Source: an uncultured Chthoniobacteraceae bacterium (lineage in GTDB: Bacteria; Verrucomicrobiota; Verrucomicrobiia; Chthoniobacterales; DYNR01). Taken from it: 64,000 nucleotides of DNA. A program made the translations under genes and the position numbers. Location: contig CAZQRL010000003.1 in assembly GCA_964595865.1 (NCBI GenBank), forward strand, positions 174,083 to 238,082. The letters are read 5' to 3'. The notes under the pieces were generated by a model. It was not told the origin of the DNA and did not search any database. It saw only the letters and a list, made by a program, of their open reading frames with translations. Shown here piece by piece: positions 1 to 64,000 of the stretch. Position 1 is the stretch's first letter; each line of letters begins with the position of its first letter.

Positions 1-111
1 AGACACCCTTCTACCTCATCACCTGGGAGTCCTAAAGAGCGGACCCCCACGGGAGGGCGCTTTAATTTAGATGAAGAATGGCCGGAATCAGGCTATGTTT
101 CCCACCGTCTT

Positions 112-1578
112 ATGAGATCCTTCCGCCTGCACCAACTTCTCGGCGCATGCCTGCCGACTTCGGCGCGCCGGCCTTTCGGGATTTTCCTGGCGGCTTGGGG
201 GCTCATTTTGCCGGGGATGTTCGCGCCGCTCGCGCAGGCTTTGGAGCCGCAAATTCCCAAAGGTGCGGTAGTGGTGCTGCCCATGCAGGGAGAGATTTCT
301 GAAGCCCAATTCCTCATCCTACGACGGGCCCTCAAAGCTGCGGAGAGTGCCGAAGCGGCAGCGTTTGTCATCAACATGGACACGCCTGGGGGAAGCCTTG
401 GAGCCGGGGTGAAAATTCTCAATGCTCTGCTGGAGAGCCGTGTGCCGACGATTACCTGGGTCAATACGAATGCTGGTTCGGCCGGGGCTTTGATCGCTCT
501 GGGGACCCAGCGGATTTATATGGCTCCGGTGAGTGCGATCGGCGCCGCCGCTCCCGTAATGGGTGGGGGACAGGAAATCCCTGAAACCATGAGCGCCAAG
601 ATCATCTCCTATTACTCGGGCTATTTCCGCAGTGCCGCCGAGAAAAACGGCTACAACCCGGAGTTGGCGGAAGCTTTCATCAACAAAGACAAGGAGCTGA
701 AAATCGGGGACACGGTGATTTCCAAAGCAGGAGAATTGCTGACCTTGTCCGCGCAGGAAGCGGTGCGCAGGTTTGACGACAAGCCTCTCCTGGCCTCGGG
801 GATTGCGGCCAATGTGCGCCAGTTGGCCGATGAAGCCGGTTTGCAAGAGGCGCCGATTTTTGCGTGGGAGCCCAGCGGATTTGAAAAGGCCGCGCAATGG
901 ATCACCACCTTGGCTCCGCTTTTCCTCCTCGGCGGCATCATCGGGGCTTACATGGAGTTCAAAACTCCTGGCTTTGGAGTGCCCGGATTCGTCGCGGCGA
1001 TCTGCTTTTTGCTATTTTTTGCCGGGCACTACATCGCTGGCCTCACGGGCTTCGAAGCCGCCACGCTCTTCCTCTTCGGTTTTTTCCTTGTGCTCTTCGA
1101 ACTCCTCTTTTTCCCCGGCCTTTTTTTCATTTCCGCCATTGGTCTGCTCTGCATGGTCGGCGGGATCCTTTTCGCCATGGTGGATTATTGGCCGGAGCGG
1201 GAGTTTGAAATTTCTTTTGCCACCTTGGGTCCTTCGCTCATCAACTTCGCCATCACCATTCTCCTGGCGGCGATTATCATTTCTCTTCTGGCCCGCTACC
1301 TGCCTTCGCTGCCGGTCTTTCGCACCTTTTTTCTCCGGGCGCACAGCCCGGTCGGGCCTTCGATTCCAGCTCCGGTGCTGAGTTTGGTGCAGGAGAAAAT
1401 CGAGCCGGGGCAGACCGGGTTGGCGCGGACGGATTTGCGGCCGGTCGGCAAGGCGGATTTTGGGGCGTTAGTCACGGAGGTGAAAACCGAGGGCGATTTT
1501 GTGCCTGCCGGGAGCAAAGTGCGAGTGCTGCGTCGTGAGGGCAACCAATGGGTCGTCGCCGCCGTTCCTCCGACCTGA
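112..1578 (+). CDS. NfeD-family membrane-bound ClpP-class serine protease
   Basis: 488-aa ORF with a signal-like N-terminus. ClpP/SppA-like core (FVINMDTPGGS, NTNAGSAGALIALG), a block of hydrophobic helices (aa ~270-400), and a C-terminal NfeD OB-fold-like tail (GQTGLARTDLRPVGKADFG...VRVLRREGNQWVV). Confidence 0.8.
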   Translation: MRSFRLHQLLGACLPTSARRPFGIFLAAWGLILPGMFAPLAQALEPQIPKGAVVVLPMQGEISEAQFLILRRALKAAESAEAAAFVINMDTPGGSLGAGVKILNALLESRVPTITWVNTNAGSAGALIALGTQRIYMAPVSAIGAAAPVMGGGQEIPETMSAKIISYYSGYFRSAAEKNGYNPELAEAFINKDKELKIGDTVISKAGELLTLSAQEAVRRFDDKPLLASGIAANVRQLADEAGLQEAPIFAWEPSGFEKAAQWITTLAPLFLLGGIIGAYMEFKTPGFGVPGFVAAICFLLFFAGHYIAGLTGFEAATLFLFGFFLVLFELLFFPGLFFISAIGLLCMVGGILFAMVDYWPEREFEISFATLGPSLINFAITILLAAIIISLLARYLPSLPVFRTFFLRAHSPVGPSIPAPVLSLVQEKIEPGQTGLARTDLRPVGKADFGALVTEVKTEGDFVPAGSKVRVLRREGNQWVVAAVPPT

Positions 1579-1598
1579 ACTCCATCCGTTTTCATCCC

Positions 1599-2537
1599 AT
1601 GCAAGCCACCGGCACTGACCTCATCGAAGAAATTCTGGAACTCAAACGGGAGCGCCACGCGGTGATCCTGGCCCATAACTATCAGACTCCAGACATTCAG
1701 GATGTAGCGGATTACGTGGGGGATTCCCTCGGCTTAAGCTACCGGGCGGCTGAGACCGATGCTGCGGTGATCGCCTTCTGCGGGGTGCACTTCATGGGCG
1801 AGACCGCCAAAATCATTAACCCACAAAAAACCGTGGTGCTGCCGGATTTGCAGGCCGGTTGCTCACTTTCCGATTCCTGCCCGGCCGAGCAGCTACAAGC
1901 ATTCCTCGAGGCGCATGCCGAGAGGAATTACTACGTTGTAGCCTACATTAACTGTAGCGCTGGCGTGAAAGCGCTCAGCGATGTCATCGTCACCAGTGGG
2001 AATGCGCTGCGCATTGTCCAACGCGTGCCTGCGGATCGGCGGATTCTTTTTGTCCCGGATCAGAATCTCGGGGCTTGGGTCATGGAACGGACCGGGCGGC
2101 AGATGGATCTCTGGCAGGGGAATTGCTACGTGCATGTCGAGTTCACGCGGCAGAGCATTGCCCGCATTAAACAGGAATACCCCAGCGCTTGCGTCGTCGC
2201 CCACCCCGAGTGCACAACTGCAGTGCGGCTTTTGGCGAATGAGGTGTGCTCGACGGAGCGCATGCTTAGCTTTTGCCGGGAGCATCCCGCGAGCCACTTC
2301 ATCGTGGTTACGGAGTCGGGGATGTTGCATCGCTTGCGCAAGGAAGTCCCGGGGAAAACTTTCATCGCTGGCCCGACGGATACCTGCTCCTGCAATGATT
2401 GCCGCTACATGAAGATGAATACTCTGGAGAAGTTGCACGCGTGTTTGCGAGATCTGCAGCCGGAGATCACTTTGCCGGAGGAGTTGCGTCAGCGCGCGGA
2501 GTTGCCCCTGCGGCGGATGCTGGAATGGAGTCGCTGA
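1599..2537 (+). CDS. nadA: quinolinate synthase
   Basis: ORF 1548..2537. The internal ATG at 1599 (MQATGTDLIEEIL) is preferred because the upstream codons overlap the nfeD end. NadA hallmarks: ILAHNYQ, FCGVHFMGETAKI, AGCSLSDSC, AYINCSA, HPEC. Confidence 0.9.
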   Translation: MQATGTDLIEEILELKRERHAVILAHNYQTPDIQDVADYVGDSLGLSYRAAETDAAVIAFCGVHFMGETAKIINPQKTVVLPDLQAGCSLSDSCPAEQLQAFLEAHAERNYYVVAYINCSAGVKALSDVIVTSGNALRIVQRVPADRRILFVPDQNLGAWVMERTGRQMDLWQGNCYVHVEFTRQSIARIKQEYPSACVVAHPECTTAVRLLANEVCSTERMLSFCREHPASHFIVVTESGMLHRLRKEVPGKTFIAGPTDTCSCNDCRYMKMNTLEKLHACLRDLQPEITLPEELRQRAELPLRRMLEWSR

Positions 2538-2570
2538 GGGCTTGATGACTCGGCACCTACCCCCTTGAGA

Positions 2571-3419
2571 TCAGACGAGCTGGGCGACGAATTTTTCCCG
2601 ATCGAAGGGCTCCCAATCGGTGGCCTTCTCGCCCGAGCCCAGAAAGCGGGGCGAAAGTCCCAACTCATGCTGGATCGCTGCCGCAATGCCACCTTTGCCG
2701 CTGCCATCGGTCTTCGTGAGCACGATGCCGGTGAGCCCCACTGCTTGGTGAAACTCCCGTGCCTGCACCAGGCCATTCATGCCCGTGCAAGCATCCACGA
2801 CGAGCCACTTTTCCTCGGGGACTTCAGGGTGGTGTTTGGCCAGTGTGCGCGGAACTTTGGCGAGCTCCTGCATGAGATTGCTCTTGGTATGCAGGCGGCC
2901 CGCAGTATCGCAAATGAGGAACTCGGTCTGGCGGCGCTGCGCGGCTTGCCAGGCATCGTAGCAGAGAGCCGCCGAGTCGCCCTGGTATTGCCCAGCGATG
3001 ACTTCGATGTCGAGTTGCTCGCCCCAACGCTGCAACTGCTCGATAGCCGCCGCCCGGAAGGTATCGGCGGCCGCGAGGAGCACCGAGTGGCGACGGGATT
3101 TCAGCCAGTGAGCGAGTTTGGCGCTGGAGGTGGTCTTACCCGTGCCATTGACGCCGAGCATAAGAATGGTGCGGGGGCGCGAGGGGTGCGGTCGGAGCGG
3201 CGGCACCACGGGAGGGAAAAGCTGCGTGAGCTCCCGACGTGTCACTTCCACGACGGTTTCCCCTGTGACTTCGCGGCCTAATTCCCGCAGCCGCTCAAGG
3301 ATTTGCAAACTCAACGAAACTCCCAGGTCCCCACGAATGAGTGTCTCCTCCAGCTCATCCCAACCCACTGGGCGCGATTGAAATTGCCCGAGAAATTTTT
3401 TTAGGAAACCGAAGGCCAC
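2571..3419 (-). CDS. ftsY: signal recognition particle receptor FtsY (short NG-only form)
   Basis: 282 aa. SRP-GTPase motifs GVNGTGKTT, DTAGRLH, LTKTDGSGKGG and the FtsY-type N-domain. Confidence 0.9.
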   Translation of the reverse strand: MAFGFLKKFLGQFQSRPVGWDELEETLIRGDLGVSLSLQILERLRELGREVTGETVVEVTRRELTQLFPPVVPPLRPHPSRPRTILMLGVNGTGKTTSSAKLAHWLKSRRHSVLLAAADTFRAAAIEQLQRWGEQLDIEVIAGQYQGDSAALCYDAWQAAQRRQTEFLICDTAGRLHTKSNLMQELAKVPRTLAKHHPEVPEEKWLVVDACTGMNGLVQAREFHQAVGLTGIVLTKTDGSGKGGIAAAIQHELGLSPRFLGSGEKATDWEPFDREKFVAQLV

Positions 3420-3422
3420 GAT

Positions 3423-3869
3423 TTAGGACGAGGTGGGAGGCGGGGAAAGGCGGGTGCGAGCAGGCCGGGAGAGTCCGGCGCGGCAGCGGTCCAGAATGCC
3501 ATTGACGAAACGTCCCGATTCCTCGGTGCTGTATTTCTTGGCGATCTCAATGGCCTCGTTGATGGAAACGACCGGGGGAACTTCCGGGCAGTAAAGCATT
3601 TCATAGAGAGCCACGCGCAGGATATTGCGATCCACCGCCGAGATGCGGTGCAGCTCGTAGTTTTCGCAGAGCCGTGCCAACTCGGCATCTACCTCGGTGG
3701 CCTTTTCCAAAACGCCCTGCACAAGCGCGCGGCAAAATTTCCGGGCGCTGGGGCTGGAGTCGCGGATGCGGAAAAAGGCTTCCAGCGCCCCCTCGTCATC
3801 GGCTCCGCCAAGATCCCGCAGGAAGAGAAATTGCATGGCCGATTCCCGGCCTTCGCGTCGGGCTCCCAT
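3423..3869 (-). CDS. nusB: transcription antitermination factor NusB
   Basis: ORF 3423..4010. The internal start at 3869 (MGARREGRESAMQFLF) lies 1 nt after the ribH stop. NusB-like core: DRNILRVALYEM...INEAIEIAKKY...FVNGILD. Confidence 0.85.
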   Translation of the reverse strand: MGARREGRESAMQFLFLRDLGGADDEGALEAFFRIRDSSPSARKFCRALVQGVLEKATEVDAELARLCENYELHRISAVDRNILRVALYEMLYCPEVPPVVSINEAIEIAKKYSTEESGRFVNGILDRCRAGLSRPARTRLSPPPTSS

Positions 3870-3870
3870 C

Positions 3871-4368
3871 TCAGAAACTTTCCCCTCGCCAGCGCCGCAG
3901 CTCGGCCACCATGCGCGTGGCAGCCCGGGCGGCCTCCCATCCGCGGTTGAGTTCTTCGCCCAGGCAGCGGTCCCGGGCTTGTTCCTCGGTGCGCACCACC
4001 AAAATCTCATGCAGCACGGGGGTGCGAAAATGCAGCGCCAGATCCTGTAGCGCGTTGGTCACACTGCGAGCGATGAGATCCGCGTGCAGAGTTTCCCCTT
4101 CGAAGAGCAAACCAAAAGCCAGGACTGCATCTGGTCGGTGGCGCTCCAAGAGCTCCTGGGCCAGCAGGGGAATCTCGAAAGAACCTGGGGCGCAGGCCTC
4201 CAGCAGCCGACATAAGGGGTCGAGAGCCCGTAACTCTGCCGCCGCAGCTTGGCTCATTCCCCCGACTAATTCCTCGTGGTAGGCGCTGCGCACCAGAGCG
4301 TAGGTGCCAGATAGCGGTGTTGGCGCTTGGGGACGTGCAGGGATCTGTCGGGCCATCGTGTTCTTCAA
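3871..4368 (-). CDS. ribH: 6,7-dimethyl-8-ribityllumazine synthase
   Basis: 165 aa with GSFEIPLLAQ and FGLLFEGETLHADLIARSV motifs, in the classic ribH-nusB pairing. Confidence 0.9.
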   Translation of the reverse strand: MKNTMARQIPARPQAPTPLSGTYALVRSAYHEELVGGMSQAAAAELRALDPLCRLLEACAPGSFEIPLLAQELLERHRPDAVLAFGLLFEGETLHADLIARSVTNALQDLALHFRTPVLHEILVVRTEEQARDRCLGEELNRGWEAARAATRMVAELRRWRGESF

Positions 4369-4414
4369 TGCTGGCGGAAAAGCCGCCGAGGGTCAATCCT
4401 GCGGGAAAGCAGCG

Positions 4415-5560
4415 TCAGGCTGGCAGGGCCTCGCGCACCAGACGATGGGTGGCCAGCCAGTGCTCAATAGCCCGACGCAGCTCGGTCTGAGCCGCCTCGT
4501 AATCGGCCCGAATGCGACGGAATCGCCGCTGGGAAATTTCCTGCCTTTCGGCTAGCGCGGCCCGGTAGCTAGCGAGCATGGCTTCCCAACTTTCCAGGGT
4601 CTGTTGCAGCTGCCAGCGCGCCTGCGCCAAGCCAGCGTCCAGAGCTGCCGGCAAAGTCCCACCGTGATTCTCGATTCTGCGGGCAAGCTTCCGTTCCTGC
4701 TCCGCAATCCGGGCTTTGACAATCTTCTCCTCTGGCACCGTGCGGAGCCCGCGCACCAGACCGAGCTTCGACAACAACCAGATCGTCCACTTCGTCGGAT
4801 CGAATTGCCAAGGCCGCACTCCATTCCGGTAATCGTGCTGGAACTCATGGTGGAAATTGTGGTAGCCCTCGCCAAAGGTGAAGAGGGCCATGAGAAAACT
4901 GTCGCGGGCCGAGCAGGTGCCGGAGTAAGGACGATCGCCGATCCAATGGCAAAGGGAATTGATGCAAAAGGTCATGTGATGGACTGCGACCACCCGGGCG
5001 ACTCCCGCAAGGAGAAAAGCGCCTAGGGCTGCCATCGGTCCGCCGACTAACCAGCCCATCAGGGTCGGCAGCCCGAACCCCATTCCCACCGCCAGCGGCA
5101 CATAATAACGGTGCTGCCACGCCGCCAAACGGTCCTTCTGCAAATCCCGCACCCAGGTGAGCGGGGTGTCGGGCCCATGGCGGAAAAGCAGCCAGCCGAT
5201 GTGCGCATGGAAGAAGCCTTTGTGGATGTCGTAGGGGTCTTCCTCCTCGTCCACATGCTTGTGATGCCGCCGATGGTCGGCACACCACCCCATCGCTGAC
5301 CCCTCAAACGCTGCGGCCCCGAAAAGCAGGGTGAAAAGTTTGACAACCGGGCTGGCTTGAAAAGTCAGGTGGGAAAAAAGCCGATGATATCCGAGCGTGA
5401 TGCTCATCCCAGTGGCGACGGTAAAAAAGGCGAACAATCCGAGTTGGAAGGCATCGAAGCCCACCAGCCAAGCATAGGCTGGGACAGCGGTGAGGGTAAT
5501 AAGCAGAGTACCGCTGAGGAAAAGCGTGTTGAGCCAGTGAACGGGTTTTTTTGGTAACAT
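4415..5560 (-). CDS. acyl-CoA (delta-9 type) fatty acid desaturase
   Basis: ORF 4415..5713. The start at 5560 (MLPKKPVHWLN) avoids overlap with menB. Three His boxes (HRLFSH, HRRHHKH, HNFHHEF), N-terminal TM helices and a coiled C-terminal extension. Confidence 0.85.
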   Translation of the reverse strand: MLPKKPVHWLNTLFLSGTLLITLTAVPAYAWLVGFDAFQLGLFAFFTVATGMSITLGYHRLFSHLTFQASPVVKLFTLLFGAAAFEGSAMGWCADHRRHHKHVDEEEDPYDIHKGFFHAHIGWLLFRHGPDTPLTWVRDLQKDRLAAWQHRYYVPLAVGMGFGLPTLMGWLVGGPMAALGAFLLAGVARVVAVHHMTFCINSLCHWIGDRPYSGTCSARDSFLMALFTFGEGYHNFHHEFQHDYRNGVRPWQFDPTKWTIWLLSKLGLVRGLRTVPEEKIVKARIAEQERKLARRIENHGGTLPAALDAGLAQARWQLQQTLESWEAMLASYRAALAERQEISQRRFRRIRADYEAAQTELRRAIEHWLATHRLVREALPA

Positions 5561-5661
5561 AGAGCAAGAAGGAACCAAGCAACCTAGCCGGGTTGCGTGT
5601 CGGCGAAAGGACGAACTCAAATTATTTTCCCGCAGGAGAATCCTCGCTGCCTGTGGGAAAC

Positions 5662-6486
5662 TTAGGGATGTCGGGGGAATTTGCCAAAGTCCGGCGGTCG
5701 TTTTTCCAGCCACGCATCCCGGCCTTCCTGTCCCTCGGGCGTCATATAGTATAGGAGCGTGGCATTGCCGGCCAGTTCCTGCAGTCCGGCTTGGCCGTCG
5801 CAGTCGGCATTCAAAGCCGCTTTGAGACAGCGCAAGGCGAGGGGAGACTTGCTAAGCATTTCCCGGCACCAATTTACAGTTTCAGCTTCGAGCCGTTCCA
5901 AAGGCACCACGCTATTGACCAATCCCAGCCGCAGGGCTTCCTGGGCATCGTAAACCCGACAGAGGAACCAAATTTCCCGGGCTTTTTTTTGCCCGACGAT
6001 CCGTGCCAAGTAGCTGGCTCCGTAGCCTCCGTCAAACGAGCCAACCTTCGGCCCGGTCTGGCCAAATTTCGCATTCTCTGCCGCGATGGTCAGGTCGCAC
6101 ATCACATGCAAGACATGCCCTCCCCCGATGGCCCAACCCGCTACCATGGCCACCACCGGCTTCGGGCAGGTGCGGATTTGCCGTTGGAAATCGAGCACGT
6201 TCAGCCGTTCGATCCCACTTTCATCCTCGTAGCCCGCATCACCCCGCACTTTGATATCCCCACCGGAACAAAATGCCTCCGGCCCTTCCCCGGTGAGGAT
6301 AATCACTCCAATCGCCGGATCATCCCGTGCGTCGTCCAGCGCGGCTTGCATTTCCCGCACCGTGAGCGGACGAAAGGCGTTGCGCACTTGGGGGCGGTTG
6401 ATGGTGATCTTGGCGATCCCTTCAGCCTTTTCGTAGCGGATATCGGTGAACGGGCGAGCGATTTGCCAAGCAGGAATTTCAGCCAT
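5662..6486 (-). CDS. menB: 1,4-dihydroxy-2-naphthoyl-CoA synthase
   Basis: 274 aa crotonase fold: [31 protein letters not shown]. Confidence 0.9.
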
Positions 6487-6534
6487 GGTTAGAGATTGGC
6501 TGGTGCGGAGAAAAAATCAACCGGCTTCTCGCTG

Positions 6535-6546
6535 GTGCCTTGGCGC
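6535..6546. repeat. 12-nt direct repeat GTGCCTTGGCGC, copy 1 (menB / isomerase-like divergent region)
   Basis: An exact copy recurs at 6585..6596, 50 nt away. Confidence 0.9.
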
Positions 6547-6584
6547 TTGGTCGGGGGGTTGATTGTGTGCTCTTGCTTGTGTTC

Positions 6585-6596
6585 GTGCCTTGGCGC
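6585..6596. repeat. 12-nt direct repeat GTGCCTTGGCGC, copy 2
   Basis: Exact match to 6535..6546. It ends 12 nt before the 6609 start codon. Confidence 0.9.
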
Positions 6597-6608
6597 ATTT
6601 TGTAGGCC

Positions 6609-7190
6609 TTGTTTATGAAGCGATCGGAAATCAACCACGCCTTGCGGGAGGCCAAGGAGGCTTTTGCCCAGGCTGGCTGGGCCCTTACCCTCAATCCCGG
6701 TTGGTATGTCACCGACCTCGGCCTCGGCCGATTCGCCCATACCGGGCTGGTTTTAGTCAATCACGCCGAGGAGCCTGAATGCTGCGAGAAACGCATGTTT
6801 TCCCGCTTCCAGCAAATCACCCTCATGCCCACCCACGGTTGCAAAAAGGAGGGTATCATCTGTCGGCGCGGACTGCTCACACGGGAGCTTTGGGCCGGGC
6901 CCCGGGAAAAAACCGCTCTCGCAACCCCTATCGAGTTGCATCGAAATGGATCCCCTTTTACTGCCCGAAGTGCCGAACCTTTCCCGATCGCAGCCGGAGA
7001 GCGCGTAACCTTGGTGCCCGGGCGCTATGATGCCATTTGGGCAGAATCTGAGGAGGGCTGCGTGATTGGAGAGGTCTCCACGGCCAATGACGATGCCCAC
7101 GACAACTTTTTTACCGACCCGGAGAATGGCCGTTTCCCCCACATTGAGGAAGACGAGCCGCCACTCTGTCCCCTCATCGGCGATCACTAA
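6609..7190 (+). CDS. D-lyxose/D-mannose isomerase-like cupin, apparently lacking the metal-binding His residues
   Basis: 193 aa. N-terminus MKRSEINHALREAKEAF and C-terminal GEVSTANDDAHDNFFTD match the YdaE/lyxose-isomerase family as I remember it. The HxH region reads PTHGCKKEGIICRRG and the later His reads YDAIW. Confidence 0.55.
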   Translation: MFMKRSEINHALREAKEAFAQAGWALTLNPGWYVTDLGLGRFAHTGLVLVNHAEEPECCEKRMFSRFQQITLMPTHGCKKEGIICRRGLLTRELWAGPREKTALATPIELHRNGSPFTARSAEPFPIAAGERVTLVPGRYDAIWAESEEGCVIGEVSTANDDAHDNFFTDPENGRFPHIEEDEPPLCPLIGDH

Positions 7191-7208
7191 CCTTCACCTC
7201 TGCGATTT

Positions 7209-8315
7209 ATGCCTGCGGCCCTGCCTGATCTCGTCACGATGCTCACGGAGACTGTCCGGCAAGGTGCTTCGGATCTGCATCTCGCCGTCGGGGTCCCACC
7301 TTGCATCCGGCAAAACGGCGAGATCCTCCCTCTCTACGAACAAATTCTTTCCGGGGAGGACAGCCGCCGTCTGGTTCTGGAGGTGCTCACCCAATCTCAG
7401 CGGGCGCGGCTCGAGGATGAGTGGGAGCTAGATTTTGCCCTGGAGATCGAAGGTCTCGGGCGCTTCCGGGGCAATGCGCATTACAGCCGTGGAGCCCTCG
7501 AAGCGGCTTTCCGCTTCCTGCCTGCCACCATCCCTGCGCTCGAAACCCTCGGTCATCGGCCCACCATCTTTTCGCTTTGCCAGCTGCGACGCGGCTTGGT
7601 GCTGGTCACAGGAATCACTGGCTCGGGCAAAAGCACTACCCTCGCCGCGATGGTGCAGGAAATTTCCCGCCAACGAGCCGGGGTCATTGTGACTATAGAA
7701 GATCCGATCGAGTATCACATTCCGAGCCAACGCAGTGTGGTCAAGCAACGGGAAATCGGGGCCGATACGCACAGTTTCCCCGAGGCTTTACGCCACGTTC
7801 TTCGGCAAGATCCCGACGTCATTCTCCTCGGAGAAATGCGCGATCCGGAAACCATTCGCGCCGCTATCACCGCTGCCGAAACCGGACATCTCGTTCTCGC
7901 TACCCTGCATACTATTGATGCCCCCAAAGCCATCGACCGAATCGTGGATGCGTTCCCCGGTGAGCAACAGCCGCAGATTATCGCCATGCTGGCCAATTCC
8001 CTTGAGGCCGTGGTCTCGCAGCGCCTCCTGCCCCGCGCCGATGGATCGGGACGCGTCCTGGCTTCGGAAATTCTCGTCGCCAACCTCGCGGTCCGAGCTT
8101 GCCTGCGTGAACGGCGCTGGGAGCAAATCGTCGGGCTCATCGAAATCGGAGCCAAGGAAGGGATGAATACCATTGACGAATCGCTGGGTGAACTCCTGGC
8201 GGCGGGGTGGATCACCCAGGAGGAGGCGGAAGCCCAAGCCCGAGACAAACTTCTCGTGGCCGAATACGCCCGACGTCCTGCCTCCCGTCCCGGGCGCGGC
8301 TTTTTCCGGGCCTGA
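7209..8315 (+). CDS. pilT: type IV pilus retraction ATPase PilT
   Basis: 368 aa. Walker A GITGSGKST, Asp box VILLGEMRD, His box ETGHLVLATLHT, and GASDLHL at the N-terminus. Confidence 0.85.
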   Translation: MPAALPDLVTMLTETVRQGASDLHLAVGVPPCIRQNGEILPLYEQILSGEDSRRLVLEVLTQSQRARLEDEWELDFALEIEGLGRFRGNAHYSRGALEAAFRFLPATIPALETLGHRPTIFSLCQLRRGLVLVTGITGSGKSTTLAAMVQEISRQRAGVIVTIEDPIEYHIPSQRSVVKQREIGADTHSFPEALRHVLRQDPDVILLGEMRDPETIRAAITAAETGHLVLATLHTIDAPKAIDRIVDAFPGEQQPQIIAMLANSLEAVVSQRLLPRADGSGRVLASEILVANLAVRACLRERRWEQIVGLIEIGAKEGMNTIDESLGELLAAGWITQEEAEAQARDKLLVAEYARRPASRPGRGFFRA

Positions 8316-8320
8316 ACCTC

Positions 8321-9634
8321 ATGGCCGGCGGCTTGTTTCCCTGGCTGCAACAGCCCGGCTCGCTCACGGCTTGGCGCTGCTCGGAGCGACAGGCCTCTTA
8401 CGACGAGCTTCAAGAGCACTTGGCCCAGCACTTATCTCGATTACCTTCCGGCGCCATCCTTGCCACCCACGCCCCGAATAGCCCGGAGCTACTCGAAATT
8501 CTCCTCGCGGCTCTCCTTGCTGGACGAACGGTTTTTCCCCAACTGCATCGTTGGCCACCCCGGAGAGCCTGCGAACTAGCCCAGCTTTTCGGAGCTTCTG
8601 CCCTCTGGACGCCAACTCACGGTTGGGAAATCTTGCCATCTCAGCCCACCGAATTGCCTCCAGGACAGGGGACCCTGCTGCTCACTTCCGGTTCCTCTGG
8701 CTTTCCCAAGGCCGTCTGGCATCCGCTCTCGGCGCACTTGGCCTCTGCTTTTGCTTCCCAAACGCTCCTGCCGGTCGGGCCCGGTTCACAATGGTTGCTG
8801 GATCTCTCATTGGCACATGTCAGCGGACTGGCTGTCGTCATTCGCTGCCTGGCTCACGGTGGGACGGTTGTTTTTCCTTCCTCGCCGAAATCACCAACTT
8901 GGCCTCCCGGGATCACCCACCTTTCTGTCGTGTCCACTCAGCTCTCCCGCCTTCTGGAACAGGATGACCTCGGAAAGTCGCCGCCGCTTCTTCTTGCCGG
9001 CGGTGGACCCTTCGCTCCCCAACTGCTGCGCCGCGCCCTCGCTCGCGGTCTCCCAATTTTTCTCTCCTACGGCATGACCGAGGCCGCCTCGCAAATTTGC
9101 ACCCGCCGCTTGCAGCCCGCAGACTGCGCCAGCGAGGAAATCGTCGGCTGCGGTCCGCCTCTTCCCGGCTGGGAGGTGCGCTCCAGCATAGACCAAGAGT
9201 TGCAAATTCGCGGCCCCGCACTCGCTCCCTATTACCTTCTCCCGGGAGGAAAAATTCAACCGCTCGGCGACGCGGAAGGTTGGTTCAGCACGCGAGACAT
9301 CGGGGATTTTGCCCCCGAGTCCGGCTGGAAAATTCTCGGCCGTCGGGATCGCATGTTCATTTCCGGCGGAGAAAACATCCATCCCGAGCAGATCGAGCAC
9401 CTCTTGATGCAGTGCCCCGGAGTCGTTCGCGTTCGCGTCCTTGCCAAAGCTTGTTCCGAATACGGTTTTCGCCCGATTGCCTTTGTCGCCGGCGATTTTT
9501 CACGAGAAGCCCTCTTGGACTTTCTCTCGGCAAAAGTTCCCCGCTTTGCTTTGCCCACAGAGATAAAACCCTGGCCAACTCACCTCGACCCTCACCAACC
9601 GAAGCTGCGGGAGGAAGATTTTCCCGCCTCCTGA
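8321..9634 (+). CDS. menE: AMP-dependent acyl-CoA ligase, O-succinylbenzoate-CoA ligase (MenE)-like
   Basis: ORF 8207..9634. The ATG at 8321 lies 5 nt after the pilT stop. Adenylation motifs LLLTSGSSGFPKAV, YGMTEAAS, GWFSTRDIG, GRRDRMFISGGENIHP. The size (~437 aa) and nearby menB support a MenE call. Confidence 0.6.
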   Translation: MAGGLFPWLQQPGSLTAWRCSERQASYDELQEHLAQHLSRLPSGAILATHAPNSPELLEILLAALLAGRTVFPQLHRWPPRRACELAQLFGASALWTPTHGWEILPSQPTELPPGQGTLLLTSGSSGFPKAVWHPLSAHLASAFASQTLLPVGPGSQWLLDLSLAHVSGLAVVIRCLAHGGTVVFPSSPKSPTWPPGITHLSVVSTQLSRLLEQDDLGKSPPLLLAGGGPFAPQLLRRALARGLPIFLSYGMTEAASQICTRRLQPADCASEEIVGCGPPLPGWEVRSSIDQELQIRGPALAPYYLLPGGKIQPLGDAEGWFSTRDIGDFAPESGWKILGRRDRMFISGGENIHPEQIEHLLMQCPGVVRVRVLAKACSEYGFRPIAFVAGDFSREALLDFLSAKVPRFALPTEIKPWPTHLDPHQPKLREEDFPAS

Positions 9635-9815
9635 GCTGCTCCACGGCACTTCAGACGGTGTCGCAGCACCCCGCTGCCTCCGACCCTCCAGCAACTTTGG
9701 GCAAAAAAAATAGGCGTTTGCTGCGCCAAAAAATCACCAGAAAAAACTTCGCTAATTTTTTCCTTAATCATTTTTTCTCAGTTAAATAGGTCAATTTTTG
9801 CTGCGAGTTTATTAA

Positions 9816-11143
9816 GGTCTTTCAAAACAGTGGGGCTGGACAGCCAGTTGGTTTCGGGTTTTACTTCCCAGATCCCCAGCCGCCCCCAGCCGCACTTTTC
9901 AGCCTCCTCGAGTTTTTGTTGTTGGTCTGCCCGGCCTGAAACCCCAAATCCCCGCCACCGCCACCCGAGCGAGCAGGATCCAAGTCCAACACCCCTCCGG
10001 ACAGACCCACGTCGCCCGCCGTTGCACCATCACTTCGGCGAATGATACCCCCGCCCGCGATCCGGCCGAGTCCGCCCCGCTGGGTTCCAACGACGGCGCC
10101 ACTTGGACCACCCTTGACACCGGCGCCGGCGAGGTCTGCCACGCCCGCTTCCGGATCAAGACCTACGACTTTAGCAACAACACTGCCTACAACTACTACC
10201 GCCTGCGCATTGACCGCGTGGCCAACCCTGCGGGAGCCAACTCGGTCCAGCTTTCCAAGATCACCCTCCTCACCGTTCCGAACAACAACCTCGGTCCTGC
10301 CGTCTCCGCCGCCTCGCCCTCCGACTCTCCGAAAATCACCTGCCCCCTCGGCGGCAACTACAACGCCGGTGTCACGCCCGACGGCCAGGTCACCGGTTAT
10401 GGTCAAGCAGCTACCGTCGCCGCAAAAGGTCTCATTACCTACCACTCCCACGCCACCTACATCGGCCCACGGTGGGAGGTTGGCGAGGCTTCGCAGACGA
10501 GCATTGGTGATTCCGGCGTGCAAAAACCCCCTTCTCGCACCGTGCCGGAAATGCTGCCGAGTGGGAACGAGAACGGTCGCCCATAACCGCCTGCGCAAGC
10601 TCGGTTACGAGGTGAAACTTTCCGCCCACGAAGGCGGTCCTTCCGGCTTTGGCTTGCGTGCCCAGTCACCCGAGGAGGAACGTGCGGGTGAGTATTATGG
10701 CAAATCCGCCGCCATGGGCGCAGCGATCCTCGACGCCCGGCTCAACGCCTGGTCCCTCGGTTGGACACACCAGGCCTACCTGAGCTTTGGGCAGGGCCGC
10801 TGGTGGAACAGCCACACCAGCCGCAGCCAGGGGCACCGTCCCTCTCCTGGTTGGCTCGCCCAAACCCTCATCAACCGCCACGTTGCCAACGCCGATCTCC
10901 TCCCTGTGCCTAACCAGGACGCACCCGTTCGCGTACCGGACTTTATTCTTAATGAAGGTGCGTCGGCGCAGAATCGTGAGCTGGCAACTATTTTCGCCCA
11001 TTGGCGATCCTCGCGATACCAACCTCGACGACCCCAAGGTTGAGCTCGCCACCAATGACCTGCCCACCTCCAGCCTGCGCGATGGGGTCTTCACCGGCAC
11101 CGTCCCGCCAGACAAACCTGCGGTCTTCGTCTTCGAACCCTGA
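9816..11143 (+). pseudogene. decayed secreted-protein gene with an F5/8 type C (discoidin) domain; no start codon and at least two frame changes
   Basis: My own translation of the frame open 9816-10586 gives ...CTITSANDTPARDPAESAPLGSNDGATWTTLDTGAGEVCHARFRIKTYDFSNNTAYNYYRLRIDRVANPAGANSVQLSKITLL. No ATG/GTG/TTG occurs in this frame before 10218. Protein-like sequence then continues in a second frame (~10590-11043, LRKLGYEVKLSAHEGG...) and a third (~10990-11143, ...DPKVELATNDLPTSSLRDGVFTG). Confidence 0.5.
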
Positions 11144-11200
11144 TCTGCCGCCGACCTTTCCCGTTCGACCTGCGCTGCTTCTTAGGCTTGCGCCCAAACT

Positions 11201-13489
11201 TTGAATGAGGCTTCTTGGCAGCTCTCCGCTGCCATGCCGCACCCGACGCAAATCTTCCTTTCCAACCCGCAGGCGCTCCGCGCCGAGTATCTCCTCGATG
11301 ACGCCCGCCTCATCCTCTGGTGGTCGCCACTTGCGGGGCGCTCGACCGATTGCCTGGACCGCAATTATTCGAGCCGCGACGCGCATCTGGACGTCTTCGC
11401 TTCGATCACCTTCCCCGGCTGCGGGCTCGATGCGTTCGTCTCCTGCGATTATACTCCCTACCACTGCGTCCTTCGGTTCCGCGACCGCACCCTCCACCTC
11501 GCCCTTCCCGCTGACCAGCCGGCCGTGCTCCTCTGGTGCGACCAGCCGCAGGTCGTGGATTTCGCCTCGGACCGTTTTGACATCCTGCTGAGCCAGCCGC
11601 CTTACGGCCTCCTCCTGCGCCACGCCGAACCGCGCCACACCTTCCTCTTCGCCGCCGCGGTGGGGCATGGCACGGGCGCGTTCCGGCATTGTCACTTCCA
11701 CGTCGCCGAACAGCCGGTCTTTTCCCAGGCCCGCCTCGCGGCCAGTCAGCCCCTCTCCATCGGAGCCGGGCTCGCCGATGAACCGGTCTGGGACCGCGTG
11801 ACCTTGCTCGCCGCTGACGGCCCCGACGCGCTCCTCGCCGCCATCGAGCAAACCCTTGCGCCCGTCCTTGCCCAGGGCCGGGTCGTCTCCTCCCGCCACC
11901 TGCACCTGGCCGCACTCCGCGACAGCGTCGTCCGCGGGCTCCACAGCATGATTGACGAGAGCGGAGCCTTCCGCGCCTCGCTCAAATCCATCTATTATCT
12001 TCTCTGGATCCGCGACTCCGGCTTTTCCTTCGCCTACCAGGCCGCTGCGGGCTGGCCCCACAAACTCCCCGAACTCTGCCGGCTCCTCCTCGACAACCCC
12101 AACCACATCACCGACCCCGGCCTTCCCGCAGGTCGCATGTTCGGCCAGCTCATCCACCGCAAACTCGGCAAACTGGAGGAGGATGGCCTTTATTACGTCG
12201 TCTGGAGCCTGTTCACTCTCTGGACGCAGACCGGTCGCAGGGATTTCCTCTCTCCCGCCGACCACGCCTTGCTCGACGAAGCACTCGCCTGGGTCGAAAC
12301 CGTCACCTGGGACGCCGAGCGCGGCCTCTTTGGTGAATACACCGCCGACGAAACCGCCGCCCACGGCTCCCGCGACCAAGGCTGGGACTACGCCATCGGC
12401 CAGCCCGCCGGCGACGCCTGCATCCGCCACGAGGGCCGGCCCGTCGTGCGCAATTACGACGTCTATTTCAACGCCTGCATGCACAGCACCTACGTCATGC
12501 TCGCCGCTCTCCGCGACGACCCCGCCCTGCTCGCCAAAGCCGATCGCGTCTGGCCCGAGCTCGCTAAACTCCTCGCCGAGCGCGCGGACGGCATCCCCTG
12601 CTACGGCGAGCTGCTCCTCGAGGACGGCGCCCGCGTCCGCGCTCCCTACTGGGGGCCAGGCGTCGGCGCCAGTTGCTGCGTCTGGGGCCTTTCCATGCCA
12701 AATTTCCTCCCGCTTGCCGATTGGGACAGCGTCCACGCCGCCGTGCTCGACGCCCTCATCGCTAAACCCGAGATGCACTTCGTCAACGGCATCAACGCCG
12801 CCCTCGCCGCTGTGGACACCTGGTTTTATCCCGAGGAAAAATGCCTCGCCCTCCACGAGCGCCTCGCCGACGAAACCGCCCGCCCCGGCAAATTCCTCCC
12901 CATGGGCGGTGCGATGCCCGAAAAATTCGGCGCGCCCGAGGGCAATATCTACCACGACATCCGTCCGCAAGGCTTCGCCATGGGCTCCTGGCTCGCCGCA
13001 TGGAGCAGCCTCGGCCTGCGCCGCCTCCCTTACGGCCTCGCGCTGCGCCCCACGGCCGCGTTCGACTGCATCGAAAATTACCCCTGGCGCGGCAACAACC
13101 TCCACTTCTTCTTCGGCCCGCCCCCGGGCACGCGCAATCTTGCCCTGGACATTGACGGCCAAGTCATCCGCGGCACGCTGCAAGTGCCCGAAGCAACCCT
13201 CCGCGACGGCTCCGTCATCCGCCTCGTCCAAGACTTTGCGGAACCCGCCGCACCCCTTCTCCTCCGTTCCAGTTTCCGCCTCCTGGGCGTCCGCGAAACC
13301 AACGGCACCCGCACTTATGAAGGCGAAGCCTTCGGCCTGACCCGGCTCACCTTTGACAAATCCTTGGCAAATCCGCCGGTGCTGGATGGAACTGGTCTTG
13401 CTCTGGAGGTTCAGATTCACGAATCCGATGGACTTCTCCACTTGGATTTTACCGCCTTTGGCCAGATCGAAGTTCGGCTGGAAGTCTGA
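11201..13489 (+). CDS. uncharacterised 762-aa protein with a six-hairpin (alpha/alpha)6 glycosidase-like core
   Basis: Long intact ORF (alternative start 11234). YYLLWIRDSGFSFAYQAAAG and repeated aromatic/acidic helix-pair motifs are reminiscent of the GH15/GH63/GDE-type barrels. The C-terminal ~150 aa look beta-rich. The family assignment is not secure. Confidence 0.6.
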   Translation: MNEASWQLSAAMPHPTQIFLSNPQALRAEYLLDDARLILWWSPLAGRSTDCLDRNYSSRDAHLDVFASITFPGCGLDAFVSCDYTPYHCVLRFRDRTLHLALPADQPAVLLWCDQPQVVDFASDRFDILLSQPPYGLLLRHAEPRHTFLFAAAVGHGTGAFRHCHFHVAEQPVFSQARLAASQPLSIGAGLADEPVWDRVTLLAADGPDALLAAIEQTLAPVLAQGRVVSSRHLHLAALRDSVVRGLHSMIDESGAFRASLKSIYYLLWIRDSGFSFAYQAAAGWPHKLPELCRLLLDNPNHITDPGLPAGRMFGQLIHRKLGKLEEDGLYYVVWSLFTLWTQTGRRDFLSPADHALLDEALAWVETVTWDAERGLFGEYTADETAAHGSRDQGWDYAIGQPAGDACIRHEGRPVVRNYDVYFNACMHSTYVMLAALRDDPALLAKADRVWPELAKLLAERADGIPCYGELLLEDGARVRAPYWGPGVGASCCVWGLSMPNFLPLADWDSVHAAVLDALIAKPEMHFVNGINAALAAVDTWFYPEEKCLALHERLADETARPGKFLPMGGAMPEKFGAPEGNIYHDIRPQGFAMGSWLAAWSSLGLRRLPYGLALRPTAAFDCIENYPWRGNNLHFFFGPPPGTRNLALDIDGQVIRGTLQVPEATLRDGSVIRLVQDFAEPAAPLLLRSSFRLLGVRETNGTRTYEGEAFGLTRLTFDKSLANPPVLDGTGLALEVQIHESDGLLHLDFTAFGQIEVRLEV
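11232..11263 (+). repeat. copy A of a ~30-nt duplicated motif (ccatgCCGcacccgacgcaAatcttcctTtcc)
   Basis: Matches 15923..15951 with 2 substitutions and one 3-nt indel. Both copies encode M(P)HPTQIFLS. Confidence 0.6.
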
Positions 13490-13627
13490 GGATTGCCAGC
13501 CCCATGGCAGGCTCAAAACAGACTGATCCTGAAGCGCTTTTTCTGCAAACCAGATAAGGGTGTCTTGTTCTCAGAGAGGGAACTTCCTGAGACCAGGCTT
13601 GTGCGATAATTTGCAGCGTTTTGCAGT

Positions 13628-14470
13628 TTGCCTCGCCTGAAACAGCGCAGAGCTCTGGCAGAGCGGCAGCAAGAGGGACTGCGCAAGGTCTTCGACACCA
13701 TCGACAATCTCCGGCAGGCGGCCATCCATCTAGCCTACGCGGACCTTTTTGGGTTTGCCCATTTCGAGAAAATCTACGCCCGGGACGGAGAAGATCCGTG
13801 GGCTGTCAGGGAGCTGCGCATCGTCCCGCAGTGGCACATGCGGCGGCGCGGGCTCTCCCAGCCATGGACCGACGACGTGGAGGCCCGCAACAATAACGTC
13901 GGCACGCCGATCCCCGCCGCTCATTGGATGTGGCGTGAGGTTGATGATCTAGCCTGCGAAATCTTCGCCCTGGCTTTCCTCAAAATGAGCACGACGGATG
14001 CGGACTGGGATCAATTCTGCGACACCTACGCCGTCCCGCCGATCTTCGTCGAGCAGCCGCCAAACGTCCCACGCGGCCGCGAGGACGAATACCAGCAAAC
14101 CGCCGAGGCCATCGTCAGCAACGGGAGCGGCAGCCTGCCCAATGGCGCGAAGGTCCACACCCTCACACCCGGCGGGGCAGGCGCGAGCGTCTTCACCGAG
14201 CGCCTGCGATATTACCGCGAGGAGATTGTCCTGGCTGGAACGGGCGGCATCCTCACCACGCTCGATGGCGCGACCGGTCTCGGCAAAGGTCCGACCGATG
14301 CCCACGATGACACCTGGCTGGACATCGCCGCCGACATTTGCGGCCAGGTGAGCGACGTTTTCTATCGCGGGATTTGCCAGCCGTAGCTGGAGCGGAATTT
14401 CCCAGGGGATGAGCGGCCTGCTTATTTCGAGTATGAAAAGCCGCTTCGGGAGGCCCTACCCGCCTTTTGA
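13628..14470 (+). pseudogene. Mu gp29-like portal protein (DUF935) fragment
   Basis: The ORF begins at TTG with a stop immediately upstream in frame. It covers only the middle and C-terminal part of a ~500-aa family (ERLRYYREEIVLAGTGGILTTLDGATGLGKGPTDAHDD). An in-frame TAG at 14384 is followed by the expected continuation LERNFPGDERPAYFEYEKP. Confidence 0.55.
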
Positions 14471-15017
14471 CTACAATTCCGGCATGGACCTGCGCGACAT
14501 CGACCGGGCAGCAGCCGAGGCTCTCGGGCTGGTTCAGCCGGGCGAAGTCCTTCAGCCAGGCCTCGATCGCGAGGAGGAAGTCATGGAGGCGGGCCTGCAA
14601 AAAGACCTCGAACTTCCCGGCATGCGCGAGGCGCTGGAGAGTGTCTTTGGCAACCAAATCCGACTCACAGACGATGGGCGGGCCGTGTGGCGGGGCGGCG
14701 GCGATGCAGCCGCCCGTGCCGCCATGGGTCGGGCGGGTGACTGGCAATCTCTCAACCTGCGCCCCGTGGCCGAGATCCCGCCAGACCCCGCCCCGGCGGT
14801 GCTGGAGGTCGAGCAAGCCCGCGCAAAACTCACCCAGCCTTACGAGGTGACCACACCCCTGGGGGACCGCGCCAAGCTAGGACCTGAGCTCCTGCAGCAC
14901 TGGGAGGCAAAAGGGAGAACCACACTGGATCAAGAAAACCGGCTCAGATTTCTCGCCGCTGCTGGCACTCCCGTTGGCAGAATGCACCTCACCGCGCCAA
15001 AGCCCTCATGCAAATAG
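14409..15017 (+). pseudogene. possible Mu F (gp30)/SPP1 gp7-type head morphogenesis protein, C-terminal fragment
   Basis: Begins with GRPYPPFDYNSGMDLRDID, which resembles the end of the Mu-F domain as I remember it. Its position between the portal and scaffold fragments fits Mu gene order. The N-terminal domain is missing. Confidence 0.35.
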
Positions 15018-15587
15018 AAAACTCTCTACACTCTCTAGATCAAAAATGAGATGAGCAACCAGGCCGTCACCATTATCGGCGACAAGGAAACCGCCGCCGC
15101 CGCAGAAGGTGCCGGAAATGCGACCGAGCTGCAAACCCAGCTCACCACGCTGCAGGCGGCATTTGAAGAAATCCAGGCGAAATACAACGCCGTCGCGTCC
15201 GAACTGGCCACCCTCAAAGCCGGTGAGGCCGAAAAGGAAATCGCCGCCCTGCTCGCCCCCTACGCCGGCCTTATCACCGACGACGCGGCCCGCACCGCCC
15301 TGCGCGATCTCATGCAGGTCAACCGCGAAGCTGGCCTTGCCCTTCTCAAGTGTATGCAGCCCGCTGCCGCTGCTTCCACGGAAGCCCCCGCCACCCCTCC
15401 CGCTCCCATGCACGATCCCGCCAATGCGTCATCCGAGGCTCCCGATGCCGCCGCCCGCGCCTACGCTGCCTGGGCCGGAAAACGCCTCCCCACCGAGGAG
15501 GAATGGCAAGCCGCTGCCCAGGGCCCTGAACACCGCGTCTGGCCCTGGGGCGGCGCCGAGCCCGACCCCACCCGCTGCAACCACGCC

Positions 15588-15620
15588 ACCACCGGCACCA
15601 CCGGCACCACCGGCACCACC
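15588..15620 (+). repeat. 9-bp tandem repeat (ACCACCGGC, about 3.7 copies)
   Basis: Read directly from the sequence. It encodes TTGTTGTTGTT inside the FGE-domain fragment. Confidence 0.9.
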
Positions 15621-15885
15621 CCCGTGGACGCCTTCCCCGCCGGCCGCACCCCCGAGGGCGTCTGGGACCTCTCCGGCAACGTCTGGGAACTCACCGACAG
15701 CGAACGCACCGACGGCCACACCCGCTACCATATCCTCAAGGGCGGCTCCTGGTTCCACGTCGCCAACTCCCACTGGCTCTTCGACACCGGCGCCCGCCCC
15801 GCCGACTGGGGCTCCAAACAGCTCCTCCTCTGCGAAGCCTGGGACCGCGCCCCCACCATCGGCTTCCGCTGCGCCCTCTCCCTGA

Positions 15886-16150
15886 GACCAGTTTCCCACT
15901 ACGCTGCGCCGCCCTCCCTTCCCCATGCACCCGACGCAGATCTTCCTCTCCTTCATGCCGCAGCAGGTCTCCGGCTTGCGGTATGTTGTGCAAGCGAGCA
16001 CCGACCTGACTGATTGGTCGGATCGTTCCGACCGCACCGCTCTCCTGACTCTCGGCCAACCCTTCACCTTCAACAATTCCGAGAACCTCGACCTCACCTC
16101 GCGGCGTTTCCTCCGATTGCGGATCAGCCTCTGCGAAGATCTGTCCAGGC
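15886..16150 (+). pseudogene. orphaned C-terminal beta-sandwich domain fragment (..LRYVVQASTDLTDWSD...RRFLRLRISL)
   Basis: Lies in a different frame from the FGE fragment. The motif pattern (Y-x-V-Q-x-S-T-D-L-x-x-W ... R-F-x-R-L-R) is typical of C-terminal domains of secreted Verrucomicrobia/Planctomycetes proteins. There is no stop until 16665, so the frame runs antisense into the next gene. Confidence 0.4.
15923..15951 (+). repeat. copy B of the ~30-nt duplicated motif (ccatgcacccgacgcaGatcttcctCtcc)
   Basis: See copy A at 11232..11263. Confidence 0.6.
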
Positions 16151-16152
16151 TC

Positions 16153-17190
16153 TCAAGCGCCTTCGGCGGGAGGGCGCAAGCGGGATTGTCTTTTAGCCAA
16201 CTCTTGCATGTCCACCGCCACGTCGTCGTTTTCGTAAAACTCGCGACCGATAAAAAACTCAAACAAGTCTTCGAGCGTCACCACGCCGGCAAAGCCACCG
16301 AACTCATCCACGACCAAGGCCAGTTGCTGATGTCGCGTGACCAGCAACTCCATGGCGGCAGAAAGATTGCCGACCTCGGGCACGATGACCGGTGGCTGCA
16401 TGAAGTCGCGCACTTTACGGGCGGATTGTCCCTGGAGGATGGCCTGCAAGACATCCCGCCGCCGCACCACGCCGATGATATCATCAGGCACTTCGCCCAT
16501 CACGGGCATCCGGCCAAAACGCAGCTCCCCCAGCCGCGCCACCAATTCCCCGATCGTCTCCTCCGCCTCCGCCGTGGTGACGACACGACGCGGGGTCATT
16601 ACTTGTCCGACTTTGGTTTGCTCCAGGCTGAGTGCGGATTGCAAGAGGCGCAGCTGATTATGTGACATGCGGCGGGCGCGCACTTCGCGTTCGGCGAGCA
16701 TGAGGATTTCTTCACCGCCGGGAGCTTCTTCGGGGCGGCGAAGGATTTTCCGGATGAGCCAGGAGCTGAAGTTGGTCAGCGGTCCAGCGAGCAGGTAGAT
16801 TAGGTAAAGAGGGAAGACGAGGATCGGCTGCAACTTTCGGCGGTAAAGCACACCGATGTTTTTTGGAATGATCTCGGAGAAAAAGAGGATTGCCAAGGTC
16901 ATGAGAGCTGAGACCAACCCCAACCAGAGATCTCCAAAAGTCCGGGTCGCCAAAACCCCGACCATGATCGAGCCGGCGGTATTGGCGACCGTGTTGACCG
17001 TGAGGATGGCCGCGATGGTGCCTTCCAGATCTTCCCGGAAGAGCCGCAGGAGTGCTCCGGCTCGCGGACTACTTTGGCAGAGTTTTTCCACCTCGACCCG
17101 CCGGGTGCTGAGAATCATGGCCTCCAAAACCGAGCACAGGGCGGAGACCGCCAAGGTGAAGCCTACCGCAAGAAAGAACAGCAGGAGCAT
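16153..17190 (-). CDS. CNNM/DUF21 transmembrane domain plus CBS-pair protein (HlyC/CorC-type, no CorC_HlyC tail)
   Basis: 345 aa. An N-terminal 4-TM DUF21 domain (FSEIIPKNIG) is followed by two CBS motifs (VGQVMTPRRVV..., ALVVDEFGGFAGVVTLEDL). Confidence 0.85.
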   Translation of the reverse strand: MLLLFFLAVGFTLAVSALCSVLEAMILSTRRVEVEKLCQSSPRAGALLRLFREDLEGTIAAILTVNTVANTAGSIMVGVLATRTFGDLWLGLVSALMTLAILFFSEIIPKNIGVLYRRKLQPILVFPLYLIYLLAGPLTNFSSWLIRKILRRPEEAPGGEEILMLAEREVRARRMSHNQLRLLQSALSLEQTKVGQVMTPRRVVTTAEAEETIGELVARLGELRFGRMPVMGEVPDDIIGVVRRRDVLQAILQGQSARKVRDFMQPPVIVPEVGNLSAAMELLVTRHQQLALVVDEFGGFAGVVTLEDLFEFFIGREFYENDDVAVDMQELAKRQSRLRPPAEGA

Positions 17191-17196
17191 GGGGTG

Positions 17197-18399
17197 CTAG
17201 TCGGTGGTGGGCGGGGTAGGGGGAGGGAGCAGTTTAGGTGGCTCAGCGGGCGGGGCGAGGAACCGCACCGTGCGATCCGAGCGAGGAAATCGCAGAGTCA
17301 CTGTGAGCCCGTGGCCCTCATCGCTATGCAGCGCAATCTCGCCACCGTGGGAACGCACAATGCGCTGCACGATCATCAGTCCGAGTCCCGAGCCTTCGGC
17401 TTTGGTGCTGAAATACGGCTCAAAAATGCGTTGCAGCTGATCGGCGGGAATGCCCCCTCCGGTATCGGCAAAGGAGATCCAGCCGTGCGTCTCGTCATGC
17501 CCCGTGCGAATGCGCAGGATGCCGCCCGCAGCCATGGCCTGAAAGCTATTCCGCAGGATATTGTAAAACGCCTGCTTGATTTGGTCGGGGTCGAGGGGGA
17601 GCAGTGGGGGGTCGGGATCGAGTTCGGTTTCGAGCAAGAGATCGCGGTCCCGAATTTCTGGACCTAAAAACTGCAGAGCCTCCTCCAGGATCGGGTTCAG
17701 GGCCAGCGGCACTGGAGCAGTGGGCTGGGGGCGCACCGCGCGCAAAAACCGGGTAATGATGGCGTCCAAGCGCGTGATTTCCTGGCGTGCGACTTGGATG
17801 GATTCCTCGAGGGGGGCCCGCTGCCGGGCGCTGAGTTTGCTGATTTTGCGTTGTAGAAGCTGCAGATGGATGCCGAGGGAGTTGAGGGGGTTCCCGATTT
17901 CGTGCGCCACCCCTGCCGCCAGCAGCGTCAAGGCCGAGAAGCGTTCGCTTTCGATGGTCTCCTCGGTGGAACGGCGGCTTTCGGTAATATCCCGCAGAAT
18001 GATGGCCTGTCCCTCGATGGGGGCGGTGGGCTCTTGGCTGCTGGCCAGGGGCACGACATAAAAGTTCAGCATCCGATGGACGGGGTAAAAGACTTCCAGA
18101 TCACGGCTGAAAATTTCGCGGCTGTGCGTCGGGGATTGCCATTCAAGACCTCGCACCAGGTGGGAGAGGACCTGCCCGGTTGCGGTGGAGAGATCCAAGC
18201 CGAAGAAGCCAGCCGCAGCGCGATTGATGTAGCTGATACGCCCGTCCGGCCCGGTGACGATAACGCCCTCCAAGATGGCGTTGAAAATCGTCTCGAGGAA
18301 GCTCTTCTCGCGCGCCAGATCCGCGAGAAAATTTTGCACATCGCCCGGCTGCACCCGCTGCAGCCGGTCGAGAAATTTTTCCAGGAATCCGCGTTTCAC
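17197..18399 (-). CDS. soluble PAS-domain sensor histidine kinase (NtrB/AtoS-like)
   Basis: 400 aa with no TM segments. PAS domain (ILEGVIVTGPDGRISYINRAAAGFFG), H-box HEIGNPLNSL, N-box YNILRNSFQAM, G-boxes DTGGGI and GSGLGL. The GTG start overlaps the sco stop (GTGA). Confidence 0.85.
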   Translation of the reverse strand: MKRGFLEKFLDRLQRVQPGDVQNFLADLAREKSFLETIFNAILEGVIVTGPDGRISYINRAAAGFFGLDLSTATGQVLSHLVRGLEWQSPTHSREIFSRDLEVFYPVHRMLNFYVVPLASSQEPTAPIEGQAIILRDITESRRSTEETIESERFSALTLLAAGVAHEIGNPLNSLGIHLQLLQRKISKLSARQRAPLEESIQVARQEITRLDAIITRFLRAVRPQPTAPVPLALNPILEEALQFLGPEIRDRDLLLETELDPDPPLLPLDPDQIKQAFYNILRNSFQAMAAGGILRIRTGHDETHGWISFADTGGGIPADQLQRIFEPYFSTKAEGSGLGLMIVQRIVRSHGGEIALHSDEGHGLTVTLRFPRSDRTVRFLAPPAEPPKLLPPPTPPTTD

Positions 18400-19067
18400 G
18401 GAGTCGGGGTGGCAGTGGCCACGCCGGTGGGATATTCGCGCATCAAAGCCCCGATATCCATGAGCAGATTGGCGACAACTTCCGGGTTTTCTCCCTCGCG
18501 CAGCGAGCGAATTCGTCCCTCAGAGTCCACGAGAACGAAGCGCGTGCTATGAGCGGGCAGACCGCTGGGCTCTCGGGCCAAAGGTTGCAGGAAACCTTGC
18601 GTGACGACGTGTTCCACAGCGGCGGGTTCGCCAGTAAGAAATTGCCAGCGTTGCGGCTCGGCTTTTACTTTGCGGGCATATTCCGCCAGCACCTCCGGGG
18701 TGTCATATTCCGGATCCACGGTCACCGTGACCAAGCGCACCCGGGTGTCTTTCGAGCGTTCCAAAGCCTGCTGCAGCTCGAGCATTCGGCTAGTCATCAT
18801 CGGGCATGGTCCGGTGCAGCGCGTGAAAATGAAATTCACCACCCAAGGTTCCCCTCGGAAGCTGGAAAGCGTCGCGGTTTCGCCGCGGTGGTTTTGCAGG
18901 CTGAATTCCGGCACCGTGCCGAGCACCTGCAATTTGTTTTCCTGGCCGCGAATTTTCGCCTGCTGCAACTGCGTCCAGACCAGGGTGAAAAAGACCGCGA
19001 CCCCGACAAAAATGGCCACCCAGCCCGGTCCGGTGAGGCGGCGGGGAGGAGAGGAGCCAGCGTTCAT
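18396..19067 (-). CDS. SCO1/SenC copper chaperone
   Basis: 223 aa with an N-terminal TM anchor and a thioredoxin fold carrying the CxxxC motif (FIFTRCTGPCPMM). Confidence 0.85.
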   Translation of the reverse strand: MNAGSSPPRRLTGPGWVAIFVGVAVFFTLVWTQLQQAKIRGQENKLQVLGTVPEFSLQNHRGETATLSSFRGEPWVVNFIFTRCTGPCPMMTSRMLELQQALERSKDTRVRLVTVTVDPEYDTPEVLAEYARKVKAEPQRWQFLTGEPAAVEHVVTQGFLQPLAREPSGLPAHSTRFVLVDSEGRIRSLREGENPEVVANLLMDIGALMREYPTGVATATPTP

Positions 19068-19676
19068 TTACCAAAGGTAAACGATGGAGAAGAGGAAAAG
19101 CCAGACCACATCCACGAAGTGCCAGTAGAGGGCGACATTCTGCAGGCTGGTATGGTGCTCCGGGGTGTAGCAGCGGGTGAGAGCCTGCTTGAGAAAACAC
19201 CAAATAATCAGCAAGACCCCGATGAGCACGTGCGCACCGTGAAAGCCGGTCATGACAAAAAAGGACGACCCGTAGGTGCCCCAAGTATGGAACCAGAGGC
19301 CTTCGTGGTAGAGATGCGTCCACTCATAGGCTTGGATGCCCAAGAAGACGCTGCCCAAAATGATCGTCAGAAAAAGCCAACTAAGCCCGCTTTTGCCCTT
19401 CTGCACAGCCACTTCGGCAAAGTGATAGGTGAAGCTACTGGCGATCAGGAAAACGGTATTGATGCTGGTGAGCAGCACAGGGAGGTGCGGAGCGCCTTCC
19501 GGCGGCCAGACGTCTTCGGTGAGACGCATGACGATGTAAGCTCCGATGAGCCCGGCAAAAAGCATCCCTTCGGAAATGAGGAAGATGATCATGCCAAACC
19601 GGGCGGTGGCCGGGGAGGCCTGGGCATGGCCTGCCGGGAGGGCGTGCGAATCCAAGGTGGCGGAAGTGGTGCTCAT
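19068..19676 (-). CDS. ctaE: cytochrome c oxidase subunit III
   Basis: 202 aa: FLISEGMLFAGL, GFHGAHVLIG, YWHFVDVVWLFLF. Confidence 0.9.
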   Translation of the reverse strand: MSTTSATLDSHALPAGHAQASPATARFGMIIFLISEGMLFAGLIGAYIVMRLTEDVWPPEGAPHLPVLLTSINTVFLIASSFTYHFAEVAVQKGKSGLSWLFLTIILGSVFLGIQAYEWTHLYHEGLWFHTWGTYGSSFFVMTGFHGAHVLIGVLLIIWCFLKQALTRCYTPEHHTSLQNVALYWHFVDVVWLFLFSIVYLW

Positions 19677-19707
19677 AGGTCAGTTGGCTGGATGAGGTGG
19701 TGGGAGG

Positions 19708-19827
19708 CTAATAGGTGGTGGCTGGGCCGCGCAGAATCATCAAATAAATTACCAAGCTGGCCAGCGAAATGGAAAAGAGGAGAATGGCCACGAGAAAAAC
19801 CCAGTTGGGAACTTTGCGCGAGGGCAT
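19708..19827 (-). CDS. hypothetical 39-aa single-TM peptide between ctaB and ctaE
   Basis: MPSRKVPNWVFLVAILLFSISLASLVIYLMILRGPATTY. An ATG lies 7 nt after the ctaB stop. Only position and hydrophobicity support the call. Confidence 0.3.
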   Translation of the reverse strand: MPSRKVPNWVFLVAILLFSISLASLVIYLMILRGPATTY

Positions 19828-19834
19828 GAGGCCT

Positions 19835-20725
19835 TCAAGTGCGGGCGAGGAGGTAGGCTCCGAAGTAAAACGGTAGCCAGAGAATGGAGCAAAGGAAGAG
19901 CGCGCGGGCGGCGGTTCGGCTGCGTTGGAAAAAGAAGCGCAGCGCACACCCGAGAAAGGCGGCCCCCAAGAGCAGAGCCGGCCCCCAGAACCAAGGCGCG
20001 ACAAACCCCAGGACGATCGGCATCACCGAGATACCCAGCAGATAAATCGAGTAGATGAGGCTTTGCCGGGCCGTGAGCGTGCCATCCTCATCCGTGCCCG
20101 AAAGCATGGCAAAGCCCGCCCGCAGATAGTCCTCGCGGTAAATCCACGAAATGGCAAGGAAGTGCGGCATCTGCCAAAACCACATCAGGGCAAACAAAAG
20201 AAGGCCCGGGGTGCCGATGGAGCCCGTGGCAGCACTCCATCCAATGAGGGGCGGTAGGGCCCCTGGCACGGCACCGACTAACGTATTCAGCGTCGAAATC
20301 TGCTTCATCGGGGTGTAGAGCAGAACGTAGCTGGCAATCGTGAAAGCTGAGAGTCCTGCCGCGAGCGGCGTGGTTAGGATAGCCAGGCAAGCCACACCTG
20401 AGACGGAGAGGAGGAGCCCCAGTCCCAAGGCATCGGAAGGATGCAGCCGACCCCCCGGTAGCGGACGGTCTTTGGTGCGTTGCATCCGGGCGTCCAGATC
20501 GCGCTCCCACCATTGATTGAGTGCCGAGGCCCCGGCAGCGCTAAGGGCAGTTCCCAGTGCCACGCCGACCAAAAGGGTCCAGTCCCAGGCTCCCTGGACC
20601 GCGGCAAAAAAGCCGGCGAGAGTGGTCAGCACCACCAGCAGCGAGAGCCGGGCTTTGAACAGCTCCGCCAGATCAGAGAGCCACGGCACGGCGGGCGCGG
20701 TGAGGGGAGAAGCTTCGGCTTTCAT
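19835..20725 (-). CDS. ctaB: protohaem IX farnesyltransferase (haem O synthase)
   Basis: ORF 19835..20791. The ATG at 20725 forms an ATGA overlap with the ctaA stop. UbiA-family polytopic protein (NQWWERDLDARMQRTKDRPLP). Confidence 0.9.
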   Translation of the reverse strand: MKAEASPLTAPAVPWLSDLAELFKARLSLLVVLTTLAGFFAAVQGAWDWTLLVGVALGTALSAAGASALNQWWERDLDARMQRTKDRPLPGGRLHPSDALGLGLLLSVSGVACLAILTTPLAAGLSAFTIASYVLLYTPMKQISTLNTLVGAVPGALPPLIGWSAATGSIGTPGLLLFALMWFWQMPHFLAISWIYREDYLRAGFAMLSGTDEDGTLTARQSLIYSIYLLGISVMPIVLGFVAPWFWGPALLLGAAFLGCALRFFFQRSRTAARALFLCSILWLPFYFGAYLLART

Positions 20726-21807
20726 CGCAGAGCAACGGAAGTTACCTCCAAGCTTTCTGGAGTTCTCGCAGGTATCTGAGCAGGCTGCCATGCGGTGCGC
20801 GAATGACCGACAAACTGCCGGAACGTCCCGAGCACACAGAGCACTAAACAGAAAGCACCGCCGAGCACGTGCGCCGTGGCGACATCAGCGGCTTTATTGG
20901 ACCAAATCGTCCACGCGCCCAAGGCCGCCTGGGCAAACAGGAGGCCGCACAGCAGGCTCAAGAAGCGCCGCAAGTGGGGATCGGAGCTGCCCCACGCCCG
21001 CCAGAGAAGCATCCCGGCCAGAAAGAGGATCGCATAGGCGAGCAGGCGATGTTTCATTTGCAGCCAGATAAGCACTGCGGTCGTCGGAGGGGTATTTTGC
21101 GCCAAGCGTTGGGCGTTGATCGCGGCCACGGCTTCAGCGGAGGTATCCGGCCAGAATTGCCCATAAGCCAGTGGAAAGTCTGGGATGCTCAAGCCAGCGT
21201 GGGCATGGCGCATCGAGGCAGCCACGCCTAATTGCCCGAAGATGAGCGCGGCCAAAGCCAAGAGCCCCCAGCGGAGTTCACCCGTGGAGGTCCTGGCAAA
21301 GCGTCCGCGCAGCCACAACGGGGAAGTGACCAGGCACAGCACGGCCAGAAGGCCGAGGAAAGATTGGGCCAACATGCCGTGAAAGATGCCGATCTCATCT
21401 TTGTAGAGTGTCACCCGCAAGCCTCCCAAAACCCCCTGGATAATCACTGCTCCCAGGCCAATAACCCCCAGCACTTTAACCCAGTAGCGTCGCTCCCCAG
21501 CCAACAAGGCAATGGTGCTCAGGAGCATCAGAAAGCCGACCAGCGAACCCAGCAGGCGGTGGGTATGCTCATAAAAAATGCCCCCGACCCATTTCGAGAC
21601 CGGGAAGAGAAACATGTTGTAGCCGTAGGTCGTAGGCCAGTCTGGCACCGCCATGCCGACGCCTTTGCTGGTGACCAACCCTCCGCTCCCGATCAGCACC
21701 ACGGTGCAAAGCAACGTCAGGAGCAAAAGCCCGTGTCGGCCGTAGGCCAGGAGGGGCAAGCGCTCCTTGGCAGCGTGGCCCGGGGGCTGGCTCACGGAAG
21801 ACACCAT
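20722..21807 (-). CDS. ctaA: haem A synthase (COX15/CtaA)
   Basis: 361 aa and 8 TM segments, with GGLVTSKGVGMAVPDWPTTYG and conserved His-containing helices (HRLLG, HAHAG, KHRLLA). Confidence 0.85.
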   Translation of the reverse strand: MVSSVSQPPGHAAKERLPLLAYGRHGLLLLTLLCTVVLIGSGGLVTSKGVGMAVPDWPTTYGYNMFLFPVSKWVGGIFYEHTHRLLGSLVGFLMLLSTIALLAGERRYWVKVLGVIGLGAVIIQGVLGGLRVTLYKDEIGIFHGMLAQSFLGLLAVLCLVTSPLWLRGRFARTSTGELRWGLLALAALIFGQLGVAASMRHAHAGLSIPDFPLAYGQFWPDTSAEAVAAINAQRLAQNTPPTTAVLIWLQMKHRLLAYAILFLAGMLLWRAWGSSDPHLRRFLSLLCGLLFAQAALGAWTIWSNKAADVATAHVLGGAFCLVLCVLGTFRQFVGHSRTAWQPAQIPARTPESLEVTSVALR

Positions 21808-21813
21808 GCTAGC

Positions 21814-23580
21814 TCAATGCACTTCCACCCGGGCACTCTCCGGTGCAGGGCGATCTTGCGGCAAGAAGTCCTCTTCCATGCCAGGCACGCTGTATTCGTA
21901 GGGGCCATGGTAAACCCGCGGGGTGACGGCAAAGTTCCCATGCCCGGGAGGTGAGGGGACGGTCCATTCCAAGGTTGTAGCGCGCCAGGGGTTGGCCGGA
22001 GCCTTGGGACCGTTGCGCAGCGAATAGACGACATTCCACAAGAAAATAAGGACCGTAAGACCCAGCCCCATGGCTCCCCAGGTGGAGATGATGTTGAGCG
22101 GCTGGAGCTGCCGCAGGTGTTCATAGACCGTGGGGTCGGCAATCCGGCGCATCATTCCTCCCAGCCCCAAGTTGTGCATGGGGAAGAAAGTCATGTTGAA
22201 GAAAATGAAGGTCAGGACAAAGTGCACCATGCCCAGCGGCTCATTGAGCATCCGGCCAAACATTTTCGGGAACCAAAAATAAATGGCCGCGAAGACCGCG
22301 AAGAGGCTGCCACCGAAGAGGACATAGTGAATGTGCGCCACGATGAAGTAGGTGTGATGGACAAAAAGATCCACCGGGGTCGAAGCCATGAAGATGCCCG
22401 AGAGGCCCCCCACGACGAACATGGAGACAAAGGCCAGCGCGAAGCACATGGAGGTGTTGTATTCGATCGAGCCGCGCCAGACCGTGCCGAGCCAGTTGAA
22501 GGTCTTGATGGCTGAGGGCACGGCAATAATCATCGTTGAGACCGAGAAAGCCGCGCTCAAGGTCAGGTTCATACCGCTGACAAACATGTGGTGTCCCCAG
22601 ACGATGAAGCCCAGGAAGCCAATCGCCACCATCGCATAGACCATCGCTTTGTAGCCAAAGATCGGTTTGCGGGCGAAGACAGGGATGATCTCCGAAACCA
22701 GGCCCATGGCCGGAAGGATCATAATGTAAACCTCCGGATGCCCGAAGAACCAGAAAAGGTGCTGCCAGAGCAGAGGTTGGCCACCGCCTTCGGGGCGGAA
22801 GAAGTGGGTGCCGAAATTCAAGTCGGCAAAAAGCATCGCGCCGGCGGCAGAGAGCACCGGCACCGCCAAAATCAGAAGGATGGCAGTGATAAAAAGCGAC
22901 CAGACCGAGAGCGGCAGGCGGAACATGGTCATGCCCGGTGCGCGCATGTTGACTATGGTCGTGATGTAGTTTGTCGCTCCGGCAATGGAGGAGAGCCCGT
23001 TAATAAAGATGCCCACCGCCCAGAGGCTCTGTCCAATAGGAGTTTGGTTGTAAGCACCAACCGCACTCAGCGGAGCATAAGCCGTCCAGCCGGTGCCCGG
23101 AGCTCCCCCGGGAACAAAAAAGGCGGCCATGAGAACCAACCCGGAGAGCACATAAAGCCAGTAGCTCAACTCGTTGAGCAGCGGGAACGCCATGTCCCCC
23201 GCGCCAATCTTCAGCGGAATGAGATAGTTCCCGAAAGCCCCAATGAGCAAGGGCATGACCACAAGGAAGACCATCACTGTGGCGTGCATGGTCACGAGCA
23301 TGTTGTAGCCACCGGGGACAATCGCGCCGTCCACCGCCACGGTCGAAGGCAGGAATTGCCCAATAATGGGCACTTCCGCGCCCGGATAAGCCAGCTGGTA
23401 GCGCACTCCCAGAGCCAGCCCGCCACCAATGAAGAGGAAAAACAAGGCCGTCCAGAGATACTGCAATCCGATCATTTTGTGATCGTAGGTCCAGAGATAT
23501 TTACGGAAGAAGCCTTCCGGCTGATGGTGCGAAGGATCGGCGAGCGTGGGCTCTGCGGAGGCGGTGAGGGTTGCACTCAT
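21814..23580 (-). CDS. ctaD: cytochrome c oxidase subunit I (A-family)
   Basis: 588 aa: WFFGHPEVYI, GHHMF, HHTYFIVAHIHYVLFGG. Confidence 0.95.
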   Translation of the reverse strand: MSATLTASAEPTLADPSHHQPEGFFRKYLWTYDHKMIGLQYLWTALFFLFIGGGLALGVRYQLAYPGAEVPIIGQFLPSTVAVDGAIVPGGYNMLVTMHATVMVFLVVMPLLIGAFGNYLIPLKIGAGDMAFPLLNELSYWLYVLSGLVLMAAFFVPGGAPGTGWTAYAPLSAVGAYNQTPIGQSLWAVGIFINGLSSIAGATNYITTIVNMRAPGMTMFRLPLSVWSLFITAILLILAVPVLSAAGAMLFADLNFGTHFFRPEGGGQPLLWQHLFWFFGHPEVYIMILPAMGLVSEIIPVFARKPIFGYKAMVYAMVAIGFLGFIVWGHHMFVSGMNLTLSAAFSVSTMIIAVPSAIKTFNWLGTVWRGSIEYNTSMCFALAFVSMFVVGGLSGIFMASTPVDLFVHHTYFIVAHIHYVLFGGSLFAVFAAIYFWFPKMFGRMLNEPLGMVHFVLTFIFFNMTFFPMHNLGLGGMMRRIADPTVYEHLRQLQPLNIISTWGAMGLGLTVLIFLWNVVYSLRNGPKAPANPWRATTLEWTVPSPPGHGNFAVTPRVYHGPYEYSVPGMEEDFLPQDRPAPESARVEVH

Positions 23581-24449
23581 GGCAGGATTTCAGGCTGGAG
23601 GTCAGAAGCGGCCGCGAGAACCGGAGTCGGAGGAAGGATGCGTGCGGCCAAGGAAGCGGATTTTTCCGCATACCAGGCATCAAATTGTTCCGGAGGCAGG
23701 ACGCGGATGCGCGCCTTCATGTTGTAGTGGCCGGTGCCGCAGAGCTGGCTGCAGGCGAGCTCAAATTCACCCGGGCGTTTGACCTCGAACCACACCCAAC
23801 CAATCGTCCGGCCTGGCACCATGTCCTGATAAAGGCGGAATTGTGGCACATAGAAAGAGTGAATGACATCGCGGGAGCGCATAAAAACATGCACTGGGCG
23901 ATTGGCCGGAATGACAAGCTCGGTGGAAGAAAAGTCATCCGCCGCCGCCGGATCATCTTCCAGGGCAAACTTGTCCTCGGCAGTGAAACCCAGATCGCGG
24001 GCCCGACCGAGAACCCCATCTTTGCCGGGGTAGCGCATATCGAAACCAAATTGGTAACTGACAATGTCCACGCGCAGGGCGTCGTCTGGGGCAGGACGAT
24101 GCAATTCGAACCAGACCTGATTGCTCCAAATCGCCAAACCGAGAAAGATCACCGTGGGAATGGTGGTCCAGACAACTTCCAACTTGTTGTTCCCGTGGCT
24201 GTAGTGTGCTTGGACACCGGGGCGGCGCCGGTATTTGACAAGGTAATAAATGTAAACTCCGTTGACGAGGAAGAAGACCGTCGCTGTGAGAAAGAAGATG
24301 AAATTGAGAATCGCATCTACTTTCTCCCCGCCGACGGTGACATTCTCGGGAGCCCAGTAGAGATTGGTGGTGCGTTGCTCGGCCATTCCCGTTCCGGGGA
24401 GACAGAGCCAGAGCAGCAGGAGCGGGAGGAGTCTGAGGAGGAACGGCAT
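23577..24449 (-). CDS. ctaC: cytochrome c oxidase subunit II (no fused cytochrome c domain)
   Basis: 290 aa with a signal peptide, two TM segments and the CuA motif DVIHSFYVP...CSQLCGTGHYNM. Confidence 0.9.
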   Translation of the reverse strand: MPFLLRLLPLLLLWLCLPGTGMAEQRTTNLYWAPENVTVGGEKVDAILNFIFFLTATVFFLVNGVYIYYLVKYRRRPGVQAHYSHGNNKLEVVWTTIPTVIFLGLAIWSNQVWFELHRPAPDDALRVDIVSYQFGFDMRYPGKDGVLGRARDLGFTAEDKFALEDDPAAADDFSSTELVIPANRPVHVFMRSRDVIHSFYVPQFRLYQDMVPGRTIGWVWFEVKRPGEFELACSQLCGTGHYNMKARIRVLPPEQFDAWYAEKSASLAARILPPTPVLAAASDLQPEILP

Positions 24450-24464
24450 GGTTACTTGGAGAGC

Positions 24465-25256
24465 TTAAGGGGCTGCGGGTTGGGCGTTGGAATCAGCAGG
24501 CGCGGGTGGGGTTTGGGAATCGGTGGCGGTGGCGTCTGCTGCTGGAGGAGCAGGAGGCGTGCCACTGGCGGTATCCAGCACCCGCTCAATGGCCTGCAGC
24601 TCCGCTTGTGTCCAAGGCTCTGTGCGATCTGCGGATTGGGCGCGGACCTCGGCGACGAACGCCTCGGAGATGGGCGGCGCGTTGTTCCCCCATTCGCTGC
24701 GGATATAGGTCAGCACATTGGCGATTTGCGCATCGGTCAGCTTCTGCGCCGGCATGGCGTTGTTGTAAGTTTCGCCTTTGACCTGCACCACTCCTTGAAG
24801 ACCGTGGGCGAGGATTTTCACCAAGTGATTATCCCCGTGCCAGCCTTCGGAGAGAACCCATTCACTACCAGCCAGCGGAGGAAACTGTCCGGCCACACCG
24901 AGACCGGTAGCCTGGTGGCAGACGACGCAATTCTGAGTGAAGACCCGGCGGCCGAGAGCAATCGGATCCGGTGCGGCTTTCTCTTGGGCAGCACCCCCGC
25001 CAGCCCAGGCGGTGCGGGAGGGATCGAAGACGTTGGATTGGAATCCCCCGCTGTTATAGGCCAGATACATCCCGCCCCAGAACACCACGATCATGATGAA
25101 CGTGACTAGCCAGAGTGGAATCGGCTCATAGCCATCCTGCGGGTCTTCCCGCTCGCGCAAAATGGAACCGTGGACTTTGGCCACGTTCATCCCCTCGACT
25201 TCGTTGGGATCGCGGAATTCTTCCGCGGGAGGCAATTTCGGATCGTTCGGGTTCAC
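24465..25256 (-). CDS. membrane-anchored monohaem c-type cytochrome (CcoP-like position)
   Basis: 263 aa with one TM segment (LWLVTFIMIVVFWGGMYLAY), a single CVVCHQ haem site and a Pro/Ala-rich C-terminal tail. Confidence 0.75.
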   Translation of the reverse strand: MNPNDPKLPPAEEFRDPNEVEGMNVAKVHGSILREREDPQDGYEPIPLWLVTFIMIVVFWGGMYLAYNSGGFQSNVFDPSRTAWAGGGAAQEKAAPDPIALGRRVFTQNCVVCHQATGLGVAGQFPPLAGSEWVLSEGWHGDNHLVKILAHGLQGVVQVKGETYNNAMPAQKLTDAQIANVLTYIRSEWGNNAPPISEAFVAEVRAQSADRTEPWTQAELQAIERVLDTASGTPPAPPAADATATDSQTPPAPADSNAQPAAP

Positions 25257-25268
25257 AGGCAGGTGAGC

Positions 25269-25901
25269 TTAATCGAGAGAAGGTTCGGGGGCTTCCTCCA
25301 GCGGATAGTCGCGATTGAGGGAGATCAGGTAGGCGACGAGGGCCTTGGCCTGTTCGGTCGGGACCACCTCATAGCCCGGTGGCGGGGCATGCGGACCGAC
25401 CAACCCTTGCACGGCATCTATGGAAGGTTGGCCGACAATTTTACGCAGCTGGTAGAGGTAGCGATAGGAGGGCATGATACTACCCGGACTGACCGTGGCT
25501 GGTTCGTAAAGGTGGCGATGGTGCCAATTTGGGTCTGACCAGCGTTTGCCGACATTCGCCAAATCCGGACCGGTGCGCATGGTGCCGAGGAAGACGGGTT
25601 GTTCGCGGATGAAGTCTCGCGCCACCGTGGGCCGGGTGCCCCAGCCACGCTGCAAGTCGCTTTTGGTGATGTAAGGCTGCCGCACTTGTTGACTGTGGCA
25701 ATAGACACAACCGGCGCTGGCATAGACCCGCTGGCCGGCGATGGCCGAACCCGAAAGCGGCGGTGGAAAAATATCACCCGTATCTTCCTGAATGACGGGT
25801 TGGAGATTGCCCAGGGCCAAATAGGGGTAGGCCACCAGACCGACCCACGCCGACCCAAAGGTCAGGAAGATTCCGACAAAAAGCAGAGGCATTCGGTTCA
25901 T
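25269..25901 (-). CDS. ccoO: cbb3-type cytochrome c oxidase subunit II
   Basis: 210 aa: CVYCHSQQVR, GTMRTGPDLANVG, SIMPSY. Confidence 0.85.
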   Translation of the reverse strand: MNRMPLLFVGIFLTFGSAWVGLVAYPYLALGNLQPVIQEDTGDIFPPPLSGSAIAGQRVYASAGCVYCHSQQVRQPYITKSDLQRGWGTRPTVARDFIREQPVFLGTMRTGPDLANVGKRWSDPNWHHRHLYEPATVSPGSIMPSYRYLYQLRKIVGQPSIDAVQGLVGPHAPPPGYEVVPTEQAKALVAYLISLNRDYPLEEAPEPSLD

Positions 25902-27373
25902 GCGTTGACGAGTTCCTCCTGAGGTTCCGGTTTGGCCAGCAGCGTGGCAGATTTTTGTTTTTCGCCAGTTTTCAAAAGCATGAGGACGAAGAGCACGGCG
26001 AAGATAATGTGGCCGAGCAGCATGGCGGTGCCGGAGATCGAACGGATGAGGCGCCAGGGCCAGACTAGGTCCAGCGTGCTCATGAAGTTGATCTGCGGAT
26101 CATGCAAAGCAAAGCCCTGTAACATCCCGCCAATCGTTAGCGCGCCGACCATCACGGCAATTCCCAGTGCTGTGAGCCAGAAATGCCAGCGGATCAATGT
26201 CGCCGAAGGCCATTCCCAGCCTACTAGGCGCGGCACGATGTAATACATCGCCCCAAACATCATCATGCTAAAAAAGCCGTAAACGCCGAGGTGAGCGTGC
26301 CCGATGGTGTAGTCGGTGAAGTGGAAGAGAGCATTGAGCTGCGGGATGGCCATAGTGCTGCCTTGGAGACTCACCAGGGTGTAGGTCATAGCCCCGAAGA
26401 CGGTGAAGCGCAGGGTCGGGCTCCAGCCGAGGGCGGCAAAATGTCCGCGCATGGTCATGTGGTGGTTGATGGCCACCGTGATGACCGGGATGAACATCAT
26501 GATGCTGGCGACGATCGAGGCACTGACGAGCCAAGAAGGAAAAGGACCGCCGATGAGGTGGTGCAGGCCATTCCAGCTGTAGAAGAGAGCCAGGGACCAG
26601 AAGCCCAGGATGGAAAGGTAGTAGCTGTGAATCGGCCGCCCGATGACCTTGGGAATCATGTAATAGGCCGAGGCCAAGCCCACCGGGGTGAACCAAAGCC
26701 CAAGCGCGTTGTGGGCATACCACCAATTCACCGCCCCTTGCGCCGATCCTTGGATGGGACTCCAGACCAGGAGGATGTTTGCCGTGGCATAAAGCCAGGG
26801 GAACCAAAGGAAGGCCGCCAGCAGATACCATTGTGAAACATAGACGTGCCCCGGTTTACGAAAGCGGAACATGATAATCGTCCAGATGGCGATAAAGGCA
26901 AAAGCGACGAAGATGATCGGCGTGCTGTAGCCAGGGTATTCCAACCATTCGATGGAGCGACCGTCTCCTGCGAGAATCCCGAGCGTGCCAATGAGAATCC
27001 CCAGGTTCCAAATCACGGCGGAGGAAATGACCAAGGATTGATTGAGCAGAGGCACCCGGCAGAGGCGAGCCATGAGCCAGATTCCCACACCGATCGCCGC
27101 AGAGGAAGCCCAGCCGTAGGCCACGACATTTAAGTGCGCCGGACGGATGCGCCCAAAGGTCAACCAAGCCCCGCTGTCCAGCAGCGTGGGAAAGTTCATC
27201 TTCAGGGCTGCCAGCACGCCCAAAAGTGAACCGACCAGGAGCCAAAAGATGGCTGACCCAAAGAAAATCAGCACCGGCAGGCGGCAAGAACGGTCAATCG
27301 CTGAACGTTCCAAGCGATCGAAAACCTCCGGTTTTGTGGCCGGATTGATGGCGGAGAGGAGATTGAGACTCAT
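25898..27373 (-). CDS. ccoN: cbb3-type cytochrome c oxidase subunit I
   Basis: 491 aa polytopic C-family haem-copper oxidase (WWYAHNALGLWFT, GHAHLGVYGFFSMMMFG). Confidence 0.9.
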   Translation of the reverse strand: MSLNLLSAINPATKPEVFDRLERSAIDRSCRLPVLIFFGSAIFWLLVGSLLGVLAALKMNFPTLLDSGAWLTFGRIRPAHLNVVAYGWASSAAIGVGIWLMARLCRVPLLNQSLVISSAVIWNLGILIGTLGILAGDGRSIEWLEYPGYSTPIIFVAFAFIAIWTIIMFRFRKPGHVYVSQWYLLAAFLWFPWLYATANILLVWSPIQGSAQGAVNWWYAHNALGLWFTPVGLASAYYMIPKVIGRPIHSYYLSILGFWSLALFYSWNGLHHLIGGPFPSWLVSASIVASIMMFIPVITVAINHHMTMRGHFAALGWSPTLRFTVFGAMTYTLVSLQGSTMAIPQLNALFHFTDYTIGHAHLGVYGFFSMMMFGAMYYIVPRLVGWEWPSATLIRWHFWLTALGIAVMVGALTIGGMLQGFALHDPQINFMSTLDLVWPWRLIRSISGTAMLLGHIIFAVLFVLMLLKTGEKQKSATLLAKPEPQEELVNA

Positions 27374-27376
27374 GGG

Positions 27377-27586
27377 TTAAGAGGGCTTGCGCGTCTGAGC
27401 GGTGCTTGTAGAGCCCGGGAAGCGGTCCGTGGGTTTGCCGATGGGTTCATCGGCGTCAAAGATGACCTCGGAACCTTGGCGGAGATTGCGAAATTGGCCG
27501 GTTTTGGCCGCCCAATAAAAGACTGCCAAGGCACTGCCGCTCAGGAGAGCGATACCGGCTGGGATGAGAATGTAGCTGACTTCCAT
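27377..27586 (-). CDS. ccoS: cbb3 oxidase maturation protein CcoS/FixS
   Basis: 69 aa with one TM segment, then FYWAAKTGQFRNL...IFDADEP, typical of CcoS. Confidence 0.75.
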   Translation of the reverse strand: MEVSYILIPAGIALLSGSALAVFYWAAKTGQFRNLRQGSEVIFDADEPIGKPTDRFPGSTSTAQTRKPS

Positions 27587-27595
27587 ACGCCAGAG

Positions 27596-28093
27596 TTACG
27601 GAGCTGGGGGCTGGTTGGAGTCCGGCGCCGCGGAATCCGCAGGAGTTTCAGCTGGGGAGGGTTCACTCGTTTGGGCAGGGGGTTCCGCGGGCACTTCAGC
27701 AGCTGGGCTAGCCGCGGCTTCTCGGTTGGCTTTCTGGGCTTCCAAGAACGCCGCTGCGGCAATCGGATCCACCGGGTAAGCTGGGCGCGGACCGGGAGCC
27801 TGGCGCAAAGCCTCGATTTCCAATTTCATGGCGTAGTCCACCGGCACTTGCGCGATGCCTTTGGCTTCATCCACCCAGGCGAATTGGTTGAGATCTTTCT
27901 CGGCCTGTTCGTTGACCTTTTGCAAAATCTCAATGCGCTGGGCCGAGCGGATGGCCTCTTCATTCAAGGGCTCAGGGCGGGATTTGAGCATCCACCAAGT
28001 GAGGCCGGTGAAGAGCAGGAGCATGATCAGGCCACCGATAAAAATCGGGGCCGAGGAGCGGGCCGTGGGATTGGGAAGGGTAGGGCTGCTCAT
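27596..28093 (-). CDS. hypothetical single-pass membrane protein (possible ACIII accessory subunit)
   Basis: 165 aa: an N-terminal TM segment (IFIGGLIMLLLFTGLTWWML), a helical middle and a Pro/Ala/acidic tail. It sits 3 nt after actF. Confidence 0.5.
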   Translation of the reverse strand: MSSPTLPNPTARSSAPIFIGGLIMLLLFTGLTWWMLKSRPEPLNEEAIRSAQRIEILQKVNEQAEKDLNQFAWVDEAKGIAQVPVDYAMKLEIEALRQAPGPRPAYPVDPIAAAAFLEAQKANREAAASPAAEVPAEPPAQTSEPSPAETPADSAAPDSNQPPAP

Positions 28094-28096
28094 GGA

Positions 28097-29299
28097 TTAG
28101 TTCAGAAGTCGGAGCGAATTTTCCAGGCGCGGATCCCGCACCGGCCACAGCGGCGTATCGCCGAGTTTTTTCAGGAACACCGCCACCAACGTGGCCCCGA
28201 TGGCCAGGAGGCAGAGCAAGTCCAGCGGGCTGGGGGAGAAGCCGGTTTTGTGTAGAGCCGGCAGCACGATGATGTAAATATCGAGGACGTGCATGAGGAG
28301 AATCCAGACCGCCACGCCGCAGAGGAAGGCGGGGTTCCGTTTGCCAGCTTGCGGAAGCAGCAGCAGGAAGGGCACCCAGAAGTGACCCACCACGAGAATG
28401 ATATTTAGGGTATTCCAGCTCTCGACGTTGCGGATGAGGTAGTAAACGGTCTCTTCGGGGATGTTGGCATACCAGATGAGCATGTATTGGCTGAATCCGA
28501 TGTAGGCCCAGAAAACTGTGAAAGCGAACATCAGCTTGCCAATGATGTGGTAGTGCTCGACGGAGATAATGTTCTGGAAATAGCCCGCGCTGCGCAGTGC
28601 GGTGATGAGGAGAACCAGAATGCAAAGAGAACTGAGGGCAGAACCGGCGAAGAGATAGACTCCCCACATTGTGGAAAACCAGTGGAAATCCAACCCCATG
28701 AGCCAATCCACGGCAGCGAAGGTCAAACAGACTGCGAAGAGGGGCAAGCTGGCAAAGGTGACCTTACGGTTCCAAAGGGTGTAGCGCGCCAGGCCATTTT
28801 TGTCCTGGGCGACGGAGAATTTTTTCAGGAGCCAGGAAGCCAAAGTGAAGAAGCCGAAGTAAAACGCGGCGCGAATCCAGAAGAATGGGACGTTGAGATA
28901 GGCTGCCTTCTCATCGAGGATGACATCCTCGCCCGGGCCCATTTTCATCCAATACCAGAGCTTCGGCGCGACGAAAATGAGCGGAATAAACAGCATCGCC
29001 ATCACCGGCAAGAGCGAGGCGAGGTTTTCCAGTTGGCGCCGCACCACCACGCTCCACTCAGCATCCACAGCGTGATGGACCAACACCCAGAACAGTCCTC
29101 CCATGCAGATGGTGAGAAAGACGGTGAAAGCGAATAGATAGGAAAAAGCGAATTGCTTTGCGTTGTAGAAACCGAGGGCGAAGCAAGCGATGAGGGACAG
29201 CACCGCCAAGACGGCAGCCCCCAGGAATCGGCCTCCGACGTGTTTGTAGTCGAAGTATTCCGTCTTCGGTGCGGATGGAGGAGAGGAGTGGTCGCTCAT
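28097..29299 (-). CDS. actF: Alternative Complex III subunit ActF (NrfD-like membrane subunit)
   Basis: 400-aa polytopic protein following actE with an ATGA overlap, in the canonical act gene order. Confidence 0.75.
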   Translation of the reverse strand: MSDHSSPPSAPKTEYFDYKHVGGRFLGAAVLAVLSLIACFALGFYNAKQFAFSYLFAFTVFLTICMGGLFWVLVHHAVDAEWSVVVRRQLENLASLLPVMAMLFIPLIFVAPKLWYWMKMGPGEDVILDEKAAYLNVPFFWIRAAFYFGFFTLASWLLKKFSVAQDKNGLARYTLWNRKVTFASLPLFAVCLTFAAVDWLMGLDFHWFSTMWGVYLFAGSALSSLCILVLLITALRSAGYFQNIISVEHYHIIGKLMFAFTVFWAYIGFSQYMLIWYANIPEETVYYLIRNVESWNTLNIILVVGHFWVPFLLLLPQAGKRNPAFLCGVAVWILLMHVLDIYIIVLPALHKTGFSPSPLDLLCLLAIGATLVAVFLKKLGDTPLWPVRDPRLENSLRLLN

Positions 29300-30030
29300 G
29301 GCAAATTCAAAGAGGCAGTTTCCGCGCCAGCAGCCGGGGGGGCGGCATCACCGCCACGGAGGCGGGAAAGTTCCGCCGGGGGCAGCTCATCGGCCGGCAC
29401 GCGGCGAGAACGCTGCAAGGCGCGGAGATAGGCGATAATCGCCCAACGGTCCGGCACCTGGATGTTGTGCCCATAGCCCATCATGGTGTTTTTCCCGTGG
29501 GTGATGGTATTGAAAATTTCGCCGTCGGCCATTTGCACGATGCGTTCTTGATGCAGGTTGGCGATGGCATTCAGGCCAAATTCTCCGGCAACCCCGTTTC
29601 CTAGACCGACCGCCCCGTGGCAGACCCGGCAGTTGATATTGTAGCGCTCGCGCCCGCGGGCCATGACCTCGTCATCAATGGCAATCGGCAGCCCGGTGCC
29701 CCATTGGTCACCCATTTTTCCGGTGTTGTAGTAGTCCGGACTGCTGGTGAAGGCGATTTGCTTGTAGGGTCCTTGCATCTCCACGATGGCCCCATCGGCA
29801 TCGCGCAGCGGGATCGAGTAGCCCAGCGGCACCGTTCCTGCCACCGGCAGACGGGAGGCCCGGGTGTCGGCGAAAAATGTGCTCGGCTTTTGCGCCTTGA
29901 CCTTAGGCTGCCGATCCATGTCCGGGAAAATTTCGATCGGGGGCTGCTTGAAAAATTGCCCACGGAATCCGGCCAAGGAAATAATGACCACGATGGTGAG
30001 GGCGAAGAGGGCGAAGAAGTAGCGCAGCAT
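29296..30030 (-). CDS. actE: Alternative Complex III monohaem cytochrome c subunit ActE
   Basis: 244 aa with an N-terminal TM segment and a single CRVCHG site (...GEIFNTITHGKNTMMGY). Confidence 0.8.
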   Translation of the reverse strand: MLRYFFALFALTIVVIISLAGFRGQFFKQPPIEIFPDMDRQPKVKAQKPSTFFADTRASRLPVAGTVPLGYSIPLRDADGAIVEMQGPYKQIAFTSSPDYYNTGKMGDQWGTGLPIAIDDEVMARGRERYNINCRVCHGAVGLGNGVAGEFGLNAIANLHQERIVQMADGEIFNTITHGKNTMMGYGHNIQVPDRWAIIAYLRALQRSRRVPADELPPAELSRLRGGDAAPPAAGAETASLNLP

Positions 30031-30036
30031 GGGAGA

Positions 30037-30600
30037 TTAGTCCTCGTCGTGGATGAGGGTGACGTGGGTCCCCCCCAGGGTCTTGAGCAGTTCCGGAGTG
30101 GCTTCTGGGTTGAACTGCGGATCTTCCGCTTCGATGGCGATAAAAAAGCCGTCGTCGGTCACCTTGGCGAATCGGTCCCAATTGAACATCGGGTGGTTGA
30201 AGCGAGGCAGACCGTTGAGAATCAGCATGCCAAAGACGGCGGTGAAGGCGGAGAGCAGAATGGTCAGCTCAAACATCACCGGGAAAAAAGCCGGCACGGT
30301 GAAGAAATCGGTGGGCTTGCCAGCGACAACCAGCGGATAGAGCCAGCTGGAGGTGAAGAATTGCAGAAAGACCGCGAGGGAGAATCCGCTCAGACCACCC
30401 AGGAAAACCAGGGCGCTGAGCCAGGATTTGCCGATGCCCATGGCTTCATTCATGCCGTGAATGGGGAAAGGAGAGAAGGTATCCCAACGCCGGTAACCGA
30501 GGTCGCGGAGGGTCTCGGCCGCATGGTAGAGGGACCGCACATCCGGGAACTCGGCGGCGATGGCGTGGATTTTGGCTTGGGGATTACCAGCGATTTCCAT
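30037..30600 (-). CDS. actD: Alternative Complex III subunit ActD (DUF3341)
   Basis: ORF 30037..30657. The ATG at 30600 (MEIAGNPQAKIHAIAAEF) lies 1 nt after the actC stop. Soluble N-terminal half plus two TM segments. Confidence 0.8.
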   Translation of the reverse strand: MEIAGNPQAKIHAIAAEFPDVRSLYHAAETLRDLGYRRWDTFSPFPIHGMNEAMGIGKSWLSALVFLGGLSGFSLAVFLQFFTSSWLYPLVVAGKPTDFFTVPAFFPVMFELTILLSAFTAVFGMLILNGLPRFNHPMFNWDRFAKVTDDGFFIAIEAEDPQFNPEATPELLKTLGGTHVTLIHDED

Positions 30601-30601
30601 G

Positions 30602-32014
30602 TTAGTGGTGCGAGCCGTGGTGAGGGTCTGCTTCCGGCAGGACCGCTTTGACTTCAAACATACAGATCATTGGCAGGAAGCGGATGAACAAAAGGAAGAG
30701 CGTCGTAAAAAGTCCGAAGGTGCCGACAAAGGTGAAAATATCCACCCAAGTGGGATGGAATTGCCGCCAGATGGAGGGCATGAAATCGCGTTCGAGGGTC
30801 GTGCCAATGATGACGAAGCGTTCGAACCACATCCCGATGTTCGGGAATTGCACCAGGATCCAAACCCAAATCCAGTTGTAGCGGAAATAACGGAACCAGA
30901 AGAACTGCGGCGCAATGACGTTGCAAAACATCATCACCCAGTAATTCCAAGAGGATGGCCCGGTGGCTCGATACCAGAAAGCTGCGCGCTCGTAGGGATT
31001 GGCTCCATACCAGGCGATAAAGAGCTCCATGAGGTAGGCGTAGCCGACGATCGAGCCCGTGAGCAAAATGATCTTACACATTTTGTCCACGTGCGAGGGA
31101 GTCACCAGATCCCCGAGCGGTTTGTAGATGGCCGCCGCAGGAATCATGATGGTCAAGACCATAGCAAAGCCGCCGAAAATGGCCCCAGCGACAAAGTAAG
31201 GCGGGAAAATCGTGGTGTGCCAGCCGGGCACGACGGAAGTGGCAAAGTCAAAGGACACCACAGAGTGCACCGAAAGCACCAGCGGCGTGGAGAGACCGGC
31301 GAGGATGAGGTAAGCCATTTCGTAGTGCTTCCACTGCCGATTGCCGCCCCGCCAACCCAGCGCCGCGATGCCGTAGAAAAACTTGCGGATTTTTGTTTTC
31401 GCCCGGTCACGCAGAGTCGCCAGGTCGGGAATCAGCCCGGTATACCAGAAGAGCACCGAGACGGTGAAATAGGTCGAAACGGCAAAGACGTCCCAAAGCA
31501 ACGGACTGCGGAAGTTTTGCCAGATCGCATTCGCATTCGGCACCGGGGCGAGGAACCACACCATCCAGACCCGGCCCACGTGGAGAGCCGGGTAGATGCC
31601 GGCGCAGACCACGGCAAAAAGGGTCATGGCTTCAGCGGCGCGGTTGATGGAGGTGCGCCATTTTTGCCGCGTGAGGAACAAGATGGCAGAGATGAGGGTG
31701 CCGGCGTGGCCGATGCCAATCCAGAAGACGAAATTGGTGATGTCCCAAGCCCAGCCCACGGGGTGGTTATTGCCCCAGACGCCGACCCCGGTAGCAATGA
31801 GGTAGGCCAAGAGCGAGAAGCACATGAGGGTCATGGGCACGGTCACGCCCATGGCCAACCACCACCAAGTCGGAGTTTTACTTTCGACGATGGAGCTGAC
31901 GTAGTTGCCGATCCAGCCCATGGTGCGCTGATTGAGCACCAGCGGGGGACGTTCAATCTGGGCGGTTTCCGAGCGGAGCTCGGGAGGTTCGAAAGTTGCC
32001 GTTCCTTGAGCCAT
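30602..32014 (-). CDS. actC: Alternative Complex III quinol-binding subunit ActC (NrfD/PsrC family)
   Basis: 470-aa polytopic protein with NrfD-like helices, located after actB. Confidence 0.85.
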
Positions 32015-32021
32015 GGGTAGG

Positions 32022-35000
32022 TTATCCTGCGTGGGTTTCTGCGCCGTGGGTTACCCCGGTGGGGATTTCGCTCTGCGGTTCGGCGTGGGAGTCGCCGTGT
32101 CCGCCATGCCAATTGCTATTGATTTTGCCGATCAATTCCGCCCCGGGCATGCGCGGGTTGGGGTTTTTGATGCGCGCCAGGTAGGTGATTCGAGGCCGGG
32201 CATTGATGTAGGTGAACATCGTGTAGCCGCGCTCATCTTCCCGCAGCTTGGCGACCGCGCTTGCGGGATCGTTCTGATTCCCGAAGGTGATGGCATCCGC
32301 CGGGCAGGCCTGTTGGCAGGCGACTTGGAAGGGCCCGACTGGAACGTCGTTTTTGTTGCGTGGACCAGCCTCGACGAGGCGGGCGATCTTGGCCTCTTCG
32401 ATGCGTTGAATGCAGAAAGTGCACTTTTCCATGACCCCGCGCATGCGCACCGTCACGTTGGGGTTTTTCACCATCTTGAGGCTTTCGGCCATGCCTTTCT
32501 TGGCCACCGGGCCCCAGTAGAGTTGGTCGAGCGGACGCTCGTTGTAATCGAAAAAGTTGAAGCGCCGCACTTTCCACGGGCAGTTGTTGGCGCAGTAGCG
32601 CGTGCCGATGCAGCGGTTGTAGGCCATGAGATTGAGCCCATCTTCGCTGTGCACCGTGGCATTGACCGGACATACCGTTTCGCAGGGAGCGTTTTCGCAT
32701 TGTTGGCAAAGGATGGCCTGGGGCAACATCTCCGGGGCTTCGGGTTCACCGGCAAACCAACGGTCTATGCGAATCCAAGCCATTTCCCGACCCCGGCGAA
32801 CCTGATCTTTACCCACCACGGGTACGTTGTTTTCTGCCCGGCAAGCCACCAAGCAGGCGTTGCAGCCGGTGCAGACATTCAGGTCTATGGTCATGGCCCA
32901 CTGCTCTTTGGCGGTGAGAAAGTCGTTTTTGAAGAGCTGATGCCCTTGCTGGACCAGCGGAGTGAGGTGGGCGAACTCGCTCATTTCCATGGGGAAGCGC
33001 GGGTTTTTCTCGAAGACTTCCAGGGGCCCTTCGCGGAAAAGATCGCGCCCTTCCATGCTCTGGTGTTCCTGGGTCCGAGCCAGGGTATATTTTTCTCCAA
33101 GCGATTTTACGGTGACGCCGGTAGTAAAGCGGGGAGATTTTGCGGTCCGCAATGGGTAAGCGTCGAAACCGACATTATCCATGAGCGCGGAGACGTTCTG
33201 GCGACCATAGCCCAGCGCGATGGCGAAAGAGCCCTCGGCTTGCCCCGGGGCGATAATCGCAGCGGTGCGTAAAGAGCGATCCCCGGCAGTGACCTCAACC
33301 AGGCTTCCATCCTGGATTCTAAGGCGTTTGGCATCCGCCGGACTTACCAGGAGCGCATTGTCCCAGGTGAGTTTGGTGACGAAATCGGGGGTTTCTTGCA
33401 GCCAGGAATTGTTGGCATAGCGCCCATCGTCCACGCTGGAGCTTTGCAGGAAAACCAATTCTTCGCCGGCCACTGGCAGCAGAGGACTGGCTTGAATCGC
33501 GCTCACGGCCGGGGCGGTTTGGAAGGGGGCTTCAGCGATCGGGAAGGCGCTATCGGGGAGGAAGCCTTGGCGGAGGAAATCATTCCAAGCCAACTGGAAG
33601 GCCTCACCAGCGAGGCCAGTGCGAGTGGCAAAAGTTTGTTGCACCAAGGCTGGGCCTTCCGGGGCAGGTTGGCCAAGTAGCGCATGGTAGATTTCCAGCT
33701 CGGACACGCCGTTCCAGAGCGGTAAAATCATCGGCTGCACCGAAGTCAAAGTTCCGTCGGGAGTAAATCCATCGGACCAAAATTCTAAGTAGTGCGCCGC
33801 CGGAACGTGCCAGGAACAGAGCTTGGAGGTCTCGTCTTCGAAAAGGCCGTGATGAATGGTCTGCGGGACCTGTTTGAGCAACTCGGCGAAATTAAGGTCC
33901 GCGGGAGCATTGTAGGCGGGATTTCCTCCCAAAATGAACAGCGTGGAAATCTGCCCGGCCCGCATCCGCTGCGCCAAATCTCCAATGGAGGCCGGAGTCG
34001 GCTCGATGGGACCTTGGCGAAAGATCAAGGTCCTCCCGCGTGCCCCCAAAGCTTCGTTAAGCGCCAGGCCAAGGATTTGCACTGCAAGGGGTTGCTGGGG
34101 TCCCACAACCACAAGCGAGCTTCCGGAGTGCGCGACTAGGTCGTCGGCACAGGCTTCGATCCAAGCGGGATCCACCTCGGTGGGCGGAGCCGCGAGAGTT
34201 TGCCACACTGCCCGCAGGCCCGGATGGTTGATCTTTTCCAAGACCTTGCTGCCGATGGCGGCAGCGGCAGCGGCGATTTGGCTTGCCGGCACGGCCAACC
34301 GATGGTCTGCCATGCCCCCAGTGAGCGAGTAGGTGCTCTCGAGGCAGTAGAGACGGTTCATTTTCCCGCCGTCTTGCTTGGGAGCCCGGCGGGCACTAAA
34401 CCCCCGCGCGAAGCTGATGCCGGTTTCTCCGCAGTTGAGAAAATCGCTGTCTAGCGCAAGAATCCGGTCCGCGGCCTGGAAATTCGGTTGCGTGCAAATG
34501 CCCGGACCGTAGGCCGCACCCACGGCTTGTTCATAGAGCGAATTCCCGAGCGGTTCATATTCGGCCCAGGTAAGATTGGGAAATTCGGCCAGGAGCGATT
34601 GCCGCAGGCGGGCGCGAGTCGGAGAATTGTCGGCTTGCACCAAGAACGCCAAGCCCTGGCCATCGGCTTGGTGCGCTTGGCGGACCGCAGCGATAAACTC
34701 CGCGAAGGCTTCCGGAGTGGAAACCTCCCCTGCTTGGAGAAAGTTCTTCGAGCGGTGCGGATCATAGAGATCCAATACCGAGGCTTGGGCAAAGCCATCG
34801 GTGCCACCATTGCTGGCCGGGTGGAGGGGGTTGCCTTCCAGCTTGATCGGGCGTCCGTCCACCGTGGTGGCGATGAGCGGCATGGTGCCGAGCCGGGTCG
34901 GCATGGCAGTGGCGTAATAGAGATTCTTCCCGGGAATGGTGAACTCGGCCGTCTGGGTGAAAGGTACTAGATAAGATTCCGGACGGCGGCATCCGGTGAG

Positions 35001-35204
35001 TCCAACCCCTGCGAGGGCCATGGAGGCCCCGAGCAGCTTCATAAAGTCCCGTCGGGAATAGCCGCTGTCCTCATAAATATCTGCGCCCCGGGGAAACTCC
35101 CGGTGCAGCCACTCTTGAAAGTCGGGCGTGTTTTCAAGCTCGCCAAGGCTGCGCCACATTTTCGGGCGTGCCTCCCGAGGAGGATGCAAATGGATTTTTT
35201 TCAT
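32022..35204 (-). CDS. actB: Alternative Complex III subunit ActB (molybdopterin-oxidoreductase-like plus 4Fe-4S domains, Tat signal)
   Basis: ORF 32022..35369. The ATG at 35204 forms an ATGA overlap with actA. Twin-arginine signal [17 protein letters not shown]. Ferredoxin clusters [37 protein letters not shown]. Confidence 0.9.
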
Positions 35205-35860
35205 CGGTGACAGCCTCCGCAGGTGACCGGCGGGTTCACATCCCAAGCCTCTTTGAAGGCGAGGCCGATTTCTCGCTGGGTGGTTCCCGCCACAGGTGTC
35301 CACTTCATGTTGTAGATCTCTTCCGGCGGGCGGAGGAAATTCTCGGGAGCGCGGTGACAATCCAAACACCAGCTCATGCTTTGCGGCTCATGTTGATAGA
35401 CCACTTGCATTGCACTAACGTCTCCGTGACAGCTTTGGCAGCTCACACCGCGGTTCACGTGCACCGCGTGATTGAAGTAGGTGTAATCCGGCACTTGGTG
35501 AATCCGCACCCAGTTGATCGGCTGGCCGGTGGCCCAGCTCTCCCGCACTGCTGCCAGCTTGGGGCTGTCCCAGCGGATTTTGCCCTCGCCGTGGCAACCG
35601 ATGCAGGTCGCGGTAGTGGGGACGTTGGAGTGAGAAGCGACTTCCACGTAGCTGTGGCAGTAGCGGCAATCCATCCCCAGCTGCTCCACGTGAATGACGT
35701 GAGAGAAAGGCACCGGTTGGTCCGGCATGTAGCCAACCCGCGTGTATTTCGGCGTGAAGTAATACCAGATGCCTCCGACCAGCAACGTGCCGATGCCGCC
35801 AAGCATAATGAGGATCTTCGGAGCGATCCAGTTGGTGTATTTCGGAAAAAAATTTGCCAT
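35201..35860 (-). CDS. actA: Alternative Complex III pentahaem cytochrome c subunit ActA
   Basis: ORF 35201..35989, with the start at 35860 (MANFFPKYTNW, TM anchor). Five CxxCH sites: CRYCH, CIGCH, CQSCH, CLDCH, CGGCH. Confidence 0.85.
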   Translation of the reverse strand: MANFFPKYTNWIAPKILIMLGGIGTLLVGGIWYYFTPKYTRVGYMPDQPVPFSHVIHVEQLGMDCRYCHSYVEVASHSNVPTTATCIGCHGEGKIRWDSPKLAAVRESWATGQPINWVRIHQVPDYTYFNHAVHVNRGVSCQSCHGDVSAMQVVYQHEPQSMSWCLDCHRAPENFLRPPEEIYNMKWTPVAGTTQREIGLAFKEAWDVNPPVTCGGCHR

Positions 35861-36273
35861 GCGGCGCGTGGTCTTCGGAGGTGGGTGGGTAAAAAAAGCA
35901 GGATGAAATCTTCCTCGTCTCAGCGGCCCTGCACCAGTCCGATTCTCGAAGGCCACTGCGCTTTTCGAAGGCTTCTGGTTCAGGCTCACTGGGAGCGGTT
36001 GCTCGCAACTTTTTACGCCCCGGCTTTCCTTTTGGGAATTCCAGATTCTTCCGCGAAGAAATTTTTTTTCGCGACAGACTTGGAGCTTTCGGGCTGCGAG
36101 GGGGTAAGGGTTAGTGAAGAATTTGCAGTCCTGTCAACAACCCCCTGCGATTTTTTGCAAAATTTTCTTGACTAATCGGATTTTTATATCCGCTTTTTTC
36201 ATGGGGGGGTTTACTCGCGACTCTGGCGAACTCCGGCGGTCAACAGCCCGTTGAAAAAATCCGAAAAAATTTC

Positions 36274-36302
36274 TTGCCTCGAAGATGGAGCTGTGATGCA
36301 AT
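36274..36302 (+). promoter_or_regulatory. candidate sigma70-type promoter for rplK (TTGCCT-N17-TGCAAT)
   Basis: Hexamers read directly, with a 17-nt spacer, ~100 nt upstream of the rplK ATG. Promoter rules for this lineage are uncertain. Confidence 0.25.
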
Positions 36303-36400
36303 TCCCGACCCGCTTGGGCTCGGAAGAGTGTTTTCCTTACCTCTTCCAAATCCAGCTCCGTTGCGGGAGATTCTTTTCCTTTCCCAATTTCACCTGACCC

Positions 36401-36829
36401 ATGGCCAAAGAAATCGTCGCTACCATCAAACTGCAGATTCCTGCAGGTCAAGCCAATCCAGCTCCGCCTGTGGGGCCCGCGCTGGGGCAAAACGGGGTCA
36501 ACATCATGGGTTTCTGCAAGGAGTTCAATGCGGCGACCCAAAAACAAGCCGGCGACATCCTGCCGGTGGTGATTACGGTTTACAAAGACAAATCTTTTAC
36601 CTTCATCACCAAAAAACCTCCGGCTTCGATTCTGCTGAAAAAGGCCGCTGGGATTGCTGCGGGGTCCAAGGAACCCAACAAAAACAAAGTCGCCAAGCTC
36701 ACCCGCAAGCAAGTGATGGATGTGGTGAAGGTCAAGATGCCGGACATGAACGCGACCTCGGAAGAAGCGGCTTACCGCACCTTGTGTGGCACCGCGCGCC
36801 AGATGGGTATCGAAGTCGTGGACGCCTAA
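36401..36829 (+). CDS. rplK: 50S ribosomal protein L11
   Basis: 142 aa: [30 protein letters not shown]. Confidence 0.95.
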
Positions 36830-36916
36830 GTTCGGCAAGCCTGGACCGATTTTCCCCTTCAACCTCAACGCAAACCTGCAGGAGTCTCCCGAGAGACGCT
36901 AACACTGCTCCCAACC

Positions 36917-37618
36917 ATGCAAAAAAAACGCAGCAAACGATACCGCGCCGCCGCGGAAAAAATTGATTCCAAGAAGAAGTTCGCCCTAAGTGAAGCAGTC
37001 ACCCTGCTCAAGTCGCTTCCGGCCACCAAGTTCGACCAGACGGTCACCTTATCATTTAAGCTGGGAGTGGATCCGCGCCAGAGCGATCAAATGGTCCGCG
37101 GGACCTGCCCTCTACCACACGGCAGTGGGAAAAGTGTGCGGGTCTTGGTTTTCGCCACTGGTGCCGCTGCTTTGGCAGCCAAAGAAGCCGGTGCCGAATA
37201 CGTCGGGTTTGAAGATCTCATCAAACAAATCCAAGCCGGTTTTTCCGATTTTGACGTGGCCGTAGCAACGCCCGCTGCCATGGCCGAAGTGCGTAAACTC
37301 GGGAAATTCCTCGGCCCGCGCGGCCTGATGCCCAACCCCAAGACTGGCACCGTCACCGAAGATACTGCCAAAGCTGTGCAGGAAGTCAAAGCCGGACGCG
37401 TCGAGTTCAAGCTCGACAAAAACGCCAACGTGGCTGTGCCGGTCGGGAAATTTTCCTTTTCTCCGGAAGCCTTGGTGGACAACGGCAAGGCGGTGATCGA
37501 GGCGGTAGTTCGTGCCCGCCCGGCCACGGCTAAAGGCACTTTTGTGGAAGCCATCACCCTCAGCGCCACCATGCTGCCCGGCATCAAGCTGGATCCCGCT
37601 CCATTCCTGAAAAACTAA
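36917..37618 (+). CDS. rplA: 50S ribosomal protein L1
   Basis: 233 aa: FDQTVTLSFKLGVDPRQSDQMVRG...GPRGLMPNPKTGTV. Confidence 0.95.
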   Translation: MQKKRSKRYRAAAEKIDSKKKFALSEAVTLLKSLPATKFDQTVTLSFKLGVDPRQSDQMVRGTCPLPHGSGKSVRVLVFATGAAALAAKEAGAEYVGFEDLIKQIQAGFSDFDVAVATPAAMAEVRKLGKFLGPRGLMPNPKTGTVTEDTAKAVQEVKAGRVEFKLDKNANVAVPVGKFSFSPEALVDNGKAVIEAVVRARPATAKGTFVEAITLSATMLPGIKLDPAPFLKN

Positions 37619-37630
37619 CTTTCCACCACT

Positions 37631-38149
37631 ATGCGTCCCGAAAAAGCTTCTATCATTGATTACGTCCAGGAAAAACTGGGCGCCTCCCCATTCCTTCTGG
37701 TGGTGGAATATACCGGCATGAAGGTCCCGCACTTTGCCGAGCTCCGCAAACGTCTCGCTGAAAGCGGAGCCGAGTGCCATGTGGTGAAAAACACCATGCT
37801 CCGCCGCGCCGCAGAAACCTTGGATTGGCCAGAAATCAAGGATTGTCTGGGTGGACAGGTGGCCATGATTACCGGGCCGAGCGATATTTGCGCCGCCGCC
37901 AAAGTGGTCAAGTCCTTCAAGGCAGAATTCGAGCGTCCAGAAATCAAGGGAGGTATCCTCGATCGAGCCGTCTTGCAGGTGGAGCAGATCCTCGCTTTGG
38001 CCGATCTGCCCTCCAAACCTGTCCTGCAAGCAACCCTCCTTGGCTTGCTGCAGGCACCCGCCTCGAAGCTGGTCCGCCTCCTCAACGAACCCGCCGCCAG
38101 CTTGGCCCGTGTTCTGCAAGCCAAAGTGGACGCCAGCTCCGCGGGCTAA
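37631..38149 (+). CDS. rplJ: 50S ribosomal protein L10
   Basis: 172 aa with an L10-like N-terminus ([12 protein letters not shown]...LRKRL...VVKNTML), between rplA and rplL. Confidence 0.9.
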
Positions 38150-38242
38150 AACCCACCATTTTCCACATGGAATAAACTTTCGGAGGCGGTCGAGAAGCCG
38201 CCGCCGCCGAAACCACAAAACAACCTGGTTCCTCGTCGGGTT

Positions 38243-38254
38243 CGACAGCTGTCG
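38243..38254. repeat. perfect 12-nt palindrome CGACAGCTGTCG in the rplJ-rplL spacer
   Basis: Read directly from the sequence. It lies in an unusually long 160-nt spacer. Confidence 0.9.
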
Positions 38255-38309
38255 GATCTTAAATGCCCTGAGGCTTCGGGGCGCGACGATACCGCAAAAA
38301 CCTGATACA

Positions 38310-38693
38310 ATGGCAGATACCCAAGAACTCGTCGAAAAGCTCAGCGCGTTGACCGTGCTGGAAGTTGCCGACCTCGTCAAACAACTCGAAGAAAAGTGGG
38401 GCGTTAGCGCCGCCGCTCCGGTGGCCGTGGCCGCTGCTCCCGCCGCTGGGGGAGCCGCTGCTCCCGCTGCTGAGGAAAAGACCTCCTTCGATGTCATTCT
38501 AGCTGAAGCTGGGGCCAACAAGATCGCCGTCATTAAAGAAGTGCGCGCCGCGGTTCAAGGCCTCGGTCTGGCCGAAGCCAAGGCTCTCGTCGAAAGCGCT
38601 CCCAAGGCGCTGAAAGAAGGCGTGACCAAGGAAGAAGCCGAAGAGATCAAGAAGAAGATCGAGGCGGCTGGTGCCAAGGTCGAGATCAAGTAA
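38310..38693 (+). CDS. rplL: 50S ribosomal protein L7/L12
   Basis: ORF 38040..38693. The true start is at 38310 ([32 protein letters not shown]), followed by an Ala/Pro hinge and a C-terminal domain ending ...[14 protein letters not shown]. Confidence 0.95.
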
Positions 38694-38724
38694 TTTTTCT
38701 CTCCGCAGAATCCGGCAAGCTTGC

Positions 38725-38773
38725 GGCGGAGCGCAAAATTTTCTTTTGACAAGAAAAAAACTTGCGCTCCGCC
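38725..38773 (+). promoter_or_regulatory. strong hairpin (12-bp perfect stem GGCGGAGCGCAA/TTGCGCTCCGCC) in the rplL-rpoB leader
   Basis: The arms at 38725-38736 and 38762-38773 are exact reverse complements. The loop can add TTTCTT/AAGAAA pairing. No T-tract follows. Confidence 0.45.
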
Positions 38774-38853
38774 CTGCTCCGGTTAGCAATTTCCCTTCCC
38801 CAAACCGCACCCTGAAGACCCCAACACCCTTTACCGCTCACCTTTATCCTTAA

Positions 38854-38917
38854 GCCTGCAAGCTTGCCCGGACCGCACTCCCACGTCCTTGTCTTGGCAA
38901 GCTTTCAGGCCTTTTTG
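38854..38917 (+). terminator. putative rplL-rpoB attenuator/terminator (15-bp stem with 1 mismatch, then CTTTTTG)
   Basis: GCCTGCAAGCTTGCC (38854-38868) pairs with GGCAAGCTTTCAGGC (38896-38910), followed by a T5 run. This is analogous to the partial terminator known between rplL and rpoB in E. coli. Confidence 0.5.
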
Positions 38918-39010
38918 TCCACCAAATGTGCCCTGAAATTGGTCTCCAGACACCACCCCTTCGGTGATTCTGGCCGAACCTAAGCCATAAGCCCAACCGC
39001 CGACCTCGCC

Positions 39011-42000
39011 ATGTCTGAACGCATTCATTTCGGAAAACTGCACGAAGTTATCGCTCCGCCGAACTTCATCGAACTGCAAATCCACTCCTACAAAGAGTTT
39101 TTCCAGCTGAATGTGCCGCCCAGCCAGCGCAAGTGCGTGGGGCTGCAAGCGGTCTTCCGGGAATTCTTCCCCATCCAAGGCTTCGACGAAAAAACCAGCC
39201 TGGATTTTGTTTCCTACGATTTGAACGAGCCGAAGATGGATGCCGAGGAAGCGCAGCGGGAAGGGGAAACCTACAGCGGGTCGCTCTACGTCACCTTCCG
39301 TTACAAAGACGAACGCGGGGCCAAGGATGAGAAGGTTTACATGGGCGAGATTCCGCTCATGACCGAGCGTGGCACCTTCGTGATCAATGGGGCTGAACGC
39401 GTGGTCGTTTCTCAGTTACATCGTTCGCCCGGCATCTGCTTTGAGACCGATGTGCATCTCAACGGGAAGCTGCTCTATGGATTCCGGGTCATTCCGGACC
39501 GGGGCTCTTGGATGGAGGTTCAGTTCGACACCAGCGACCTGCTCTACGTTTACCTCGACCGCCGCAAACGTCGCCGCAAATTCCTGGCCACGACCTTCCT
39601 GCGCACCCTCGGCTACCCTACTGATCAGGATATCATCAACCTCTTCTACACCATCGAGACGCTCAAGCTGAACGAAAACCTCGACGAAGAGGAAATCAGC
39701 ACCAAGGTGCCGGTTGCCGATGTCATGGATGGCGAGGCCATCGTGGCCCGTGCGTTTGAGCCGCTCAATAAAACCGTGGTGCGTGACATCCTTAACGTGG
39801 GGCACAAATCCATTCAGGTGATTGATACCAAGGAAGACGACACAATCATCAAGTCGCTGAAGAAAGACACCGCGAAAAACGAGGAAGAGGCGCTCAAGGA
39901 TATCTATCGTAAAATCCGTCCTGGCGACCCGCCCACGGCGCAGAACGCGCGGAACATGATCAAGCGGCTTTTCTTTGATCCCAAGCGCTATGACTTGGGC
40001 CGCGTCGGCCGCCACAAAATCAACGTCAAGCTCAATCTGGACGTAAACCCTGAGGAGCGCACTCTTACACCTGAGGACTTTGTGGCGGCGATGCGTTACC
40101 TCGTCAAACTCCGTCAAGGTGATGGGATGATTGACGACATTGACCACCTCGGCAGTCGCCGCATCAGGACGGTGGGCGAGCTTTTGGCCAATCAATGCCG
40201 CCTCGGGCTGGCCCGCACAGAACGCTTGGTGCGGGAGCGCATGTCGCTCTACGAAGCCGGTGTGGACCACATCACGCCGTCCAAATTGATCAATCCGAAG
40301 TCCCTCAGCGCGGTGATCCGGGATTTCTTTGGGCGCTCTCAACTCAGTCAGTTCATGGATCAGACCAATCCGCTGTCTGAGCTGACCCACAAGCGCCGCC
40401 TTTCGGCCCTCGGGCCGGGTGGCCTCAGTCGCGACCGCGCGGGTTTTGAAGTGCGCGACGTGCATCCTTCGCACTACGGGCGCATCTGTCCGATTGAGAC
40501 GCCGGAAGGTCCGAACATCGGCCTCATCAACAGTCTCTCCATTTACGCTCGGGTGAACGAGTTTGGCTTCATCGAAACGCCCTACCGCAAAGTCACCAAC
40601 GGCAAGGTGAGCGACGGTGTGGAATATCTCAGCGCCGATCGGGATGAGAATTTCTACATCGCCCAGGCCAACACGCCTTTGGATGAGAATAAGCAGATCG
40701 CCGTGGAGCGGGTGCAGTGCCGTTATCGCGGGGAATTTGTCGAAGTGGACCGCGCGCTCGTCCAATACATGGATGTCTCGCCCAAGCAGCTCGTCTCCGT
40801 GGCGGCAGGGCTGATTCCATTCCTCGAGCACGACGACGCCAACCGCGCTCTCATGGGCTCGAACATGCAGCGCCAAGGCGTGCCCCTGTTGGTCTCTGAA
40901 TCTCCGTTGGTCGGCACCGGCATGGAATCCCGCGTTGCTCGGGATTCCCGCGCTGTCGTTTGCGCGGAGGCTCCGGGTATTGTGGCCTCGGTCACCGCGA
41001 CGCAGATTTTGATCACTCCGGATGGCCAAGTGCCGACTGATAAGCGCAAACTCAAAACCGATCGCAAGGCCGGCATTTACCTCTACAAACTGCGCAAATT
41101 CCTGCGCTCGAATGCCAGCACTTGCATCACGCAAAAGCCCATCGTGCGCAAAGGCCAGAAAGTCAAAGCTGGGGAGGTTATTGCGGACGGGCCGAATACC
41201 GAGAATGGCGAGCTGGCTCTGGGCCGCAACGTGCTGGTGGCCTTCATGCCTTGGAATGGTTACAATTTCGAAGATGCGATCCTCATCTCCGAGCGAGTCG
41301 TCAAAGAGGACATCTACACTTCGATTCACATTGACGAATTTGAAATCGGAGCCCGCGATACCAAGCTCGGCCCCGAGGAAATTACCAAGGACATTCCCAA
41401 TGTCTCCGAAGAAGCCTTGGTCAACCTCGGCAACGACGGCGTGATTCGCATCGGGGCGGAAGTCAAACCGGGTGACATCCTCGTCGGCAAAATCACTCCC
41501 AAGAGCGAAACCGAGTTGGCCCCCGAAGAACGCCTCCTGCGGGCCATCTTCAACGAGAAGGCGGCCGACGTCAAAGACACCTCGCTCACCGTTCCCTCGG
41601 GAACCTACGGCATCGTCATGGATGTGAAGGTTTCCTCCAAGAAGGAAGTCACACGCACGAAAATGACTGCCGCCGAGTCCAAGCGGCAGCAGAAGACCAT
41701 CGAAGCGGACTTCCAGCGCCGCAAGGATGAGTTGCACGAACAGCTTACAGAAGCACTTTCCAACATCCTCCTGGGTGAGAAAATTCCTCTCGATGTGGTC
41801 AATGCCGAGTCCGGTGAAATCATCATTCCGGCGAATCGCAAAATTACCAAACAGCTCCTGCGCAAACTCGCCGGAGTTTATGCTCACGTGGAAATTGACC
41901 CCAGCCCGATCCGCAACAAAATCCGCGAGATCATCGGTCAATACGAGCATCGCTTCGAGGATCTCGAGCGCGAGAAAGAACTCAACCTTGGTCGGATTGA

Positions 42001-42814
42001 GAGCGGGGACGATATTGACCCCGGAATCATCAAACAGGTCAAAGTCTATATCGCCTCGAAACGCAAACTCAGCGTCGGGGACAAGATGGCCGGCCGACAT
42101 GGCAACAAGGGCGTCGTGGCCAAGATCGTTCCCGAAGAAGACATGCCCTTCCTGGCCGATGGTACCCCGGTGGATATCGTGCTCAATCCCTTGGGGGTGC
42201 CCAGCCGCATGAACGTCGGGCAGGTGCTCGAAACCCACCTCGGCGTCGCCGCCAAGGCCCTCGGCTTCAAGGTCGCTACCCCGGTATTTGATGGCATCCC
42301 CGAGGATCGCATCCGCGAGTATCTTCGCGAGGCCAAGACCAAAGATGGCTTCACTTGGATCAACGAAAATGGGAAAGCCACGCTTTACGATGGCCGCACC
42401 GGGGATCCGTTCGATCAACAGGTGGTGGTCGGTTACATTTACATGCTCAAGCTCGGTCACTTGGTGGCCGATAAAATCCACGCCCGGGCGGTCGGCCCTT
42501 ACAGCCTCGTCACGCAGCAGCCTCTCGGTGGTAAAGCCCAGTATGGCGGCCAGCGCTTCGGGGAAATGGAAGTCTGGGCACTCGAAGCCTACGGTGCTGC
42601 CTACACCCTGCAAGAATTGCTCACCGTCAAATCCGACGATGTGCAAGGTCGCACCCGTATTTACGAGAGCATTGTCAAAGGGGATAACTCCCTCACGGCC
42701 GGCACCCCGGAATCCTTCAACGTTCTCATTAAGGAAATGCAAGGGCTCGGTCTGGATGTTAAAGTGGGCGGCTCGCGCCATGCTGCCGCTGCTGCCGACC
42801 CAGCCCGCGATTGA
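39011..42814 (+). CDS. rpoB: DNA-directed RNA polymerase subunit beta
   Basis: 1267 aa with unmistakable RpoB blocks ([44 protein letters not shown]). Confidence 0.97.
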
Positions 42815-42857
42815 TTCCTCGTCCACCCACACTCACTTGTAGCACCCGATAACTATT

Positions 42858-45800
42858 ATGACTGAAACCAATTTTCGCGAAACCATGGGCGAAGAACGCA
42901 GCGTCGGTTTCGACGAGGTCGGAATTACCGTTGCCTCTCCGGACTCGATCCGCGATTGGTCCAAAGGCGAGGTCAAAAACCCCGAGACCATTAACTACCG
43001 CACCTTCAAGCCGGAAAAAGGCGGCCTCTTCTGTGAGCGTATTTTCGGGCCCACCAAAGATTGGGAGTGCTCCTGCGGAAAATACAAACGCATCAAATAC
43101 AAAGGCACCATCTGCGATCGCTGCGGTGTCGAAGTTACGCTCTCCCGCGTGCGCCGGGAGCGCATGGGGCACATTGAGTTGGCCGTCCCCGTCTCGCACA
43201 TTTGGTTCTATAAGTGCATGCCCAGCCGCATCGGCCTCATGCTCGACAAAACCTCGCGGGAGCTGGAACGAATTATTTACTACGAGGATTACGTGGTCAT
43301 TGATCCGGGTGATACGCCGCTCCAACGCGGAGATTTGCTCAGCGAGGCGGAGTATCAGGATGCGCTGGATGCGCACGGCGAACGCTTCATCGCTGGCATG
43401 GGAGCCGAGGCCATTCAGAAACTGCTGGAAAATATTGACCTCGCTGCCGAGGCCCGCGACCTGGAAGAAAAAATGGCCAATACCCGCAGCAAACAACTGC
43501 GGAAAAAGTATGCCAAGCGCCTCAAACTCGTGCAGGGCTTTGCCTCCTCGCATACTCGCCCAGAATGGATGATCCTCACGGTCCTGCCGGTTATTCCACC
43601 GGATTTGCGGCCCCTCGTTCCACTGGAAGGCGGGCGCTTTGCCACATCGGATCTCAACGACCTGTATCGTCGGGTTATCAACCGCAACAACCGCCTGAAA
43701 ACGCTCCTGCAACTCAAGACGCCGGAAGTTATTATCCGCAACGAGAAGCGCATGTTGCAGGAGGCCGTGGATGCGCTTTTTGACAATGGTCGCCATGGAC
43801 GTGCCGTCACTGGCACCGCAAACCGTCCGCTCAAATCCCTCAGCGATATGCTTAAGGGCAAGAGCGGTCGCTTCCGGCAAAACCTCCTCGGCAAACGTGT
43901 GGATTACTCTGGACGCTCGGTGATCGTCATCGGCCCAGAACTCAAACTCCACCAGTGCGGCTTGCCGAAGAAAATGGCCCTGGTGCTTTTTGAGCCCTTC
44001 ATTATCCGCCGCCTCAAAGAGCTGGGCTACGTGCACACTGTGCGCAGTGCCAAGAAGATGATCGAGCGTCAGACGCCGGAGGTGTGGGATATTCTGGAAG
44101 AAGTTACCAAAGGCCATCCCGTCCTGCTGAACCGTGCGCCGACGCTGCACCGCCTTTCCATTCAGGCCTTCGAGCCGCAACTGATTGAAGGGGAAGCCAT
44201 CCGGGTCCACCCGTTGGTCTGCACGGCTTACAATGCCGACTTCGATGGCGACCAGATGGCCGTGCATGTGCCGCTCTCTGTCGAGGCTCAGTTGGAAGCC
44301 CGCATGCTCATGCTGGCCCCGAACAACATCTTCGGCCCCTCCAACGGCAAGCCGATCACCACCCCCTCGCAAGACATTCCGCTGGGTTGCTACTACCTCA
44401 CCGCGAACCCGCGCGGTCCCGAGGCCAAAAAAGAAGGACGGCTGCCTTTGTTTGCAGATGCCAGTGAAGTGGAACTCGCCTTGGCGGAAGGAGCCATCAA
44501 GACCCATAGCCGCATCCGGTTGAAAAATCCCGATTACGGACGATCCACCGTCTATGGAAACTCCGAGGTCAAGATCCTCGAAACCACTGCCGGGCGCGTG
44601 AAATTCAACCAAATCTGGCCCGCCGAACTCGGCTTCTACAATAAAGTCGCCGGCAAGAAGCAGCTCTCCGACATCATCTGGCGTTGTTACAAAGCCGTCG
44701 GTCAGCAACGCACTGTCGAAGCCTTGGACCGCCTGAAAGAAGTTGGTTTCCGCGAAGCCACGCAGGCCGGGATTTCCATCGGCACTGCGGATATGATTAT
44801 CCCGGCGGAAAAGAAGACCCTTCTCGAAGCTGCTTTCAAGCAGGTCAACGAGGTGGAGAATCAATACCGCAAAGGGATCATCACGGATGGGGAGCGGAAA
44901 AACAAAGTCCAGGACATCTGGACTCACACCGGGGAAGAAATTGCCAATGCGCTTTTCCGCACCCTCGAATTCAACGAAGGGCGTGGCGAGATGAACCCCG
45001 TCTTCACCATGGTGGACTCGGGAGCCCGCGGCAACCGCACCCAGATCAAACAGTTGGGTGGGATGCGCGGTCTAATGGCCAAACCTTCCGGCGAAATCAT
45101 TGAGCAGCCGATTCTCTCCAATTTCCGCGAGGGTCTTTCAGTGCTGGAGTATTTCATTTCCACACACGGAGCCCGCAAGGGTCTCGCCGACACGGCACTC
45201 AAGACTGCAGATTCCGGCTACCTCACCCGCAAACTCGTGGATGCCGCCCAAGATGTGATCGTTACCGAGGATGATTGCGGCACGGTCAATGGCATCGTCG
45301 TGCAACCAATTTACGAAGGCGATGATGAGGTGGTGAGCCTGTCCGCCCGCATCGTCGGCCGCACCAGCTGCGAAACCATCAAGGATCCGGTGACCCAGGA
45401 GCCGATCGTCAAAGCCAATCAGCTGATTGACGAAGACATCGCCGCCAAGTTGGAAAACATCGGGGTGGAACGCCTGAAAATCCGCTCCGCGCTTACTTGC
45501 GAAACCAAGCGCGGGATTTGCGTCAAGTGCTATGGCCGCAACTTGGCTACCGGCCTGGCGGTCAAGCTCGGCGAAGCCGTTGGGATTGTCGCCGCGCAAT
45601 CCATCGGCGAGCCTGGAACCCAGCTGACGATGCGGACTTTCCACGTCGGTGGCACCGCCAGCCAGACCTTCAAACAGCCGATCATCCGCGCCAAAAACGC
45701 CGGACAAATTCGCTTCCACGATCTGCGCACCGTCAAAACGACCGATGGCACCTACGTGGTCTTGAACAAAAATGGCACCATTGGCATCTACGACAAAAAC

Positions 45801-46979
45801 GGCCGTGAGCTGGAAAGTTACTCTCTGGTGCTCGGTGCGGTGATTTCCGTCAACGATGGCGATACCATCAAGAAAGACCAGACCTTGGTGCAGTGGGATC
45901 CCTACAACGTTCCCATTATTACCGAGCGCGGCGGGAAAGTGGAATTCAAAGATATGATTCCCGGGGTGACGATCCGCAAGGAGATTGATGAAGCCACCGG
46001 GGTGATGGGCACCGTGGTTATCGAGCATAAGGAGGATATGCACCCGCAGATCCTCGTTCGCGACGAGAACAAGGAAATCGTGGCCCAATACTCCATTCCG
46101 GCCGGAGCACACGTAGAAGTCAAGGATGGAGCCAAAGTGGCTGCTGGACAACGTCTCGCCAAGACTCCGCGCAAGATCGCCAAGACCAAGGACATCACCG
46201 GGGGTCTGCCCCGCGTGGCGGAACTCTTCGAAGCCCGTAAGCCCAAGGACTCCGCCGAGATTGCCAAGATTGATGGCGTGGTGGAAATCGGCGGCACGGT
46301 GCGCGGAAAACGCCGCCTCATCGTCCGCGATCCGCATACCGGGGCCGAGGAAGAACACCTCATCCCGCTCAATAAGCACATCATCGTCTTCAAAGGTGAC
46401 ACGGTCAAAAAAGGCCAACAGCTCACGGAAGGTCCGGTGGTGCCGCATGAGATTCTCGAAATTTGCGGACCGCAGGAATTGCAGGAGCACCTTCTCAACG
46501 AAGTCCAGGAAGTCTATCGCCTCCAGGGGGTGGAGATTAACGATAAGCACATTGAAATCATCGTCCGCCAAATGCTCCGCAAGGTGAAAGTCACCGATCC
46601 AGGGGATACGAACCTGCTCTGGGGGGATCAGATTGACCGTCTGACTTTCGAGGAAGAAAACCAGCGAGTCGCGGAAATGGGCGGCAAGCCCGCCGAAGCC
46701 TCGCCGGTGCTCCTCGGCATTACCAAGGCCTCGCTCGAGACCGACAGCTTCATCTCGGCCGCTTCCTTCCAAGACACCACCCGGGTCCTTACCGAAGCCG
46801 CCACGCTCGGCAAAGTGGATACCCTGCGCGGCTTCAAAGAAAACGTCATCATGGGCCACCTCATCCCGGCTGGTACTGGATTCCCCAGCAACCGGGAAAT
46901 CAAGCTGGTCAATCTCGGTGAGGAAGTGGAAGCTCCTCCCCACGATGCCGAACCGGTCCTGAACCAGGAGGCTGTCTAA
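42858..46979 (+). CDS. rpoC: DNA-directed RNA polymerase subunit beta'
   Basis: 1373 aa with the Zn-finger [23 protein letters not shown], the catalytic [12 protein letters not shown] and GLPKKMAL. Confidence 0.97.
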
Positions 46980-47018
46980 ACCACCTGATCTCTTCTCTGC
47001 CAACCTTAACCCGATCCA

Positions 47019-47765
47019 ATGAGCCAAACTGATACCTCGTCTCCGCAGCACGTGGAGCACCTCACCGACCTGCTCGAGGCCGGCGTGCACTACGGGCACC
47101 AAACCAAACGCTGGAATCCCAAAATGCGCGACTTCATTCTCGAAGAGCGCAATGCTATCTACATCATCAACCTCGAGAAAACCCTCGATCAGTTGCAAAA
47201 AGCCTGCGACTTCCTGCGCGAAGTCACCGCCCGCGGAGGTAAAATCCTTTTCGTCGGCACCAAAAAACAGGCCCAGGAGGCCGTGCGCGAGGCGGCTGAA
47301 TTGACGGGACAGTTCTACATCAATCAAAGGTGGTTGGGTGGAACCTTGACCAACCTGCAAACCATCCGTCGCAGTGTGGCTCGCTGGGACGAGATCGAGG
47401 CCATTGAAGCCTCTCCGAATTACAGTCGGATGAACAAGCAGGAAGCCAGTGCCTTACGCCGCGAAGCAGCCCGCCTGAAAAATAACCTCGGTGGTATTCG
47501 CCGCATGGAAAAGCTCCCCGATGCGCTCGTGGTGGTAGATACGATGCGGGAGGAGATTGCCGTTGCGGAAGCCAACCGTCTTGGCATTCCGGTGCTGGCC
47601 ATTGTGGATACCAACGCCGATCCGGAGAAAATTGATTACCCTATCGCCGGGAATGATGATGCTATCCGTTCGATCCGCATCATCCTGCAAAAGCTGGTCG
47701 AGGCCATTTCGCCTTCCACTCCCGCTGCCAGCAAAGATCCTGGTCTCGCCGCTGTCGGCGAATAA
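47019..47765 (+). CDS. rpsB: 30S ribosomal protein S2
   Basis: 248 aa: [35 protein letters not shown]. Confidence 0.95.
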
Positions 47766-47801
47766 CTCTCCCCGGAGCCCAGACCCTAACATCCCACCCC
47801 T

Positions 47802-48410
47802 ATGGCTGAAATCTCTCCTTCTCTCGTAAAGGAACTCCGCGAAAAAACCAACGCTGGCATGATGGATTGCAAGCGGGCTTTGGCAGAATGTGGCGGCGAT
47901 CTGGAAAAAGCCGAGACCTATCTCCGGCAAAAAGGCATCGCTGGAGCCTCAAAAAAAGCTTCCCGCACGGCCAAAGAAGGCATCGTCGCCTCCTACATCC
48001 ACCTGGCCGGCAAAGTCGGTGTTCTCGTTGAGGTCAACTGCGAAACGGATTTTGTCGCCAAGAACGATATCTTCCGCGATTTCGTGAAGGACATCACTTT
48101 GCACATTGCAGCAGCTGCTCCCAGCTACGTTTCCCGGGAGGAAGTCCCGGCGGATCTCGTAGCCAAAGAAAGCGCCATTTTCGCCGCCCAAGTCCAAGGC
48201 AAGCCGGCCAACATCGTGGAGAAAATTGTCGCCGGGAAAATGGACAAGTTCTACTCCACCATCTGCCTCTTGGAGCAGGGGTTCATTAAGAATCCCGACA
48301 TGACCATTCAAGACTACATCAACTCTAAGATTGCCGAGTTGGGGGAAAACCTCCGCATTCGGCGCTTCACCCGCTACATGGTGGGTGAGGAATTGGCTGA
48401 CGCTAGCTGA
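47802..48410 (+). CDS. tsf: translation elongation factor Ts (short form)
   Basis: 202 aa: VKELREKTNAGMMDCKRALAECGGDLEKA, GKVGVLVEVNCETDFVAKN. Confidence 0.93.
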   Translation: MAEISPSLVKELREKTNAGMMDCKRALAECGGDLEKAETYLRQKGIAGASKKASRTAKEGIVASYIHLAGKVGVLVEVNCETDFVAKNDIFRDFVKDITLHIAAAAPSYVSREEVPADLVAKESAIFAAQVQGKPANIVEKIVAGKMDKFYSTICLLEQGFIKNPDMTIQDYINSKIAELGENLRIRRFTRYMVGEELADAS

Positions 48411-48482
48411 TTCCACTGGGTGAGGCGAGATTTCGCCATTGCGTCTCCTCGCCCGAATTCATAGGATAATCTTTCTTCTTCC

Positions 48483-48564
48483 GGGTAGGTACCGAAGCGG
48501 TCAAACGGGGCGGACTGTAAATCCGCTGGCTCTGCCTTCACAGGTTCGAATCCTGTCCTGCCCA
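48483..48564 (+). tRNA. tRNA-Tyr (anticodon GTA), type II with long variable arm; no encoded CCA
   Basis: Folded by hand. Acceptor GGGTAGG/CCTGCCC (one G-U pair), D stem CCG/CGG, anticodon stem GCGGA/TCCGC with loop CTGTAAA, 13-nt variable arm, T arm ACAGG-TTCGAAT-CCTGT, discriminator A. Closely parallels E. coli tRNA-Tyr. Confidence 0.9.
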
Positions 48565-48610
48565 TTCTCCTCCTGGCGTCCTGGCGGAGACTGGGGACGT
48601 AAGCTCAGGC

Positions 48611-49837
48611 ATGGTGGATGCTTTGTTTCCTGCGACGCGCCAAGAGGCCCAGGCCCGGCTGGTGGAGTTTCTTGAACTGGTGCCGTCCTATGCGGTGGAG
48701 AGGAATTACGTGCGTCCGGGGCATGGGAATGTCTCGCGGCTTTCTCCGGCGATTCGGCACCGATTGCTCACGGAGGAGGAGGTGGTTGGCGCGGTGCTGG
48801 CGCGACATTCTTTTTCCCGCTCCGAGAAATTTCTCCAGGAAGTTTGTTGGCGCAGTTACTGGAAGGGATGGCTGGAGTTGCGCCCGGGGGTCTGGAGGCG
48901 CTATTTGGCGGCGGTCGAGCGACTGCAGCATGAGGTCTCTCCGGCGCTTCAGGCCCGACTACAGGCGCTTTGCGAGGGAACTTCGCCCTCGGGAATCATG
49001 AACGAGTTTAGCCGGGAGCTGTTGCGCACGGGCTACCTGCACAATCACGCGCGGATGTGGTGGGCTTCCTATTGGATTCACCATCAGCAACTGCCGTGGG
49101 AACTAGGGGCGGCCCATTTATTCTCTCACTTGCTGGATGCGGACCCGGCCAGCAACACCCTGAGCTGGCGATGGGTGGCGGGTTTGCAAACCCCCGGGAA
49201 AACCTATTTGGCCCGCACGGGCAACATCACGAAGTATTGTGCACCGGAGCTTCTGAGCAAAGCCGGGGGTATCGGTTTGGCAGAGGAGGTGGAGCCAGTC
49301 TCGATAAGCGAGGAGACGGCGCCGGAGACGCCGGCGAATGAGGACCCTTTTGCGCCTTGTTCGCTAAACAAGGCCTTGTCGGCCAATACGGCTCTGCTCC
49401 TGCACGATGAGGATTTTTCCTTGGAAAACAGCCCGCTGCGGAGGGTTCGTCCGCATGCCCTGTTGCAGTTTGCGCCTGCACTTCCGACCTCTGAGCCACT
49501 GGCGCGCTGGCGGCAAACGGCGCGAGAGGATGCAGCGGGCCGAGCCCAAGCGCATTTCGGGCTGGCACCGCTGCGGTGCGCTACCCCGCAGGAAATCCGT
49601 GCCGCCTGCGAGGCGGGCGGGATTACGACTTTGGCCCTGATTCGCCCTGCGGTCGGTCCTTTGCGGGATGCTCTGCACGGATTGGCGGGGGAGCTGGCCG
49701 CAGTCGGGGTGCGGCTGCACGCGGTGCGTCGTTCTTGGGACGAAAAACTCACGCCGCTGGCCCGGCGGGGCTTTTTTCCATTCTGGGAAAAGGTTGGAGG
49801 GCGCCTGCGCAAGCACGGGCTGGAGGGGTGGCAATGA
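48611..49837 (+). CDS. photolyase/cryptochrome-superfamily protein with inverted topology (N-terminal FAD-binding domain, no N-terminal alpha/beta domain); NewPHL-like
   Basis: 408 aa. Residues 1-~225 align by motif to the FAD-binding domain of photolyases ([60 protein letters not shown]). The C-terminal ~170 aa ([16 protein letters not shown]...) looks like a small alpha/beta domain. Confidence 0.7.
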
Positions 49838-50004
49838 ATGGGGTGGCCAAGGCGCACCTTCCCGAGAAGCTCTGCGTGGTTTGCGGAAGGTGGTTTCGCT
49901 GGCGGAAGAAATGGGAACGTTGCTGGGAGGAGGTGCGGTATTGCAGCGAGGCGTGCCGTCGGAAGCGCCGGGAAGCTCCCGGCGAGCAGGAAGGGGTGCG
50001 ATGA
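49834..50004 (+). CDS. DUF2256 zinc-ribbon protein
   Basis: 56 aa: [49 protein letters not shown] overlaps occur with both neighbours (49834-49837 and 50001-50004). Confidence 0.75.
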
Positions 50005-51521
50005 GTGACGGAGCGGTGCACTTGGTGTGGTTCAAAAGAGATTTGCGTCTCGAAGACCATGAGCCGCTCTTCCGGGCGGCAAGAGAGGGGGCAATTCTGG
50101 GGCTCTACATTTACGAACCGGAACTTCTCCACTCCCCGGAGTTCTCCGCGGCGCATCTGCTATTCATCAATGAGAGCCTCCGTGAGCTGGAGGCCGGGCT
50201 GGCGGAGCGCGGCGGGCGTCTGATCACGCGGGTGGGGGAGGCGGTGGAGGTGTTGGATCGGTTGGCCGAAGAGTGGCCGGTGGCGGGGCTGTGGTCGCAC
50301 GCCGAAACCGGAAATGCCCTCACTTACGCACGGGATTTGCGGGTGGCATCTTGGGCGCAGCGCCGCGGGATTCGTTGGCAGGAGTTTCGGCAGGATGGGG
50401 TGATTCGTCGGTTGCGCCAGCGGGATGGTTGGGCCGCCCGCTGGGCCGAGCGGATGAACCGCCCCGTCTTCCCCGTTCCGACTGCCTTGCGCAGTCCCCA
50501 GCAAATTCCCAGTCACGGGATTCTCGGGCCGGAAATTTTTTCCCTGCTGCCCAATGATAAAACCGAGACCCAGCCGGGAGGCATGGCGGCGGCGCGCGAG
50601 CGGCTGGAGTCTTTCCTCATGTATCGCGGGGTGAACTACCGGGCGGAAATGTCCAGTCCGGTGACGGGGTGGGAAGGGTGTTCACGGCTGAGTCCGTATC
50701 TGGCTCTCGGATGCATCAGTCTGCGGACAGTGCATCGGGCGGTGGCGGAGCGCCTGGGCGATTTGCGTTTGGCGGAGCGGATGGGAGCGGCGGTGGATCG
50801 TCGGTGGTTCGGCTCCCTCGCCAGCTTCTCTGCCCGATTGCGCTGGCATTGCCATTTCATGCAGAAACTCGAAGACGAGCCCCGCATCGAGTTTGAGAAT
50901 TTTTCCCGTGCCTACGATGGATTGCGGGAGGAATTTTCGCAGACGGCGGAAGCCCAGGAACGGCTGCGGTCCTGGCAGGAGGGGAGAACGGGGTATCCGA
51001 TGGTGGATGCGTGCATGCGGGCGGTGCGGGCCACCGGTTGGCTGAACTTTCGCATGCGTGCCATGGTGGCCAGTTTTGCCGCCTATCATCTCTGGCTCCA
51101 TTGGCGCGAGCCGGCGGTTTTTCTCGCGCGGCACTTTCTGGATTTTGATCCGGGGATACATTTTAGCCAATTTCAGATGCAATCCGGGACCACGGGGATC
51201 AACACGGTGCGCATTTACAGCCCGGCCAAGCAGGTGCTGGATCAAGATCCTGGAGGGGAGTTCATCCGCCGATGGGTGCCGGAGTTGTGCGAGGTGCCAA
51301 ACTCCTGGTTGCCGCAGCCGGAACGGATGTCGGAGGATCTGCAGCGGCGCTTCCACTGCGTCATCGGAGTGGATTATCCCCCGCCGATCGTGGAGCACGC
51401 GGAGGCCGTGCGGCAGGCCCGCGAACGTCTCGCGGCCGTGCGGCGCAGTGCCTCTGCCCGTGGAGAATCCCGCCGGGTGCTGCTGCGGCACGGCAGCCGC
51501 AAACGTCCGGCGCGCCGATAG
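50001..51521 (+). CDS. cryptochrome/photolyase family protein with canonical topology
   Basis: ORF 49668..51521, with the start at 50001 ([23 protein letters not shown]). The FAD-binding domain carries [64 protein letters not shown]. Confidence 0.85.
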
Positions 51522-51530
51522 ATTGCTATC

Positions 51531-51552
51531 GCGCAGGCTGAATCCTGCGTGA
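51531..51552 (+). terminator. weak hairpin after the photolyase gene (CGCGCAGG-CTGAAT-CCTGCGTG)
   Basis: An 8-bp stem including one G-U pair, 10 nt after the stop. Only a short ATTT follows, so it is not a canonical intrinsic terminator. Confidence 0.25.
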
Positions 51553-51852
51553 TTTGCGAGGCGCTGGCCTGGGAGGCGTGCGCCTGGCTTAAAGGGCCAT
51601 CAGTCGTGCCTCCGCCGAGCAGAGGTGGAACGAGGGCGAGAATCGCGAGGGATTGGGCGGAGGGGCTTGCATGGTAAGAAGGTGGATCGGGTGGTGTGTT
51701 CCGAGCGGAGCAGGCGGGCTACGGAGTGGCGAGGAGATTGAAGGTTTTTTCGGCGGCCAGCGGATGCGATCCGGCAAAAAGCATTGTTTCCATGGGCCGC
51801 AGGTTCTAGCTCTGAGGGTGCGCTTTCTCGGCGTAACAATCTCTAAAATCTT

Positions 51853-54800
51853 ATGCCACACCTCCGCCGCTTTACCCGTTCAGCTCTTCGCTGGTCTCTT
51901 CCTCTCTGGCTCCTCGTGGCGTTGGGCTCCTCGGTTGGGAGAGCCGAGAATGGCAACGACTCGACTCCCGATGCGTGGCGTGAGGGTGCAGTGCCAGAGC
52001 CCTTGCGGAAGTGGATTCCTTGGGCACTGTGGGAAAAAGCGGGCTCTTTGGCGGCGCCGCCGATCTTCAATCACCCGCAGGAACGTTGGGGGCTCTGGAC
52101 TTCCGGGCTCACGCTTGTGGCCAGAAATGATGGCGCGGATTTCACGCTGCAAGTGCGGAATTTTCAGGCGGGCTGGGTAGGCTTGCCAGGGGGAAGCCAA
52201 CCGGGACAGGTCTGGCCGCAGAGTGTGCGGGTGGAGAAGGAAGCGGGAATGGGTATCGCGCCTTTAGCCGGGGTGCCTCCATCCCAAAGGACGGATTCCG
52301 CCGTGGTTCTGGAGCGCGAGGGGCGTCCCGTCGTCTGGCTGGGAGCTGGGAGCTGGAAAGTCACGGGGCGGTTGGTCTGGGCCGGGCTGCCAGAGTGGGT
52401 ATTGGTGCCCGCAGATGCGGGAATTTTGCGGGTGGAGGTTCTTGGGCGCGAGCTGACTCTCCCGATGCTGGATGGGGAAGGCAAGCTTTGGCTGCTGCAA
52501 GAACCTCCGGCGGAGCTGGCGGCGGAAAATTTCCTCGGGCTGAAGGCCTATGGGTTGCTGGAGGATGGATCGCCGTTGTGGTTGCGGCTGGAGCTGGAAC
52601 TCACGGTGGCGGGCGAAACCCGAGGGGAAAATCTTGGACGGGTGCTGCCGGAGGGCTGGCGTTTGGCGGCCGTGGAGTCGCCCATCCCGTTCGTGCTTGA
52701 TCCCAGCGGAGAGGCCTTGGCGCGGGTGAAGCCCGGGCGCTGGGTCGTGCGGGTCTCGGCTTTTCGCTCGGATAATCCGCAGGAGCTGCTCTTTCCTGCG
52801 GGGGCGAAGTTTTCCGATTGGCTTGTCGGGTGGCGGGCGAAGCCCGATTTCCGCAGTGTGGAAATCGAGGGAGGCATTGCCGTGGATGCGCAGCAGACCA
52901 CGTATCCGGAGCCGTGGAGAGATGGGCCGGTGTATCGTTGGGAAAAGGGCGCGACCTTGCGTTTGGTGGAGCGTCTGCGTGGTCCGGGTGAGGGGGCAGC
53001 AGCCGGGTTGGCGATTTCCCGCGATTGGTGGCTGGGCGAAGATGGGCGTGAGCTGATCTTCCGCGACGAAATCCAGGGGACGGCGCAGCGTCTTTGGCGC
53101 TTGGATGCCGCTCCCGGTCAGGAGCCCGGGGCGGTGAGGGAAAATGGAGCCGGTCTGCTTCTTACCCGCAACCCACTGACCGGACTCCCGGGCGTGGAAA
53201 TCCGCCAGCCGGATTTCCAGCTCCAAGCCACCGGGACGATGAAACGCAGCGCGAAACTGGCCGCCAGTGGCTGGCAGGCCAATGCCGATAGCTTGGAGAT
53301 CCGCTTGCATTTGCCGCCAGGGTGGCGGGCTTTGGCGCTTTGGGGGCCGGATCAAGTCGAAGGCGAATGGATCACCCAATGGTCATTACTCGATTTGTTT
53401 CTGGTGCTGGTGTTTGTCCTGGCGGTCTTCCGGCTCTACGGCCTGGGAGCTGCGGTTCTGGCGTTGTTGGCGTTGGTGCTTTCCTATCACGAACCGGGTG
53501 CGCCACGGTTTGCCTGGTTGGCTTTGTTGGCCCCCCTGGCGTTGCTCGGCTTGGTGCAACATGCCCGGGTGCGGCTTTGGTTGCGGGCCTGGAAGTGGGT
53601 TTCAGCTCTGGTTTTGCTGGCGGTCTTGGTGCCGTTTCTTGCGCGGCAGGTGCAGCAGACGCTCTTTCCGCAACTGGAGTTTCCCGGCCGTGGTGGCTCC
53701 TCGCTTTGGGGTGGGGCTGATGGGGCGGCAGAGCCGGTTTCCTCGGGGGAGAGTGGAAGGTTGCGGCGGCAGGTGATGCCCCCGATGGCTGCGCCTGCGG
53801 AAATGGCCCTGGCCGATGCGGTGCGGGAGTATTCCTCCGCGTGGGGTGGCAAAGTGGCGCCAGCAGCGGAGAATGAGGTGAATCTGGCCTTCGATCCGAA
53901 GGCGCGGATTCAGACCGGACCGGGGATTCCCAACTGGTCTTGGCGGACGGTTTTTCTGCGCTGGAGTGGGCCACTGGGGCCGGAGGCGACGCTGGAGCCG
54001 GTGCTCATTCCGCCGGGAGTGGAACGGATCTTGGGAGTTTTGCGGGTGCTTTTGGGAGTTGCTTTGGCGGGTTGGCTCTTGCGGGTGCCGGTGCGGCTGC
54101 GTTCGGAGCCCTCGGCGGGCGGTGGGGGTGGATGGTCCGCGGCCACAGCCGCGCTGCTCGTCGGGGCCTTGCTTCTTGCCGCGGGCTCGGCCGCTCGAGC
54201 GGAATCCTTCCCGCCCCCGGAGCTATTGCAGACTTTGCAAGACCGCTTGCTGGAACCCGGTGAGGCCTTTCCCCAAGCGGCGGAAATCCCCCTGGCCAAG
54301 CTCACCGTGGCAGGACGACAGCTTACCGCCGAACTCGAAGTGCATACCGTAGCTGTCGTCGCGGTGCCCTTACCCGGGCGGCTGCCGGATTGGTCGCCGG
54401 TTCGCATCGAGGTCTCGGGCGAGGCCCTGCCTGCGCTGCGTCGGCACGATGGGTTTATCTGGGTGGCGTTGCCGCCGGGTGTGCATCGAGTGCGTTTGCA
54501 AGGGCTGCTTCCGGAAGTGTCGGAGTGGGCTTGGTCTTATGTCCTGCGGCCCAAGCGGGTGGAGGTCAGCGCTCCGGGCTGGACGGTTAGCGGCTTGCGT
54601 CCGGATGGGGTGCCAGAGAGCCAGCTCCTTTTGGTGCGCGAACGGGCGGAGGAGGCCCCTGGGGATGTAGAGACAAACTTTGATCGGCAGCCATGGGAAA
54701 ATTTGGTGCAAGTGCGGCGAACGCTGGAGCTCGGCTTGCAATGGCGGGTGCGAACGGAAGTGCTGCGGCTCACGCCCACAGGTCGGGCCTTCGCTCTGCG

Positions 54801-56076
54801 ATTGCCTTTATTACCCGGAGAAAATCTCCTCACGGGGCAGTTGCAAACCGGGATGGAGTCTGGGCAGCGATGGGTGGAGGTGAACTTTGCTGCTGGACAT
54901 CAGCAGCTCGCTTGGGAGGGAGAGTTGCCGCAAACTCCCGCAATCACCCTGCAAGCCGCCAAGACCTCTGCGTGGGTGGAGTTTTGGCAGGTGCGAGTCT
55001 CCCCGGTATGGAACTTGCGGCTGGCTGGCTTGCCCCCGGTTTTTTCCAGCAATACTTCGGAGCTTTTGCCGACGTGGTTTCCTTGGCCGGGTGAAGAAGT
55101 GCAACTTTCCCTGGAGCGGCCAGAGGCTCTTCCTGGAGCGACGCTCACGGTGGATCGCGTGAGCTACGCGGTTAGCCCCGGTCCGCGGCAGAGTCTGGGA
55201 AGGCTGGAAGGCCACTTGCGGGCCAGCTTGGCCGACACCTTGGCGGTTAATTTGCCCGCGGGGGTGGAGGTCACGGAGGTGCGGGTCGCCGGGGAACTGC
55301 TGCCGGTGCGTATGGAGGAGCAGGCGCTGCTTCTACCGATTCGCCCGGGTGAACAAGATTGGCAAGTCGGTTGGCGCCTGAGTGAGGGTTTGGGCCTTCG
55401 CACTGCGGCTCCGCCGGTGAAGCTATCGGCTGCTCCGACCAACGTGGATGTGCAAATGGAGGTTCCCGCGGACCGTTGGGTGCTCTGGACTACGGGACCG
55501 CTGCGGGGGCCGGCCGTGCGGTTTTGGACTGTCTTGGCGGCAGCCTTGCTGGCGGCTGGGGTCTTAGCCCGGGTGAGAAACTCTCCCTTGCGCTTTTGGG
55601 AGTGGGTGCTGCTGGCTTTGGGACTCACCCAAGCCTCGCTTCCGGTGGCAGGTCTGATTGTGGCTTGGCTTTTTCTCCTGGCTTGGCGGGGGCAATCCAG
55701 TTTCCAAAGTCTGCCGCGCTGGGCTTACAACCTCCTGCAAATCCTGCTCATCCTTGCCTCTCCGCTGGCATTGCTGGCGCTGCTCTGGGTGGTGGCGGCT
55801 GGGCTTTTGGGAGATCCGCAAATGTTCATTACGGGCTGGGGTTCGACTCCGCAACGACTCAACTGGTTTGTTTCGCCCGGAGCGGCTGAATTACCCGCAG
55901 TGACCTTCTACTCGGTTTCTCTGTGGTGGTATCGCCTGGCGATGCTCCTCTGGGCTTTGTGGTTGGCCATTGCCGTGTTGCGTTGGTTGCAGATTGGCTG
56001 GCGCAATTTGCTCAGCGGAGGCTTCTGGCGCCCAGCAGCTGCCAAGCCCCCCAAGCTGCCGACGGCAGGAGCGTAA
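51853..56076 (+). CDS. 1407-aa uncharacterised bipartite envelope protein (two repeats of signal-like segment, large extracytoplasmic region, TM cluster)
   Basis: N-terminal signal LWLLVALGSSVGRAEN and ~480 aa without TM segments, then a TM cluster (aa ~510-600). An internal signal-like AALLVGALLLAAGSAARAES (nt 54133-54204) and ~440 aa without TM segments, then a C-terminal TM cluster. I recognise no family motif. Confidence 0.7.
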   Translation: MPHLRRFTRSALRWSLPLWLLVALGSSVGRAENGNDSTPDAWREGAVPEPLRKWIPWALWEKAGSLAAPPIFNHPQERWGLWTSGLTLVARNDGADFTLQVRNFQAGWVGLPGGSQPGQVWPQSVRVEKEAGMGIAPLAGVPPSQRTDSAVVLEREGRPVVWLGAGSWKVTGRLVWAGLPEWVLVPADAGILRVEVLGRELTLPMLDGEGKLWLLQEPPAELAAENFLGLKAYGLLEDGSPLWLRLELELTVAGETRGENLGRVLPEGWRLAAVESPIPFVLDPSGEALARVKPGRWVVRVSAFRSDNPQELLFPAGAKFSDWLVGWRAKPDFRSVEIEGGIAVDAQQTTYPEPWRDGPVYRWEKGATLRLVERLRGPGEGAAAGLAISRDWWLGEDGRELIFRDEIQGTAQRLWRLDAAPGQEPGAVRENGAGLLLTRNPLTGLPGVEIRQPDFQLQATGTMKRSAKLAASGWQANADSLEIRLHLPPGWRALALWGPDQVEGEWITQWSLLDLFLVLVFVLAVFRLYGLGAAVLALLALVLSYHEPGAPRFAWLALLAPLALLGLVQHARVRLWLRAWKWVSALVLLAVLVPFLARQVQQTLFPQLEFPGRGGSSLWGGADGAAEPVSSGESGRLRRQVMPPMAAPAEMALADAVREYSSAWGGKVAPAAENEVNLAFDPKARIQTGPGIPNWSWRTVFLRWSGPLGPEATLEPVLIPPGVERILGVLRVLLGVALAGWLLRVPVRLRSEPSAGGGGGWSAATAALLVGALLLAAGSAARAESFPPPELLQTLQDRLLEPGEAFPQAAEIPLAKLTVAGRQLTAELEVHTVAVVAVPLPGRLPDWSPVRIEVSGEALPALRRHDGFIWVALPPGVHRVRLQGLLPEVSEWAWSYVLRPKRVEVSAPGWTVSGLRPDGVPESQLLLVRERAEEAPGDVETNFDRQPWENLVQVRRTLELGLQWRVRTEVLRLTPTGRAFALRLPLLPGENLLTGQLQTGMESGQRWVEVNFAAGHQQLAWEGELPQTPAITLQAAKTSAWVEFWQVRVSPVWNLRLAGLPPVFSSNTSELLPTWFPWPGEEVQLSLERPEALPGATLTVDRVSYAVSPGPRQSLGRLEGHLRASLADTLAVNLPAGVEVTEVRVAGELLPVRMEEQALLLPIRPGEQDWQVGWRLSEGLGLRTAAPPVKLSAAPTNVDVQMEVPADRWVLWTTGPLRGPAVRFWTVLAAALLAAGVLARVRNSPLRFWEWVLLALGLTQASLPVAGLIVAWLFLLAWRGQSSFQSLPRWAYNLLQILLILASPLALLALLWVVAAGLLGDPQMFITGWGSTPQRLNWFVSPGAAELPAVTFYSVSLWWYRLAMLLWALWLAIAVLRWLQIGWRNLLSGGFWRPAAAKPPKLPTAGA

Positions 56077-56086
56077 CCGCGCGGGC

Positions 56087-58204
56087 TCAGGCTAGCGTCC
56101 GGCGTTGAGCGGCCTTCTGGAGGGTTTGGCGCAGGGCCAAAAGTTGGATGGGTTTGTTTAAGTAATCATCCATGCCGACTTGGAAGCAGCGTTCGCGATC
56201 GGCGGGGAAGATATTGGCCGTAAGGGCGGCAATGAAAGCCCGGTGCGTTGCTGCTGCAGCGCTTTCCCGGGCGCGCAGTTGCCGGGTGGCTTCAATGCCA
56301 TCGAGTTCGGGCATGTGTAGATCCATGAGAATGCAATCCATGGGCTGGGTCTGGCAGAGCGCCAAGGCGGCGGCACCATTTTCCGCGGCGAGGGGTTGGT
56401 AGCCGAGTTTTTCCAAGAGGGTAAGGAGCAGTTTGCGATTCACTCGGTCATCTTCCACGACGAGGATCTTCAGAGGATACTGCGCGGCAAAGGAAGGTTC
56501 GATGCGGGCCGGGGTGATGGGGATTTTCGGCGGCCGGGCCTGCTCTGGCGCGGGCAGTTGCAGGTGGAGAATGAACTCTGTGCCGCGGCCGAGCTCGCTG
56601 CTGAGATCCAGACGCCCTCCCATTAAATCCGCTAGCCGACGACAGATGGCCAAGCCCAGCCCGGTGCCTCCGTGGCGGCGGGAAATACTCGCATCGGCTT
56701 GGGTGAAGGGCTGGAAGATCCGCTCGACCTCGGTGGGGGCGATCCCGGGGCCCGTATCGCGAACAAAAAACTCCTGCCCCGCGCCATCCGGGGCGCTGCG
56801 CCAGCCGAAGGTGACGGTGCCGCTTTCGGTGAATTTGATCGCGTTGCCGACGAGGTTGAGCAGGACTTGCCGCAGCCGACCAGCATCGCCGACTAACTGT
56901 TCGGGCGCATCGTGTGGCAAGGAGAGCTCCAGGCGCAGTCCTTTGGCGGCGGCTTCCGCAGCAAAGCTATGGCGAATTTCGGCAAACACTTCTCCTGGTG
57001 AGAAAGGAGCCGCCACGGTCTGCATGCGCCCTGCTTCCAGTTGGCTGAAATCCAGGACGTCATCAATGATGCGCAGCAGGGACTGGCCGCTGGAGTGAAT
57101 GATGCCAATTAACTCCCGACATTCCTCGGGCAGCTCGCAATTTTGGCTGAGCAACTCGGAGAACCCCAGGATGCTATTGAGCGGGGTGCGAATTTCGTGA
57201 CTCATCACCGCGAGGAATTCGCTTTTGGCCCGGTCGCCTGCGAGGGCCTTCTCAGCCAGGACTTGTTCTCGAGCCAAAGCCTCCGAGAGGCGTTTCTCGC
57301 GTTCTTTTTGCTCGGTAATGTCCCGCTGGATGCCGACAAAGTGGGTGATCTCGCCTTCGGCATTGCGGATGGGTGCGATGTGCCACTCCACGTGATAGGG
57401 CGTGCGATCTTTGCGATAGTTGATGGTGCTGCCACGGAAGGGCAGTCCCGCTTCGAGGTGCTTTCGCAGCTCTGCAAGCACCGCGTGATTGGTATCGGGC
57501 CCCTGCAAAATCCGGGGAGTCTTTCCGAGAACTTCTTCCGCTGGGTAGCCCGTGAGGGTGCAGAAGGCTGGATTGACAAAAACGATTTTCGGTCCCGGTA
57601 GATCGAGTTGGGCGTCGGTGATGAGAATGGCTTCGCTGGCTTGCAAGACGGCCGATTGGAAGAGATGCGAGGCCGCTTCGGCTTTTTTCCGCGCGGCGAT
57701 GTCTTCTTCCAACTGGCGGTTGGTTTCCTCGAGCTCCAGAGCCTTTTGTTCCAGCTTGCGCACCAAAGTCTGGTTGTAAACGAGCAGCAAGTCGTTTTCC
57801 CCAGCCGCTGGGGGGGGAGGATGTGGGGAACAATGGCGGTCCAGGCGGAAGGACTCTTCGAGCCAACGGAGAATCACCTCCGGCTCGGCGGGTTTGAGCA
57901 AATAGGCATCAGCTCCCAAATGCAGAGCCAGCTTCTCATCCTCCGGATCGGTGTAGGTGGCGGTGAAAACCAGGAAAGGGATCGGGGCCAAGTCGGGATC
58001 AGCCCGCCAATGGCGCAGGAGCGTGAACCCATCCATGACTGGCATCAGCAGGTCGGAAATGACCACCTCGGGCGGGGACTGGCGCGCTTTTTCCAGAGCT
58101 TCGGCCCCATGGCGGGCAATCGTAACCGTATGCCCGTTCCCCTCCAAGAGCACGGTGAGCAGATACACCGTCTCGGGATGGTCATCCACCAGGAGAATTT
58201 TCAT
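56087..58204 (-). CDS. hybrid sensor histidine kinase/response regulator (REC-PAS-HisKA-HATPase-REC)
   Basis: ORF 56087..58318. The ATG at 58204 (MKILLVDDHPE) forms an ATGA overlap with the upstream RR. H-box HEIRTPLNSILGF, GTGLGLAICRRL, and receiver Asp contexts ISDLLMPVMDG and ILMDLHMPELDG. Confidence 0.85.
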   Translation of the reverse strand: MKILLVDDHPETVYLLTVLLEGNGHTVTIARHGAEALEKARQSPPEVVISDLLMPVMDGFTLLRHWRADPDLAPIPFLVFTATYTDPEDEKLALHLGADAYLLKPAEPEVILRWLEESFRLDRHCSPHPPPPAAGENDLLLVYNQTLVRKLEQKALELEETNRQLEEDIAARKKAEAASHLFQSAVLQASEAILITDAQLDLPGPKIVFVNPAFCTLTGYPAEEVLGKTPRILQGPDTNHAVLAELRKHLEAGLPFRGSTINYRKDRTPYHVEWHIAPIRNAEGEITHFVGIQRDITEQKEREKRLSEALAREQVLAEKALAGDRAKSEFLAVMSHEIRTPLNSILGFSELLSQNCELPEECRELIGIIHSSGQSLLRIIDDVLDFSQLEAGRMQTVAAPFSPGEVFAEIRHSFAAEAAAKGLRLELSLPHDAPEQLVGDAGRLRQVLLNLVGNAIKFTESGTVTFGWRSAPDGAGQEFFVRDTGPGIAPTEVERIFQPFTQADASISRRHGGTGLGLAICRRLADLMGGRLDLSSELGRGTEFILHLQLPAPEQARPPKIPITPARIEPSFAAQYPLKILVVEDDRVNRKLLLTLLEKLGYQPLAAENGAAALALCQTQPMDCILMDLHMPELDGIEATRQLRARESAAAATHRAFIAALTANIFPADRERCFQVGMDDYLNKPIQLLALRQTLQKAAQRRTLA

Positions 58205-58599
58205 GGGGCTGAGCTGGAGCGTTCCGTGCAGTGGGGGAGGTGGGAGCGCACCTCGTTGACGAAGGATTCTGGGTTGATCGGTTTTTCGATGTAGCCGTTG
58301 CAGCCGGCATCGAGGCACTTCTCGCGGTCACCAACCATGGCGTAGGAAGTGACGGCCACGATGGGCGTGGACTGGGTCTGAGGCATCTCGCGCAAAGCGC
58401 GGGAGACGGCGTGTCCATCCATTCCTGGGAGTTGGATATCCAGGAGGATCAGGTCCGGCCGATGTTCGCCAGCCAGCGCGAGGCCCTGTGGTCCATCGCT
58501 GGCGCAGATCACCTGGCAGCCATTCTGTTCCAGCAAGAAAGTGGCCAGGTAGCGGTTTTGTTCGTTGTCCTCAATAAGTAGAATCTTGGGGGTGGTCAT
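58201..58599 (-). CDS. single-domain (CheY-like) response regulator
   Basis: 132 aa: KILLIEDNEQN...DLILLDIQLPGMDG...VAVTSYAM...GYIEKP. Confidence 0.9.
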   Translation of the reverse strand: MTTPKILLIEDNEQNRYLATFLLEQNGCQVICASDGPQGLALAGEHRPDLILLDIQLPGMDGHAVSRALREMPQTQSTPIVAVTSYAMVGDREKCLDAGCNGYIEKPINPESFVNEVRSHLPHCTERSSSAP

Positions 58600-60104
58600 G
58601 GCGGGGAAACGGGCAAGATGAGGGTGAAGCGACTTCCGCGGCGCGGCTCGCTCTCCACCGAGATACTGCCGCCCAGTAGGCTAGCCAAACGATGGCAGAT
58701 GGCAAGTCCGAGCCCGGTGCCCTCATGCTGTCGGGTCAACCCGGAGTCGAGTTGGTGGAAGGGTTGGAAGAGATGCGGGAGGTCGCTGGCGGCAATGCCC
58801 AAGCCCGTGTCTTCCACTGTGATGAGAACCTGCTCCCGGGCGGCGGAGGATGTGGGCTCGGGCAGGGTTCTGCTGGCACGCAAAGATACCGTGCCAGTCT
58901 CGGTAAACTTTACGGCATTGCTCAGCAGATTGAGGAGGATCTGCTCAAAGCGCCGCCGATCGGTCTGAATGACCCCCAACTCGGCCGGGATATGCACTTC
59001 GAGCTGCAGATTTTTTTTCACGGCGAAGGGTCGGATGGTCTCAGAGACCCGTTGCAGGGATTGGCAAAGATCCAGAGCGTGAAAGCGCACTTCGAGTTGC
59101 CCGGCTTCGATTTTCGAGATGTCGAGGACATCATTGATGAGGTCAAGAAGGTGGCGCGCGCTCGAGCGCACCATCTCCAATTGCTTTTCCTGCTCCGCCG
59201 TCAGAGGACCCGCCAACCGCTGCAGAATCACTCCAGTAAAGCCGAGGATGGAATTGAGGGGAGTGCGGAGTTCATGCGACATAGTTGCGAGGAAGGCCGA
59301 TTTGAGTTGGTCGGCGGATTCCGCCCGGGAGAGAGCCGAGGCCAGCTGCTCGGTGCGGGCGGCCACCAGGCGCTCCAGGTTTTGATTGAGTTCCCGCAGC
59401 TCTTCCTCAATGCGCTGACGGGCCTGCGCCTCGGCGCGGTGGGCAGAAAGATCCAATCCCATGCCAATGAGACACGGTCCACCATCAAATTCCACCCGCC
59501 GACCATTGAAGAAAAAGGGCAGGGCCTCGCCCTCCCGGGTAAGCAGGTGCGCTTCGATGGAAGAATCCCCATGGGTGAATACCTCACGGATGCTGGCCTG
59601 CACGGCTTCCCGATCTTGGGGCGCAATCAACTCGAGGGGCTGGAGGCGCGCGATTTCCTCGCCTGAGCGTCCAGTGATGATTTCCAGGTTGCGATTCCAG
59701 CGCAGGAACGTGCCGTGATCGTCGAAGACATAGAGCACTCCGGGGGTGGCCTCGATCATGGTGGCGGAAAAGCGCCGTTCATTTTCTGCCTGCGTTTCGG
59801 CGCGGATTTGCTCGATCCGACGCTCATAGCTATCGGCGACTGCTCCGTAGGCCCAGCGCATGAGCAGCAGCAACAGCAGAGAGGTTACGAGGACGAAAAG
59901 CAGGCCCTTGAAGACGCTTAGATGCACCCAGGTTTCCGCTTCGTCGGCAAACCAGAGCAGCGCGTGGTCGGAAAAAAGAATCCAGGCTCCGGCGAAGGAG
60001 GCGTAGATCAGCGTGATGGCCAGAGCGCGGGGAAAAACCCGAGCGCGTAAGGGAGGGCCTAGAGGGGAGAGGGTCTGGTTATGCTCGGCAGAGGAGGTGC
60101 TCAT
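58596..60104 (-). CDS. membrane-bound PAS sensor histidine kinase
   Basis: 502 aa with two N-terminal TM segments, a PAS domain, H-box HELRTPLNSILGF and GTGLGLAICHRL. Its stop overlaps the RR start (ATGA). Confidence 0.85.
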   Translation of the reverse strand: MSTSSAEHNQTLSPLGPPLRARVFPRALAITLIYASFAGAWILFSDHALLWFADEAETWVHLSVFKGLLFVLVTSLLLLLLMRWAYGAVADSYERRIEQIRAETQAENERRFSATMIEATPGVLYVFDDHGTFLRWNRNLEIITGRSGEEIARLQPLELIAPQDREAVQASIREVFTHGDSSIEAHLLTREGEALPFFFNGRRVEFDGGPCLIGMGLDLSAHRAEAQARQRIEEELRELNQNLERLVAARTEQLASALSRAESADQLKSAFLATMSHELRTPLNSILGFTGVILQRLAGPLTAEQEKQLEMVRSSARHLLDLINDVLDISKIEAGQLEVRFHALDLCQSLQRVSETIRPFAVKKNLQLEVHIPAELGVIQTDRRRFEQILLNLLSNAVKFTETGTVSLRASRTLPEPTSSAAREQVLITVEDTGLGIAASDLPHLFQPFHQLDSGLTRQHEGTGLGLAICHRLASLLGGSISVESEPRRGSRFTLILPVSPP

Positions 60105-60246
60105 GCTGGGAAAAGTCTCCCGCGCAGCATAGCGATTGCCAGTCGGCTAGCGAGCTGGAATGGCTCTCCGAGCAAAATATCCCTGGTCGTCCACTGACAG
60201 AAAACCGGTCCTTTTTCCCTTGAACCCGCCGACGCTCTTCCCAAAG

Positions 60247-62208
60247 ATGCCCCTCCTTTCCCATATCACCGACTGCATGATCGCCGATATCCCTGACATC
60301 CACGCCTACCTCAAACAACACGAGGAGAAAGATTTGCTGCGCTTCCTCACCTGCGGCAGCGTGGACGATGGCAAATCCACCCTCATCGGCCGCCTCCTTT
60401 ACGACACCAAGATGATCTACGAGGATCAGTTGGCGGCGGTAATGCGCGACTCCAAAGTCCATGGGACGACCGGCTCCGACTTTGACCCCGCCCTCCTCAC
60501 CGATGGGCTGAAAGCCGAGCGGGAACAAGGAATCACCATCGATGTGGCCTACCGCTACTTCTCAACCGATCGGCGGAAATTCATCATCGCCGATACGCCC
60601 GGCCACGAACAATACACCCGCAACATGGCCACCGGGGCCTCAAATTGCAACCTGGCCATCATCCTCGTGGATGCGCGGCACGGCGTGGTCACCCAGACTC
60701 GCCGACACAGTTTTATCGTCTCCCTACTGGGGATCAAACACGTCGTGGTGGCGGTCAATAAAATGGATTTGGTGGACTGGTCGGAGGAGGTTTTCGAGCG
60801 GATACGTACTCAGACCAATGACTTCGCGGCCCGACTCAATTTCACGGACCTGCATTTCATTCCCATCTCGGCTTTGCAGGGAGACAATGTGGTGGAGCGC
60901 AGTGCCAACACCCCTTGGTATGACGGGCCCTCCCTGTTGCACCACCTCGAGACGGTTAACATCGCCTCGGACCGCAACCTCATTGACCTCCGTTTTCCGG
61001 TGCAATACGTCATCCGCCCGAACCTCGATTTTCGTGGCTTTGCGGGTACGCTGGCTTCGGGGATTCTCCGCGTGGGCGATCCGGTTTTGGTGGCTGCTTC
61101 GCAGCGGCGTTCGCGGGTCAAGGGGATCCTGCGTGGTGGGGTGCCGACCGAGCAAGCGGTGGCGCCGATGAGTGTTGTGGTTACGCTGGAGGATGAGATT
61201 GATGCCTCGCGCGGCGACATGCTGGTGCATCCGAACAACCTCCCGCAGGTGGATACCGAGGTTGAAGCCATGATGGTCTGGATGCACCCCGAAGCCGCGC
61301 GCTTCGGCTCCACCTACCTCGTCAAACACACCACCACCATGGCTCCGGCGACTTTGACCAAGCTGCGCTACAAAATGGATGTCAACACTCTCCGCAAACA
61401 GCCAGAAAGTGCGGGCGGCACCTTGGAAATGAACGAAATCGGGCGGGTGCATCTCTCCTTGCACCGGCCCATCGCCTTCGATGCCTACTCCCGCAACGCT
61501 CCGACCGGAGCGTTCATCGTGATTGACCGCATCAGCAACGCCACGGTTGCCGCCGGAATGATCGTGGATCGCCTCGCTGCCGCCGATCGCACGGCCCAAG
61601 CGGCTCCAACGAGCAAAAACATTCGCCCTGAGCCTTCCTTGGTGACACCTGCGGAGCGACAAAAAGTGGCCGGGCAGAAAGCCGTGACGCTGTGGCTCAC
61701 GGGCTTGAGCGGCTCGGGGAAATCCACCATCGCGCAGGCCCTGGAAAAGCGGCTCCTCGCGGCGGGGCACCTCGCTTACATTCTCGACGGCGATAATCTC
61801 CGGCATGGCCTCAATCGTGACCTTGGGTTTTCCGCGCCCGATCGGGCGGAAAATATCCGCCGCGTGGCCGAAGTTTCCCGTCTTTTCAACCAGGCGGGCG
61901 TGATGATAATTACCAGTTTCATCTCTCCCTATCGGCAAGACCGGGAAATTGCCCGGGCGATCATCGGCGAGGAGCAATTTCTCGAAATCCACGTTAGCAC
62001 CCCACTGGAAATTTGCGAGAGCCGGGATGTCAAAGGCCTCTACAAAAAGGCCCGGGCGGGAGAGATCACGCAATTCACGGGGATTTCCGATCCCTACGAG
62101 GCCCCAGAGGCCCCGGCTTTGGTCTTGCCCGCGCACGAGCTGGAAGTCGAGGAGGCAGCCAACCGGCTTTACGGATTGTTGCTGGAACGCGGCTGCTTTT
62201 CCGCTTAA
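60247..62208 (+). CDS. cysNC: bifunctional sulfate adenylyltransferase subunit 1 / adenylylsulfate kinase
   Basis: ORF 60160..62208, with a probable start at 60247 or 60277. GTPase motifs [28 protein letters not shown]-terminal APS-kinase P-loop [13 protein letters not shown]. Confidence 0.88.
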
Positions 62209-62220
62209 TCTCCCAGAGAC

Positions 62221-63270
62221 ATGAAAATACGCACTCTTCCAGGCACGGAAATCTCGCCCAGTGTGATCGGTTTTGGGCTTTGGACTGTCTCCACCGGCTG
62301 GTGGGGAAACTTCACCGATGCTGAGGCCGTCGCCCTCCTGCGTCGGGCTCATGACCTGGGCATCACGCTCTTTGATGCGGCCGATACCTATGGAAACGGT
62401 CGCAGTGAGGAGCTGCTCGCGCAGGCTTTTCCCGGCTCGGCCCGGGATCAGGTCGTCATCGCCACCAAAGTGGGCTATGATTTTGTGCACCATGGAGCGG
62501 GGCGGCGGGGTCAGCGGGAAATCCCGCAGGACTTTCGTCCGGAAGCAATTCGCCGTGCGGTGGATGCGGCCTTGCAGCGCTTGGGCACCGATCGGATTGA
62601 CGTGCTGCAGCTGCACAACATCCGCATGGAGCAAGTGGAAGACGATGCGCTCTGGGAGTGTCTGGCGGAGTTGCGCGCCAGCGGGAAGATTCTTGCCGAG
62701 GGGGTGGCGCTTGGGCCGGCCATTGGTTGGCTGGGCGAGGGGATCGAAGCCATCCGTCGCCGCCGGCCAGCCATTCTGCAGCACATCTATAACTACCTCG
62801 AACAACACCCGGGCCGGGCCATTCAAGCCGAAGCCGCCCGCACGGGTGCGCCGACCCGGTTTTTCATTCGGGTGCCCCACTCCTCCGGGATGCTCGAAGG
62901 CCGCTATACCGAGGACACTGTTTTTCCCCCGAATGATCACCGCAATCACCGCCCCCGCAGCTGGCTGATCAATGGCCTGCGCAAGGTGGAGCAGTTGCGC
63001 TTTCTGGAACACTCTGGCCGCACCTTGGGGCAAGTCGCCATTCAGTGGCTGTTGCAAGATGAGCGGGTCGCGACCGTGCTGCCGAATATCTATAATCTGG
63101 AACAGCTCGAGGAATTTGCCGCCGCGCCCGACCAGGTGCCGCTCACTTCGGAAGAACTCCAGCGCATGGCGGAACTCCACGCCGCCAACTTCGGGCTCGA
63201 ACCCGAGGAGGGACGCTTCAAAGGCACCATGGATTGGCCACTGGAAACGGCAACGACCGTGGCGGCCTGA
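62221..63270 (+). CDS. aldo/keto reductase
   Basis: 349 aa: GFGLWTVS...LFDAADTYGNGRSEELL, IDVLQLHN. Confidence 0.85.
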   Translation: MKIRTLPGTEISPSVIGFGLWTVSTGWWGNFTDAEAVALLRRAHDLGITLFDAADTYGNGRSEELLAQAFPGSARDQVVIATKVGYDFVHHGAGRRGQREIPQDFRPEAIRRAVDAALQRLGTDRIDVLQLHNIRMEQVEDDALWECLAELRASGKILAEGVALGPAIGWLGEGIEAIRRRRPAILQHIYNYLEQHPGRAIQAEAARTGAPTRFFIRVPHSSGMLEGRYTEDTVFPPNDHRNHRPRSWLINGLRKVEQLRFLEHSGRTLGQVAIQWLLQDERVATVLPNIYNLEQLEEFAAAPDQVPLTSEELQRMAELHAANFGLEPEEGRFKGTMDWPLETATTVAA

Positions 63271-63316
63271 TTTCCTAAAACTTTCCTCAGCCTCGTCGCA
63301 CCCCCCAGCTATTCCG

Positions 63317-63979
63317 GTGCCCTTCAGCCAGAGCAAAGTCCTGATTTTTGATTTCGATGGCACCTTGGCGGATACCTTCGAGGTCGGGCTGGGGATTTTC
63401 AATCAACTCAGTGAGGAGTTTGGCTTCCGACCCATTGTGGAGGCGGAGATTCCCGCTGCGCGCAAAATGACTGCCCGGGAATTGATAGAAGCCTACGGGA
63501 TTTCCCATCGCAAGGTGCCGCAGATCGCCGCCCGCGGTTTGAAGCTGCTCCATGGCCGCATGGGCGAGGTGCGGCCCTTTGCCGCAATCCCCGAGGTGTT
63601 GCAAACCCTGCGCTCCCGCGGCTATGTCCTGGGAATCCTGACTTCCAATTCGGAAGAAAACGTCCGCCTTTTCCTCCAGCGCAGCGGCTTGGAAATTTTC
63701 CAGTTTGTGCGGACCTCCTCGCGGCTTTTCGGCAAGGCGCGGGAAATTCGCCATCTCTTGCGGAAATACCGTTGGGCCAAGCAAGAGGTCGTGCTTTTCG
63801 GGGATGAATGTCGGGATATTGAGGCCGCACGCAAGAGTGGACTGCCGATTGTGGCGGTGAGCTGGGGCTTTAATAGCCCGGAGGCCTTAGCGAAGCTCCA
63901 GCCCGAAGCCCTCATCAGCCAGCCCGCCGAGTTGGCGCAATTGTTTTCTGGGCCGGCGGAGGAAAAAAATCCTAGCTGA
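63317..63979 (+). CDS. HAD-superfamily hydrolase (phosphoglycolate phosphatase-like)
   Basis: Motif I FDFDGTLADT, motif II LTSN, motif III-IV K...GDECRDIEAA. No ATG is near the N-terminus, so an in-frame GTG at 63317 is proposed. Confidence 0.7.
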   Translation: MPFSQSKVLIFDFDGTLADTFEVGLGIFNQLSEEFGFRPIVEAEIPAARKMTARELIEAYGISHRKVPQIAARGLKLLHGRMGEVRPFAAIPEVLQTLRSRGYVLGILTSNSEENVRLFLQRSGLEIFQFVRTSSRLFGKAREIRHLLRKYRWAKQEVVLFGDECRDIEAARKSGLPIVAVSWGFNSPEALAKLQPEALISQPAELAQLFSGPAEEKNPS

Positions 63980-64000
63980 GGCTTCGGCGAGTGCATAAGG

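Follow-up and report, generated by a model that had tools for sequence, protein, structure and literature searches.

The 1407-residue protein encoded at 51853..56076 (+) of the window, meaning the whole 64,000-nucleotide stretch of DNA under analysis, is a member of a very large bacterial inner-membrane family that has no name. It is neither rare nor an orphan. The protein is composed of two tandem modules of the same plan, which supports an origin either in a tandem duplication or in the fusion of two paralogous genes. The junction between the modules contains a second signal peptide-like segment, and its signal-peptide character is conserved family-wide. The explanation favored here, which falls just short of an even bet, is that the protein is a duplicated inner-membrane precursor whose internal signal is cut and whose two products stay paired as the subunits of a periplasmic platform.

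Family and modular plan

The protein is encoded in at least 557 species genomes, and module 2 alone, used as the query, matches 2263 clusters at 50% identity. Homologues are full-length and 41-58% identical. They are found mostly in Verrucomicrobiota, Planctomycetota, and Kiritimatiellae, with a second, non-PVC clade in other phyla; members also occur in Acidobacteriota, Myxococcota, and Proteobacteria. The initial annotation had recognized no family and had proposed profile searches and the homologue survey that gave these counts. The searches agree with it. The Pfam, NCBIfam, PADLOC (anti-phage defence), and PHROGs (phage) models do not match the protein, nor do PDB sequences or any HMM of a characterized family, and Pfam searches with the whole protein and with each half give nothing at E up to 1. 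Neither a conserved neighbour, a fused enzyme domain, nor a function-indicating motif was found for the family.

Each module is made up of a signal peptide, an all-beta periplasmic domain of ~450 residues, four membrane helices, a periplasmic hairpin, and a returning helix (Table 1). The plan is thus a 6+6 helix repeat, based on AF2 helices, hydropathy, and loop charges, and the whole architecture is repeated at 79 of 79 genomic loci and in more than 100 homologous proteins. Conservation within the protein is highest in the membrane helices, which contain the invariant polar residues D514, E547, R725, R731, T1259, Q1260, and R1361.

Table 1. Features of the gene and its predicted product.
Feature	Residues	Position	Strand	Characteristics
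Whole gene, duplicated envelope protein precursor		51853..56076	+	1407 codons plus stop
Signal peptide 1	1-31	51853..51945	+	Basic n-region, h-region LPLWLLVALG, c-region G-R-A
Periplasmic domain A	32-509	51946..53379	+	All-beta, several beta-sandwiches
First beta-sandwich of module 1	86-171	52108..52365	+	W-x-PLPG ... WP motif; hhalign
Membrane helices a-d	510-604	53380..53664	+	Invariant D514, E547, Q599; hydropathy, AF2
Variable linker, periplasmic, probably disordered	605-676	53665..53880	+	AF2 pLDDT below 50
Conserved periplasmic segment 1	677-722	53881..54018	+	NLxYDxKARIQTGPGxPxWxW; here NLxFDxKARIQTGPGIPNWSWR...
Membrane helix 5, out-to-in	723-745	54019..54087	+	Invariant R725, R731
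Short cytoplasmic loop	746-760	54088..54132	+	Also basic n-region of internal signal peptide
Internal signal peptide / helix 6	761-783	54133..54201	+	Ends A781-R782-A783
Periplasmic domain B	784-1221	54202..55515	+	All-beta; AF2 model mf94450b4056a
First beta-sandwich of module 2	815-881	54295..54495	+	Homologue of residues 86-171 (hhalign)
Membrane helices a'-d'	1222-1319	55516..55809	+	Hydropathy, AF2, charge bias
Conserved periplasmic beta-hairpin segment 2	1320-1356	55810..55920	+	GDPQMFITGWGS...
Last membrane helix (out-to-in) and basic cytoplasmic tail	1357-1381 and 1382-1407	55921..56073	+	AF2 helix 1357-1387

The topology fits two extracytoplasmic modules, as first proposed, and is supported by loop charge bias, hydropathy, and AF2 helices. 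Across the family, the loops assigned to the cytoplasm are all net positive (+1.1 to +3.5), and the short ones on the periplasmic side are neutral or negative. Kyte-Doolittle (KD) hydropathy finds no hydrophobic segment in residues 32-509 or 784-1221, matching the ~480 and ~440 residues that had been described as free of membrane segments. The earlier helix count was right about the first cluster of four (510-604) and overlooked the conserved helix 723-745, so that the true plan is 6+6. The second cluster is likewise present, at 1222-1381, though it is actually four helices, a periplasmic beta-hairpin, and then one helix. The path assigned to the short b and c helices is tentative.

Module 1 starts with a signal peptide, M1-A31, that bears out the N-terminal signal seen at the outset, with a predicted cut before E32 (...LVALGSSVGRA/EN). 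N-terminal signal peptides are equally variable among homologues and have AxA-like end sites. Domain A was modelled by AF2 (me3b188823cfb) with a mean pLDDT of 83.5 and ~34 strands. The AF2 helices that follow it (512-529, 531-544, 552-565, and 571-604; pLDDT 82-95) agree with KD hydropathy, have a column conservation of 0.62-0.89, and are joined by loops whose charges alternate in and out. The linker varies in length and is poorly conserved among homologues, some of which have an insert of ~200 residues weakly resembling STN, Secretin_N, or the PilQ N0 domain. Since these are periplasmic domain types, the insert fits the periplasmic side given to the linker, although the matches are weak. Conserved segment 1 sits between the first helix cluster and helix 5, in a position equivalent to the module 2 beta-hairpin, and its invariant residues are A684, I686, Q687, T688, G689, P690, P693, W695, W697, W704, and P707. 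Helix 5 is identified by hydropathy, an AF2 helix at 721-743, and a conservation of 0.70. The loop behind it has a family mean of 3.1 K+R vs 0.4 D+E.

In module 2, the domain B region of the AF2 model has a pLDDT mostly above 90. The AF2 helices are 1224-1240, 1248-1258, 1263-1279, and 1289-1316; the a'-d' region has a conservation of 0.63-0.79 with invariant G1257-L-T-Q1260, R1279, and G1317-L-L-G1320. Segment 2 is modelled with strands at 1335-1340 and 1351-1356, and P1322, M1324, G1328, S1331, L1336, W1338, and P1348 are invariant. The last helix has a conservation of 0.83, and the tail has a net charge of +3.5 in the family.

The modules are considered duplicated because their first beta-sandwiches align, their best PDB match is shared, and their loop charges fit a repeat. 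In hhalign, residues 86-171 align with 815-881 at a probability of 80.6% (E 1.3e-5, 66 columns), and four off-register controls are weaker (0.0085 to 0.16). Homology between the modules is detectable over these ~66 aligned columns only, and the membrane parts give no profile-level similarity signal in hhalign. The helix lengths run in parallel, with 18/14/14/34 residues plus one helix in module 1 and 17/11/17/28 plus one in module 2. Domains A and B each independently give OST subunit 1 as the best PDB match when their AF2 models are searched with Foldseek. Together with the conservation of the internal signal, these results support the initial suggestion of a duplication or fusion of two secreted, membrane-anchored units.

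The internal signal peptide

The second signal-like stretch with a cleavage-type motif, noticed in the initial annotation, corresponds to residues 761-783 (...LLLAAGSAARA/ES), with a predicted signal peptidase I site before E784. Cleavable Sec signals have a basic n-region, an h-region of ~10-15 residues, small residues at -3 and -1, and no Pro at +1. Residues 746-783 have all of these features: R750 and R752, an h-region, A781-x-A783, and then E784. The same anatomy is family-wide, with an n-region that is basic, an h-region that is short and variable, and AxA preceding D/E/Q. In 71 of 105 homologues, A-x-A-[QE] lies no more than 30 residues upstream of the invariant P787, where ~0.04 per 30-residue window is expected from the frequency of the motif elsewhere in the same proteins. 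The design is shared by 77 of 80 members of the distant non-PVC clade.

Helix 723-745 and the internal signal behind it make up a cytoplasmic hairpin, the signal being its second arm. Helix 723-745 is the returning helix that closes module 1 and would bring the chain back to the cytoplasm, so that module 1 ends there. Residues 761-783 may then serve as a start-transfer sequence within the chain, leading to the export of domain B. As the full anatomy of a cleavable signal is kept across the family, we infer a cut by signal peptidase I after A783. The predicted products are an N-fragment of residues 32-783 and a C-fragment of residues 784-1407. These two paralogous subunits would remain associated as a pseudo-symmetric pair, a proposal that, like the cut, comes from sequence.

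The same duplicated 12-helix plan could also stay uncut, with the segment serving as TM helix 6, a signal anchor, in one chain of ~150 kDa; this is a real possibility, if well short of probable. All reliable assemblies hold both modules in one ORF, so that no naturally split version is clearly seen. In bacteria, signal peptidase I rarely cuts at internal sites, and small residues at the end of a helix could serve packing. Against an uncut helix stands the variability of the segment, which resembles that of the N-terminal signal peptide and far exceeds that of any other helix: column conservation is 0.39, vs 0.29 for signal peptide 1 and 0.62-0.89 for all other helices. The h-region is short, and different phyla retain the canonical A-x-A with D/E/Q behind it. 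The h-region and c-region together span a median of 18 residues, vs 17 for the uncharged stretch of signal peptide 1 up to its small-x-small site. In homologues where spacer residues have been inserted, AxA stays beside the hydrophobic core rather than beside domain B. AF2 packs the segment without confidence (pLDDT about 50 or lower). These properties favor the cleaved precursor.

Fold, function, and gene integrity

The periplasmic domains resemble Ost1 at the level of the modelled fold. The best Foldseek PDB matches of domain A are human RPN1 (6s7t_E, E 2.4e-6) and yeast Ost1 (6ezn_A, E 1.6e-5). Those of domain B are Ost1 (6c26_1, E 1.4e-8; 8agb_E, 6ezn_A, and 7oci_A) and RPN1 (8b6l_O, 8pn9_E, and 6s7o_E); the chain identities were checked. 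The Ost1 matches have a Foldseek probability of 1.00, yet TM-scores of 0.12-0.25 and an rmsd of about 18 A. They are fold-level matches, with generic beta-sandwiches such as integrin legs and the M1 aminopeptidase N-domain close behind.

True homology to ribophorin I/Ost1, with the protein as an accessory subunit presenting substrates to a membrane GT-C glycosyltransferase, would make the family a bacterial counterpart of OST accessory subunits. The top rank of Ost1/RPN1 for both modules points this way, as does one locus (L082) in which a PMT_2 GT-C glycosyltransferase gene directly follows and Bac_transf and GT2/GT4 genes are nearby. This homology is unlikely: the TM-scores are low, and Pfam Ribophorin_I (PF04597) has no sequence match in 28 family members even at E up to 10. 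No association with STT3/GT-C is conserved in the neighbourhoods of 79 loci, and neither the other 91 loci nor the window has a PMT_2 or other GT-C gene near the family gene. A combined picture, in which a widespread bacterial "polyprotein" family (>2000 clusters) is split by signal peptidase into two paralogous subunits whose arms are distantly related to an OST accessory subunit, is also improbable, if a shade less so.

No catalytic motif was found in the periplasmic arms, as the initial annotation had stated. Because the arms are without one and conservation peaks in the membrane helices, our guess is a complex without catalytic activity, a periplasmic platform for binding or scaffolding that would serve an envelope process and handle unfolded polypeptide or glycan.

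The membrane part also invites comparison with a secondary transporter or flippase of the RND type, built from two repeats of a helix, a large periplasmic loop, and five helices. The RND plan is a 6+6 helix repeat with a large periplasmic domain between helices 1 and 2 and cytoplasmic ends. A 6+6 topology in which each repeat has its large loop behind the first helix, highly conserved membrane helices, and invariant intramembrane polar residues are all consistent with transport. Such a role is nevertheless improbable, on a par with Ost1 homology. Profiles for ACR_tran, MMPL, SecD_SecF, Patched, or other transporter families in Pfam and NCBIfam do not match, and the 50 best Foldseek matches of each model include neither RND structures nor other transporters. 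Beta-sandwiches make up the periplasmic domains, in place of the alpha/beta sub-domains of RND proteins, and each repeat opens with a helix that looks cleavable.

Downstream, 10 nt separate the gene from the stop of a hybrid histidine kinase at 56087, which is convergent and has a response regulator and a second kinase behind it. This three-gene phosphorelay is where it had been reported, but the hinted two-component link is not conserved. No neighbour is conserved across 79 loci, and the phosphorelay is therefore a coincidental one.

The ORF is intact in the ORF list and translation, as claimed. One reading frame runs across the module junction in more than 100 homologous proteins and at 79 of 79 loci, which come from different species, and the junction itself (helix 5, basic loop, and signal peptide) is conserved, so these are not two mis-joined genes. 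The two-gene alternative, named beforehand as a test of the initial annotation, came out negative, with one gene in 79 of 79 species. Apparent module splits are seen in L082, L085, and L088, the latter two being frameshift artefacts. An artefact, whether a missed stop or frameshift near 54.1 kb that joins adjacent genes or an internal start giving two products, has a negligible chance, since its sole support is two-gene calls in some metagenome contigs, none of them from the window, and those examined come from frameshifted long-read contigs.

Comparison with known systems

The N-terminal beta-domain of M1 aminopeptidases and the integrin alpha legs are beta-sandwich folds and second-rank Foldseek matches of both modules. 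These matches are generic, covering 150-230 columns without sequence similarity, and the protein lacks the zinc-binding HExxH/GxMEN catalytic domain of M1 aminopeptidases.

The lumenal domain of OST subunit 1 (yeast Ost1, human ribophorin I or RPN1) is similarly an all-beta multi-sandwich on the non-cytoplasmic side, followed by membrane sequence and without a catalytic site. Ost1 has one membrane helix and is a subunit of a GT-C enzyme complex, whereas the present protein has two such domains and 10-12 helices, with neither an associated glycosyltransferase gene nor detectable sequence similarity.

The RND superfamily (AcrB, SecDF, and MmpL) is alike in plan only, with a 6+6 repeat, a large periplasmic domain after helix 1, and both ends cytoplasmic. 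It gives no sequence or fold match; the periplasmic domains here are beta-sandwiches, and the first helix of each repeat is a cleavable-type signal peptide.

The FbcH cytochrome b-c1 precursor of Bradyrhizobium japonicum is a polyprotein cut at an internal signal peptide. Bunyavirus Gn-Gc glycoprotein precursors are also polyproteins cut in this way (PMC7926653). As in the present protein, a single ORF encodes a membrane segment with a cytoplasmic end and, behind it, a signal peptide. This internal signal starts translocation anew and provides a site for signal peptidase, generating two membrane proteins. In FbcH and Gn-Gc, cleavage is experimental and the products are unrelated, whereas here the cleavage is predicted and the products are paralogous.

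Gene structure and surroundings

The duplicated envelope protein is encoded on the plus strand at window positions 51853-56076. The ORF list and its translation give 1407 codons with no interruption. Residues were assigned from hydropathy and two AlphaFold2 models, one covering residues 1-620 (mean pLDDT 83.5) and the other residues 500-1407 (mean pLDDT 80.6, pTM 0.63). The protein falls into two modules, module 1 and module 2. Two signal-like stretches, two regions free of TM segments and two helix clusters are present as the initial annotation described them. Its two-module description holds in all but the helix count, as the helix at residues 723-745 had been overlooked.

Features of the duplicated envelope protein
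Feature	Residues	Window positions	Sequence
N-terminal signal peptide	1-31		...GSSVGRA, then EN
First all-beta region (domain A), without hydrophobic segment	32-509		
Cys-pair and 19-aa-stretch differences	~59-80 and 130-148	52027-52090 and 52240-52296	
Four membrane helices	510-604		
Linker, poorly conserved	605-676		
Strongly conserved segment	677-722		NLxYDxKARIQTGPGxPxWxW
Additional conserved helix (helix 5)	723-745		
Short basic loop	746-760		
Second signal-like segment (internal signal peptide)	761-783		...AAGSAARA, then ES
Second all-beta region (domain B)	784-1221		
Second set of four helices	1222-1319		
Conserved beta-hairpin	1320-1356		
Final helix	1357-1381		
Basic tail	1382-1407		

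An identical protein is found in the public record (P0001, 1361 aa; locus L081, 3001-7086), where the start is placed 46 codons downstream, at GTG 51991 after GAGGG. This start removes the signal peptide present in nearly all homologues (window 51853-51990), and ATG 51853 is the better start.

It had been asked whether two genes were joined here by error. Among the best 80 loci (of at least 557 species that encode the protein), a greedy ORF call returned exactly one uninterrupted ORF in 79 (1235-1685 aa, median 1379), and in the remaining locus the gene runs past the contig end. Homologues align collinearly over their whole length, and many Trp, Pro, and Gly positions are invariant. Because of the single ORF in 79 of 80 loci and the collinear alignment, a missed stop or frameshift in the window is excluded, and the ORF is a single gene.

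Some family representatives are short (616-870 aa). The apparent split genes at two homologous loci, L085 (7700-8120) and L088 (560-1100), were rejected after a three-frame reading. Both lie on long, frameshifted metagenome contigs, with the conserved hairpin in one frame, helix 5 in a second, and the internal signal peptide in a third. Because of such indel errors, genes look split and many of the family's database entries are too short. The short homologue P0316 is probably a truncated gene call. Locus L082 (3746-9783, metagenome contig) has a 752-aa module-1 gene and a 672-aa module-2 gene that begins at its own signal peptide, joined by a GTGA stop/start overlap. The overlap could reflect a genuine split or arise from a 1-nt error.

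As first noted, the gene is followed by a convergent phosphorelay: its end and the stop of a hybrid histidine kinase are 10 nt apart, with a response regulator and a second kinase beyond. On the minus strand (window 56087-60104), the hybrid kinase is a PAS histidine kinase that carries two receiver domains, the response regulator has a single domain, and the second kinase is also a PAS histidine kinase. The suggested link to two-component genes fails on neighbour clustering, which found no conserved neighbour gene among 79 loci; the most frequent cluster is present at 6 of the 79, at varying positions. Neighbour strands are random (upstream, 40 plus vs 32 minus; downstream, 33 vs 36). Since neighbours are not conserved, the adjoining phosphorelay is coincidental. 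After the phosphorelay lies a plus-strand gene for a fused CysN/CysC (sulfate adenylyltransferase subunit 1/APS kinase; window 60160-62208). Upstream, at window 48611-51521, are two photolyase-related genes, one with FAD_binding_7 only and the other with a full DNA_photolyase domain plus FAD_binding_7. In the L081 gene calls on the same DNA, a small gene for a DUF2256 protein separates the two. The 617-aa ORF of this region is probably over-extended at its 5' end, because the public call is 506 aa.

Family and internal duplication

The initial annotation had recognised no family, and this is upheld, as neither the whole protein nor its halves match Pfam, NCBIfam, PADLOC, or PHROGs. A set of 28 homologues gave no recurrent weak match in these databases at E up to 10. 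The family profile found nothing real among PDB sequences, only noise matches to GPCR helices, and a literature search on the family found nothing. A word-indexed search brought up 238 full-length relatives (1300-1570 aa, 41-58% identity), every one labelled hypothetical. In a scan of one genome per species, at least 557 species encode the protein. The best 80 of these loci belong to Chthoniobacterales/Terrimicrobiaceae, Verrucomicrobiales, Akkermansiaceae, Pedosphaera, Limisphaerales, Methylacidiphilales, Kiritimatiellae, and Pirellulaceae, the last including the isolate Novipirellula herctigrandis CA13. Module 2 was also searched by itself with phmmer, exhaustively, over 1.84 billion cluster representatives; 2263 clusters matched at E up to 1e-3, and 1322 still did so at E up to 1e-30. 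A distant second clade carries the source labels Acidobacteriota, Myxococcota, Gamma- and Betaproteobacteria, Elusimicrobiota, and Binatia. The family of the envelope protein is large and uncharacterised, and its members share a tandem-repeat plan together with an internal signal peptide that is conserved.

Members at loci L017, L058, and L066, and protein P0117, come from MAGs labelled Blastochloris, Nitrosopumilus, Blastochloridaceae, or Bacteroidia. The contigs in question probably belong to Verrucomicrobiota or Planctomycetota and were mis-binned. In the main PVC clade (Verrucomicrobiota, Planctomycetota, Kiritimatiellae), the window protein and its closest relative, P0002, are without the Cys pair (CPTPY ... 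C-x-WPS) seen at the start of domain A in other members. Both carry an extra 19-aa stretch (EKEAGMGIAPLAGVPPSQRTD). The second, non-PVC clade (P0192, P0218, P0261, and others) has a conserved C-x-P-x-C at the start of domain B, a candidate disulfide or metal site, where PVC members have SDAYPxAADIP.

The two halves do not match each other by BLASTP. Profile-profile alignment with hhalign pairs the first beta-sandwiches, residues 86-171 with 815-881, at a probability of 80.6% and E 1.3e-5, and four off-register controls gave E 0.0085 to 0.16. The common pattern is L-x-L ... F ... V ... W-x-PLPG ... W-P ... V ... G-x-P ... G ... V-x-L-x-x-G-x-H/R. Between the modules, hhalign detected nothing in the membrane parts or in the later beta-domains. 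The order of elements is the same in both, with helices of 18, 14, 14, and 34 aa, then one helix, in module 1 and of 17, 11, 17, and 28 aa, then one helix, in module 2.

A structure search with the two AlphaFold2 models gave the same best PDB match for both halves, oligosaccharyltransferase (OST) subunit 1 (Ost1/RPN1). The 500-1407 model matches yeast Ost1 (6c26_1, E 1.4e-8; also 8agb_E, 6ezn_A, and 7oci_A) and human RPN1 (8b6l_O, 8pn9_E, 6s7o_E, and 6s7t_E). The 1-620 model matches 6s7t_E (E 2.4e-6) and 6ezn_A (E 1.6e-5). A sequence search confirmed the matched chains as 'Dolichyl-diphosphooligosaccharide--protein glycosyltransferase subunit 1'. Next in rank are integrin alpha legs, the M1 aminopeptidase N-terminal beta-domain, and PIG-T, and no fold match to the membrane domain is among the matches listed. 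Because TM-scores are low (0.12-0.25), the resemblance of the models to Ost1/ribophorin I is a fold-level likeness and no proof of homology. This subunit is usually regarded as specific to eukaryotes and Asgard archaea, and the likeness therefore merits a proper structural comparison. The hhalign result, the parallel element order, and the common best PDB match support the proposal of two tandem modules made by fusion or duplication.

Internal signal peptide and topology

The same order is near-universal at the internal signal in 106 sequences: a basic stretch, a short hydrophobic core, and a c-region ending in small-x-Ala, then Q, E, or D. In almost all of them, the next residues are a hydrophobic one and then domain B's invariant Pro. 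A strict A-x-A-[QE] lies within 30 aa upstream of this Pro in 71 of 105 homologues, against an expectation of ~0.04 per 30-aa window elsewhere in the same proteins. In homologues with inserted residues, the AxA keeps to the hydrophobic core. Column conservation is 0.39 for the internal signal and 0.29 for the N-terminal signal peptide, compared with 0.62-0.89 for all other helices. The median uncharged stretch up to the small-x-small site is 18 aa internally vs 17 aa at the N-terminus. AlphaFold2 confidence across the segment is ~50 or lower. In the non-PVC clade, 77 of 80 sequences with a recognisable anchor have the same design, typically ...P-A-R-A then D/E-L-P. Judged from these alignments, the internal segment is conserved as a predicted signal peptide and not as a sequence, and is the most distinctive feature of the protein.

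The simplest reading is the joining of two paralogous genes, each of which would once have encoded a signal peptide, a beta domain, four helices, a hairpin, and a last helix. After joining, the second copy would have kept a functional signal peptide, and signal peptidase I probably still cuts it at the predicted site.

In each module, the signal peptide would run from in to out and lead to a periplasmic beta domain and four helices (out-in-out-in-out). A conserved periplasmic segment and a last helix from out to in would follow. This gives a proposed 6+6 plan with the module junction and the C-terminus in the cytoplasm. Across 28 homologues, the loops assigned to the cytoplasm are all net positive (+1.1, +3.3, +2.8, +1.4, +1.6, and +3.5), and short periplasmic turns are neutral or negative. 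This charge bias fits the predicted 6+6 plan and is consistent with the two extracytoplasmic modules first proposed. The packing of the helices we infer.

Some homologues (P0023, P0040, P0056, P0092, P0097, P0098, and P0099) have a ~200-aa insert in the variable linker, at a position corresponding to window 53665-53880. It weakly recalls an STN/Secretin_N pair of the PilQ N0-N1 type, with all matches below curated thresholds. Pfam STN matched in 4 of 10 members (best E 0.0026), Secretin_N at E 0.0052, and the PilQ N0 domain (4ar0_A) at E 0.073. These are periplasmic domain types.

Possible function and known counterparts

Conservation is highest in the membrane helices, where polar residues are invariant (D514, E547, Q599, R725, R731, T1259, Q1260, R1279, and R1361). 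No catalytic motif was found in the periplasmic arms. As a best guess, the protein would be processed into a pseudo-symmetric platform in the inner membrane to which a periplasmic polymer or partner binds. Less supported but possible are a function as a transporter and one beside a glycosyltransferase. At L082, a PMT_2 (GT-C) glycosyltransferase gene comes next, with Bac_transf and GT2/GT4 genes nearby. No PMT_2 gene was found near any other family member, and this neighbour is given little weight because it is confined to L082.

Hundreds of Verrucomicrobiota and Planctomycetota species, and members of several other phyla, have a conserved protein of ~1400 residues that lacks a name and a domain model. 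No role has yet been proposed for it, which leaves a concrete gap in knowledge of their cell envelope. A precise, cheaply testable cleavage hypothesis follows from the conserved internal signal peptide. If cleavage were confirmed in a family this large, with members in the thousands, studies of membrane-protein biogenesis would benefit and so would gene annotation, the latter because public records truncate the start and sometimes split the gene.

To our knowledge, natural bacterial membrane proteins processed at an internal signal peptide are very rare. A precedent for such cleavage is the B. japonicum cytochrome b-c1 precursor (fbcH). Viral glycoprotein precursors are another (PMC7926653). 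The envelope protein would bring together two types already described, repeat membrane proteins and polyproteins that contain an internal signal peptide.
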